DNA of 62,976 nucleotides, counting the filler, from Folioceros fuciformis (Eukaryota): the NCBI GenBank assembly GCA_049999805.1. It is 8 parts of 8 records of this genome, joined end to end, with 100 filler letters (N's around TTAATTAATTAA, not from the genome) between each part and the next. Parts side by side here need not be neighbours in the genome. Positions count along the whole stretch, not along the records: positions 1 to 22,724 come from JBNGIO010001919.1; 7 more parts are not named here. One strand, 5' to 3'. Position 1 is the stretch's first letter, and each line of letters begins with the position of its first letter. This document shows, one piece after another, positions 1 to 62,976 of the stretch. A model generated the notes under the pieces. It searched no databases. It was not told the origin of the DNA and saw nothing but the letters and a program-made list of their open reading frames with translations. The position numbers and the translations under genes are program-made.

Positions 1-869
1 GTAAAATATGTTTGAAACAAACTCATGACCTGAAAGGCTAGAATCTTTGCAATTCAAAGGATAAGACCTTTCGCTAGATAAGGTGCATGCATGTAAGTAG
101 GCAGGCGTACACTTGTGCGCGCTTAGTGCACTTGAAAACCATCTAAATTGTAAAATATGTTTGAAACAAACTCATAACAAACAACTTTCTTCATAAAACA
201 GAACTTTGTAAATTCATGTAACAATAGACGTTGGCCTTCTCAAACCCTTGACTTGCATAAGAAGGGATTTTGGGAGGGTAGTGTGATGCTAGATGGGTGG
301 AGTAACAAGCAAAAAATGGGGTGCTGTTAATTACTATAATTTTAGTATGGGGGGACTTGGGCCTCATTATTAGAGAAGAGGTGCTCTATAATTCTAATAT
401 ATGGGCAACACTTGTACATGGGAAGAGCTGCTCTATAATTCTAGTATAGGGGGGACTCTTAGTACTCTAGAGGAGCTGCTTTATAATTCGAGTACAGAGG
501 AAATTCTCAATACTTGGGGTAAGGGTCTAGCTCCTTACCTCATTCCCTCCATACTCTGGTTTGTATAGGATTTTGTTTATACATAAGATTTTGCTAAGAG
601 GGTCCAAGCCTTGTAGGCTTGTTTCTTCTTTTTGGAGTTGTTCTTAACCTACCCCTCCCCTAATGCTAACTGGTGTTGTTTCTTCTATCTTCTCTCGCAC
701 AAGTCACGTCTCTTCTTAAGTTTCTTCTTTGCTGCCACCTCTTTTTCACAAATGTCCTCATACGAAATAGATTGGATTGTAGGTGGAAAATAATAAAGTT
801 CTCATTGATCAAGGTCTCATCGTCGCTAAACCTAGCATTTCTAATTATTAAAAAGTGGCATTGATTGAT

Positions 870-1330
870 GCCATACCAAACCTCATCTATCTTATCACGC
901 ATACTTGTTCTCACTGTCTCTAACACATGTGCATTATCAAGCCTTGTCACAAAGTCTACTTGACCTCTACTAGTTCAATAACTCTTCCAAGACCCACATG
1001 TGGTCATTAAATTGATTACATAAAATGTTTATTTGTTTGAGTTGATTCCATGTATAGATACCTTTTGTGAGGAACTCGACATTGGAACGGGAATTTCGTC
1101 AAGTCCACTTACAAGCACATGTATGGCTTATTAAGAAGCATATGGCTAGTTTAGACGCCACAAAGGTTGTGGCCACGTCTTGACTTGTGAAGCTTTCTTA
1201 AACAAAGATCCTGAATTAGTTTTTCGAGAATGGCTAGACAAAAAATTGTGAAGTGTGCGAACTGCACAACACCTTATACGTATCAAATCTGTCACATGCG
1301 AAGTAATGTCGTAACTATGTCCTCCCGAAA
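870..1330 (-). mobile_element. Possible PIF/Harbinger transposase 3' remnant
   Basis: Minus-strand fragments 'IRIRCCAVRTLHNFL' and 'SMRDKIDEVW' resemble the Harbinger DDE C-terminal motifs (ACxxLHNF ... RxxIAxxMW); interrupted by stops. Confidence 0.3.
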
Positions 1331-1499
1331 TCATTAATCAGATAATCCGGGTGAAACCCGGAAGAACGAACAGCGCTTTAGAAAGAAAGTCCTTGGAGAT
1401 CGATGGGTACTGGTCTTCACACCTGCTAAACACTACAGTGCTGGCTTGTGGGCCTGTACTACGGAGGTGGGTGACGACATGTAGGCTCATCCATCTCCT

Positions 1500-2300
1500 G
1501 GAGAACAGTCCATAAGGCTAACCTACCACACTCGAGCCATGATGTTGATGAGGCGGAGGCGGGAGTGCACATTGATGTGAGCTGTATCTAGTGCGTCTGG
1601 CGGGCGCAAGGTAGTGGTAAATTCCGCTGTCTCAACGGGTTCCGCCGACTGTTTGCTTTTGCAATTGAAGAGGCTGCCGGAGTGGCAAGTTTCGTTCAAT
1701 GAGTGCAGCATCGACTTCTCCACAGGATGCAAAGTCTCTTCGCTCCAGCGCGGGTGGATCCGCAACTTGCAAGTGGCTGAATGTTCTAGAGATAGAAGGG
1801 TCTTCGTGCGTAGCGGTGCATAAATCCGCACTGTGACTCCCTGACGTTTCTGGTAGAAGGGTTTTTGTGCCTGTAGACTTTTGGGGCTTACCGGATGCTC
1901 TGGGGACAGGTGCGGGATATAGCACCAGAAGCTTGCCGAATGCTGTTAGAAAATCCCACACAGGCAGTGCACCGAAATGGGAAGCGTTTGCTTCCCTCCT
2001 CCAAAGGAATTAAGGTGCGCGTGCGCGGGCTTTGCAGGAGGAAGTGGGTAACCTGGCGTTGAAAGAGGGAACGCACCTTCTCGTGGAGAAACATAGAGGA
2101 GGAAGAGCTCCCACCTTCCATGAGGCTGTTGTTGTAACAGCTATCAGCGGAAGGGAAGACGCATGAACAAAGTATCGCAGCCTAAAGAGTCTGCTTAGAG
2201 AATGTTCGGCAAACAGAGCGTTGTAAGGATAGGTATCTCAAGCAGAGCATGGCCGAGGGAGCTCTTGAATCATCCGCTCAGTGCAGCAGCTCAAGGGGGA
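1500..2300 (-). pseudogene. Degenerate leucine-rich-repeat (NLR-like) fragment
   Basis: Frameshifted minus-strand peptides 'LCLRYLSL', 'SLSRLFRLRYF' and 'PALERRDFASC' resemble NLR LRR units; no continuous ORF. Confidence 0.3.
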
Positions 2301-3027
2301 ACTGTTGTGCCTGTCGGTGAATAACAGTCCTCTGCCTCCTGCTGGCAAGCATTTGCGACCGTTGCTACTGCTGCGCTCTACAATCTCGAAGGAGTAAGAA
2401 AGTCATGGACGCGCCACACCGAATGTCAGCTCCGCCAACCAGAAAGAGGGAGAAGCAATCTCGCGGCAAAGGGTAGCATGAAGAATGCCGACTGCTTTCC
2501 GTGGCCACGAATTCGACAACGCTCAGCGTCCAGAATTTGTGAACGCAGCAGTTGCTGGCGGAGCAGAGAGTGGAAACAGGAGCCAAGCAATAGGGGGAAG
2601 ACCTTGGCGGAAAGAGCGGGATAGCCTGCAGTTTCCGACGCAAGTAGGCGGCAGCAAGTGGGTGGGAGCCGCGAGGGATACGGGACAGGTGGTTGGTGGC
2701 CACGAGCCTGGGTCTATCCGCTGCCGCGGGGTCTGGGGTGGTTGTGGCTCGGGCAGGAATAAGGCAGATTCCGGCCCAATGTGGAGACGGATATTGAAAC
2801 GGATTACAGGCCGGATTAGTGGCTGGGAAATCCCGATCGGGTAGAATACGAGCATCATCTGAAGTGGGTGGTGCAGGGAGCAGCTGTGCTGATGAGGCCT
2901 GCCGCGGCGAGCAACTTGTCACCAGCAGGCTTCAAGGGACCACAGCTGCGGGCGCGGCGTACCTGTTTATGAGCGTTTCCCCAGTGTATGCTGGGAGCTG
3001 GCCAGCTGCGTATCCAGGAAAGCAGCT

Positions 3028-5080
3028 ATGGCAGCCGGAATGTGTAGCATGTCGGGCCTCGCTCTCTCCGCCGACGTCCGTAGGCTCTCGCCTGCCCTCC
3101 CCGTCCGCGGGGTTGATCCGCTGCGTCTCGCAGGCCCCCGCAGGCTCCATGTAGTGTCCGCTTCTGCGTCTGCGAACTCGCAGACCGCTGGAGAGGAGCT
3201 GAAGCTGGAGGCACAGCCACAACAGAGCTATGCCGCCTCTGGTGCGCCTGCGGCCGCGCCCTTCTGCCTCCCTCTGCTTGCGTGCTGTTGGTAATCGCAG
3301 GGTGGTTGGTTGGCGTGTCTGATCGAATCGAGTGGGCTGGTTGGTGGCATTGTGTTCTGCAGTCCGGGAGACTATGCCCTTCGCTTCTGCTTCCACTTCC
3401 GTGGAGGCGCCTCCTCCCTCAGCGCCTGTAGAGGGCTCAGGGAAGTCGCCTGTCTTCCTGTACGTGGCGGCGGCCTTGGCAGCTGTGGGGATCTTCGCTG
3501 CTCTTAAGGCCCGTGGAGGCGCTGCCCCGGCCCCCGTTGCACCGGTTGCCCCACCGGCTCCCCTCTCCAAGCTGCAGAAGCCCCGCCGGGATCTCGCCCC
3601 TGCGACTTTGAAGAAGATTTCCACTGACTTCTCTGTGGCCGTTGTGGACAACAAGTTCGTGAAGAGCGTGGGCTCAGCTTTGGCTGGTCTCGGCTTCACC
3701 AAGTATGAGCTTTCACTCTGAGGCGTCTTGGAAAATGGCTGGATTGATCCCGGCACGGATTGCTAACAGTCATTCCCAACGGTTTTCGTTGATGCAGGGA
3801 GAACACCATTGCCTTGGTTAGTACCTGCAGGGATGAGATCACAAGACCACTCGTCGGGCTTGTGGAAGAGGTGGGTAGCCTTAGGATCTTTGTTACTCGT
3901 CTTGCGCTTTGTTTTCCTCGTTCCCGTCTTTAAACGTGCCTGCGCCTATCAGATCTACGGTGACACATTCAACATCGCTGGTCTTGGTGGTGCCATCGTC
4001 TGTGGCAAAGTCGGGTTCAAGGCTGGCATTGGTCACGCACCAGATGCCAAGCAGGACCGAGAGAAGTGTGAGTGGCCTCTCGTCGTTTCTTTCAAGATGG
4101 CGACCTAGCTTCAACAGCTGAACTGTTGTCGCACACTCCTAAGCTCTCACTTTCTAGCATCTGACCCTGAGGTTGATTTTCACTTCTATGCCTATGCAGA
4201 CGTGTTTTTCGCCTTCCCTCACGTTGGTGTTGATGAGCAAGGTAAGCCCTGCTCGAACCGCACTCCCATTTTCGGTTTAGGTTGCACCTTAGTGGAATCG
4301 TACCGGGAACAGCAGTACCCTTCCTAATTGCACTGACGTAGTACTACAGGTAACGAGGGCCTTGTAAAGAGAGAAGGCCAAGCCAAGCCATCCACTGCCT
4401 GTGCTGCTCTCCTTGCAGTCAAGGGTGAGATTGAGCGGGGAGCCTCCCCCCATTCTGGACCTCTGCCCCTCGATGACATGGAGTTCGGCCTTCTCAAGGC
4501 CAAGCTCCTGAACTGGGTCAGTCAGTGCTCTTTCTTGTCTGCATGTGTAATGCAAACTTTGGGTAAACCTTCGCTCACTTCTTAACCCCGCAGTATCCGC
4601 AGAGCGCTGCAAAGAACAAGACCAAAGTGAGCCTTATTGACGTGACAAAGGCAGCTGAACAGGTAAAGTCCTTTCTTGTTCTGTGAGCTGTCCGTTTTCA
4701 GAACTACTTCAGACATTCTGACTGCCATTGGATTGTAGGTCATTAGGGAGGATATCGATGATTTGATCTCCAAAGTTGTAGACCCGAAGAAGGCCGACTA
4801 TGCCGTGGTAACAGGCATTCAGATCCACGCTGCGTGCCCCTGCGGTACCGGCGCCTGGACACCTGAGCATCTTGTCGATTACATTGCCCCTGGTGAGTCT
4901 TGGTGGGCACGGTCCCTTCTGTCAACATTCGCAGTGCCCTGCAAAAGTCACATTGGATTGATCTCTCTTGTTCCAGGTACTATGTATGCTGTCGTAAATG
5001 GACAACGATATCTCTTGAAGACAGATGGCAAGAATTTCTACACAGAGAAGGCCAGCGACCCTGTCCTTACACCCGCTTAG
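3028..5080 (+). CDS. LCIB: LCIB-family (limiting-CO2-inducible B, theta-type carbonic anhydrase fold) plastid protein, 425 aa, 9 exons
   Basis: Exons 3028-3241, 3363-3702, 3798-3870, 3953-4067, 4200-4241, 4350-4516, 4594-4662, 4739-4892 and 4977-5080 are all GT-AG and splice to a 1278-nt open frame. LCIB motifs: IALVSTCRDE, FNIAGLGG, GFKAGIGHAP, YVFFAFPH, STACAAL, VDPKKADYAVVTGIQIH, YAVVNG. The putative Cys/His/Cys Zn ligands are present, and the N-terminus is Ser/Ala/Arg-rich like a transit peptide. Confidence 0.92.
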
Positions 5081-5690
5081 TCTGACATCCTGACTCGACG
5101 ATACGCCCAAAAGGATAGAGCACTTGCGAAACTTTGGCTAGACCATTATACAGATGTGTGTAAAATCGTTTAAAATTTACGTTCAATGTAATTGAGTTAT
5201 TTTCTATACTTATACATTTTGTAAATTAACCGGGAAGGAAAAGTTGAATACTATCTTGATGGTCAATATGTGCGAAAATGGTACCCATACAATAAGTATC
5301 TCTGACCTGTTCACAACAGCTACCGAATTTGCAGCTGCCAATCATATCGCGCAGAAGACATCTTCTATAGAATAGTCAACAATCTCCAACCACAAAGAAA
5401 CAAAATATTATTCCCTACTCTTATAAGTGTAAGGACGAAGAAAAGACTCCTTCCACAAGTTACTTCCTAGGTGACAGACACCTCTCCATAAGCGGATTTC
5501 ACATGCCTTCTTTTTCAGGGACGACTTGGTCGTCTGGGCCACACGAACGAGACAAAAGTCAGCACCGCGGCAAACTCAATGAGGGCTCCACGTGAAATAA
5601 TGAGATGTGACTCAGACTTACCAACATTAAAAGGGTATTTCGAACAGCTCGTGCAGGAAGACGGGAGTAAAGAAAACGGTCTTGACAAAG

Positions 5691-7069
5691 CTACATTCTG
5701 GGAGCTGTAAGACAAACAGCACGATAAAAATTGAATTTCCATGGAAAACAAATAATATATCCACATACAAGTGGAAAACGAATACCCTGCAGAGGCCACG
5801 TAGGACTCACCTCCTCCAATAGCCGCTTCTGGTAGCCGTTCAATGGAATACCGGTGTTGAGTGATGTACATGATGGGCACACCTGGAATCTGGATGGAAC
5901 AGATGTATACGGGGTATGTGTCACTGGACGTATACCAAGGCCAATAGCTGATCAAAGGAGCTTCCACGCGACTCGAAAGAGAGAGTTCAAACCTTGCGTA
6001 TACGTCGTTTCAGATCCCGATCACATGTTGCAACAATGTAGCACTTGTGCTGCAAGGAGAAGCTTTTGTCACGACATGAACACTTCTGCAGAAATGGCTG
6101 CAATCCACTTAACTCAAAAGCGGTATCCCTTTGCCCACCTGATTGACTCGATGGACAAGGCAATCATCGGCATATGTTCCCTTGTGAGAACAGGGCAACC
6201 TGTTGAACGCTGGATTCTTGGCAATTCTGCAGGCGGTGAAGATCTTAGCAACCAGTCCGAGGAAGGAAGGAAACGTCCTGCACGTCTGAAAAGAAATGAG
6301 GGTTTTACTTGAGCGCCACCCGATACTTATCGCCAAGCTTTTCCAGTTCTGCCATGACACAGTCTGTGATGCAGGGAGTGCCTGAAGATAAACAAACATA
6401 CACAGGGTGTGAAGCCATCATATCCAAACGGTGGCTTAAAATGTGTCACGGAAGACATGTTTCAAAAGCAATCAAATTCACTCCTTACACTTTGCATAAA
6501 GACAATCCATCATGGCCTTCTCCAAGTCCAGCTGCAAACCACGGAGACCTCTTAGTAAGAAGAGACGTTGCAAAGCAAGATTCCAAGGTATACTCACAGA
6601 CACAGGAAAAGAGGCAGGAAGCCAGCGTACCTTGTTCTGAATGGAGAAATTGATGAAGTTAGTGTCCACCAGAACCTGATAAGGCGGCCCTAACGCAGTG
6701 TTGTACTTGAAAAACAAGGCAGATGAGGTATTAGGGCTGACAACACACCATAGACATGAGTAAGTAGCGTGATCGCTCTCGGTCAGGGCGAACGGTAGTA
6801 GAGGCATCTCACAATCCTTCGAGAGAAACGAGCTTCGGTGATAAGCTACTCACACATTCCGTGGTAGCTTTTCCTTCGGAGACGGCTTCTTTGCAGGATT
6901 GAGGACTTCTTCTTTGTACCTGGACAAGCATCCTATGAATACCACCAAAACTATCTTCAACTCGATTGTGAGGGCAGACATCACGGGCACGTACGTACTT
7001 TTTTATGGCCTTGGGAGTGATCATGCGCTTCACCTCCGCGAACTTCCGCGTCTTCTTCGCCTTGCCCAT
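5691..7069 (-). CDS. FCF1: rRNA-processing PIN nuclease FCF1/UTP24, multi-exon
   Basis: Exon peptides MGKAKKTRKFAEVKRMI, FFKYNTALGPPYQVLVDTNFINFSIQNK, LDLEKAMMDCLYAK, HKGTYADDCLV and PGVPIMYITQHRYSIERLPEA; final exon APRM* ends at 5691. Confidence 0.93.
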
Positions 7070-7689
7070 GTTTGAAGGTCAGGCTGGCAGCTTTCCGGCG
7101 GCGGTGAACAACAAGCCGAAAATGGATTCTAAGCTACGTGCATAGTCGTTAAAATAAAGTCGAGATTTCTCTACTCGTTACAGATCCTAAATTTATACGG
7201 AAACTCGTTTTAATACTATACAATACTAAAATTGACACTAAAATTAGTTTTAGTAGTTACTACTTTCATGCTATGACGACGAAAAATTGTCGCCCTCCTT
7301 GACCGTGTGGCTTTCGGTGGTGCAAAGGTGGTTGGTGTTGCCTCCATCGTTGGTGTTTACAATTGCAGTTTTTCCATCTTCCGCTGTTCCTGACAAATAT
7401 TGTCAACATGAGGTCAGTTTTGGATGCCGGATGCCACTGTTGAGCGCTCGGGTATGTTCAGAAAGGAAGTTGTGAAGCCACAAACGGCCTTTTCTCATCA
7501 GAGATAGTGAACCATCTATGAGGAAGCCTTAACAATTGACACTTCAAGAGCAAGTCGATTTGATTGGTGGTAAGGTGGTTGAAAATAGTAGCTACTTTGA
7601 TGTCCTCAAGGTTTGTAAGGATGATGCCCCGACTTCCAAAACAAAATGAGCATTTTAGGCGAACTTTTGAAGGAGGAGGACTGAAGGAG

Positions 7690-9150
7690 AGAGATGCAGG
7701 AAGTTCTCACCTATGCTTCAACTGCAAGGCAGCAGAGCTTGCACAGGCATGTAGAAGGCAAGCAAAAGTAACAAGGTCAGCCAAAGTCAGGCCATGGCCC
7801 TCCTGCTCCATTTGTCCATACATAACAAGCACCTTTGGTCGAGCGGTTCCTCACCATATATTATGTACCCGAGTACCAGGGTGTTTCCTGTCACCACATC
7901 GCGTGTGTTCCTGCCTGCAAGACCCTGTTTTAGGGCTGCCGTCCAGTTCATCCCATCTTGCATGCAATGTCCGAGGCAGTTGCCCACCAGCACGTTCTCC
8001 AACCGTCCTCTTCCCAGCATCTGCGAGTAGAGCTGCTGCCCTTGTGTTATCCACCAACGAAGCTTGCACAGGGGGCCTTCCGGAGGCAATCAAATGTAGA
8101 ATGGTTGTCCTTTATGCTCCATGTGTCCCTACACACCAGGGGCCCCTTGGAAGACTCCTTAAGCTTGCTCTGCATACCCAGCAATCAAGCCATATAAATG
8201 ATTCCATGTCACCACAGTTTTGGTGTTCAAGCTGTCAAAAGCCTGGCGTGGATGTTAACATCCAGTTCCCCACACTTTGCATATCCAGCGATCAGGGCAC
8301 ACCTCCTTTCTGGCCATTGCTGTCAGAAACCCGGCGGCAGTGCATCGACCTTTCAGTTCACCCCATTTTGCATAAATGTCCACAAGGCGGGAGACCGCCA
8401 CATATCATCCACCAGTCCCTCTTTCGGCAAGCAGTGAGTACATCAGCTGCCTGCAGTTTAGTAAGGCACCAGTTCTTGCAAGGGTTTGAGAAGGCATGCA
8501 GGCCAAAGTAACAACATTACAGAATCAGCCCCTGGTGCCCCACTTGTCCATCCATACAGAGCAAGTGCCTCATGTTCGAGTCCTCGCTCAGCATGTGTAC
8601 CCAGCTATCAGGGCGTCATGTCACCAGATTCTGTGTTCATGCAGGCTGTCAAAAAAGTCCGGCGTGCAAGTTTCAGTCCACCACATCTTGAGTACCCAGA
8701 TACAGTACCAGGGGATTTCCTGTGGACACAGAGCCCTTCTCACTACATGCAATCCTCCTCGTGAGGTGTTATAGGAAGTGGCCAGCAACACCCTGAGCGA
8801 TTCAGCCCCCTCGATGCACAGGGGACCCCCAAATGAGATGCGCTAAATGGGATGGGACTTAAGCTTTCTTGCCCCTGGCATTCTGTACTTACAGAGGTCT
8901 GACAGGAGAGCTGCTCCTGCTCCTGCACATGCGAAAGCCGATACGACCTGGTCCTCAAGCACGATGGTGGAGCAGGCTCGCAGTCGGTCCCAAACTGGCC
9001 ACACTGCTGAGGGATGAAATCTTCATGGCGTAGGTTCTGTCCAGACCCAAGTGGCCTAGTACTCGGACGTAGTCAGGATGAATCGTGCTGACGGGCTGGC
9101 TTTGCTTTCCAGTTGTTCCGTGGCAAGTGCGAGCCGGTGGGCCAGCACGA
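7690..9150 (-). pseudogene. Decayed PLS-class pentatricopeptide-repeat gene
   Basis: Minus-strand PPR motifs in shifting frames: VSGYSRCGGLKLARRTF, LVDIYAKWGEL, ALIAGYAKCGELD, AFDSLNTKTVVTWN..LIAGYAE, RDVVTGNTLVLGY, DLVTFACLLHAC. Many frameshifts and stops; ends approximate. Confidence 0.72.
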
Positions 9151-10894
9151 ATCTTGGCCACTAGGAAGGGATGAGCAGAGGCGAGACAGCAGCAACATGT
9201 GCTTGCTTGCCTCGCTATTCAGCCGAAGCATGGAGAGCCCACAAAATTGGTGACGTGACGCCAGCGTCAAGTGGACACACACCCGGAATTGGCAATTCCA
9301 TATCCATCCAGGGCCAAAACCCAGGCGAAGAATAACAAGGAACAATGTGTGGGGAAGTACATATATAATAAACGAGACGGCTTTACGTGGGTTATTATAA
9401 TACACCACAAGGCAATAACACGACGGGTGGACAGTGGATCGTAGATGGTACTTGGTAGTTGCACTTCCAGCAGATATAGGTGATCTCGATCGGGTGGAAG
9501 GTGGGCTTGTTGAAGTCAGGCCTGCGTCACGATTGTAAGGACAGTTTTGGTACGGTGGGCAGCCAATGGAAAGAGTGCAGCTCAATCATCTCCTCGCTAT
9601 CCAGAAGCTGTGGTGCTGGGTCGCCAGCCAGTCAGCTTCATCTGTCCCTCCTGTAGGCACCTAGTCCTCACTCTTCGCAATTCCAAGAGGTATGGCACTG
9701 GTTTCAGCACACCCAACACGATATCAGTTGCGACAAGTGGGCGATTCTGAAATCTTTGACACTCTGTCCAAGCCCAAATGCAGGCGTCTCTTCTTCCTTC
9801 GCCCTTTGTCTGGTAAGAAACTTGGCTCGGCTTTGCCGTTTGCATGTTAGGTCCAAAATAGAACATGGTCTCGTCTGATGATCGCTTTGCTTGCTTGCAG
9901 ACACAATTTCTGGTCGCTGCAGAAATTGCATGGTCCCCGGGTCGATTGGAACAGATCGCTTTAATTCTTTTTACAGAAATGCGGAGGCAATAAAAGAAGG
10001 CAAAACAGCTACTGACTGGCCTCAGGGTAATAGCTTCTGACGAATTCAAAGCATCCCACGCTCCCAAAGTGCAATGAGGCATTGTGAATGATGTTATAAG
10101 GTAGATGGGCTCTTCGTAAGGTAGGTACTGAGAAGCCCATGTCATAATCAGGAATCCGTGGCTGGCCGCACAGTTCCGAACAAATGAGCTTCAACTACGA
10201 CACCAACGTCCTGGTGCTAATTACCAACATGTAGGCAATCGAGAATTGGATATGCAAGGGGAGAAACCCCTCCCAGACAAGCATCTCGTCTGCTATATCT
10301 GTAGCGAAGCTCAAGAAAATACATCCCCTCGAAGATATGGCCGACACCACTAGTGTGGTGAAGGCTAGGGGTCAGGAAGCACGGTTACCAGAGGACGTAA
10401 AACAATTGTGGATCCTCCAATCAGGGGAGATAGAGTGATATGTGCCATTGAATCCTCCTCCTAAGGCACGTTCAAGACTTCTTATACATCAGCTGGCAAT
10501 TGATACAGAGCCTCCCACAATCGGTCACAGGAGCTGGGTGCCAGATATCAATCCTTCACGCTCTCTTGAAACATCTTGAACAAATATCTATAGAGCATGT
10601 TGAGAACAGATAACGGGAGGACCAATAAGAAGGGATACAGGGTGACTGACGGCAGCCGACGCTAGAGATTTTATAACTTTTCTTTTCACTCAAAGTATAT
10701 GGACGTCCGACCATGCGTTTCGGGGTACGTACAGTAGAGTACTGTGGCAATCGCGGAAAGGCGACGTTCGGACAGCATCAACCTCGAGAAAGGCCGGCCC
10801 GATAGGCCGGGCGGCTGCGTCTGAATCTCCGAAGTGATGAATGCTTCACTCCGGTAGAATCCTACGTGACATGTCATGCCCCATCCATCCACAT

Positions 10895-11305
10895 AACTCC
10901 ATACGCATGAGGCCAGCCAGCACACATACGGTTTTGCCTCGACCGCGATGCATTGTGCCATGCGAGTAAGCGCCGCCGGCAAAAGGACCTGGGCCGGCTG
11001 AATGAAAGCCTACACAATCCCTCCCGCCACCGCTCGCCGTGACCCGTTTCCTCTTCACCCTGCCCACTTCCTCTCCGACAGCCCCGCGCACGTTCCTCTT
11101 GGACCCCGTCCACGAGCTGACGCGACCGGACGTGGGCGGGCTCAGGAGGAAACGGGTCACGGCAAGCAACCGCGGGAGGGATCTTGTAAGCTTCATTCAG
11201 CCGGCCTGGTCCTCTTGCCTGCGGCGCTTACGCGCATGGCACAATGCGTCGCGGTCGCGGCAAAACCGTATGTGTACTGGCCAGCCTCAGGAGGCGTATG
11301 GAGTT
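10895..11305. repeat. Long imperfect inverted repeat (~175-bp arms, ~55-nt loop); candidate MIRNA/hairpin-RNA locus or MITE
   Basis: 10895-~11071 (AACTCCATACGC...TGCCCACTTCC) is the near reverse complement of ~11128-11305 (GGACGTGGGC...GCGTATGGAGTT), with scattered mismatches and small bulges. Confidence 0.9.
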
Positions 11306-11864
11306 TGACGTTGGCTGGCTGCGTCCCTCAAAAGTGGGAGTAGAGCTCTGATCTAAATGACCAGTGGACGCCAGGGTCGTCAGCCCATAGGTCCGCCTTT
11401 CCGCCGGATGCGACGAGTTCAACAACGCATGAAAAATAGTAGAAACGTATAGGAAATCCATTTTCACAGTTCCCGTGTTCCAAACTCGGAATGCGGCCTG
11501 CCGGAAGTGGACCTCCCCCGGACTCGCCTTGTGCAACTTGAGCGTGACGCATCTGCGCAGGGCCTGTTTTCCTCAACAGGGAAGCAAACTTGGTAGATCT
11601 CAGAAATCTCTAAAGCATCGGGATGTCAGCGTATAGCTTCGTTCTCCATTCATTCCCGGCCCATCCTGCCGTGATGGGCTCCATACCACGACCCAGGGAT
11701 AAGGGTCAGCGATCCACCGGCCTGTGTACGGTCATGCGTGTGAGGTCTCGCATCACAGCCCTTGTACTCCCGAGTATATATTGTCCCGGCTCACCCTGTC
11801 TGGACAGTGCACTCACTTCTTGCAGTCCAGCCCTCTCCCCAAGTCTCGACGAGTCTGAGTCCCC

Positions 11865-13367
11865 ATGGCGGCTCACCTCACCAGCTTGCTCGTGTTGCTG
11901 TGCACCCTAGGCCTGCTGGAAGTCCTCTTCACAGGCTCCAATGGTGATCATCCTGCAGCCTCTGGGTTGCTTTGAGTTCTAGAGCGTGAAAACTGTATCT
12001 GTTGGATCGTGATTGTTTGGATGACGTTTATATGTGGAGGAGGAGGTTGATGGATGCTGACGGACAAACACTGTCGCTTCGCTCCTGTTGTGTAGCATGC
12101 GGGGACCCAAGGCACCTTCTGGAGACAAGCGCTCCTTCCTTCAGCTACGATGAGAACGACCCAACGGGGCCTTCGCACTGGGGAAGCCTGAGCCCAGACT
12201 GGACGACATGTGGAACAGGTAAAGCGCAGTCCCCGATTGCGCTCGTGAATCTCAGCGAGAAACGGAAGGGGATCCGGAGCCATCTCGGGCCGTTGAAATT
12301 CCAGTACCAGTCTGAAAAACAGAAGGCCACTTTGCGGACGAACAAACTAGCTATTGAGGTTGGAAAAGGACCGAACTTTGTGCCAAACGTCTGTTCTGCA
12401 CTCCGTCCACCCAGAGCTTGGTGTATACGTCTCCCGTACGCGTCCTCCCGGACTGGCCGTAACTGTCAGCGGTCTGCCTGCAGGTGGATGTGCAGGAGGG
12501 CTGGGGACGGATTCGAGTGGAAAATGAATACTACCACTTCAGCAACTTCCACTTCCACGCCCCGAGCGAGCACACGATCGACAAAGTGAGGTAATATAAA
12601 CGCACGCACAAACGTTCGAACGAAGAGTAGGTGTAAGAAGCAGTTTACGAAGATGTCATCTCTCGCCATGCCATCGGCGATGCATATGGTGCACCCAGTC
12701 AGGACTGTATCGTACCAATAGAAGGAACAGTGGAATCGCCAGTACATTTGACGCAGCTCTCTGTCTCATCACCAGGTACGATTTGGAGCTGCACATCGTC
12801 CACAAGAGCAAAGACGACACCAATATTGCAGTGCTAGGCATTCTCTTCAAAGTGGGAAAGAAGCGAAGCAATTTCCTGAAGCAGGTGAGTGAGAGTGTGT
12901 GCACGCGGAGAAGTTTTCTCTACAGCATGAGACTCGGAGTTACAAAATCAGCCGCGTTTGTGGTCCGAGTCCGACCCTGACAGAGGCCTGTTCTACACAG
13001 TTTTGGTCCCATCTTCCCAGTACGGTACAACCCAACACCACCAGTGAGGCGAAGGTAAGGATGAAGGGGTTGGACATCGAGAAGAAAACGAAGTACTGGC
13101 GTTACAAGGGCTCCCTCACCTCCCCACCTTGCGCAGAAGGGGTCACTTGGACCGTCTTGAAAGACGTTGACACCATGAGCAAGAAACAGATGGCCCACTT
13201 TTTGGAGGCGTCACCGGTATGTGACTATGCGTGTTTGGGTTACCAGTTGGATCTACTATCGAGCATCACGTCATGTCTGATCCCGCTCCCCTGGATTGTT
13301 GCAGAAACACAACGCCAGGCCACTGCAGAAGCTAAATGGTCGGAAGGTCACCAGTTACGACGGCTAG
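11865..13367 (+). CDS. Alpha-carbonic anhydrase with N-terminal signal peptide, 278 aa, 6 exons
   Basis: Exons 11865-11943, 12096-12358, 12484-12590, 12776-12884, 13001-13216 and 13305-13367 splice in frame (837 nt). Motifs GPSHWG, CGTGKAQSPI, FHFHAPSEH, LELHIVH, YWRYKGSLTSPPCAEGVTW and NARPLQKLNGR; three Zn-His ligands intact. Hydrophobic start MAAHLTSLLVLLCTLGLL. Confidence 0.93.
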
Positions 13368-14175
13368 AAGCAGTCATGCTAGTTATTTTGAAGCTACTAG
13401 CTGGAAGGAGATTGTAGCGCGCATGCACGGTTCTGAGATTGTATCTTTAATGAATATTCTATTTGGAATTCTTATTTCCTATCTGTATAACAAAGACAGA
13501 GCCTCAGGTCTTGGAGCCTCTGAACACCATTCGGTTCACACTTACTGTCAGCAGGGATCGGAAACAGCAGATACAGTCCCTGTCGCGCCATTTCCTACCT
13601 CCTGCTCTGGATTTCTCCTCAACCACTGTGTGTGATTTTCAAGCTCCTTGCCACCATCCAGTCTTGCATATCGACGATTCTAGGCGCCACAGGAGTACAC
13701 AATGCCTCAATCTTCCCTGACTCAATTGTTGTCATCTCTTGCAAACAAATCCGTCGAGGAGAAGTGTCTTGATGACACGGGCAAAAGTTGCCCACAAATA
13801 CGTTAAGGCGGTAAAGAGTGTCATAAATGTCTCAGGAGGATGCACAAAAGCTCAAACCAAGACGCTGCTCCCGACTGCGCGTGCCGTGTCGTGCAGTGAA
13901 TGTGTCCCTAAACGACGGGAGCGTTGGTCAGAGACGCTGCCATGACCCATAGACTTGAGCATGTTCAACGCTTAAATACAATCTGGGCGGCACTGTGATC
14001 TACAAGGGTGCACAGAGGTTGACAGTGTATCAGCACTAGCGCAACGTCTGACCTGAAGTGAGAGCACCCAGATGCAGGGAGAGACCTCATGCTACTGTGC
14101 TAGAGTATCAGGTGGGCCTCCTCTCCGATGCCAAGGCTGTCTTGATGCCTGAGAGAATGGCGATTTCCGCAGGGC

Positions 14176-16745
<2,570 letters not shown>

Positions 16746-17062
16746 GGCCGTTGCAGATTGAGCTGCGGAATCTACTGCGGCTCCGACCGCATCAGTCGTG
16801 ATTCCCGTCGAGACAGCTCTCCATGGATCAGCAAAGATGCCAGGTGGCGACAATTCGCCAGCCTCTAGGATGTGTGCCCACTATGACGCGCAGCGTGCTG
16901 TGGTCTGGTGCTGTCGATTATCTTTCGCATTTGAATGAATAGCCGTGGGACCTCGTGGCGGTCTCGCTCTGGTGGGTCTGTACAACCCGACCTACCACTG
17001 TGCGCATCCTGCAGTTGAGAACAAAAGTAAGGCTGGGCCAAGAAAACGTTGGCAACCCCCCA

Positions 17063-17135
17063 CCGGCCCGGCCCGACCCGGCCCGACCCGACCCGACCCG
17101 ATACGATACGATACGATACGATACGATACGATACG
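17063..17135. repeat. Compound pentanucleotide microsatellite (CCCGA/CCCGG)n(ATACG)n
   Basis: Directly visible upstream of glutathione reductase. Confidence 0.9.
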
Positions 17136-17399
17136 AGACCAACAACGTCGTATGTAAAGACTTTCCTCCTCAAATGAGACGAAAACTACTTCTTTATTTC
17201 ATCCTGAATCGGTTGATCCATCATTTCGACATGCAAGTGAGTTAATTTAATATCTAAGGTGGAGTTGCTGCACTCGTTTCTCTCGTCAACTAAGCAAGGT
17301 GTAAGGGTATGAAATACCGATACGTGTGGAATACCGATACTAAGAGGAGTTCTTTCATACATATTTAAGAGCGATGGTATACGGTGCAAAGATAAAAAG

Positions 17400-18510
17400 G
17401 GACATAGGGTTTGTGTCCGTTTCGGTCATAAGGCAGAAAGTAGGTGTCCCGATCTTTCGGTCATAAAAGGCAGAAATTAGGTGTCCCGATCTAAGTTAGT
17501 TAGGACACCGATGACGTAGAGGGTGCACCCATAACTGATGAGGTCGATTGCGGCATGTCATTGGACAGCACGGAGGGGCGGGTTCTGGAGACAGTTTTTG
17601 ACAGTGCTAACGACTGCCCATCCTCCCCAGACCTTGGCGGTGGCATCTCGCACTCTCCAGTGGCCTCCGACCCTGAGTTGTGGCCACACCCCGCGCAACG
17701 CATCGCTCTTTCCACCAGTGTTGTTGTCGCACTCGGTGGGCCAGATGTTCCCACAAGGGAAGTGGCTGGGTCGGATGGGTGCACTCCCCCTGCGCCGCGC
17801 TATGATCTTGACACTCGAAGTGTCCTCCATGCATGTAAGTAGCTAACGGAGGGAACGAGAAGAGGTGCTTCTCGCAACGTGGCAGTTGACCTTTTTAGCC
17901 GTGGAGGAGTTGCGCAGCATCATGCCAGATGCAATGAAGGGGAAGAGTAAGGCAGGGCCAAGCCACAACGGTGGCTGAACCTCATTGGACGCTGCACTCT
18001 TCTTTGAGATCCTTGGTAGCCTGCTACACCGTGCTGCAATGACGGACGAAGGGGATGCGGACGCCGGAGCTGATGCCCTCACCAAACTCCAATACACCAA
18101 GCTCAGAAACTTCACACACTCTCTCTCATTGGACAGAGTGTGTTAAGTTCTGTGATTCTTTAAAGACTGTGTCCTTTCGGGACACAAAATTGGTTAGAGA
18201 TATTTAAAACAATTTGGTATACGGTGTGTACTTAGGGTTGGATGATGTGGCAAGGTATAATATAGGAATATTTCTGAGATGCCATAGAATATTCATGTAT
18301 GAAATACGTATTCCAAAAAAAATAACTCCGTAGTCCTTGTCGGCATCGATATTCCATAGATACGGTCAGGAGCTCTTTCACACAAACTTTAGGGCGGCGA
18401 TATAGGGTCCAAACATTTTGAACATAACATATGTTCCCGCTTTGGTTATAGGGTATAAAGTAGGTGTCCCGATTGGGACATCTACTTTGTGCCCTATGAC
18501 CGATTCGGAC
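17400..18510. mobile_element. Probable non-autonomous DNA-element remnant with a repeated ~30-bp motif
   Basis: The motif TCGGTCATA..GGCA.AAAGTAGGTGTCCCGAT occurs tandemly at ~17422 and ~17457 and as a head-to-head hairpin at ~18442-18502. Confidence 0.35.
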
Positions 18511-19195
18511 TGGGGCGAGGTGTTACCCGCAGCAAACAAGGCGACGCGCAACAGTGGGAGGCAGCAACGGAGGCAATGTCATAGACACCAACGCATGTGA
18601 TTCGGGAGCCCAAATTGCGATGCCAATTGATAGCCGTCACTCACGGCAGTGTCAATCGGACCCCTCACGGCGGTGTCTTAAAACACTGGGTTAATTGGGA
18701 CGAATCTTAAAACAATGTGTGTATGAACTGAAATAAAGAACAAAGGATGTGTCCCTCTCAGTCCACATACACATACAGGTTACAGTTAGAGAAAAAAAAT
18801 CCCTATATGTTGTATAGGTAAGTTAGTGGCTAGGTTGAGTATAGAAATATTCCCGAGATGCAACTGCATATTTTTATAGAAAATACAAAAATACCTAAAA
18901 AAACATCAGTGTGTAGCATCCGAATCGGTATTCCATCGTAAGGGTTTAGGCTCTATGGCCCTAGGATTAGCTTCTTAGGGTAGCTAGTAGTTCCGTGCTT
19001 CTCCGTGGTTCCCTTATGGGCTACGAATTCTACTATTTCTACATACAGTCTCGACATGAGTTTTCCAACTGCACATCCTTCTAGGAGTTTTATTTTCTGA
19101 AAAAGGAACGTGAAAAGAGTTTTACTTCTTGGCTTTGTAGTCGCCAGGTACTCTATCCAGTTGGCGTTGGCTTCGGCAGTGCTCAGGTGGAGGCG

Positions 19196-19837
19196 ATGCC
19201 GGCTCCCAAGTATTACTGTGACTACTGCGACAAGCAGTTCGACGATACGCCGGCTGCTCGTCGCCGCCATCTCAACGGTCCTCTGCACCAGCGCGCCAAG
19301 AAGCAGTGGTTCGACGCATTCAAAGGTAGGAGGAAGACCTACAGGATGGGTGCAGCACCTGCGTCTCTGCTCTGTGCCTGATCTACAAGTCGAATTTCTC
19401 TCTGGTTCTGTGTGGTGTTGCAGACGAAGACCAAACCCGCGCGCAAGGACAAAGTAGTGCTCCGCGAAGATTAGTATGCCATCAGTTTTCCAGAACTGTA
19501 AGTTGCTCTTTTCTGTGAAGAATTGAGAATGTCGGACAGCCGGACCGCTCTGTATGTCTCTAACGATGGACGTGTGTTTTTAGGGTTTCTGCCCTTTCGG
19601 GGTGCAGTGTAGATATGCCCACATTGTTCCAAGCCCATGGTCGGCAGTGCCGGGTAAGAGCAGCTTTCTTGCGTTGTGAGTTGGAATGGGGCCGAGTTCC
19701 AGGCTCAAGGACGGGAACAACAATGTCTCATGTCCTGTGCAGTAGTGCCTGCTGTCCGTCCGGAGGCCTATCTTCCACCGTCTCTCCAACCTCCTCGAGA
19801 AGACTACAGCCACCTGCCGCCTGTCGAGTGGGGCTGA
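19196..19837 (+). CDS. ZMAT5: U11/U12 snRNP 20K-like zinc finger protein (U1-type matrin + CCCH)
   Basis: Exons 19196-19325, 19424-19497, 19584-19653, 19743-19837. Peptides KYYCDYCDKQFDDTPAARRRHLNGPLH, CHQFSRTGFCPFGVQCRYAH and LPPSLQPP...LPPVEWG*. Confidence 0.88.
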
Positions 19838-20185
19838 TAAAGGACTAAGGCGGTTATGCTTTACAAAACCTGCAAGGAGGATGCCCCGCTTACTTATCAG
19901 CAACGTAGCGTTGTCGACATGTCCACGAAATGCTGCCGCCAATAGGCCCTTGCTTATTTGGTGCTAAAGGGAAAATAATTTGTATACAATCTGAGGGCAA
20001 CTGGTGGTACTACTGGTATAGCTAGGAGGAGGATAATAGTACAAGCTTGTCTTGGGTCCCTTAAGACAAACTTCACTTGTCCTACTTATATGTACAGTGA
20101 GAAAAGGAAGAACAAGCTAGCAAGACGAATCTATGCAACACCTTCCACTAAAGAATAGCTTGAGACATTGATAGAGGAAAGAAAA

Positions 20186-21358
20186 TCACCAGTCTCGCAC
20201 GGCAACGAGAGGCAATGTCCTCTTTACTTCAACCTCTGGCTCTGGCACGAACTGCAGATCGGGAGACTCCAAATCCGCCAAATTTTTCAAGTCCACCACA
20301 GAAAGATTATCCAATCTGGAAACAATCAGGTCCGCAGCTCCCAACTCGTAAACAGGGTGCTTCCCAGCTACCGCCACGCACTTCATGCCGGCGTCATGCG
20401 AGGCCTCAACTGAAGAATTGGAGTTTCCGAACACGATGCACCTCTCGGGGATAAAGCTGAGTCGCTCGGCTGCATACAAGAACAACTCGGGATCCGGCTT
20501 CCCTCGACATACATCCTCCGCTGTAATTACGGCAGAAAAGAAACCCTCCATCCCCAATGCCTCGATGGCGCGGTCCAGGTAACGCCGAGGCCGGGTGGAG
20601 GCGATGGCCATGGGAACATTGAACTTCTTCAGTGTCTCCAAAAACTCCCGAGCCCCCGCCCGGAGCCGGTAAGTCCCGCCCTGCATCTCTTCATACAGCT
20701 CCTCCTTCCTGGTAGCCAGACGCTTCAGCTGGCGGAAGTCCCGAGTCCAACACAGCACCTCGGACAGCGCCTGTTCGTTCTTCATGCCGTCCACCCGCTT
20801 AAGCACGAACAGCGGGGGCTGCGGCCTACCTTCCTCCTGCGCCAGCGCGCACCACGCATTCCGCTCCAGATCCACATCGCTCTCTACCACCACGCCTTCC
20901 CACTCCATTACAACTCCCAGCCACCCGCACCCCATCCGCTCCAGCCTCCGCAGCGGATTCTGCAGCGAGATGTCATCCGCCCTGTTCTCCGGCAACACCG
21001 GCATGGACGGCCGGGCGGTGGCCTGTGAGAAGGACACGTCCAGCGTCTGCCGAGTGCCATCGCTCGGCACCTCGGTGGCATCATTCGCAAAAGACCGCAG
21101 CACAACATTGATTTGGGGTTGGGGTTTCAATGCCTTCACCTGACCCCGGTCCATCGCCAGCCTCCTCCACTTCTTCCCTTCCGAATCCAAACCCCAGGAC
21201 ACCGAGGCCCCATCCCACTTTTCATCCGACCACACTCTTGGTTGGACCCCGAGGAGAATCACCCTCCGCCCCGGTCGCTCCACATCCAGCACCGCTCCAA
21301 CCGAACCCACCCGCACCCTCCCCGGATGCAGGGTTTCCACGAGCCGCAAGGACCCCAT
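20186..21358 (-). CDS. PYRP2: Plastid HAD phosphatase, 5-amino-6-(5-phospho-D-ribitylamino)uracil phosphatase family; intronless
   Basis: 390-aa ORF with NPLRRLERMGCGWLGVVMEWEGV, RGKPDPELF, IPERCIVFGNSN, HPVYELGAADL and LSVVDLKNLAD. Confidence 0.88.
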   Translation of the reverse strand: MGSLRLVETLHPGRVRVGSVGAVLDVERPGRRVILLGVQPRVWSDEKWDGASVSWGLDSEGKKWRRLAMDRGQVKALKPQPQINVVLRSFANDATEVPSDGTRQTLDVSFSQATARPSMPVLPENRADDISLQNPLRRLERMGCGWLGVVMEWEGVVVESDVDLERNAWCALAQEEGRPQPPLFVLKRVDGMKNEQALSEVLCWTRDFRQLKRLATRKEELYEEMQGGTYRLRAGAREFLETLKKFNVPMAIASTRPRRYLDRAIEALGMEGFFSAVITAEDVCRGKPDPELFLYAAERLSFIPERCIVFGNSNSSVEASHDAGMKCVAVAGKHPVYELGAADLIVSRLDNLSVVDLKNLADLESPDLQFVPEPEVEVKRTLPLVAVRDW

Positions 21359-22114
21359 GACTGGAGGACCTCACCACCGGCCGGCACCACAATCCCGCGA
21401 ATTTCTTTACCTCACAATAATCCCTTCACCACAACACGTACACTCCACATCCAGTTCTCCCGATGGGCCTGCTCACTCAAACCTGAGCGATGATGGACGG
21501 CCTCGCTCGCCTCTCAGTCAGGCAGCTCCGGAAAAGCGATGTAACGAAGGGAGTAAGGCGCACAGCACAGCACAGCACGGCACGGCACGGCACCAGGCTG
21601 CGCGATTCAGCAAGGAACATGCAGGCAGCGGGCGCATATATAGCCAGCGATGCCGTGCCGGCCAGGGAGCAACTCGGAGGAAGCACCAAGCTTCTCGGTA
21701 ACGCGTTGAAGCTTCTTCCTTCCTCGGTCGACTCTCCCGTCCGTCCTCCCCTTCAAGGCAGCTGAGCAAGAGGTGCACGAAAGCCAATTGAACCTGGCCT
21801 GTAATCACACGCACTCCACTACCGTTTTACGTGGCATCCTGTCCAAGCAATTGCGCCCGATTTTTCCACCTCGCCACGTTTCGTAGGTGCGTTCTCCCAC
21901 ACACATGTGATATTCACGAATGAATCACGAAAGAGAGGACCAGTAATGGCACAAGTGAAATAACGATGGAAAATTAAAAGTAGAAAGATAAAAATTACAT
22001 CTAAAGCTGACTTCATAAAGAAGTAAGTATGCTTCTTGCTACGTTTGGAAACAAGATGTGTGTTCTAGGCAAAACCTCTTAAACAAGGATGAGTTGTAAT
22101 GACCACTAACTCTA

Positions 22115-22485
22115 TGAGAGGAGTGGTGCGTATTATTCTCAGCTTTACTTGTGGAGTAAGAGTGGTGCATATTATTCCCAGCTTTAGTTGTGGAGTAAAA
22201 ATAGGCGAATGCTTAGGCACGGACACAAAAATATAGAGAGAGGTAGACAATGAGAAAGTTGTGGAGTAAGAGTGGTACGTATTATTCCCAGCTTTAGTTG
22301 TGGAGTAAAAATAGGTGAAGCTTTAGTGGTGGAGTAAAAATAGGCGAAGCTTTAGTGATGGAGTAAAAATAGGCGAAGCTTTAGTGGCGGAGTAAAAATA
22401 GGCAAAGCTTTAGTGGTGGAGTAAAAATAGGCGAATACTTAGGCACAGACAGAAAGATATAGAGAGAGGTAGACAGTGAGAAGTC
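22115..22485. repeat. Tandem repeat array: ~5 copies of a 29-bp unit GTGGAGTAAAAATAGGCGAAGCTTTAGTG within a larger duplicated block
   Basis: Directly visible; adjacent to a contig end. Confidence 0.85.
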
Positions 22486-22724
22486 TAGCCTTAAAACATA
22501 GCTGTGGAAGGCTTGAAGAGCAAGCTTGTCAGATTGAGTCTAGGGTAGTAGCCAGTGGGGTGTAGATCACCAGACTCTTTTGTAAGAATCTTGAATAAAG
22601 AATAGCACCACTAGAGGAGGTGGTTTGCAAATGGTCAGTGGATGGTGGCGGGCTACTTGGAGCCTAGTGCAGAGTAGTGTGAGAGCCTAGTGCAGAGTAA
22701 TATGAGAAGGAGTGAGTGCTTGTA

Positions 22725-22824
22725 NNNNNNNNNNNNNNNNNNNNNNNNNNNNNNNNNNNNNNNNNNNNTTAATTAATTAANNNNNNNNNNNNNNNNNNNN
22801 NNNNNNNNNNNNNNNNNNNNNNNN
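22725..22824. other. Artificial contig linker (44N-TTAATTAATTAA-44N)
   Basis: The same 100-bp structure occurs seven times and has stop codons in all six frames. Confidence 0.97.
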
Positions 22825-25735
22825 CCAAACGTACAGTACAGGAATATTTAATGGTGGTTAGTAATCGAAATACTAAACGTTCGGACACAAATTGCATGGA
22901 AACGGAGGAGGGAGACTTAGTGTGTTATGTACTTACGTACTTTACTTTACTTGTTTACTTAACCAGCCTAGTCCCCATGTTATGTTTGTACTGCGCTAGC
23001 TAGCTATTATTCGGCAGTACAGTTTAGTAGTACAGATGCAGGAAACAGATGCGGCAAGCTTGGGAGTGATTTAAGGGTCATTGACCGTATGGAGATGCTG
23101 CAGTGAGGGAAAACAGTTAAAATGTTGAGACTCGAAGACGAAATTAAGATCCCAGCTTTGCGGTGGAGTGGAGTGTAGCTGTTTTTATTGGGGTGGTGGT
23201 ATGGGAGAATGTGGGGCAGGAAATGGGGGTGGGTGTGCGGCCTGTGGGTTGTAGAATGTTGACACGATTCCGGGGGAGCCAACAATTCATGTGGCTCACG
23301 ACGAGAGGAAGTGGAACAAGTACGTTTGTGTTAAGGTAATGGGCGAGCTAATTACGTCATGGTAGCCCAATATGTGCACATGATAAGAGGAAGGGCCTCT
23401 GGAACCACGTCTTGGAGTACTGGATAGCTTTTGCAGATAGGCAGATAGGTGGAGGAATGTGTCAGCAAGCACATTAGAGGCTATCACCATATGCCTCTGA
23501 CGTACCCAGAAGTTCCAAATGCTTTGAAACGGGAGTTGGGGTGGAGACATCGAGCACACGTTTTTTCATTTCACGGAATATGAGGCTTATTTTTTGGGGT
23601 TTTGTGAAGCTGTTTTTTTTCTGGGCGTAAGAGACTCAAGTACAATTTTTTGATATGGAATATACATTGCATTCGGACGCTACACCGTGGTGGCATGTAC
23701 CCGCGCACCACCACTCCACTGCACCTTGCACATTCATGAATGCTCTCAGCTTTGCCTGCTCGCAAATGATGAATTTGGACAGTCGGAATTTCGGACACCA
23801 AATAGCGCGCGTGTTCGCGTTCGTGTTCAAGTGTGTGATATTGGCAAGTGAGGGAGCGACAAAGCGACAAAACGCACAGGCTGGTTGTGAGTCGTGATGT
23901 TGTAGTTACATCGCGTCCCATGGCATCGCATCGCATCCCTCTGAGGCCTGCCCCTGTCATATTGCTGCAAATAGCCTCTGCCTGGCTATCTCCTTCTCAA
24001 AGAGGAGGGCGCCAGGCGACAGTTCTAGTCAGCATGCTGCCCGGGACACGCCCAATGAGCTGCCACCACCCCGCTTTTGGCCCCGCCTTACCGGCTATGG
24101 GCCCACGCTCTGCCCCTCCCTCTCTAATTCCTCAAACCCTAATTCGTAATTCGTGCCCTGAGTTTGAACACTCGCAGGAGTAGGAAGCAGGAATGTAGGA
24201 TTCTGGTTTTGATAGTGTAGGAGGAATCGTGCAGCAGATGCATCACACCACAGCATATTGTATGTATGTAATACTGCAATGCGCCTCACACCAGGGAGAA
24301 TCTGCATTTTGTATGTATGCACTATTGTAGTGTGACTTTATATTTGGAAGATTGGTGCAGCACTCCATACCGCTTGCTTGACTGAAAGGACTCCTTAACC
24401 ATATGTGAAAATGCGAAGTGCAAGAGTTTGACCAAGTCGTTGTAGTGGAAGAGTAGACCAAGTCATTGTAGCACAAGAGTCGGACCACAATATGACCACA
24501 AAGATTGCTTGACCAACAGTGAAGGATCATTGCAAAAAGACTGCCTGGCCGATTGTGAAAGATCATTCTAGTGGAAGAGTTGAGCAAGGGTATGAATGCA
24601 AGTAGACTGCACTGTGCGCGAATCTAGAAATCCATTTGACCGTCCTGCAAGAATGTGAAGGAATAAAAGTGCTTCCATAGGGGTGCATATTATAGGCACA
24701 CGCTCGCTCGGTGTAGCACTTGAGGTAGTCGTGCAACCTTTCCTACTCCTTGTATGTCCTTGTCTTGAACAGTCTTCTCATATCAACGTTAAAGCTGACA
24801 GACCTCAAGGAAAAGAAGCATGACAATGTCGCCTTCTCATACATATGTCTCCATTAAAAGCTGATAGACTGCAAGGACAAGGAGCATGAAGACCTTCTCA
24901 TATCTTCATTAAAGCTGACAGAACTCAAGGAAAGGGGGCTTGGCAAAAAGGCCTGCGTCCATACTGCCCTACTTCGATCAATCTTTCACATCATAGGTTG
25001 GTTGCAATGCGATCACATCATAGATTGGTTGCATTCGCATCGCAAAGTTCTTCTTCGCCACTCGTACTACCTTCCTTCACACACACAATCTATGTAGGCT
25101 TTCACACAAAGCGCCGCATACCATATCACCTCTCGCTGTCGCTGCACGTGCAATGCAACACAATGGAGAGCAAAGTAAAGAAAGCGAAGGGTTCAAGAAA
25201 AGGGAAGGGATGGGAAGAACGATCCTCTATGGCACTGCAGCCAAGTGTACTCTTGTATATATGGGGTTTCTGTACTTAGGGTTTTTGAATAAGGTCTTCT
25301 GCCGCAAAGGTGACCAAAACTACGGAAATATGTACTTATGTATGTATCTTACGCCGGCCGTAATCTGGGTTGTTAGGCAGCCAAAGCTCGGGCGTGCGAG
25401 GGTGAAGGCCTGATAAAGTAGAATATGCTTCTGGATATCCGTCGCATGATCCCTGATTAAGAAAGAGTCAGTTACGTTACCGGAGACGACCGGATCTGGC
25501 CTCATTCATAATGGAGGACCTGAGCGTGACCTGAGCCGGAAACCTAATTGGTATGGTCTGCCTTTTGTGGCCCGAGCGCGCACTTGTTTTTCCTTTTTTT
25601 TTCCTCTCCCTCTCCTCTCTCGCTTCTCCGCCTCCTCTCCCTTTCTCCCTTCTCCCCGCTGCGTCTCGAGTGTGGTGTCTGGCTCGGCTCGGCTCTGCTC
25701 CGCTTTGCTCGGCTCGGCCCTGCGCTGTGCCGCTC

Positions 25736-25835
25736 NNNNNNNNNNNNNNNNNNNNNNNNNNNNNNNNNNNNNNNNNNNNTTAATTAATTAANNNNNNNNN
25801 NNNNNNNNNNNNNNNNNNNNNNNNNNNNNNNNNNN
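25736..25835. other. Artificial contig linker
   Basis: N-run with central TTAATTAATTAA. Confidence 0.97.
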
Positions 25836-28000
25836 CCCCTTGTTGCGTGCTCTTCCTAGCCCATAGCAGCTCCTCAAGTTCCCATTGCGAGCTCTCCAGG
25901 TCCATACTGCTGTCCTCTTGAAAGTCTGTTGGTAGAGGCACTATCTCCAGGGCCTCACGGTCGTCATCATGTGGCCCAAGATACCTTCGCCTTGCCAATG
26001 CTGCCAGTTCCTTGTGATGAGCGAGTAGACGTTGGTGTAGGTGGAGGTTTGAGCTAGATCTATGGTATCCATGTCAACAACCCAATCCCCACCCTCGCAT
26101 CTACTCTTGTAGATATCCCGTTCAGCCTCCATCGCCCCTACCTTCAACTGTAGGTCAAGGTTTTCTTGATGAGTTGCATGAAGCTTGGTCATGCACCTCG
26201 TCAAGTAGGCATAGTCAGCACGAAACCTACGAGCTTGAACCACCAACATCCATTGAATCTTGGTTTGATGCTCAGCTTCTTGTTGTGCTTTCTCCTGCTG
26301 AAGGTCTTCTAATTGGATGGTCAATTGTTCTCTCTCCACTCGCTCTCGTTGCCCTGCTTCAAGTCGTTGCTGGAGTTCCTGATTCGCTTTAGCATTCTGT
26401 GCCTCCAACTCATCTAGCTTGCCTTGTAAATCCTTTGCAACGTAGAGTTGTTCCCGTAGCTGTTCCTTCACCACCCTCTTAGTTTCCTCAGACTGGGTGA
26501 GGTCCTTGCGACATGCAATGATCTCATGTGATAAACCTTGTGGAGAAGTTTGCAACGTGGTCACCTGTTGGGTCAACTTCTCCAGTCTTTGCCTTTGCTC
26601 ACCATCCTTGAGGAGATACTGTTCTCGCTCCTTTTCCAATTCCTGCACTTTGGATTCTAGTCGTGCCTGGTTTGCATCCCGACTTATGTCCTCCTGTAGT
26701 AGGGTTGCAATCATTGCATGGGCCTCTCCCCAATTGATGTGTTGTAGCTGTTGGCCACACTGAATGATGTTGCTCCACACTCCCAACGAAGTATCGTTAC
26801 CTTGGCTTGTGGCGTGTGCTCCTCGGGCTGCTTCCCAATTCACTGGGCTCCTTCTTCCCAAATCTGGTGCTGCACTGTGTGCTTGCACTACTGGTGTCAT
26901 CGCCAAATCCCCTACCTAGTACCCTACCTCAACTATTGGCTAGCTTGGTCCAGGATCCCTCACTGTCTCCATCTCAGCTGGGGCGGAATTTAGGGCTGCG
27001 GGGGTGGTGGCTGATGGTAGCCTTTGGTCCCTTTGCTGCTCCCTAGGTCTCCGTATCAACGGGGTGTCATCTTCATCAGACTCATCATAGGCTGCCATGG
27101 CTGATTTGGAATCAAGTGGGGACTCCTCATCCGTAAGAGGGGTTGACACTCCACCGGAAAGAAAAGCCTCCCCTTGCAACGGGACAACTACAAAAGGTTG
27201 TTCCGCCTCCTCTAACTCCTCTTGTGTTAACAACCCTTCTGTCTTCCACAAGTGCACCAAGTAAGTCGAGAGGTAGCAAGGACGTGCACTTCCCCCCTCC
27301 CTACCGTTCGGCTTGAGCAACTTCTCCCTGTGGTAGGTATACACCTCATACATAATTAACCCCCAGTCTGGCTATCCTTGAGTCACTCTCCAAAGGAAGT
27401 GGAGGAAAGCATTGCTGAAATATGAGGTGCGTTGATAGTTCACCAATCCAAGAACCGCCTTAGTGAACAACCGCCATTTGAGCTCCTTGATCCTCTGGTC
27501 CTCCACCCGTTCTTGGTTCTTGCTAGCTCTCCTGCCAACAGCAATTCTAGTGCCCCAGATGGTAGGGTGGTGCTGGGTGACTCCGCCCATCTATGGTTTT
27601 ATCCAGGATCCTAATACCATCGCTCTCCTCTTCCGACCTACCATACACCTATCGGATGCTCCGGACAGTCCAACACCGAGGGTTAGTCCTCGAGTTTCAT
27701 TCAGGTAGGGCTTCCAACTCCTCCTTTGATTGCTGTAGGTTGGTATAGCACTCCTTCACCAAGCCTTCATGAACATACGACCAGTGTCTGCCATATATCC
27801 AGTCAAGTTGGATGTTTGCGTCACATGCCCAAGTCCGTAGGTCTATCAAATCCCTTGAGTTCAGTGGGCCCCCAAAGCAAGAAAAGGACGGAACATTGGT
27901 TTGGGAAGAGCTGGCTGCCCTCGTGGGTCGTCCCCTACTATCGGAACCCACCTAAGTATTGTTGGAGGTCCGCGCCATAGTTGATAGAAGAAAACCCCAA
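25836..28000 (-). mobile_element. Interrupted retrotransposon-associated accessory ORF (globular N-terminal part, acidic linker, long coiled coil)
   Basis: Collinear minus-strand ORF pieces 27697-27951, 27372-27590, 26940-27353 and 25941-26906, intronless and broken by stops/frameshifts. 'PDWG..YLSTYLVHLW' resembles plant TE accessory proteins; Q/E/L heptad region; lies among Copia debris. Confidence 0.5.
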
Positions 28001-28714
28001 GAATGTCGGTTGCCCTCCTTTACGCAAGGTTATACCCCTACCTCCGTAGGCAACTGCTCCCAGCTTCTGTGCAGCTGATTTCACGTCCCTTGCACGTTTC
28101 TCCCTATGGCTCTCACCACAACAAAGCCCTTTCTCTCTCTTTGAGTCCGCTTGGTCACAACAAGTAGGTCCCCGGCGTAGGTGTCTTGTCGCACAACTAC
28201 TTCCTTATTCCCCGCTATGTAGGTAGATGTAGTTCCCTACGTGGAGGTGAGCACCCTTCGTTGATGGGACACCTTAGGTAGGGACCCCTTTAAATACCCT
28301 CTTGTCGTAGGTACACTTCTATATGTAGTAACTGCCCTTAATAGATACCATACATAGGTGTCCCCTTTTCTGTAGGTAGCTTGCTCTTCACAACTATATT
28401 TCTTATTTGGGTACTACCTCCCACAGAGATATCCTCCCTACGTGGGCATACCTCCCTATAGGTAGCCATCCCAAAGAAGGTAACTTCTTTATAATACTGC
28501 CCCTTATTATCGCAACTCATCTAACCTACCAAACCAAGCCCAAACAAAACTGAAAATGATATTAGCTGCTCCCTGCCTACTGCGGGTATTTGCCAAAAAC
28601 CCGCATTCCACACTTCACCTCCACTTGTCTTGTACGAGCATGTGCGATAGGATTCCTGGCTATGGCAATGGCAGACTGATTGTCGCAGTACATTGGCGTC
28701 AGCTCCTACTGCTG

Positions 28715-29270
28715 GTAATCTAGAGTTTCCAAGAAATTCCATAAGTGCATAACTTCTTGAGCTGCAGTTGTGGCTGCCGCATATTCGGCCTCCGTAGACA
28801 ATAATGCAACCACTGTTTGCTTCTTTGAAGACCAGCTAACAAGCCACACACCTTAATACAATATGCAGATATGGACCTACGTGAGTCCTTATCACCAGCC
28901 CAATCAGAGTTCGTCTTGCATTCCATCCAAGTTCTTCCATCAGCCCCTTTCTTGCTATACAAATGTCCTAGGTCAGATGTGCCTTTCAAGTACCTAAGGA
29001 CACGCTTAGCAGCTATCCAATGCTGTTGTCCAGGGTTGGCTAAGAATTGTGAGGCAATTGATGTTGCATGGGCAATATCTGGTCAGGTCCAGCCACTCAG
29101 CCATAGCAAACACCCTACAAGAACTCTGTATGGTATATTCTCCATCTCCTTCTACTTAGCAATTGTCTTGGGACATTGATCTTGTGTCAAGGTAGCCCCC
29201 ACTGCAGCTGGAGCTGTTGCTGGCTTCACATTTTGCATATTGAACTTCTCAAGTAATCTGTTCACATAAT
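28715..29270 (-). mobile_element. Ty1/Copia reverse transcriptase-RNase H remnant
   Basis: IPYRVLVGCLLW, PDIAHATSIASQFL, PGQQHWIAAKRVLRYLKGT and SDWAGDKDSRRSISAY; frameshifted. Confidence 0.9.
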
Positions 29271-29608
29271 GCTGCTAGTAAAACGGCCACCACGACCCCC
29301 TCTTCCTCCTCTGCTAGCATAAAGGACCTGGTTGTGCGAACCTTGGCCTCCACGGCTTGAGTGCATGGTAGCTTCCTCCTCAAGCAAAGCACCAATTGTG
29401 TTGGATAAGGACACAGTAGCAGTCCTCAAGCTGCTGTTTTGTGTGCTGACAAATACCCGATATTTGTCTGCAGTGACATGAGCAGAGCCGTGACTGTCGT
29501 GCCTACGGATGCCAGCTTTTGTTTAAGGTGGCGAAATTGCATCACATGCTCCTCAACACTATTCGTGTCCTTCACCTTACAGTTCCAAAAGGATCTGGTG
29601 GCATGTAC

Positions 29609-30150
29609 TGTTAGAAATCAAGCTCTAACTGAATTGTTATTAAGAGCATACAACACTTAGGATAGTGTAGATTATCCCATATTGAACTCGTAGTTATCTA
29701 TCACCTAAGTGTTATCAGGATATACTAGGATATTGCACCCTTGAGACTAAGGCTTACCTTATCGAGGGTTGCCCCGCCTGAAGGCTATATATGTAGCATC
29801 CTGTGCACCATAAATAAGGAACTGTGGAGTCCTTCTAGGCCTGTGGTCCTATTTCAACATGGTATTAGAGCCAGAGAGAGTGCCGGCGGCCATTGCAGTT
29901 ATGGCGGGGGTTTCAGGCTATGGCCGTGAGCGTGAAGGTGGCTGGCAACCCAAGCCATTGAGAGGCGGAGGAGGCGCAACGGCGTAGGCGGCGTAGGAAG
30001 CTGTAACAAGCGCTACAGGCACAAGAGCGCGCGAGAGGCGCGAGAGGGAGAGAGACTCAGGAGGAGCAGCAACTACTAGAGGCAACCAGGCCTAGAAGCC
30101 ACGGCAGGCCCAGGATTTGCGAGGAGGAAGGCCTGAACTTGGCAAACAGT
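29609..30150 (+). mobile_element. LTR retrotransposon 5' end: ~250-bp LTR, tRNA-iMet PBS and start of a decayed gag
   Basis: TGTTAGA at 29609 ... TTTCAACA at 29859, internal TATATAT, then TGGTATTAGAGCC (29860-29872, one mismatch to the Met-i PBS TGGTATCAGAGC) and an ATG at 29901. Confidence 0.75.
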
Positions 30151-30250
30151 NNNNNNNNNNNNNNNNNNNNNNNNNNNNNNNNNNNNNNNNNNNNTTAATT
30201 AATTAANNNNNNNNNNNNNNNNNNNNNNNNNNNNNNNNNNNNNNNNNNNN
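30151..30250. other. Artificial contig linker
   Basis: N-run with central TTAATTAATTAA. Confidence 0.97.
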
Positions 30251-33200
30251 TTCCCATATCATTCACTTCTCCCGGATGTCCTTGCACTTCCATAGGCTCC
30301 ACAGTCCGATTCTGTACGTTCATGACAAGTTCTTTATCTCTAATCACAAACCCTCTTTCCTTACACACATGTCTCCACTCTTCGTCAGACAGTTGTAACC
30401 TTTCTTCCCTTGCTTCTACCCCTACAAATGTTTTGTGTCTCTTATCAATGTCCCCGTTAAGATCTGCATTTCCAACTTCTTCCTCTACCTCTCTACCTAA
30501 AACACTCACCCTATGCGAATTTCCTCCTTCCTTCATCCAACGCACTACCTGAGACATAACTCCCCCCCAGACTCTTAGCGTTTCCTCCTTTACTATTCAT
30601 CTTTGACTGCCCAACCTTTTTCTTAAATCCTCTATCTGAACTCTTATCTTCCATTACTCTCTTATCACCTCTCCCAAATTTTACATTGTCAGTCTCACTT
30701 CTCGACCTAGGCAGCACACCAGCTCACTTAACACTCGCCCGCGTCACCCTGACACCTTTGATCACAGGTCTCCTCATGTTAAAAGTTTAGCACCAATTCA
30801 AATGAAAATTATCACGTTAGAGTCTGATAACTTTTACAGCCAATCAAGTCTTACATTGGTTTGTATCCAAACTAGCACAGATACAATGTAGAATATACTA
30901 GCTCAAAAATTGGATGCCTGGTAGCATTCCACACTTAGTTCACTTCTCCTTCTTTTCTTTCTAAACACGCCACTAAACTTTTCACATCTGAAAAGTGTCT
31001 TCCAAGCACTATCAAATCATCACATAATGCTTCAAGCTGGCTCTAACTGCCCAGTCTAGAACACCTATTATGAGGCGCCGCAAACTTTGCTGTCTTTCCT
31101 TTTGCTCTTCTTCCTCCTTGCAAAGCTCTCGATCCTCCTTCGAAATTTGCTCGCCCAACTCCTTTTCCTCTTCTGCTTTCTCCAAACTGCTCTTCTTCAG
31201 TTCAATCTCCTCACCCTATTGAGTCCCTCCTGCACAACTTTTGCCACTCTTACAGCAACAAAGACTTACCAGCTATTTCTACCCAGCCAAATGGCAAGTT
31301 CCATTTATCATTTCCAAACAAAAAACTTGTACATGCAAACAAAACTTTAACCCTGTCTCACTATTGAGCTCCCTCTTTGTCACAGAACCTCCCTCACTAC
31401 TACTACTAATCGATTTCACACTAACATTCTCAACTGCAGCTTCTGATGCAAACTTCTCTAGCTTAAGTCTTTTAGACCTTCTCACAAGAAGGTCCCCAAT
31501 CACCGCACCCTCACCAACCTTCCATCTGGCATAGCCCCTGTGATATGTCCTTCCTCTCCCGGCCTGGTAACTTGAGCTCCTCCTAGGCAGGTCTCGCTCG
31601 TGATAGTCTTCGACTCGTCTAGGCCCCTCTAAAACCTTTCTCTTGTTCCCCACTCCACTCTTCACCTATAGCGACTCGTTCTTTTTGAGTTGCTGGTACT
31701 GTCTCGTAATAACCTCCTAGGCAATATCTAGCTGTCTACCTTTGAGGGTACTGAAGATGGAAGTCGCCCCACCTTCCAATAGTACCTTTGTGGATACAAT
31801 CTCCTCCAGTTGACACCTTTTCTCCACTTCTCTCCTTCGCAAGTCCTTCAGCAGCGCTGCAAGCCTGACTCTCTCTGTTGTTTGCTCAGCAATCTTTGCT
31901 ATAAGTTCCTTCACCTCTCGCAGCTTTCGCAGCTCCTCCCTGGAAAACCTGTGCGTTTGCAGCAAGTTCCATTGAGGTGGCAAAGAATCATGGTCACCGC
32001 CATAAAATCCCTCCTCCGCTCCAACGTTCGCGTCTTAAGCAAGTTCTTTCTTCCACTCTTCGCCGTGTTTCTCCTGCCCTGGTCCTATATCTTGCTCAAT
32101 CCTTCCTGACACCAACAATTTTGTACGTTTTCTGCTCCCCCCTTGCCAACTCCTTACTGGCGCTACTCACCTCTTGTGACGAAGAATTGTATTCTAACAA
32201 CCGTCTTCACCTCGGCCTTGGCAGTGCCACTGGCGAAACCTCTTCGTGCACCAACTCGATATCTGGTGCTGCAGGTGTAATTGCGGGGAATGTAAGTTTC
32301 ACTGGTAGCTCAGGTTCTTCTTCCACCGAGTGCGCTGCTGCAGAACCTCCCGCTAGCAGCCCACCACCTTCCTCAGCCATTGGTGCTGTTGGCGACACCT
32401 TCTCCAAGAATTTGCCTCCCACTCCTGTTGCCGCAACTAACGCAAAATCCTCTGGTGCTGCACCTTCCCTACCCGCTGTCAGCACCACAAAAAGGCTTCT
32501 TCCTAGCAGTGCATCTCTCTCGCCTACTGTCGGCACTGCCAAAAAATCCCTTTCTGGAAAAACATTTTCCTTCAACGTGTGTTTCTTGCTTGCTAAAACG
32601 TCCTCCTTCGACAACCCGCTCTCCTTAGGCGCGTCTTCCCTGCAGGCTAACAACGCTGTCACAAAATTCTCCTCTGATGTTGCAGTCTCCTTCCCCTTTG
32701 TCAGCACTACTGGAAAACCCTCTCCCGATAGTCCACCTTCGACCCCTCCCACCAATGTCATCGGAAGGGCTCCTGCCAAAAACCCACCTTCCTCTCCTTC
32801 CTTGCGTGCTACTAGCGCATCACCCTTTAGCAGCTCGTTCTCCACTCCAGACTCGTACACGACCTCCTTCCTGTTTCTTGGCAACACTTTGGCTTTTTCA
32901 ACCTCCTGAATTGTAGGTGGAGCGCTTCTTGTAGACTCTGCCACACTTTCTTGCTCACATGCGGTCGGCGGCAATTCCTTTGACAAAACCTCACCGCAAT
33001 CACACCGCGCCCCTTTCTCTTGCTCGTGATCCGTCAAAACAATGACATCTGCTTCTCCAAACTTCCCCGCGCCAGTTTTTCCCTTTCCTTCTGACCAAGC
33101 TACAGCCGGACTACCCGTCACTGTAGGCAGCACATGTGGTCCGCATACGTTTGCCACTACGTCTCTCAGCCTTTCCAACCTAGGACTTAGGCCGCACATG

Positions 33201-33600
33201 AGCCTTTCCAACTCCGCCTTCTGCTCTTCAAGCTGCTAGAGAAGTTGAGCCTTCGTGACCCTGCCCACATTCGCTGCTCCGGAGCGACCTTTTGCTTGTT
33301 TCTTGTTGCGCGCCCTAGAAGCTCCCGAACCCCCTGCAGACTCCTTCCCCTTGCCCGCCATAGTTGCGTCTTCCATTGCTTTGCTCTCTTCGCAAAGTTC
33401 TCCACACGCACAGTCTCGCTATCTCACGCTCCATCGCCTTAAATTCCCTCTCTAGTACCACGGCACAACCTCTCTCTCTCTCTTCATCTTTCAACAAGAT
33501 GAAAGAAAACTCTGCTCATACCTTGACTCAACACATCTTGACCTTGGCAACCTTCATCCCCAGACAAAACTTTTTAGAAACGCCTGCTTCACCAACACTC
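30251..33600 (-). mobile_element. Decayed E/K-rich intronless reading frames, probably the internal region of a retroelement
   Basis: Strong purine skew on the minus strand with ORF pieces 32207-33211, 31717-31983, 31279-31665 and 30251-30717. No introns and no recognisable host domain. Confidence 0.4.
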
Positions 33601-36600
33601 TTGCAATCCCTCTAGCCTACTCACTGCTTAGCCCTTCTCCACAATCACGTTCTCAATTTTTCCAAGCACCCTTCAAACTTCAACAAGGCCACCCATTCAA
33701 TCACAAAACTGACAAGATAACCTAAACAACACTTTGCAACACCGCCACAACACCCTCACCTAGCCACTCTTTTCTCAAGCAAAACACTTTGTTCTCAAAA
33801 CATGAGAAACCCATACACATGCTCGACTTCCAACGTTCAAGAGCCAAATATTCTTTTGATAGTAACAAGTTTTAAGATGTCAAGTTGACTATGCTTTGCA
33901 TCACGTCATTGCGTTGTTCTTCGAGGCAAATATCTGTGCATATACAAAGTTGTAAAGCAAAACCTTTGATTCAATTGTTTAGTCCGCCATGAGCTTTAAA
34001 AGTGAAAGATTCTGTAACACTTTGTGCGTAGTTCTCTATCTCAAGCTTTCTAAGCGAACTATCAAAAGAATGTTCGATCATTCTTGCCTCATCACTATAT
34101 ACCTACACCATTCCGTTACCAACCACCTAGATGGTCATTCTCAAACCGTTATCAACTGTCCACAAAGTTAACCACTGAAAACTGTACTCTCCAACCGTTC
34201 CTTCGTGAGAACTTTTGCTTGTCAACTATTTCTTTAGTCAAAATGTAGGGGATTTACCCTTTCTGCAAGCATATTTACCTCAAGTAAATAGCTTACGCAG
34301 TCGCGACCTACACAGTAAGTTCACACAGATGCAAAACTCTAATAGACTTTTCTAAGTCATGACACGGTGTATGTTATGGGTACAGAACTCCACATTGTGG
34401 GCGTGTTACGTGAGTGTCATACCATTACTGAGATACACTAACCCCTATTATAGCACTTGTGTACGGCCGCCATGGTTGAACAACAATTTTGCAGCATATG
34501 GGCCTGAAAGCACGAATTGCAACGCGTGTCTAGGACGAATCCAAGTTTCTTGAGGCATTCACACACTTGAGCTTCATTCAGCCCCTTGCAGCTCTGTCGT
34601 GTTAGAGGAAGAGGGAGAGAAGGAGGTAGGATTGTAAAAGGCCAAAAAGGAGGTGGGAGGGGGGGGGGGGAAGGGTATGACTATGTAGCAGTGTAGAGGG
34701 TCATTGTGCTTGCCGAGGTGTACTACCTATTGCCTGTCATGATGTGAGCCGGTGGAACTTACAGGGTGTAAGGCATTATAGCTTGATTGCCAACTAACGA
34801 GTTAGTAAGTTTAGTAATTGCATAGGAGTCATGGAGGGTGTTCCACCCACAGCAGGTTGAGTCCACTCCTCCCATGTAGGAACAACACCTATTGTATGAA
34901 GTACTAATGGAATAAGTGTCGTCGCTAAAGGAAGAGCTTCAAAACTCCTAGGGGATTCCCACCACATCATTGAAGTGACACCACCCTTATTCACATATTT
35001 ACACCAATTATATATCAAAACAAAATGTATGAGGTCACAATGCAACAATTCACTTAACATCCTACATAATAAAATATTCTAAATCTTGAGTACGCCAATT
35101 TTGTACATAATCTAAACTTGCGAGGTTTAAGCATTATTGTTTCCTTTTGAGAGTTCCGATATTTTTCATATTGATTATACAAAGTGTACAACACAATCCT
35201 AAATTAGAAGATTAATCGATAGCATCGTGGAGGGCACAAGCATGTAGTAGTAAAAATTGTGGGTACTTGTAGGAATAAGGGCAATAGTTATAACATAAAG
35301 CCTCCTATAAACTAGAGGACACATAATTCCCAGCGTCAATAGTGATTGGTCTTAAGCAAGACTATCTATGCACCCAAACTTGAATAGGCCTAATTGTAAA
35401 GTCCCATTGAGCTCAAGTTTGTATATCACTCCACTATCTGAAGTAGGTTTCATTGTAGAGTTTTAATGAACTTAAGTTTGGTTATCATTGAACCCAAAGA
35501 AGGACATGAAGATGCTTTTGATATACTATCCAAAAAGTCTTTGCAACCTTGGCACATATGTCACTCATACAAGGACATATAACAAATCACTCTAAAAGAG
35601 ACATTTTAAAAGCAAAAGTCTCCTTGGTTAGTCATAGGACACTCTTTTGGTTGAGCTTGTTCTTAGAAGCAATGTTTGTGTTTCAAGTTCAACATTTTTG
35701 TCCATAAGTTTTTGGTCAATGTGTTATGGTTTTGACAGTATTCAGAAATTTTTAGTCTTCCTTCTCAATCGTATGTCAATCTATATTTCTTATTCACAAA
35801 AAATTTTAACATCCTAAAATAATTTTAGCATCACTTGCTTCTTACATTATAGGCTAATGTCTTTTAATATGATGAAGTCATAGGTAATATATCAAAAATA
35901 ATAAAACTACTATATAAGAAAATATAAATAAAGTAACCTAACTATCAAATATATATCTAGTTTAGATTATATATCATAAAATATATATCTAGTTTAGATT
36001 ATATTAAAATAATTACATGGACCATCCGCATAGGGAGTAGATGTACCTATAAGGCAACACTTGTGTATAATTATGTACTCTTTGGTGGCGTGAAAGAGAT
36101 TTTGTTAGTGGGGTTCTGTGTTTTTGGTTTCGTTCGAGGATGTGCGTCTGAACAAAGTTCATGGTGCTTGCAGCTATGTTCTGACCTTCCTTCGCGCTTG
36201 CCCCGTTTGCTGTCCGCGCTGCAAGAATGACGAACTCTAGGGTTTTTTTGTGCCCGTCGAGCAAGTGACACTTGGGTTACGGGGAAGCGAAGCTAAGTTT
36301 GGAGGCAAACCGATGGGGCTCTTTTGTTCTTCGACCAGCATGGGCTTTTTTGGATGTTTCGAAGTATGACTTGGTGAGGGATCCGCGATAGAACTCAGCG
36401 CGCAGACATTGCCCGACGCGAATGGTTTCGTAGAGCCAATAAAGTGGTATTGGAGAAGTCGCTGCAACACGACGGATGACTGTTCGCCCGAAGCACTGGG
36501 AAGTGTGAGAAGGTTGACCTGTAATCCTGTGGACGCCAGGAGGTAGGTATGCACCTGACTGAAAGGCTGTTGGTGACGGTGACCAGAGCGTCTGGGAGCA

Positions 36601-36639
36601 ACAGTCCTGCCAGCAGACCTATCATGGTCTGTGGCAGGT

Positions 36640-39600
36640 ATGGAGAGAAGTGAGCCATCTTTGGCCCCAGAATGGCTCAAGGGAGCCAGTGGCGGAAGTG
36701 GGGTTCCCCACCACGCCCACGCCCAACCTCTCAGCCATCAAGGTATACCTTCGAGTCTTCCAGGTTGTTCTTGGTTCTGAGTAGTTTTTCTAAAGGATGT
36801 CTTCTTGCACGTCAAGTAGCACGATTGCTGATTCAATTGAGCTCTTTCGCTGCTGTTTAGTTTGTCATTTTTGTGGGTTTCGGTCCCTGCCTCCAGCGAA
36901 GCTTGATCTGCCGTGTGTGGGCAATTCAGTCTATGCAAAGTTCATGGTTCCCTTTTAAAACCCCTGTTAGTTCCCGAAAAGTTTCTTCCTCATTTTGGCG
37001 TCATCTTCCTCAGTGTTCCTGAGGAGGAAAACATCCAACAGGTTCAAGATATCGAGGATGCTGGTATGCTTCTATTTTTAGGGCATGCACTGCAATGTAA
37101 AAAGGTCCCTGTTTGGTTTACATGCTGTGCACAGAGCTTGAAGCGTTTTCTGAGAACGTCTTGGTTTTACGTTTGGTAATTCACTGGGGTCAGCATGCGC
37201 AGTATATGGTGAGGCTGAGGTTTAGGTCTTGCTTGTAATTTGAGTGTGCGAGTTCCTCCCTGTTAGAATGTTTCCTCATTGAAAGCTAACTGTTTTGCTG
37301 TTCTGGATGTTAGTGAAATTTGTGTCATGTGCTCATATTCACTTGGCTTGGCAGACGAGAGTGGGAGCGGGTTTTCGTCTAGACAACGGTCACAATCTCA
37401 TGGTTCAACGGTAGCTGGACATGGAGATTATGATTCTCCACGGTACTTGGGCTCTTCTGAGCGCCTTTTTTATGCTACTGTTAGAAGAGGAAGTAGTGCT
37501 GGAATTGCAAATGAACGCCCAAGCTATGAAAGGGATTCATTTTCCCATTCCAGGCCGTACTCTAGCTTTGGTAGGAGTTCATCCTATCGTGTGTATGACG
37601 GATTAGATCGTGATCGTGAAGGGCAGAGGGATCGTGACTGGGATTGGGAGCGAGATAGAGATCGAGAGTTTCGTGATAGAGAAAGAGAGAGAACAGTGGC
37701 ATTTGGTGTCGGAGATGATAGGGATATAGAGCGTGAGCGTTCAGACACAACTTTTCGAAGGCCAACTACTTCAGGAACTGCAGGCAGGTATGAGTCAGAT
37801 TTGGCTCTACGGCGATCTCAGTCTCTCGGTTCAAACAGGGGATCAGAGAACGGGGAGAAGAAAGCTGTAGGTGAGTTAGGTGGACTCCCAACAGCAGCCC
37901 CAGCAGTCAGTAGTGTTAGTCTCACTAGCAGTATGCAAAAGGCTGCATTTGAACGAAATTTTCCTTCTCTTGGGGCTCAGGAAAGGCAGAGCGCTATTCA
38001 GTCTGGCACTGGGAATGTAGCAGCGCTGAGTCCTCGACCTTCATGGCAGGGATCCACTTCACGACCAGATGGAAGAACTGGTGCTTCTCCTGGGATGACA
38101 TCCACTCAGGGTGCGATCTCTGGAAGTTCTTCAGCTGGTGGTGTTGTGAGCATTGGGGCAGAAGGGTGGAACTCGGCTCTTGCTGAAGCACCCTCTGTTG
38201 TGAGCAGCACGGTCCCAGTAAATAATGGGGTGTCTCCAGGAGTGGCCACTGTAACAACTATAAATCCAACGCCACACTCAGGAGGCTCTTTATCAACCTC
38301 GTTGAGTGCTCCAAAGATGGCTGAAACTTTGGCTCAGAATCCATCCCGAATCAGGACTCCCCCCCAGGTGAGGCTGCTGTTCCTGTGTGTTATTTGCTGG
38401 CCTTTCATCAACTTGCCTGACTCACAAATATGGTGCCATGTTAACTTTCGCCATTGTTAACCTTGTTCCCAGTTTGTGGTGGAGGCCCAGACTCAGAGGC
38501 TTGAGGAGCTTCAGTTCAAGCAGTCACGCCAGCTTGTTCCTATCAAGCCATCTTTTCCAAAAACAATGGTACATACACTGTGACCAATGTCAAAAAGTAT
38601 GTTCGAGCTCTATGAGCAGTGTCTCTGTTTTGCAAGTAGTCATGCAAATTGTTCTGCAGGGAGTAAGCCCAAGGGATAAGTCAAAGACTAAGGTGGTGAG
38701 AGCTGTGGACGTCGTTGCACCAATTCCAACAAAGTTGTCCCAGCCTTCAGGCTCTTCACAGCTTCTAAGTGCACCTTACCGGCTACCAGCTGCCATGGCA
38801 AGATCCGAGACATTGAAGGCAGCCCCACCTGGGAAGCTTCTCGTAAACAAGGCAAGGAAAGAGGCAAATCCTGGCACTGTACTAACAGCAACGTCCATGA
38901 AGGCCGATAACATCCCAGCCAGTGCTGGAACAGTGGGTACAGTGGTGGCAGGCTTGGTATCCTCAAGTTCTGTGGCAGCAAATACTTTGGCAGCTCCTCC
39001 TCGAAAGCAAAAGCAGTTGCTGGACCGGAGAGCAGTGCCGATCACCCCTATTTCTGTGTCTTCAGGCTTAGAGGCTGGCAATGGACTACGGATGAAAGAT
39101 GCAACTGATGATAAAAGGCCTCCTGCACAGGTCCAAAATCGCAGTGATTTTTTCAATGCCCTGAGGAAAAAGGCAGCGGGAGTTGGTCTTGTCTCAGGTA
39201 ATATTGAGAAGGCAGAGGTAGCTCTCGCGAAAGGTGATGATAATATTGTGAAGGACCTCAGAAATTCACTGCAGTATGATTTTTCAACAGACAGTCCCCA
39301 GTTGGCAGGTTTTGATGTCAAAGAGAACGGTGTAGAGAGCTCGGGATTAGAGGATCCTACTGACACTGTGGCGAACCACGCATCAAGTGATCTTGGGGAA
39401 GAGAACTTGCACAATGGGCTTTCGGTAGAGGGCTTCAATGAATTGTCTGAAAGGCCCAATGATCTACGCGATCTCTCTGCCTCAAGGCAAGGGGACTCTG
39501 TGGTTGGTGGTTCTGAAGAAGAAGAGGCAGCATTTTTGCGGTCATTGGGTTGGGAGGAGAGTGCAGAGGGTGGAGAGGAAGCTCTTACTGAGGAGGAAAT

Positions 39601-39944
39601 CAATGCTTTCTACCAGGAGGTAGATTATTGGTGTCGACTATTCAGCTTTTGGTTTCTGTGATTCTGCATTGGGCTTAGTGCTTTCATTTTGGTTGGTACA
39701 TTTATTTAGGTTTTGTGGAGTTGTTGGACTTGCCCGTACACATGCATGGTTCAGTTTCTCAGGCCTCTTTCCTTTGGAATGTTTGCAGCGCATGCAGTCA
39801 ATGTCCAAAAAGCCGTCTCTTCACAACCCCCGAAGTCACAGGCTAAAACCCTTGGACTTGTTTGTGGGCAGCATTGGCAGTATCTCATCAGGCCTGAGTA
39901 CATCAGACAGCGAGTCCGATGAAGAAGTACACACTCGCTGTTGA
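36640..39944 (+). CDS. Conserved disordered plant protein (At1g36990-like family) with vasculin/GPBP1-like motifs, 5 coding exons
   Basis: Exons 36640-36742, 37355-38367, 38473-38568, 38660-39619, 39789-39944. Motifs EPSLAPEWLK, FERNFPSLG, RLEELQFKQSRQLVPI, NRSDFFNALRKK, EEEAAFLRSLGWEE and LTEEEINAFY; RD/RE-rich tract. Confidence 0.82.
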
Positions 39945-40972
39945 TGGGAAGGAAAATTGAACACAGTGGATTTACATGCCGAGACTCTACGTCTGGTGGC
40001 AACGAGTATTTAGATAGGCTCATGACAAGCTGGCAAATGGATCTTGTCGGGTCACCCTGTTCCTTTCTCGTAGTTACGTGAAGAGCCAGATGAGTTAAAA
40101 GGAGAATCAATGTCTTCATTACTGATTGTTTAAGTAGTGAGACAATTCGGATGAGGGATACCCGCCTGCCAACAGCTTTCTGAGTGTCGAGGAATGAGAT
40201 GCAGAGCTATCGATCTTGCCCGAACTGTCAACGCTTCTCTTCAAAGCAGAAGCTTCCAGCACCTGAATGGGCAGCGTTGAAGCCCAAGCTCTCCATGTAT
40301 TCGGGTTTTGTCGTCTCGCATTCTCCGCTATTCATGTGACTTTTGGCGAAGAGTGTTGTGACTGGTTTTCTATGGCAAAAGGCTTTCGAATTCTTGAATT
40401 TGTCGCGGGTGTGGGGTTTGTCAAATTTTTATTTTTTACTTGTATTTTTCCCTTTTTCTCATTTTTCTGTGAAAGTGTAGGTAATGAAAAACTACAATTT
40501 TAAGAATAGATTTTATAATCGTGCAAAGTGACCACACCCTATACAATAGAAGATCCTTAATCAGATAATTTTAGTCTTTAACTTCATAAGCAGATACTTT
40601 AGATCTATTCAAATATTCAAGGACGATAGGTTCTTCTACGTCCTTATTGTGTGTTCTCCATCCGTGATATGGTCTTACTAAATTGTGATTGTATATTTGA
40701 ACACTTCAAACCTATCTCGTATTAATTATAATTTTAAATTTTAAAATATATAATATAGTATATATAATTTGACCTTAAATATTCTATTGATCAATCTCCT
40801 ACATGTTTTAGATCGTCCATATATGTCCTAATTCCTCAAGCGTTGCATATGAAAGACAATGATTTATTTATTTGAGAATTTTCTTTCTTATGATGAGTTT
40901 TTCATTGGAGAACATTTGATCCTTTCAAACATCTCATCTTATTTAAAGAGTAAAAGATTAATCGTTTTGGCC

Positions 40973-41099
40973 GTTCCTCCTATGTTTGGAGCCGATGAGA
41001 ATTTTCATATCTTTTTCAATAATAAAAAATAATCTAGCTCAAGTTGTTCCTCCTATCTTTGGAGCAGATGGGAATTTTCATCTCTTTCTCAATAATAAA
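40973..41099. repeat. Two-copy ~55-bp direct repeat
   Basis: GTTCCTCCTAT.TTTGGAGC.GATG.GAATTTTCAT...CAATAATAAA occurs twice. Confidence 0.75.
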
Positions 41100-41559
41100 T
41101 TTTACCCTAAACCCTCAATTTTACATGTCACTTTATCTTCTCTTGCTTAAGTTCCATCCATGTTTTGATACTATATAACTATGTTGCGATCAACTAACTA
41201 TTTCAAATATAGTTTACATATATATAACTATTCCTATCTAAAACAAACATTATAGTAAAAATAATATGTCTATGCATAAGTATAAACTCTTACCTCTGCT
41301 TCACTTATCACTGGTATGATAGTCATGACAAAGGGTGTTCTAAGATGCCGTGACGAAGCTCATCTCCGAGGCATGTCACAAGATGCAATGTCTCCTAGCT
41401 GTTACTTTCGCGACAACCATGAACTGCCCTCAGCTATCATGGATGTTGTGTCTAGATCTCTTGAACTAGCCATGCGACTCCGAGGGGCGCGTGCAGCTAT
41501 TCCCCTTTGAGGGCAAGACAACCATGGTGGAGATATAAGCACCCAGCATCAAGCCAACT

Positions 41560-42605
41560 CAAGTGTGGGGGAAAATATTGCACCCGAGGGTGCTGCAAGG
41601 TCCATACAAACCCTCTTTGTCGTTATAGCACTGGGATTCGATCCCAAGGGAATGATTTGTGTCAAATAACACAGGTTCTCTCACAAAGTCAGTTACTACC
41701 CAAGGTTAGACTTTACTTACGTGCCACTCGTCTTCCTGCCGTTCAACTACCTCTACCTCTGTCGCGACTCGGCTACCTCCGTCGCGACTCAGCTACCTCG
41801 ACCCTGGGCCACCTGACGGACCTACTCGGCTACCGGGGTGGGTCTCTTCCACTACCAACTTCAGCTACCCTGGAGACACTTCAACTACCTCCACTCTCAG
41901 CTACCTCAGTTGTCTCTCTACAACGGTCGCGGTTTCTGCTACCTCGGCGGGTCCCACTCTCTTTCTCTCTCACTTTCTTTTCTCTCTCTCTCCCCTCTTT
42001 CTAACTTTGGCGGCATACCTTCCTGGATTACCCCGACCTACACGAAGTTCCGGGTTCCACACTGTCCGTGCGCTCACGGTTGCACAGCCTCTTCTCGGAG
42101 CATCACCACTAACTCGCATCACAGCCGGTTTTTCATTAGAGGCTCCATTCACCAACGCACGCTCACCCACAATCGCGATTAGGCACTACTCTCCTCTCCC
42201 GCGTTGCCACTCTTACCCCCGCAAGTCAGCACCCTTACACTTGCACACTTCCACCCACAGCTCGCGGCTCACGACTCACCAGATCCTCTCCGCTGTCACA
42301 CAGTCCCCAGTCAAGTCACCACAACCCCTTTCCTCACTCACATACTTCAGTCAAGATCCTCGGGTCAGGAGTCACATTCCGCTCATGCCTCACCTCCACA
42401 CATTGTTCACACATACACACAGACTCACCTTCGATTCTCAGGCACACCCCCACACCCGCACGGTACCCTCACGGTTACTCAGTCACTTAAGGGCTCGAGC
42501 CCCGATCTCAGCAGGATCCCCCGGTTGGACACTTACTACCGCCAAACACAACAATTTCATCGACTTCTCCGCACATAGTATCCCTTCGCGTGCCCCCCCT
42601 AGACC
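41560..42605. mobile_element. Probable LTR-retrotransposon terminal remnant
   Basis: GGGATTCGATCCCAAGGGAAT motif, internal short repeats (CAGCTACC) and C/A skew; runs into a contig end. No coding motif recognised. Confidence 0.3.
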
Positions 42606-42705
42606 NNNNNNNNNNNNNNNNNNNNNNNNNNNNNNNNNNNNNNNNNNNNTTAATTAATTAANNNNNNNNNNNNNNNNNNNNNNNNNNNNNNNNNNNNNNN
42701 NNNNN
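42606..42705. other. Artificial contig linker
   Basis: N-run with central TTAATTAATTAA. Confidence 0.97.
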
Positions 42706-42776
42706 CGATCCGGCAGATCTGGTTGATGTCCGTCCGTATCTTCTACTTGCCCTAACGGTTTAGGGTGTGGTTGCAG

Positions 42777-43225
42777 AGTCGCGTGCCATTGCCAGGTACG
42801 TTGCGCATAAGCACGCCTTGGAGGGGACCTTGTTGTACGGGGAGAGCGTCAAGGACAAGGCACTCACCGAGCAGTGGCTAGAGGTGGAGTCGCAGAATTA
42901 CAACCCCCTCGTTTCCGCCATCGTGGTCCAGCTAGTGTTCATCAAGTGGCGCGGAGGCCAGACCGACGAGAAGGTCGTGGAGGAGAAATTGGCTCAGCTG
43001 GAGAAGGTGCTGGATATCTACGAGGAGCACCTGTCCAAGAACAAGTACCTTGCCGGCGACTTCTTCAGCCTGGCTGATCTTTCCCACCTGCCCTACACTC
43101 ACTACCTGATCAACATTGCGAACAAGCCCGACCCGATCAAGAGCCGGAAGCACGTGAACGCCTGGTGGGAGGATATCTCTTCCCGCCCGACCTGGAAGAA
43201 GGTTCTGGAGCTGTCCAAGCACTGA
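42777..43225 (+). CDS. GSTF: Phi-class glutathione S-transferase, last exon only (5' exons lost at contig edge)
   Basis: ESRAIARY, EQWLEVESQNY, VLDIYEEHLSKNKYLAGDFFSLADLSHLP and HVNAWWEDISSRPTWKKV; acceptor TTGCAG ends at 42776. Confidence 0.92.
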
Positions 43226-43925
43226 GCTGGTTCGGTTGTGTGTCACGAACCTTGGCTGTTGGCTGTTGCCTGGCATGTATGTAAATATTTCTCGTATGGG
43301 GCATCGCGTCGATAGCCAAATTTTCTCCCTCTCGGAGTCTTGGGCTTAAGTTTTCCTGATAGAGCCCCTAGGTGTGGCTGAGTCTGTTCCGAAATGTGTC
43401 TTATCTTTTAAAGGCGTGGAAACATGTGGATTTGTTCCTTCAAGACTGGAAGTTTGCCCCTCAAACTCCACTTTACCGAAATACCTTTCCATGTGAACTT
43501 CACTACATCTGTAAATACTTACTGTGTGATCTACCATTTGGGTCTGCATATGTGCCTACTCGGCGTCGTTGAACATTGTGAAACGATTCCTGCCTTATCC
43601 GAGTGGTCGTCGAATGACCGGACACCAGTCTGTGGCCCAGCCTCAAGAATGCGCAGTGCTTGCTTCGAAAGAAAGCGGCAGTGTCAAGCTGGCCTGAAGA
43701 TATCGGCGACGGTCAAACCGGTTGCCTCCAATACCACAACGGGACATAGGAATACGCAACCGCTCGTCACATGATACGTACTGTGTTATGGTCTTGTTGA
43801 GCACCTTCGGAAGACTCCCTCCCTGGTTCCTAGCGACCGAGGCATGCTCGGGAGGAACCGAGTCAAGGGAGCCAGTCTTGAGAGTCCGCATCTCTTAGCC
43901 ACCAGGTTGTTCTTGGTCAGTGTCC

Positions 43926-45429
43926 ATGGCCTTGGCTGCCGGCGAGGCCTCTGGAGGAAGCTGCAGTGCAGAAGGTGGAGCTGGCACGGCTGGGTCGGGT
44001 CGTGTGACGCGGGCTTCTGCTGGTGCCGCAGCGGCAGCTGCTGGTTCGCATTGGCAGGCGGAGTATGGGTTCTCTTCTCAACGCTTGAGGAAGCCTGTCT
44101 CGGCTGATTCCCTGGCCAGTGCTGGGAAGATTGCGCACAGGCGCAGTGCGTTGGGGAAGCGGGAGCGTCAGGCGGACGCAGATGAGGATGGGGAAGCGGA
44201 TGAACCTAGCGTCCTGGGACAGTACTGCAGGTTGGATGCCAAATTCTACCAGTGCGATGCTGTGGATCTGGCTCCGCGACTGCTCGGCAAGTACCTCTGC
44301 CGGGACAACGTCGTTTTGCAGGTCACGGAGGTGAGTACCGACTGCCAAGACTGTCTGTGCAGTTGCTGGCTTTTTGCTGACTGATTGTTTCTTTTCTGGC
44401 GTGTCGTGCAGGTAGAGGCATACAGACCGAATGATTCTGCGTGTCATGGCCGGGTAGGGGTCACCCCGAGGACTGCACCAATGGTAGGTCACTGCCAGGG
44501 GAATTTACGGCGCTCTGGATTCTGGCTGCCTGCTAATATGAGGCTCTCCTTTTTCTGCTCCTCCTCTTGCTGTGTCGGTTCTCATGCGATCATGTGTGCA
44601 ACAGTGACTGTCTCACATGGACTTGTGGCCTGGGCAGTTTGGCCCGGGAGGTCATGCTTATGTGTTCCTCTGCTATGGACTTCACGTGATGCTGAATGTC
44701 ACCGCGGATATAGCTGGGGTTGGTGCGGCTGTGCTTATTCGGGCTTGTGCTCCAGTTTCAGGTATGTTGTCGACACTTCTGAAGACCGCTCGTGCCTGCC
44801 TGCAGTAGTAGGTCGAAAGGCCTACTACTAAGCCTTCGTCTTCCGGCAACAAGAGTTGTTTTGAAACTTGCTTATGTGGAGCAGGCTTGAAAACTATTCA
44901 GGAGAGAAGAAAACAACGAAGTGATAAACCAGTGCTCCTCACTGGGCCTGGCAAGGTACGCTGCCTTGGCTCTCTGCAGGCAGATGTAGTTCGTTTGTAG
45001 CACAGTGTGGAGAGTTTCTTGCCGCCCCTTTTAGATAAATGCGTAAGCAAATCCTGTTCTCAGACTAAATGTGGGTCGTGAAGGTGGGACAAGCACTTGG
45101 GCTCACCACCGACTGGTCCAGTCATCCATTCTATGAGTCTGGTACGACGACGGTGGTTGCGTCTTGTTGCCGCTTTCAACCTCTGGGGTGAATGGAACGT
45201 CTGTGAAGCTGAAGGATGGCTCGCATTTCTTGCAGGTGGCCTGCAAATCTACGATGGACCTACCCCCGAGAGCATCCTTGTCGGGCCTCGAGTAGGTATC
45301 GATTATGCAGATAAAAAGGATGTGGCCGCCTTGTGGAGGTTTGCAGTGGGTGGAACTCCATGGGTGAGTGCCCCCAGGAATACTTTGAGACCTGCACACC
45401 TCGAAGATCTTGGCATAAGCAGAGACTAG
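43926..45429 (+). CDS. MAG: DNA-3-methyladenine glycosylase (MPG/AAG family), 6 exons
   Basis: Exons about 43926-44330, 44412-44483, 44638-44761, 44885-44955, 45084-45141, 45236-45429. Motifs LAPRLLGK, TEVEAY, SACHGR, GHAYVFLCYGLH, AAVLIRA, LTGPGKVGQAL and VGPRVGI; start codon uncertain. Confidence 0.9.
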
Positions 45430-45900
45430 GGAAAAAACAGAGCATTCTCTCGAGGTCTACTTTTATCCATTGAGCTCAGCACAAGGAGGATCCCACCTCT
45501 CAGCAACCTGGGTTGCCATCCTAAGCCGGAATCCCGAAAGTCTTCCAGTCTGATTCCACTCAGACTCGTGTACGGGGTGAGACTTGTGTCGTTGCGTGGC
45601 CTGTTAATAGGTAGGCTCACAACTGATCCCCGTCTCCAGCGATGTGAGCGAGACAGTCTGTCCTTCCCTCATGTAGCTGGATATCATGCACGCCAATCAA
45701 TCTCAAGCCTTGTCAGGACTTTCTGCATGCGATATGCAAGCGACTGATAAGGCAGCTTTAGGCAAACTTTTACCTCGTTTTTCGTCGGGTGTACTGTATT
45801 TATTTTTCAGCGTGGACCTCTAGATAAGTAGGTCCAGGCCGGCGGTCACGTGCGTATTGAGAACGTGGTGCGGGTATTTACTGCGTCCGATTCCTTACAC

Positions 45901-48843
45901 ATGGCCTTGCGCCGGGCGGTGGGCCTGGCTGTGCGAGCTGCAGAAGGTCGCACCACCTGGAATGGTTGCCACCAAGCTGCGTCCAGCATTGCGTTTCAGT
46001 ATCGAGGAATTGTTGCTGCCGCCTTCCGATCAGCTCTCCACGGCACTCCAGGTGGCTCCGTCAGGCCGGTGTCGATGTCTCTGCTTGGGCAATTATCCGC
46101 TTGTTCCGGGCCCTCTGCGAGGCGCTGATTTTTCGACTAGGAATCGCCCTTCTGTCAGGCATGGGACACGTCTGAACGCAGGGTTACCCCAGCTACCTAT
46201 GACGAAGCCCCTCGGCTGTGCAGGTCCAATTCGCAGCACGATTCACTTTGGTTTCGCAAGCAATGTCCATGCAGGTCTTTCGTTTCTTCAGGAGATGGTA
46301 AAGCCATCCATACCATCTGCTTTGGGACTCTTACCTTGAGGTTTTTGCGTGATTGAGAGGCCGTGCGGTTGCTGACTTTGCTGATCGAGGATTGGTTTGC
46401 TGTTGCCAGTGCCTCCGCACGAGGAAATCGGGATGCCATCTCTTTCGCCTACCATGACCCAGGTGCCATCCGAGCCTGCATTACTCTTTTTTGTTGGTCG
46501 TGTGGTCTGTTGCTGATTATGTTGCTGTGCACAAATGTGTCAGGGGAACATTGTAAAATGGCGGACCAAAGAGGGCGATAAAGTCGTAGCGGGAGATGTT
46601 CTCTGTGAGATTGAAACGGTAATTTTTAACGTACTTTATTCTGGCATGCAGATGCAGGTATCCAATGTCTGCAGTACTGACGCAATCTTGCTCATGGCTG
46701 TCCTCATGTTTAGGATAAGGCAACCCTGGAGATGGAGGCAATGGACGACGGGTATCTCGCCAAGATCCTTGTGGGAGATGGTGCCAAGGATGTTAAAGTT
46801 GGACAGGTAAAAGCTGAAGGTCATATTGCGACGTGTTTCGCTTGTTAATCTTATCATTGAAGGCATTGAAGGCGCAATTCAAGGAGCTCAGCTCATTGAT
46901 AGTACAACATCGTTTGCATATTCCATTTGCAGCCTATTTGCATAGTGGTGGAGGACCAGGGTGATGTAAGCAAGTTTAGCAGCTATCAAGGGGGAAGTGG
47001 TGGTGGTGGCGGAGGTGGAGGTTTAGCACCTCCCAAGAGTGATTCGTCCAAAGCTCAAACAAGGCCAGAATCACGTCCACCACCTGCATCTCCAGCTCCT
47101 CTCAGCAGATCAGAGGCTCCAAGGCCCTCCACGCCTGCACCATCTCGTGGCAGGTTATTGATAATTCCTGCGGCGCGGAAGCTGGCTGAGGACAATAACG
47201 TGAGCCTCTATCCATGCAGTGTGGTTGAGTTGAGGGTTCAGAGTACAATGCGGAAGCTTAGTTAGAAAATTTTGTGGTTTGTTATTTCCCATACTGCAAG
47301 GTATTCATTGTTGTCATGGTATTTAGTTTAACGTTTGGCAGAGCCATTGAAACCCATCTTATTGTGCAATTGGCTGTCTTCAGGTGTCTCTGGGAAGTAT
47401 CAGAGGTACTGGTCCTGATAGAATCATTGTAAGGGCAGATGTTGAGGATGTTTTAGGTACGACTTCTGGTCTGAGTAATGCAGTGCAAGATTCTCTGCTT
47501 CTTTGTCCTAATGCTTTTGATTTATGTATGCTTAGAATTTGTTGTGTGCCGCTTCAGAGCCTTCTCCTTCCCGTGGAACATCTTCCCAAATGGAAGTCCC
47601 TCCATCAGCCTGGGACTTGGACTTTACAGACCTTCCAAATGCCCAGATCAGAAGGGTGCACACTACTGCTCCTTTTTTGAGGCTCATCTGTAGCTCAAAT
47701 TGCGGTCTGGAGATGAAATGCTTGTGCCAAAACCACAGAGTCAATCGCCTTTGCTTATGTTGCAGGTCATTGCTGAACGCCTTTTGCTTTCAAAACGGAC
47801 TATTCCACATTATTATTTCTCAGTGGATACTCGTGTTGATCGGCTGAATGCGTAAGAGCAGTTTTTAATTTTGTTTTGTCTGGTTTAAGCTGATGTGGAT
47901 CGTGTTAGTATGAACAGTGCTACTGGGCGCGTCAGTAGCAGCAAAACAAGTCACACGTTGGGTTTGCTTTCTAACAGGGTGCGCAACAAATTGAATGTTG
48001 CACTGGAAGCTACTAAGAGAAAGAGGCTTTCAATCAATGATTTTGTCATCAAGGTGCCGCAGTGTTGTGCTCTTAGTGGCCCTGTTTTGCTTCATTCTTG
48101 GCACCTACTTAGTAATTCTTGCTGGCAATGTTCTTTCATGTCTGAATCATTCAATTGCTGGGTTTTCAGGCAGCAGCGTTGGCACTTCGAGAGGTTCCAG
48201 AGTGTAATAGCTCTTGGACAGATGAATACATCCGTCAGTAAGAATTCTTTAAGTTGAAGCATATTCCATGTTACTCTTTACTGCTTCTTGGGATGCTTTC
48301 AAATCGAATCCTTTGTCGGGTATTACAGACTCACGCTGCCCGCTGTTTTTGTCTTCTAACGGTTTCGAACTGTCAACATCAATGTTGCCGTGCAGACCGA
48401 CTTTGGCCTCATGGTTCCTGTGATCAAGGTATGTTTCATCTGGTTTGAGGTTGAACGTGGTAACTCACCCTGTGAATTACCATGATTATTCCTTGTTGTG
48501 TTGCATCTTTACGATTTCTAATGAAGCAGGGTTGTTATCCCAGGATGCTGATAAAAGAGGTTTGCTTTCAATTTCGGAGGATGTCAAGGCTTTGACTGAA
48601 AGGCCAAGAAGAAAGGACTTAAACCGGTTGATTATCAGGCCAGTCTCATTGGAGTCCAGTTCCTTCGAGCTCATTGAAGTGATACTCCTTTGTGGTAGAG
48701 TATCACTTTGAATGCTAACGTGTCCTACACATCGAACCAGGGCGGCACTTTCACTGTTTCAAACTTGGGGGGAACATTCGGGATTAAGAATTTTTGTGCC
48801 ATCATCAACCCACCGCAATCCTGTATTCTTGCTGTTGGATCAG
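45901..48843 (+). CDS. Mitochondrial pyruvate dehydrogenase E2 (dihydrolipoamide acetyltransferase), 3'-truncated and carrying apparent lesions (possible pseudogene)
   Basis: [30 protein letters not shown] (lipoyl Lys), [37 protein letters not shown] and AIINPPQ. Missing AG acceptor at ~48360 and a 1-nt frameshift at ~48600. Confidence 0.85.
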
Positions 48844-48881
48844 GTGAGCAGATCATGCTTCACGTGGATGTTGATCACTTT

Positions 48882-48981
48882 NNNNNNNNNNNNNNNNNNN
48901 NNNNNNNNNNNNNNNNNNNNNNNNNTTAATTAATTAANNNNNNNNNNNNNNNNNNNNNNNNNNNNNNNNNNNNNNNNNNNN
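48882..48981. other. Artificial contig linker
   Basis: N-run with central TTAATTAATTAA. Confidence 0.97.
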
Positions 48982-49442
48982 AAGTTTTTATTTCATATTG
49001 GAAACATAATAAATTTTACATTTTTGAAACAAATGGGTAAGATACCAAACTTAATCTAAATATAATTCATACATAAATTCAGTTTATGATACAATATATT
49101 TAAACTAGAATTCACTAATGGGTACTTCATAAATCCACCATGATACACCTAATTACTTGCCCCAAGAGCATTCTTCCTTTTAGACCCTTAACTAAGTATT
49201 GATCATAGAAGAAGAAAATAAAATTCTATTAGAGTTCACTAATCACAAAAATGGGAGTAGGTACTATATCACAGTTCCTCCTTTCTTGCCTTCTGGACAC
49301 CTCATCTAAGTATTGATTATAGAAGAAGAATTCTATTATAGTCCACTAATGATAAAAAATGGGACACGGTACTTAACAAGTTGTCCCATCATATCCTTCC
49401 CTTTATAAGTAGAGGATTTCAAGGGTTTTACATATATTTAAA

Positions 49443-49492
49443 TTTAGGTTTAGGGTTTTAGGTTTAGGGTTTAGGGTTTAGAGTTTAGGGTT
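49443..49492 (+). repeat. Short degenerate interstitial telomeric array (TTTAGGG)n
   Basis: About 7 units, some variant (TTTAGG, TTTAGAG). Confidence 0.85.
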
Positions 49493-50105
49493 TAATATAC
49501 ATGAATTGTATATAGTATTATTTTTTATTTTGGTTTTGGGAATGGCGTGTTGTGTGGGTTGGCCTAGTTGTGTTCTTGAGGAGAGGAAGCAAATCACAAG
49601 ATTTGAGAAGGAGGGGACAAAATATTTGTGAATTGATTCGGATAGATGGGCAAACATACTGTTAGGTGCACTGTAGTTAGGTGTAGAATGGGAATGGATC
49701 GCGGGAGAGAGATTGAGTTAAAATATGATAGAGGGGGGATGTGGTGCCTCGGCGCCGCGGGCAGCAACCACAGCATTTGTGCAGGGACGCGGCAACCTTG
49801 TGCAGATCTATCCCACCCACCATTGCGTCTGACGGCAAAGTTTATCCGGCACTTTGTCCTGCCTGGAGAGCCAAGGAGCCAACGCCAAAGCCTTGTGCTG
49901 TAGACAGAGACTCTGTAGATGCGGCCTTTGAGGGAAAGCTTAGCAAAAGCAGGCCATGGCCAGGCAGCGGCGACCCGTGAGCCTCATCGCCAGCTCCAGC
50001 GCCTACATACCGCAACCTCGCGCCCCGCTCCAGCATTCGACTCGGACCACGCTCCCGGGGTGACCGAGGATCTGGTCGGTCTTCGCCTCCGCGATCTGGA
50101 TCCGC

Positions 50106-50106
<1 letters not shown>

Positions 50107-50136
<30 letters not shown>
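50107..50136 (+). repeat. (CTG)n microsatellite upstream of the CLC start
   Basis: About 10 CTG units. Confidence 0.9.
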
Positions 50137-50138
<2 letters not shown>

Positions 50139-50301
50139 GGGATTGGGAGTCGGGAGAGGTGTCGCCAGCTGCGAGCCTGGGCTGTGAGCAGTGCGTGGTG
50201 TTATGGAATGCAGGGAATTTGAGATAGGATTGTGTGTAGGCGAGGGGGTTTGAGCTTGGACCTGCGTGGAGTGGCTTGCCGGAGGCAGGGCGCCTGACGA
50301 A

Positions 50302-51728
50302 ATGGCAGGTGACGGAAATGAGGTTGTGGTGGACGTGATCTCCACCACCTCCGTGGTAGGCAATGGCGATTTGCGGGAGCCGCTGTTAGGTGTGAGTGTT
50401 GTGGTGAACTCCAAAGATTTAGAGCCTAGGCCGGTAGCGGTAGCGGGGCCGCGGGGCCACTCGGTGGAGAGCTTGGACTACGAGGTCATCGAGAACAGCC
50501 TCTTCACGTCCGACTGGAGATCCTTGCCGCGAAGCCAGGTTCTGCAGTACTTGGTGGCTAAGTGGGGACTGGCTTTTGTGCTTGGCCTGCTCACTGGTTT
50601 GGTAGGATATGGCTTGAATATGGCCATCGAAAACGTGTCCGGAGTCAAGTTCCTGGTGACTCTGCATTTCATGAACTCGGACCGGTGAGTGAGTGAGTGT
50701 GTGTGTGGATCGTGAAACAACACGAGGCCCTGCGTAGAGTCCTGTGCCTGGTTTTGTCCAAGAGTGCTATGATAGATAGGTGGACAGACGCTATTGCCTG
50801 TCAGTGTGTGTGTCCTCACTCGTTGCTGATTGAAATCCGTATTGTTGCGCGCGCAGAGAATTTCTAGCTTTCTTTATGTACCTGGGATTCAATTTGGTTA
50901 TGGTGTTCCTGGCTGCCACCATGGTGGTGTACTTCGCGCCCGCCGCAGCCGGCTCGGGAATCGCTGAGGTGAAGTCCTACCTGAACGGCATCGATGCGCC
51001 TGACATTTTCTCCGGCCGGACTCTCTTGGTGAAGGTGCGAATTGAAGAACAGTCGTTCATTTCAAGAATCCAGGAAGTCCCTGCTTTCTTGTGTGAGATT
51101 GAATCGTGAAGAATCAAGATTTGAGTTGTTGCGGATGGTCCAGATTTTCGGCGCGGTGTTCTCCAATTCGGCAGGCATGGCGCTGGGGAGGGAAGGCCCG
51201 CTCATGCACATCGGCTCCATCATCGCTTACATGCTGGGGGAAGGCGGATCTGAAAAATACGGCCTCAAGTGGAAGTGGCTTCGCTTCTTCAAGAACGATC
51301 GGGACCGGCGCGACCTTGTGACTTGTGGAATCGCTGCTGGAGTGACGGCAGCCTTCCGAGCCCCAATCGGAGGCGTCATTTTTGCATTGGAGGAAGCAAC
51401 CTCTTGGTATGCACTAATAATGATGGCACCACGTCAGCCACTTTCCGCTCCAACTTGTCCTTGTCGTCTCTCTCTCTCTTCACATTCGGCATTGCGGACG
51501 TGGAAGCAACCGATTGCCAGGCTGTGACAGTGGCTGATTAAATGGCAATGTTGCAGGTGGCGAAACCCGCTACTATGGCGAGCCTTCTTCTCCACCGCCA
51601 CCGTGGCGTTGACGCTCCGCACCTGTATCCGCTGGTGCTCCCACGGTGCGTGCGGCCTCTTCGGCGATGGCGGACTCATCCTGTTCGACATCAGCGAGCT
51701 GGACGACCGGTATGGGCTGCTGGAGCTG
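50302..51728 (+). CDS. CLC: CLC chloride channel/anion-proton exchanger, 5' part (truncated by linker)
   Basis: Exons about 50302-50684, 50857-51034, 51144-51406, 51557-51728. Motifs ESLDYEVIEN, APAAAGSGIAEVKSYLNGID, GREGPLMHIG, FKNDRDRRDLVTCG and FRAPIGGVIFALEE. Confidence 0.93.
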
Positions 51729-51828
51729 NNNNNNNNNNNNNNNNNNNNNNNNNNNNNNNNNNNNNNNNNNNNTTAATTAATTAANNNNNNNNNNNNNNNN
51801 NNNNNNNNNNNNNNNNNNNNNNNNNNNN
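51729..51828. other. Artificial contig linker
   Basis: N-run with central TTAATTAATTAA. Confidence 0.97.
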
Positions 51829-52478
51829 GTATGATTATGGTCCGGTCCCGTTGGTGGCCCAGCCCGGCCCGGCCCGGCCCGGGATACGCAGCCAGCCCCG
51901 TGTGCGGGGTGGCGTAACGTCGCCTTCTGGCCAGAGAGGCGCGCCAGGCCGCGGGCTCCTTCCTGACAGGAAGGAAGGCGGGGCGATGCTGGCGGGGTTC
52001 AGAGAGAGATAGTCTGGGTCCGGGTCCTGGTCCTGGTCCTGGCTGGCGGCCTGGCCACAGCTGGGGCTGCTGGCCAGCCGCTGTGCCCCCGATTTCCCTT
52101 GCCAATGGACTAGTCGTTGCCAATGCTATAAGACCCGCCGCTCCCTGCTCTGTTTGTCATCCAGCGCTCTGCCTTCTCCGCCTGCCACCGCTTCCTCCGC
52201 CTGCCACCGCCTCCTCCGCCTGCCGCCACCTTCTTCTGTTTGCCAATCCTGCCTCCGAGTTGCGTCTCAGCTCCTAGGAACGACTGCTCCTCCTGCCGCT
52301 TGCCTGCTCTGTAACTGAATTACTCCCTCTCTTCTCTTCCGAGCGAGGAGGCGAGCTTTGCGGGTTGGCGCCGCTGCGTTGTGTTGGCTGGTGTGGCATT
52401 GTGTTGGCTGTTGTGGCATTGTGGTGGTCTCTTGTGGGGTGCGTTGGAGTGGAGGGGAGTCGAGTCAAGAAGATTGGA

Positions 52479-53465
52479 ATGGCGGCAGCAGCGAGCATTG
52501 GCGCGGCAATGGTGCTTCTGTGGGCGGTGCTTGCGGTGTTGACGGTGGGCGCTGAGGCCGGGCCCTCCGGGCGCAAGCTGTTGGAGCTGGTGCCTGAGCA
52601 ACCGCTGGTGCTGGAGTACCATGGGGGGAAGGTGCTAGGGGCTTCAGGCGTCATCAACGTGTACATCTTGTGGTACGGGGGCTTCTCCAAGGTGCAGCGG
52701 GGTATCGTCAACGGCTTCTTCCGCTCCATCCAGAAGAGCAGCGGGGCGCGGACTCCCAGTGTGCACAGCTGGTGGAAGTTGGCGGGAGGTTACAAGGACT
52801 CGGCGGGGACGGTGGTGCCGGCAGCCGTCGCGGTTGCGGGCCAGTACTCGAACGCGGGGTCGCTGGGGAAGAACCTCAAGCGGGCGGACCTGCCCAGGCT
52901 GGTTCTGCAGGCCGTGGCGGGGGGAAAGTTGAAGCAGGACGCGTCTGGCCTGTACCTGGTGCTCACGGCGGCGGATGTTCTTGTGGAGCGCTTCTGCATG
53001 GACTCCTGCGGCACCCACAACGTGTTGTCGGTGGGGGACGGGCCGCACAAGCTGCTGCTGCCCTGGGCGTGGGTGGGCAATTCCGCCACCCAGTGTCCCG
53101 GCACCTGCGCCTGGCCCTTTGCCCCTCTCTCCTTCCCCGGAGCACCCCCGGGCGCGCCTGCCAAGTCTCCCAACAATGACGTCGGGTTGGACGGAATGAT
53201 CATCAACATTAGCTCCATGCTGGCCGGCGCCTCCACCAACCCCTTCGGTGACGCCTTCTACCAGGGCGATGCGCTGGCCCCGCTGGAGGCCGCAACCGCC
53301 TGCACTGGCATCTACGGCGCCCACTCCTATCCTGGCTACCCCGGGGACCTCCTCACCGACAAGAGAACTGGTGGCAACTTCAATGTCTATGGCTACAAGA
53401 GATGGAGGTTTTTGGTGCCGGCTCTCGTCAACAGGAACACTGCTGCTTGTGCGGTGTCCGCTTGA
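52479..53465 (+). CDS. EXORDIUM/PHI-1-like secreted protein, intronless
   Basis: Signal peptide from ATG 52479; motifs LEYHGG, ILWYGGF, SVHSWW, FCMDSCGTH, WVGNSATQCPGTCAWPF, SPNNDVGLDGM, APLEAATACTGIYG and YPGYPG. Confidence 0.93.
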   Translation: MAAAASIGAAMVLLWAVLAVLTVGAEAGPSGRKLLELVPEQPLVLEYHGGKVLGASGVINVYILWYGGFSKVQRGIVNGFFRSIQKSSGARTPSVHSWWKLAGGYKDSAGTVVPAAVAVAGQYSNAGSLGKNLKRADLPRLVLQAVAGGKLKQDASGLYLVLTAADVLVERFCMDSCGTHNVLSVGDGPHKLLLPWAWVGNSATQCPGTCAWPFAPLSFPGAPPGAPAKSPNNDVGLDGMIINISSMLAGASTNPFGDAFYQGDALAPLEAATACTGIYGAHSYPGYPGDLLTDKRTGGNFNVYGYKRWRFLVPALVNRNTAACAVSA

Positions 53466-54189
53466 CTCCACCTCACTTCGTCTGGTGGTTCTGGTGGTGA
53501 GGGCTTACCTCCCCTCATAGGCTGGAGAATTCCGAGGATCAACATCTGCATTCCATGCCCATTGATCCTCCGAATTGTTTTCGATTCGTGGTCTCGACAA
53601 TCCTGTTTGTTGTCGGGGCAAGGGAAAATTGCGTCGGCTCACATTGCCCAGGAGTTTTCAACAACGGGCAACAAGTTTGCTAGCAAGCGTGGACCGTCTG
53701 GAAGTGTAGTGAGACGAATTTCTCACTTCAGTATTTTTGTGGTGGCATCTTCCAGGCATGCTCCGCTGCATTCGTCGTCACACGCATTTTTTGATTTATA
53801 GGTGGTAGTCAGAGTGTACAGATTAAAACATGGGTTTAGACACACATGCATTCTTTTCTATGTATATATCTTGCACTGTGATTTACAAAAGTATAGAGGG
53901 GTGGGACCTTGCAGTGCTGGACTTCCCTTCACTTTGTCTCAATCTGCAAGTTACCTTGTAACAAACACAATGGATGTAGGCATGCAGCACCCTCCATATC
54001 ATGTCCCTTGCAAATTCTCTTTGTGCGGCATGGACGATGAACGCAGGGATTGTCCCTGAGCAATGTTACCACCTTCAGTGTGCGTACTAACATACTTTCG
54101 AAAAGAACTTTCAGAATTAGGAGTTGGAATCGTTATAATCCAAAGGCCGTAGCAAATGCATTGCATCTCCTGCGATACCTTCCATCTGG

Positions 54190-55860
54190 TTCCGTTAGTA
54201 ACATGGCTTAGGGTTGACGAGTGAGAGGCAAAGCTCTGGACCGTCTTTCCCAGCTAGCATCATCTCACCGATGCAGAAGCAGAGCCCTGGACCATGGTTG
54301 GAAGACAACGTCCCATACGTGCCTGCTACGTTTAAGTGCCCTCCGTCGTCCGTATCGAGGTGAATTGTGTCTTTGCAGAGAGAGAAGAGGGATGATCGAC
54401 TTGACATGCTCGTTGTCAGGCCGGGTACTTCAGTGCCTGTTAGGAGTGCAAAGGTAAGATAGGAGGCTGGCTGCATGGAATTCTAGATGGTATGCTCGCT
54501 AGCGTAACTTCCACCCTCCGTACCTTGAAAAACAGGGAGTTTCCTAAGAGACCGAAGTGTTCGTCCGCCTACAGAGATAGGCCCACCTGCGACGAGATGC
54601 GGCGCGCTAGGCTCCAGACGTTCTTCTCGCTTTTAACCTTCTCTTCAAAGCGTATGCCTACGAATAATAGTCCCGCAGGTGATGCAGGTAGTGCAGACGG
54701 AAGAAGAGGCCGGCAGTCCACCATGCTGCGCCGGACAAATTGGAAGGTCAGCAGACTAAAGAGAGAGTGGGCATCACAGCTTTCGAAATCTTGAAACTGA
54801 TGCCACCTTGTGAAGCCAAAATTCACGCTAGCGGTGGACCAGTTGCTCGGATGCTGATTCCAAAGAGTGAATGAGGCCCTCAGGTGGGCAGACGCCACGA
54901 TAGCATATAGCGGAAAATGGTTAGCATCCAGCTGAGAGAGCAATTTCTCGGTTCCTGCGGGCAAGAGCACGATCAGGTACAACAGGATCTTGGTGACATT
55001 GTCAAGAACAAGTGACGATCATGAGCTGCAACCGAGAGGTACCTGACTTTCCGAGGCTATAGTACACAATTTCCGAACTACGCAGCTCATTCCTGTCAGT
55101 GAACCCCTGTTCTGTTGGAAGGGCTCAAGAGAGCACCTGCGAGACTTCCGTAACTTGGAGCTTGCAGTCAGGAACGGCAAGTATTTGTATTCCACTGGAA
55201 TCAGGTCCTCGATGCAAGCCACAATCCTATCATGAGAACTCGGTGCATGGGTGAAAACCAGGCTCGGGCGGCAGCCAGAGTATTGAGAGAGTCAGGACTG
55301 AAGTAGCGAAGTGGGCGCAGGCCTGCCGGTCCAGGGCTGCTGGATGCACTGTCATTGCAATGAAAGTCTGTTTACACTCCCGGCTGTACTTCACATGGAA
55401 TACCAACACATCCAAGACTTCAGTGGAGAACGCAGGGTTGCTGTAGCCCTTAGTGTTGAGCTCCTGTTTCACGATCAAGTATAGTTTCTTGCTGACGTCG
55501 TGGTCGGGGCTTGAGTCCCCCGGAAGTTCGAGAAAGTTCGTAACATTCGTATGCTCGGGACGTGCATATCCTAGTTGGCGTCCAGGGCTTCTATCTGTGT
55601 GCGGGAGAGAGCATTCTCCCTGGCGACCCATTCTAATCCATGTTTCTGTGAAACTCTCCCGCTCCGATCCACAAGAGTTCAAGGCAGCATAAAGAACATG
55701 ACGTCACATTCGCCGATGATCACCTGCTGGACTGCTTGTGCTACGAAAGTGGAACTCAAAAGACGCTGGAACACAATGCCAAAAACCACCATTCCCGTAC
55801 CTTGCGCCACGGACTTTGTCCAATTCTACTCGGTCACTCCTAGCTTCCGAGATCGGTAGC
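54190..55860 (-). pseudogene. Pseudogene of a plant CoA-dependent acyltransferase/condensation-fold protein (At3g52610-like)
   Basis: Collinear motifs RKLGVTE*NWTKSVAQGTG, KQELN, TVHPAALDR, IEDLIP, MVDCRPLLP, VWSLAR, RSSLFS and SSNHGPG, spread over several frames with in-frame stops. Confidence 0.65.
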
Positions 55861-56394
55861 CGAGCTCGGGACCGAGGTCAGCACTGATTCCCGCCTCTTC
55901 CGAGTTTAGCGCCGGCTCCTCCATCGCTGCAGAGTCTGGAGTCGTCCGTCGTGCCTTTCCCAAGTGCCGTAGCTGAAACCGAGTCTGGAGATGGTGATTC
56001 GAAGGGATGAACGGATGAAGTGCCCGCTGGTAGCAGGGACGCTGTGACGTGCAGAAGAGTCAATTAACAACTTCTACAAGAGAAAGAAAGGGCTTAAGTA
56101 AATGAAAAAGAAGACTTGCTATTGGACCCATAAAAATTACGAAACAGTACACAAGTAGAATAGAAGTGAGAAATATCAAGGAAAAGAAATTCATTAGTGT
56201 TTATTTACGATGATACATGATATAATAAATAGATGAATATTGAGATAGATGGTAGATAATGTGTTGAGCTGGAGGAGGGTAGAGGGTACATGGCCATCCG
56301 CGACCGTTTGCCACATTGCAAGCACAGACGTTCAGGGAGTAGTGTATCGTATGCGCCTTTTGCATTTGCGTGGATACCGTTGGTGCCCGAGGCT

Positions 56395-57274
56395 ATGGCA
56401 GGGAAGGCTTTGAGCATGGCAAGCTTGACCTTATCTCCAAGCCTGCAGCTGAAGTCCGCCTTCTCGGGCACTCAGCTCCGAGTGCAGGGCATGCGGGCCT
56501 CATCGCTGCCTGTGGTGTCCAAGCCAATGCTCGTTCTGGCCGCCACCAAGAAGGCGGTGGCTGTGCTCAAGGGCACCTCAGCTGTGGAAGGCGTTGTCAG
56601 TCTGCTGCAAGATGACGACGGTGAGTTTTGGGAGCAATGTTGACTACTCTGAGCTTGCCGCAGCCTGACGCCTGCGTGTGTGCTCTGATTCCGCTCCGCA
56701 GGTCCCACCACGGTGCAGGTGAAGATCACAGGCCTTACACCGGGGAAGCACGGGTTCCATCTGGTGAGCTTGTGCGGAAAGGATTCCGACTTTGGTGCCC
56801 GCCCTGCCTCTTGTTGTTTTGATGCTTCTTTTGTGCTACGACAGGGAGTTGAGACTGTGAAGTCATTGGCTTGTGTGTTGTCGTCTCGTTTTGGTGCAGC
56901 ATGAATTTGGTGATACCACCAACGGGTGCATATCGACTGGTACGAAATGCATTTTAGTACTAGAATCTGCCGTGTGGTGGCTAGTGGTGGGGGGGATGTG
57001 TGCCGTGGAGCTCATTCTTGTGTGTCCTGTTTCAGGACCCCATTTCAACCCTGACAAGAAGACCCATGGTGCGCCGGAAGACAAAATCCGCCACGCTGGT
57101 GACCTTGGAAACGTCATTGCAGGACCCGACGGTGAGCATCCTGTGTGTGGCGGAATTCGTAACTAGGGGCAGGTTATCAACATTCCTGTGAACATTTTTT
57201 GTTATTATTTTTAACTTGGCACACGTGCCTGTGTTCTTGCAGGAACTGTGGAAACAACCATAGTTGATGCCCAG
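56395..57274 (+). CDS. CSD2: Plastid Cu/Zn superoxide dismutase, 5' five exons (3' end lost at linker)
   Basis: Exons 56395-56620, 56702-56763, 56900-56939, 57036-57131, 57243-57274. Transit peptide then [45 protein letters not shown] and RHAGDLGN. Confidence 0.94.
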
Positions 57275-57347
57275 GTAACGTCAAGAAGAGGGGGTAGACT
57301 GAACGGGTTGTGTCATTTGACTGTCTTGTGACGGTGTTGTAAGAAGC

Positions 57348-57447
57348 NNNNNNNNNNNNNNNNNNNNNNNNNNNNNNNNNNNNNNNNNNNNTTAATTAAT
57401 TAANNNNNNNNNNNNNNNNNNNNNNNNNNNNNNNNNNNNNNNNNNNN
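57348..57447. other. Artificial contig linker
   Basis: N-run with central TTAATTAATTAA. Confidence 0.97.
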
Positions 57448-58041
57448 GTTTGAGTGAAGGCACCATACTAGCTAGGTTGGCAGCTGATTGCATAGCCAGT
57501 TTCAACTTGTTTCACTTTTTATTACACTTTATTTAACCCTTTGTTACAATTTAGAAAGTACTACAAAGTATTCATATTCAAACTTGCAACTTGTAATACT
57601 TTGTTATAATTTTCAAAAGTGTTACAAGTGTAACAAAGTACCCCAAAATGTAGTGGTGTACGAAGGTAGCGAGGAAAGGATAATTTAAAAAATTGGATAG
57701 GTACCATGCTCCTAATTAAGGGATTGAGTCCTACAACTATGTTTCTGGTGATGTTGTGCCTTCTTTGTTCTATGAAACGTTGAAAGTGAGCTTTATAAGC
57801 CTTTGAGTTGGTCTAGGGATGTTGAGATACAAAAGCGAAGAATTCAACATTTGAGGATAGTGGAAGTGGAACGACGTGTCTGGGGAGGGAGAGGCCCTGG
57901 ATAAAATAATGTTACCAATGTCATATCGTCTTGCTTAGCACGAGTCAAGGATCAAGAGATGTACCAAGAGCATTCAATGTGTAACATCTTGGATAGAGAG
58001 TGAACTGTGCAATACTGATCAGCACACTATTTAATACATGT

Positions 58042-58860
58042 CAAGCATGATGTGCATTATCGCATTGGTGAATGCAATTAGTAATTAGTAATAATTAAGT
58101 TATGCTAATAAATATTATTAGTGGTAAATAATAAAAATATTTAATTAAGATAATTTATGGATAATATAGTATCAAAGTCAACAAGATAAGATATACAACT
58201 AGTTGTGTGGACATGGGTGCAGCAGGCTTGTCGTGCTAAACATCGCACGCACTCATGCATGGTTCATTAGTTAGCAATACCCACACCACACCACATTACA
58301 CACATTAAACACGGCATAATGGTGCTCCAGCTCTATAAGAGTGAAGCATTTGTTTCCCTCATATACCACAAAATCTGCTCTATAAGAGTGAAGCGTTTGT
58401 TTCCTTCAGATATCACAAAATCAAACCACAAAATCTGCTCCACCTACGTCCACACTTCTTATAGTTGTAACTTGGCTTCTCAAATCCTTGATTGGGTCAC
58501 ATGATCTTGTACACTGCGCACACGTATACCTTAAGCGGATTTCTAACAAGAGAATGCACTTCCACGAGGATGCACTCAAGATGATGCTCTCTCACGAGAA
58601 AGCCTATTCCCAAAAAGCAAGGGAATCCGAGCTTATAGTTGTTGCAGACACTACTGAGCTAGGCTTTTATGCTTGTTACCTGAGACATGCTACAGCCACA
58701 TCCACACGTCTAGTTGTGTGTCTATTTAGTTGACTTTATATTATATTATATTTTCTAATCATCTTCACTAAATAAACCATAATATTATTTATTAGAATTA
58801 TTTAATTATTAATTAAATAATATTTACATGCATCTAAGCGACAACACACAATCATGCTTG
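58042..58860. mobile_element. Old non-autonomous DNA element with long AT-rich inverted arms (MULE/foldback-like)
   Basis: 58042-58224 (CAAGCATGAT...AAAGTCAAC...ACAACTAG..GTGTGGA...GCA) is a diverged reverse complement of 58688-58860; internal tandem duplication at ~58331-58440. Confidence 0.6.
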
Positions 58861-59499
58861 GCAAGCGTGAAGTGATGAGTATAAAAGTCTAGCTCAATAA
58901 TGTCCGCCGCAATTGCAAGCTTGTATTTCTCTTGAAGGAGTATTTTCTTTAGTGCATTCTCTTGGAAGAATATTGTCTTCTAGAAAATCCGATTGAGGTC
59001 GCGTGAGTGCAATTTACATGAATAAATGACCTACTTGTAGATTTGAAAAGCCAAGTTTAAGATATGAGAAGTTTGGATGTAGATGGTGGATACAACGTAG
59101 TATCTGAAGAAGACACTTCACTTTTATCGAGCTACATCCAATGGACATCATTTTTGTAAAGTATATCTCACATCTTGTATATGATCATACTAATGCATGT
59201 AAAAAATATTTAATAACATATTGTCTTCATATCCACTAACCTTTATATTTCATCTCTAGCTATTGCATCTCCTATAACTTTAAGCATTTTACGCATACTT
59301 TAGTTTTAGGTCATTGTTATTGAAATGCCAACTTCGTTGCAATTTTAAATTCATCGTGTTATTTTTTATTTTGTCTTCTCCTAGACCTCTTTCTATGGAG
59401 AGTCTTGAACAATCTATTGTAAGTTTGGATATTCTTCAATGTCTACCTCAAGAATAGATGAGCTTGTTGTCCAAGATTGTTGTCTAAGATCATTTGAGC

Positions 59500-59573
59500 T
59501 TGGAAGCAGCATATTGGAAGCAGCATATTGGAAGCAGCATATTGGAAGCAGCATATTGGAAGCAGCATATTGG
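59500..59573. repeat. Perfect minisatellite: 5 x TTGGAAGCAGCATA (14 bp)
   Basis: Five exact copies plus a partial TTGG. Confidence 0.95.
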
Positions 59574-62500
59574 CTCAAATCTATCTTCAAACATTTGTAC
59601 CCCATTTGGAACCACCTTCATTCACCCCTTCTTGGGATTCTTTCCAAGGGCCTTCATTGTTTTCTCCAAGATTAAGAGGTTTCGATTCTTCCAAAGCATC
59701 CTCATGTATTTGTTCTCCAATGTTTGCATATCACTATGCGGTGAGCGAGTATTGTTTTGGAGTGAAAGGACCTTCCTACCAGTTTTCAGGAGCGCATCTT
59801 GAGGGCGAAGGCATGGAAGGTGATGGAGGATGAACAACGACAACCGTTGGTCCGAGTCTTCAAGCCGTGACACTTTGATCACCTTCAAAGATAACTTCGG
59901 GAGGGTATGCAAGGTCGGCATACTCTGCAGGGACACTGCGAATATGGCGCAAATTTTGCAGCCACGATGATATGCTATGCCTCTGCAGGACTTACCTCGA
60001 AGTCGGGATTTGGACGCTAATTCAATGCAGTATGATACAAGATTCTCCAGAGAACAATTTCGAGAAAACGTGATGCATTTTCAGGGAATTATGACGTCCG
60101 AGGTGTATAGAGTGGTGGTCTTTTATTCTCCTGATGACAAATACAAGGTCGGAGATGTCTTGCTTGCATCGCGCAACGGTGGAGTGACTTCCTTTTGGCA
60201 CAAAACTAAGTTGTGTGTGACTGCAACAAGTAAGTCACATGATGCAGGGGATTTTATTACAATGGCCGCTGGCTGATGAAACGAGGGCTATCTCCTGCAA
60301 CATTTTTCTCCTAGTGCATCCTCTGTAGTCATGGTTGCTACTAAAAGCCTGATGAACTGTTTTCAAGACAGGTTGTTGCACACACCCTGTCCTACACAAT
60401 AGCTGATCACAAAGTCGTGTCCTCCAACAGGAATCCTCTAAGGCTACTCCAGAAGTTGATCGAGTTGTAAACCATTCAAGACGACTGGCTGTTGGATGAA
60501 TGTTCAGGCTCTGGCTCGGGATGATTGTGCTCACAAAATGTGCTAAGTACGACACTGGGTGGGACACTGGGACAACATCTGTCAATAACAACATCAACTG
60601 AGAAGTATGATCCAGTGGATGATGCCAGTGACTCCCTACACAGTGGCCGAGTCGACAGCTAGAGAAATTTTGAGGCAAATGACCGTGACCTCGGTGTAGA
60701 CATCGAGGGATACGCTGAGTGACTGCTCTCAGCCCCCGCATCTTCCGGTCAGTCGAGGGTAGGCTTTCAGTTTCCAGCTGGCGTGCTTAGTTTGAGAGGA
60801 GGAACGGAAAGTATGTTACGCAGACGTGGTAGCTGTGGTTGCGCATATTATCGACTGCTCCTCACCAAATCTCGACTTCCCATCCCGCTGTCCAGGCAAA
60901 TGCAACCCGCTGTCTACGCAAGCATCCGACCGGTGTCCAGGCTAAAATAGCTCGCTATTCAAGCGAGCATCTGCTCGCAATCCAAGGAAACTCTCTCTGC
61001 GCTGTCCAGGCAAAAGGATCCGGCTCACCACACAAACATCTTCCCGTTGTGCAGCTAAAATCCGCCAACAATCCCGGTCTTCTGTTGTCCAGGCCTTGCG
61101 CAACAGAACGTCCGTCCGGTGGTGATCGCGGGGCAATCAACGGGGGTCCGAACGCAGGTACCCCACTTGGGCCTGAAAACTTTCCGGACCGGGTCCGCCA
61201 ATCAGGGTTCTTAGAATTAATATTTGATTAGACTGTATTAATGCGCAAGAGAAAATATCAATTAAGCACAAACACCATTGATATTGGAGTAGCGGTCTAC
61301 CTAAGGCTTCCTCTAAGCCAAAGAGGGCAGTTTGTTCCCCAACCACAATTCTCCTCCAAGGAACAATGCCTTGCAACCACATTTCTACCTCATACCCAAA
61401 TGCTTGCGTAGTGGAAGAAAAATGTGTTGGCTTTTATGGGCAGCACTAGAGGAGCATATTCTGCAACAATCTTCGCCCATCACCACTAGCAACCCATCCC
61501 ATCCGTCCACGTTAGGTAAGCAAGCCTGAAAGAAACACCAAATCACGGACCTAACCTAACCTTGGGTGGGGATGCCTTTCAAGGTCCATAAGAGCTTAAG
61601 AGTGTTCAACTGACGTCGCTTAGATAACTTCAGTATGGAGAGCATTGGCCCCCTCCCACTTATCCTCTGGGACCGGATCAGCCACAGATGGATATAGGAG
61701 GTGTGGAAAATGAAGAAGGACTTGGAGTTGTCATCATCCTTTTATCTCCCGCGATGGTCACTTGAAGAGATCGGGTCTAAAAGGTTGAACCTAGTTTTTT
61801 GAAAGTTGGAATCAACACAAAGATGGCTCTGTGCTTGAGGGGCCTTGTGCTTCGAGCACCTCTCCTTGTGTTTGCCACCGACTCACTCTTGAGGTTCTTG
61901 TGAGGACTGTGATTGCGCCCAACACTCTAGCGCATATCTCTCCATCTTCCCTCCCCCAAAGGTCTAACATAGCTAAGGAAGAGATAACCTTGACCAATCT
62001 AGTGGTCCATATTCCATCTTGGAGTGAAACCTGCATCGCACTTTGTAAAGGGCATTAGCCAATGTGATCTTTAAAACAACAACAAGAGTAGGTCAAGCTA
62101 CTTCTTTAGTACAGGTGGTAGATAGGTCTTTTGTTATTCTGCACCATGATATTTTGGGAGAAGCAACAAGTGTAGATCAAGCGGCTTCTTTGGTATAAGT
62201 GACAGATAGACCCTTTGGTTGTTTTGCATCACAACATTTTGGGAGCATGGTAGTTTGGACAATGATATTCCAATGGGCTAGTACCCTTTTGGCACTGGTG
62301 ATAGATAGGCCTTTTGTTATTCCACATCACGAAATTTTGGGAGCATAGTAGTTTTGGGAATGATGTTTCAAAGGGCTAGTATCCTTTTGGCCTTAGGTCC
62401 TACTTGGTTGTTTCTTCTTTATCTTTTAGAGTAGATGAAACTTTCTATCTCTTTTTCAACAATAGAAAATAACTACTTTCCTTGTTCATTGATGTGATTC

Positions 62501-62880
62501 TACTAGCAACCTTACATTAGTGTCTTTTGTTGTCCCTTTAGCCTAGCTTCATAGGTACGTTCTCTTGCAAAGTATTTAGGCTAAGTATTTATTTGTGGGA
62601 ATTACAATATTAGATGATTTATTGAATTAGAAATAAAACTTGATATATTTTTTATATGATATTATTACTACATGAAGTGTAGGTTTTCAGATATTTTGAA
62701 GACTGCTTTCCTTCAAAGAACCCTGGATTATCTTCTCTTGTTCAACTTTGGTAGTTGAAGCATGAGCTCGGTATATCAATTGGTGAAGAATTCGAAGAAG
62801 GTGATCTTTGGATGAATGAAATATTGCATGTAGGTAGGTAAGTAGAGTCCACAGAAAGATCGACATGAAGATTCTGTCAT

Positions 62881-62976
62881 TAGCAAAGCAAAGGAAAGCA
62901 CAGCAAAGGGAAGGGAGCAAAGTTGTTAGCAAAGCAAAGGAAAGCAAAGGGAAGGGAAGGGAGCAAAGTTGTTAGC
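62881..62976. repeat. Purine-rich ~45-bp tandem repeat, two copies to the window end
   Basis: TAGCAAAGCAAAGGAAAGCA...GGGAGCAAAGTTGT repeated. Confidence 0.8.

Follow-up and report, generated by a model that had tools for sequence, protein, structure and literature searches.

The LCIB gene of Folioceros fuciformis is, judged from its sequence, a gene for a hornwort-type LCIB β-carbonic anhydrase, in which the catalytic core is preceded by a predicted membrane anchor and a Pro/Ala linker. In comparison with the Nothoceros orthologue, the aligned sequences indicate that the anchor is conserved as strongly as the catalytic core, while its flanks drift. The hydrophobic helix is probably a signal anchor similar to that of Tic40, tethering LCIB to the inner envelope of the chloroplast with the enzyme on the stromal side. 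An LCIB permanently tethered to a plastid membrane had been proposed in a sequence-only reading; this interpretation is partly supported, with membrane insertion and the ‘permanent’ nature of the tether standing as predictions only.

Gene model and family identity

The coding part of the gene is divided into nine exons (Table 1), with GT..AG at the borders of all nine on sequence inspection. A spliced contig of 1363 nt from run X1, the single matching run (its RNA type, ‘RNA?’, is a guess), spans 3096-5242 with one mismatch, and all eight introns are spliced out in it. Exon 2 is retained in the contig (joints 3240>3362 and 3702>3798). At exon 7 the contig joins 4516 to 4603 rather than to 4594, using the acceptor 9 nt downstream; the transcript-supported protein therefore has 422 residues, and not the 425 given in the sequence-only reading, and its translation is free of stops. 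Because the contig begins only at 3096, the start codon at 3028 is a putative one, taken as the first in-frame ATG of an open frame at 2896-3294. The contig differs from the genome by G>A at 3509, an Ala to Thr change within Lys-Ala-Arg that leaves the charges unaffected. Only one LCIB was found by tblastn with P0002 within the window (the whole stretch of DNA that was analysed, 62,976 nt). The GT..AG introns of the spliced contig lie on the + strand, and an antisense open frame of 276 aa (2932-3762) was for that reason set aside as a side effect of the GC-rich coding sequence.

Table 1. Features of the F. fuciformis LCIB gene, in positions of the window.
Feature	Position	Strand	Remarks
LCIB gene, coding part	3028..5080	+	nine exons, product 422 aa
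Exons 1-5	3028-3241, 3363-3702, 3798-3870, 3953-4067, 4200-4241	+	
Exons 6-9	4350-4516, 4603-4662, 4739-4892, 4977-5080	+	stop TAG 5078-5080
Exon 7, alternative acceptor	exon start 4594 instead of 4603	+	
Exon 1 presequence	3028..3241	+	Ser/Ala/Arg-rich, transit-peptide-like
Pre-anchor region, MPFASASTSVEAPPPSAPVEGSGKSP	3374..3451	+	Ser/Pro-rich
Hydrophobic segment, VFLYVAAALAAVGIFAAL	3452..3505	+	predicted membrane anchor; aa 102-119, 18 residues
Lys-Ala-Arg	3506..3514	+	basic C-terminal flank of anchor; adjoins VFLYVAAALAAVGIFAAL
Pro/Ala linker, GGAAPAPVAPVAPPAP	3515..3562	+	16 residues compared with Nothoceros
Exon 2 end, first LCIB core helices (…ISTDFSVAVVDNKFVKSVGSALAGLGFT)	3563..3702	+	P0001 model and alignment
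C-R-D-E motif	3826..3837	+	β-carbonic-anhydrase active site; exon 3

The identity of the product as an LCIB, as first read from the sequence, holds. In an exon-wise hmmscan the profile PF18599 (LCIB_C_CA) was matched by exons 3, 4, 6 and 8, with scores of 18.1, 32.2, 19.2 and 28.3 bits, respectively; at the cut-off of 25 bits only exons 4 and 8 pass singly. The four matches are collinear and cover profile positions 23-215. In alignment A1 the C-R-D-E motif falls on C196, R197, D198 and E199, columns with hardly any variation, and the stretches STCRDEI (exon 3), GIGHAPD (exon 4) and STACAAL (exon 6) lie at the nearly invariant C196/R197/D198, H238 and C285. From structural work, we take these columns to hold the Cys/His/Cys metal ligands and the Asp-Arg pair of the catalytic site. 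The Nothoceros orthologue matches PDB entries 5k5w (E 2.8e-51) and 5b5x (6.3e-50) of Chlamydomonas LCIB / LCIC. These proteins have the same β-carbonic-anhydrase core, with the C-R-D-E, His and A-C columns conserved. Like the LCIB of A. agrestis, the F. fuciformis protein is a hornwort LCIB with conserved active-site residues, and such residues have been described as kept in hornwort LCIBs (Li et al. 2020).

The A. agrestis protein is encoded by a single-copy gene and located at the chloroplast envelope, according to the main texts of the Robison et al. and Ruaud et al. preprints. LCIB::mVenus overlaps TIC40::mScarlet at the envelope and LCIB is seen as a thin ring beneath it, in data that come from A. 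agrestis and from C-terminal fusions, with a strong promoter in one study. The reported location at a chloroplast membrane, to which the sequence-only reading had referred, is correct on these grounds, and so is the lack of LCIC: hornworts carry one LCIB/LCIC homologue, without LCIC, in both preprints. The Chlamydomonas proteins, as told in the hornwort preprints, are soluble proteins that combine into an LCIB-LCIC complex and relocate around the pyrenoid; in contrast, the hornwort type has one gene, no LCIC, and a predicted anchor and linker. In the reaction-diffusion modelling of a hornwort preprint, with the thylakoid stacks as a diffusion barrier, LCIB performs best at the chloroplast envelope. 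The main texts of the two preprints mention no helix, anchor, transmembrane or hydrophobic segment of LCIB, and the mechanism of attachment is therefore unstated in them.

The N-terminal segment and its conservation

The translation of 3365-3700 reads ...GSGKSP-VFLYVAAALAAVGIFAAL-KAR-GGAAPAPVAPVAPPAP-LSKLQKPRR..., and it bears out the uninterrupted 18-residue hydrophobic stretch that had been noticed in exon 2, which is also transcribed. The same is true of the Pro/Ala linker ahead of the core, present in the translation and in the X1 contig. The charged flanks are there as well, with the difference that the upstream Lys, part of a Lys-Ser-Pro, does not adjoin the segment but lies some 2-3 residues before it; Lys-Ala-Arg follows directly. 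Upstream, exon 1 would encode a chloroplast transit peptide with its cleavage site, and the exon 1 region of the aligned algal relatives contains an F-x-G-L-R/K motif. The segment lies about 55 residues beyond the point where the presequence probably ends. In the pre-anchor region of the hornwort, Closterium and Coleochaete proteins, a Pro-rich run preceded by an F/L-A-S-V/I-S motif can be aligned. Pro/Ala-rich stretches are found C-terminal to the anchor in the relatives too, although their length and sequence vary, and the product of 3563..3702 can be matched in the alignment to the F-P…L..GF block that is conserved in the LCIB family.

The hydrophobicity of the segment is moderate. The Kyte-Doolittle mean over 19 residues (KD19) peaks at 2.28 on VFLYVAAALAAVGIFAAL, within an uncharged run of 20 residues, and this peak is the sole window above 1.6 in the whole protein. 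It is unusual when compared with the shuffled N-terminus: 2.28 was attained in 119 of 20000 shuffles of the N-terminal 145 residues. A value of 1.6 was attained in 4995/20000, and since a quarter of the shuffles of this Ala-rich N-terminus reach it, the 1.6 threshold, and any ‘TM’ label based on it, is lenient.

Conservation was analysed in a FastTree phylogeny of 160 LCIB domains, where F. fuciformis LCIB falls within a clade of 27 sequences that has a sister clade of 47. Sequences with a long N-terminus, defined by 60 or more residues ahead of the core, number 19 in the home clade and 28 in the sister, and a segment was counted if KD19 was >=1.6 within 150 residues upstream of the core. By this measure the hydrophobic segment is present in 15 of the 19 long-N-terminus LCIBs of the home clade, and in 4 of the 28 of the sister, mainly chlorophyte clade. 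A sixteenth member of the home clade, P0012 of Closterium, has an aligned segment with a KD19 of 1.51; P0046 and two Coleochaete-type paralogues (P0175 and P0005) lack it. The carriers include Nothoceros, Klebsormidium, Closterium, Mesotaenium and Coleochaete, and the segments of the relatives align at one position, between the Pro-rich run and a K/KK flank. Between F. fuciformis and Nothoceros, identity is 13/22 over the anchor with KAR and 178/284 over the core, as against 10/45 in the presequence, 16/55 in the pre-anchor region and 4/16 in the linker.

The charges around the segment are asymmetric. Averaged over the 15 clade members, K+R number 1.67 in the 15-residue flank C-terminal to the segment and 0.20 in the N-terminal one; the C flank is the richer in 12 of the 15 and equal in the other 3, and in F. 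fuciformis the basic residues are 1 and 2, respectively. The more basic flank of a membrane segment lies on the inner side of the membrane (the positive-inside rule). With the basic residues C-terminal to the anchor, this rule points to an N-out/C-in arrangement that would place the enzyme on the stromal side. An anchor with the enzyme in the stroma agrees both with the conservation of the segment and with this distribution of charges.

Candidate mechanism and alternative readings

The layout of the LCIB precursor is similar to that of Tic40, which has a transit peptide, a Ser/Pro-rich region, one N-terminal transmembrane helix and a large stromal domain (PMC2667645). [quoted passage not shown] In F. 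fuciformis LCIB the Ser/Pro-rich ASASTSVEAPPPSAPVEGSGKSP directly precedes the helix, and Pro-rich runs are aligned in the relatives. The likeness concerns the way of working and carries no claim of homology.

As to insertion into the membrane, topology, the route of import and the way in which the helix determines the location, we infer the following. The precursor would consist, in order, of a transit-like presequence, the Ser/Pro-rich stretch, the helix at aa 102-119, Lys-Ala-Arg, a Pro/Ala linker of about 16-27 residues, and the core. After import the helix would be kept in the mature protein and hold it, as a signal anchor, in the inner envelope of the chloroplast. A short acidic N-tail would project into the intermembrane space, and everything after the helix, from basic flank through linker to enzyme, would be on the stromal side (a Tic40-like topology). 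The linker would keep the enzyme no farther than roughly 10 nm from the membrane, where CO2 entering across the envelope could be converted into bicarbonate at the stromal face, without an LCIC partner. A conserved, built-in anchor of this kind would supply a mechanism for the envelope location of hornwort LCIB.

The segment may instead not span the membrane, being a peripheral or interfacial helix, or an element for oligomerisation or partner binding, with envelope association achieved through another protein or lipid contact; we regard this as unlikely, though it is the alternative that fares best. The segment is moderately hydrophobic and rich in Ala and Gly, and its insertion-scale sum over 19 residues is positive in 14/15 clade members (+0.6 for F. 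fuciformis), on a translocon scale that is ER-derived and was summed plainly without position weighting. The AlphaFold2 models point both ways: that of the exon-2 protein P0001 speaks for the anchor in placing a helix (V30-K48) exactly on the segment, though with a pLDDT of only about 50, followed by coil at residues 49-78 (the linker) and helices 79-88 and 90-108 (the core), and that of the Nothoceros orthologue has no helix in residues 100-120, at a pLDDT of 48-56. Support from these models is weak and mixed, with low confidence over the N-terminal region in both. In addition, identity of 13/22 exceeds what a bare anchor needs and, like the 2-5 small-xxx-small motifs per segment, would suit helix-helix contacts; the motifs, however, would also be explained by packing of helices inside the membrane. 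Against a non-spanning segment stand the KD19 peak over its long uncharged run, the charge asymmetry typical of anchors, and the retention of hydrophobicity at one aligned position in distant lineages.

Thylakoid targeting, with the segment acting either as a cleaved lumenal signal peptide (the second half of a bipartite presequence) or as a thylakoid-membrane anchor, appears improbable. Lumenal presequences do share the layout of a stromal-targeting region followed by a hydrophobic core, and diatom LCIB-family enzymes have been reported in the thylakoid lumen. F. fuciformis also has one Lys shortly ahead of the core, and Ala would occupy position -1 of a putative cleavage site (ALKA, then R). 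In 12 of the 15 clade members, however, the 15 residues preceding the core are free of Lys and Arg, and a twin-Arg is present in none. The core is followed directly by K, KK or RKK, with no polar c-region; the starts of the C-flanks in the clade include KAR, KFR, GKQ, NKQ, RKK, DKL, SKV, SKP, KKV and KKL. No shared A-x-A was apparent by eye in the 15 C-flanks, and Nothoceros has ALKF, then R. The fluorescence of the A. agrestis protein, as presented in the preprint main texts, is a peripheral ring overlapping TIC40, with no thylakoid pattern.

Arrest of the helix in the inner envelope during import, which would keep the N-terminal end on the stromal side and strand the catalytic domain in the intermembrane space, is the least probable reading. 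Such stop-transfer is an accepted insertion route of some inner-envelope proteins, discussed for ARC6 (PMC2667645), and confocal overlap with TIC40 cannot distinguish the faces of the membrane. This orientation, however, would turn the basic residues towards the intermembrane space, contrary to the positive-inside rule. The prolines before or at the start of the helix resemble the re-insertion class and not the stop-transfer class (PMC2667645), and the trapping of bicarbonate that the published spatial model demands would fail if the carbonic anhydrase lay outside the alkaline stroma.

Distribution and possible origin of the layout

The LCIBs of Klebsormidium, Closterium, Mesotaenium and Coleochaete share the arrangement seen here, with a hydrophobic segment, basic flank, Pro/Ala-rich spacer and core. 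The anchor therefore looks, from the aligned sequences, to be an old design, ancestral in streptophytes and no hornwort invention, which goes against the earlier suggestion of a simpler design in hornworts. The position of F. fuciformis LCIB as sister to that of Nothoceros has 95-97% support; the SH-like support (FastTree) for the clade that holds it is only 87%, and streptophyte monophyly was not resolved in the IQ-TREE run. Searches of a 5.8-billion-protein collection returned one relative with the exon 8 query and no longer protein with the exon 2 query, where the low complexity of the Pro/Ala stretch probably swamped the word index. In the literature searched, no localisation of the anchored LCIBs of streptophyte and other green algae was found.

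It is possible, and we suggest it tentatively, that an LCIB tethered to the envelope by this conserved helix predates the split of Klebsormidium from the land-plant line, that hornworts inherited it as the half of a passive carbon-concentrating chassis that traps CO2, and that the first ~140 residues, from the presequence through the Ser/Pro run, helix and basic flank to the Pro/Ala linker, constitute a self-contained, portable module. The occurrence of this layout also in Klebsormidium, Zygnematophyceae and Coleochaete bears on whether the chassis predates land plants. If the first ~140 residues suffice, they would offer a means from the plant lineage of positioning a carbonic anhydrase of the stroma along the envelope with neither LCIC nor a starch sheath, and, were the ancestral reading true, the module could serve in crops to attach enzymes to the inner envelope on its stromal face.

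The anchored algal LCIBs are unannotated or are models named ‘unnamed protein product’. The spacer between segment and core in the anchored proteins ranges from 16 to 107 residues. The LCIBs of Mesostigma and of a pedinophyte have the same anchored layout, but with two tandem cores.

Gene model and transcript evidence

Seven identical spacers, each of 44 N, TTAATTAATTAA (with stops in all six frames) and 44 N, interrupt the window; it therefore consists of eight separate pieces, with LCIB in the first (1-22724), and gene order across the spacers is meaningless. A Pfam scan, exon by exon, gave collinear PF18599 (LCIB_C_CA) matches across exons 3, 4, 6 and 8, of which exons 4 and 8 individually exceed the 25-bit cut-off. 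The core is clearly akin to the LCIB and LCIC structures already solved, the Nothoceros orthologue matching 5k5w at E 2.8e-51 and 5b5x at E 6.3e-50. Within the open frame the earliest in-phase ATG lies at 3028, upstream of the reach of the transcript contig. Translation of exon 2 confirms the 18-residue hydrophobic stretch of the sequence-only reading, with KAR directly after it as described; the upstream Lys, which had been described as flanking, is two residues away rather than adjacent.

Features of the LCIB locus and of the LCIB N-terminus
Feature	Position	Strand	Description	Source
LCIB gene, nine exons	3028-5080	+	GT..AG at every intron	
Exon 2	3363-3702	+	...MPFASASTSVEAPPPSAPVEGSGKSP-VFLYVAAALAAVGIFAAL-KAR-GGAAPAPVAPVAPPAP-LSKLQKPRR..., then first conserved LCIB-core block	translation
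Neighbour gene, tail to tail with LCIB	about 5100-7100	-	intron-containing; Fcf1 (PF04900) match 6109-6417; start MGKAKKTRKF near 7078	
Spacers	22725-22824, 25736-25835, 30151-30250, 42606-42705, 48882-48981, 51729-51828, 57348-57447			
Presequence			F-x-G-L-R/K motif in algae	N-terminal alignment
Pre-anchor			F/L-A-S-V/I-S motif, then Pro-rich run	N-terminal alignment
Hydrophobic segment	3452-3505 (aa 102-119)	+	often P-x-V/L-V/L-G-A-G...	N-terminal alignment
Basic flank after segment			K, KK or RKK	N-terminal alignment
Pro/Ala-rich spacer			segment-to-core distance 16-107 residues	N-terminal alignment

Transcript evidence comes from a single public run (X1), whose kind, RNA, is a guess. An X1 contig of 1363 nt lies on 3096-5242 with one mismatch, G>A at 3509, which is an allele or strain difference; it changes Lys-Ala-Arg directly after the hydrophobic segment to Lys-Thr-Arg and leaves the charges the same. 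All eight introns are spliced out at the predicted borders, the exon 7 acceptor apart, and exon 2, the skipping of which had been named as a refutation, is included. An isoform that skips exon 2 may exist, because contigs drop rare variants. Exon 6 is joined to 4603, not 4594: the window has tandem acceptors at 4585-4605 (CCGCAG/TATCCGCAG/, slashes marking the sites), and the contig uses the downstream one. Tyr-Pro-Gln is thereby lost, so that the supported protein has 422 aa, three fewer than the 425 first modelled; both acceptors are in frame, and alternative isoforms differing by 3 aa are possible. A second X1 contig runs on the minus strand from 5271, at the neighbour gene.

Conservation of the N-terminal segment

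Exon 8 of the window found one close relative, a 435-aa protein (P0002) of the hornwort Nothoceros aenigmaticus, 75% identical over the exon and of the same layout. A full HMMER search with P0002 against 1.84 billion representatives gave 1165 matching proteins (E<=0.001); the best 150 of these were taken, and 22 more came from a word-index search (E<=1e-20). Of 195 proteins, the window's spliced model among them, 194 yielded a total of 206 LCIB cores of at least 120 profile positions. In the N-terminal alignment the relatives share one order of parts: presequence, pre-anchor, hydrophobic segment, basic flank, spacer and core. The conservation check suggested earlier comes out positively, with the segment aligned in relatives and the anchor plus KAR identical to Nothoceros at 13/22 positions, beside 178/284 in the core, 10/45 in the presequence, 16/55 in the pre-anchor and 4/16 in the linker. 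Conservation of the anchor thus equals that of the enzyme, and the flanks of the anchor diverge, which argues for a function rather than a chance Ala-rich run.

A segment with a 19-residue Kyte-Doolittle mean (KD19) of at least 1.6 was found within 150 residues upstream of the core in 50 of the 206 domains. Once near-identical rows and domains covering fewer than 180 profile positions had been set aside (196 to 160 rows), FastTree placed the window in a clade of 27 rows (87% SH-like support), of which 15 carry such a segment, four have a long N-terminus without it and eight are N-terminally short. The sister clade of 47 mostly chlorophyte-type rows has 4, 24 and 19, respectively; among judgeable rows the segment is thus present in 15/19 versus 4/28. 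One of the four exceptions, P0012 (Closterium), does have a segment at the aligned position, with a KD of 1.51; in the other three, P0175 and P0005 (Coleochaete type) and P0046, it is truly absent. Carriers include Klebsormidium nitens, several Closterium strains, Mesotaenium (Mesen1) and Coleochaete scutata (P0183). IQ-TREE (44 rows) gave (Klebsormidium,(Diphasiastrum,(window,Nothoceros))) with SH-aLRT of 85/91/97% and a Zygnematophyceae-plus-Coleochaete clade at 99%, leaving the deeper order open. As judged from these sequences, anchored LCIB is not a hornwort novelty, and the form is probably old, because the cassette is also present in streptophyte algae.

Topology and membrane location

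The KD19 of the segment is 2.28, the sole window above 1.6 within the protein. Shuffling the 145 N-terminal residues reached 2.28 in 119 of 20000 trials and 1.6 in 4995 of 20000; the peak is unusual, though the conventional threshold is lenient in such Ala-rich sequence. On a translocon insertion scale, with ER-derived values summed without position weighting, the window scores +0.6 kcal/mol and 14/15 relatives are positive, so that by this scale the hydrophobicity is moderate, not strong. AlphaFold2 models lend weak and mixed support to an anchor helix. For the Nothoceros protein (35 aligned sequences) the core has pLDDT >85 from about residue 150, and residues 100-120 show no secondary structure (pLDDT 48-56); for window exon 2 (20 aligned sequences) a helix spans exactly V30-K48, the hydrophobic stretch plus Lys (pLDDT ~50), followed by coil to residue 78 and two core helices.

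We lean towards a built-in, Tic40-like signal anchor with a flexible tether: the helix would retain LCIB in the chloroplast inner envelope, and the linker would hold the enzyme at the stromal face. The window has a Ser/Pro-rich run ahead of the helix, the same arrangement as described for Tic40, a single-pass inner-envelope protein, in PMC2667645. Across 15 clade members the mean K+R count of the 15-residue flanks is 0.20 N-terminally and 1.67 C-terminally (C > N in 12/15, C = N in 3/15); the predicted topology puts the C-terminal enzyme on the stromal side, because of the basic C flank and the positive-inside rule. A helix of this moderate hydrophobicity may fail to span the membrane, though that is unlikely, and another membrane or another face, taken jointly, is a little less probable still. 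A stop-transfer helix, which would leave the enzyme in the intermembrane space, is less favoured: the charge asymmetry points the other way, and bicarbonate made there would not be trapped in the alkaline stroma. Lumenal signal peptides have a basic n-region and, behind the hydrophobic core, a polar c-region closed by A-x-A; the odds that the segment is a thylakoid signal of this kind are low, since 12/15 clade members lack basic residues ahead of that core, the 15 share no A-x-A after it, and the window's ALKA/R is not conserved (ALKF/R in Nothoceros).

The earlier remark that hornwort LCIB lies at the chloroplast membrane is borne out by the preprint text of Robison et al. (10.1101/2024.06.26.600872), in which A. 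agrestis LCIB::mVenus is seen at the margin of the chloroplast, where it overlaps TIC40::mScarlet, and "is indeed membrane-bound"; the authors add that LCIC is absent from hornworts and that modelling favours an envelope position. The preprint text of Ruaud et al. (10.1101/2024.06.24.596764) describes a thin ring beneath the envelope, with a single LCIB/LCIC homologue. Neither main text uses "transmembrane" of LCIB (0 and 2 occurrences of the word, respectively), nor "anchor", "helix" or "hydrophobic". No LCIB anchor is described in the portions covered of the literature on LCIB with transmembrane and chloroplast envelope, TIC40, Anthoceros and transmembrane, or Klebsormidium, though the point may already have been noted elsewhere in print. 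If real, the signal anchor would provide a mechanism for the location published for A. agrestis: an incremental step that can be tested directly, useful for engineering and of evolutionary interest.

Variant LCIB proteins among the relatives

Sister paralogues with and without the segment (P0183 versus P0175 in Coleochaete scutata; P0008 versus P0005) suggest anchored and soluble forms within one alga; P0175 has a repeated AAPKKDTPVIVDYRIKRAAPAA unit in place of the segment. Zygnematophyceae and Coleochaete LCIBs (P0007, P0178, P0180, P0177, P0175, P0005) have a Cys cluster (e.g. C-x-C-x-x-C) after the F-x-G-L-R motif and ahead of the pre-anchor, which is missing in both hornwort proteins. Outside the clade, P0003 (Mesostigma, 866 aa) and P0004 (Pedinophyceae, 774 aa) each have two tandem cores behind a single anchor-like N-terminal segment. 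In two Closterium models, P0012 (1092 aa) and P0182 (490 aa), an anchored LCIB is continuous with a multi-pass region of PF01384, the phosphate-transporter family; each model may be a genuine fusion or two adjacent genes run together. One 67-Mb contig of the lycophyte Diphasiastrum complanatum carries several LCIB models of 256-269 aa without N-terminal extension (P0174, P0010, P0191-P0193), on which the titles and abstract openings covered of the lycophyte LCIB literature say nothing; they group with the hornwort pair in both trees (93%, 91%).
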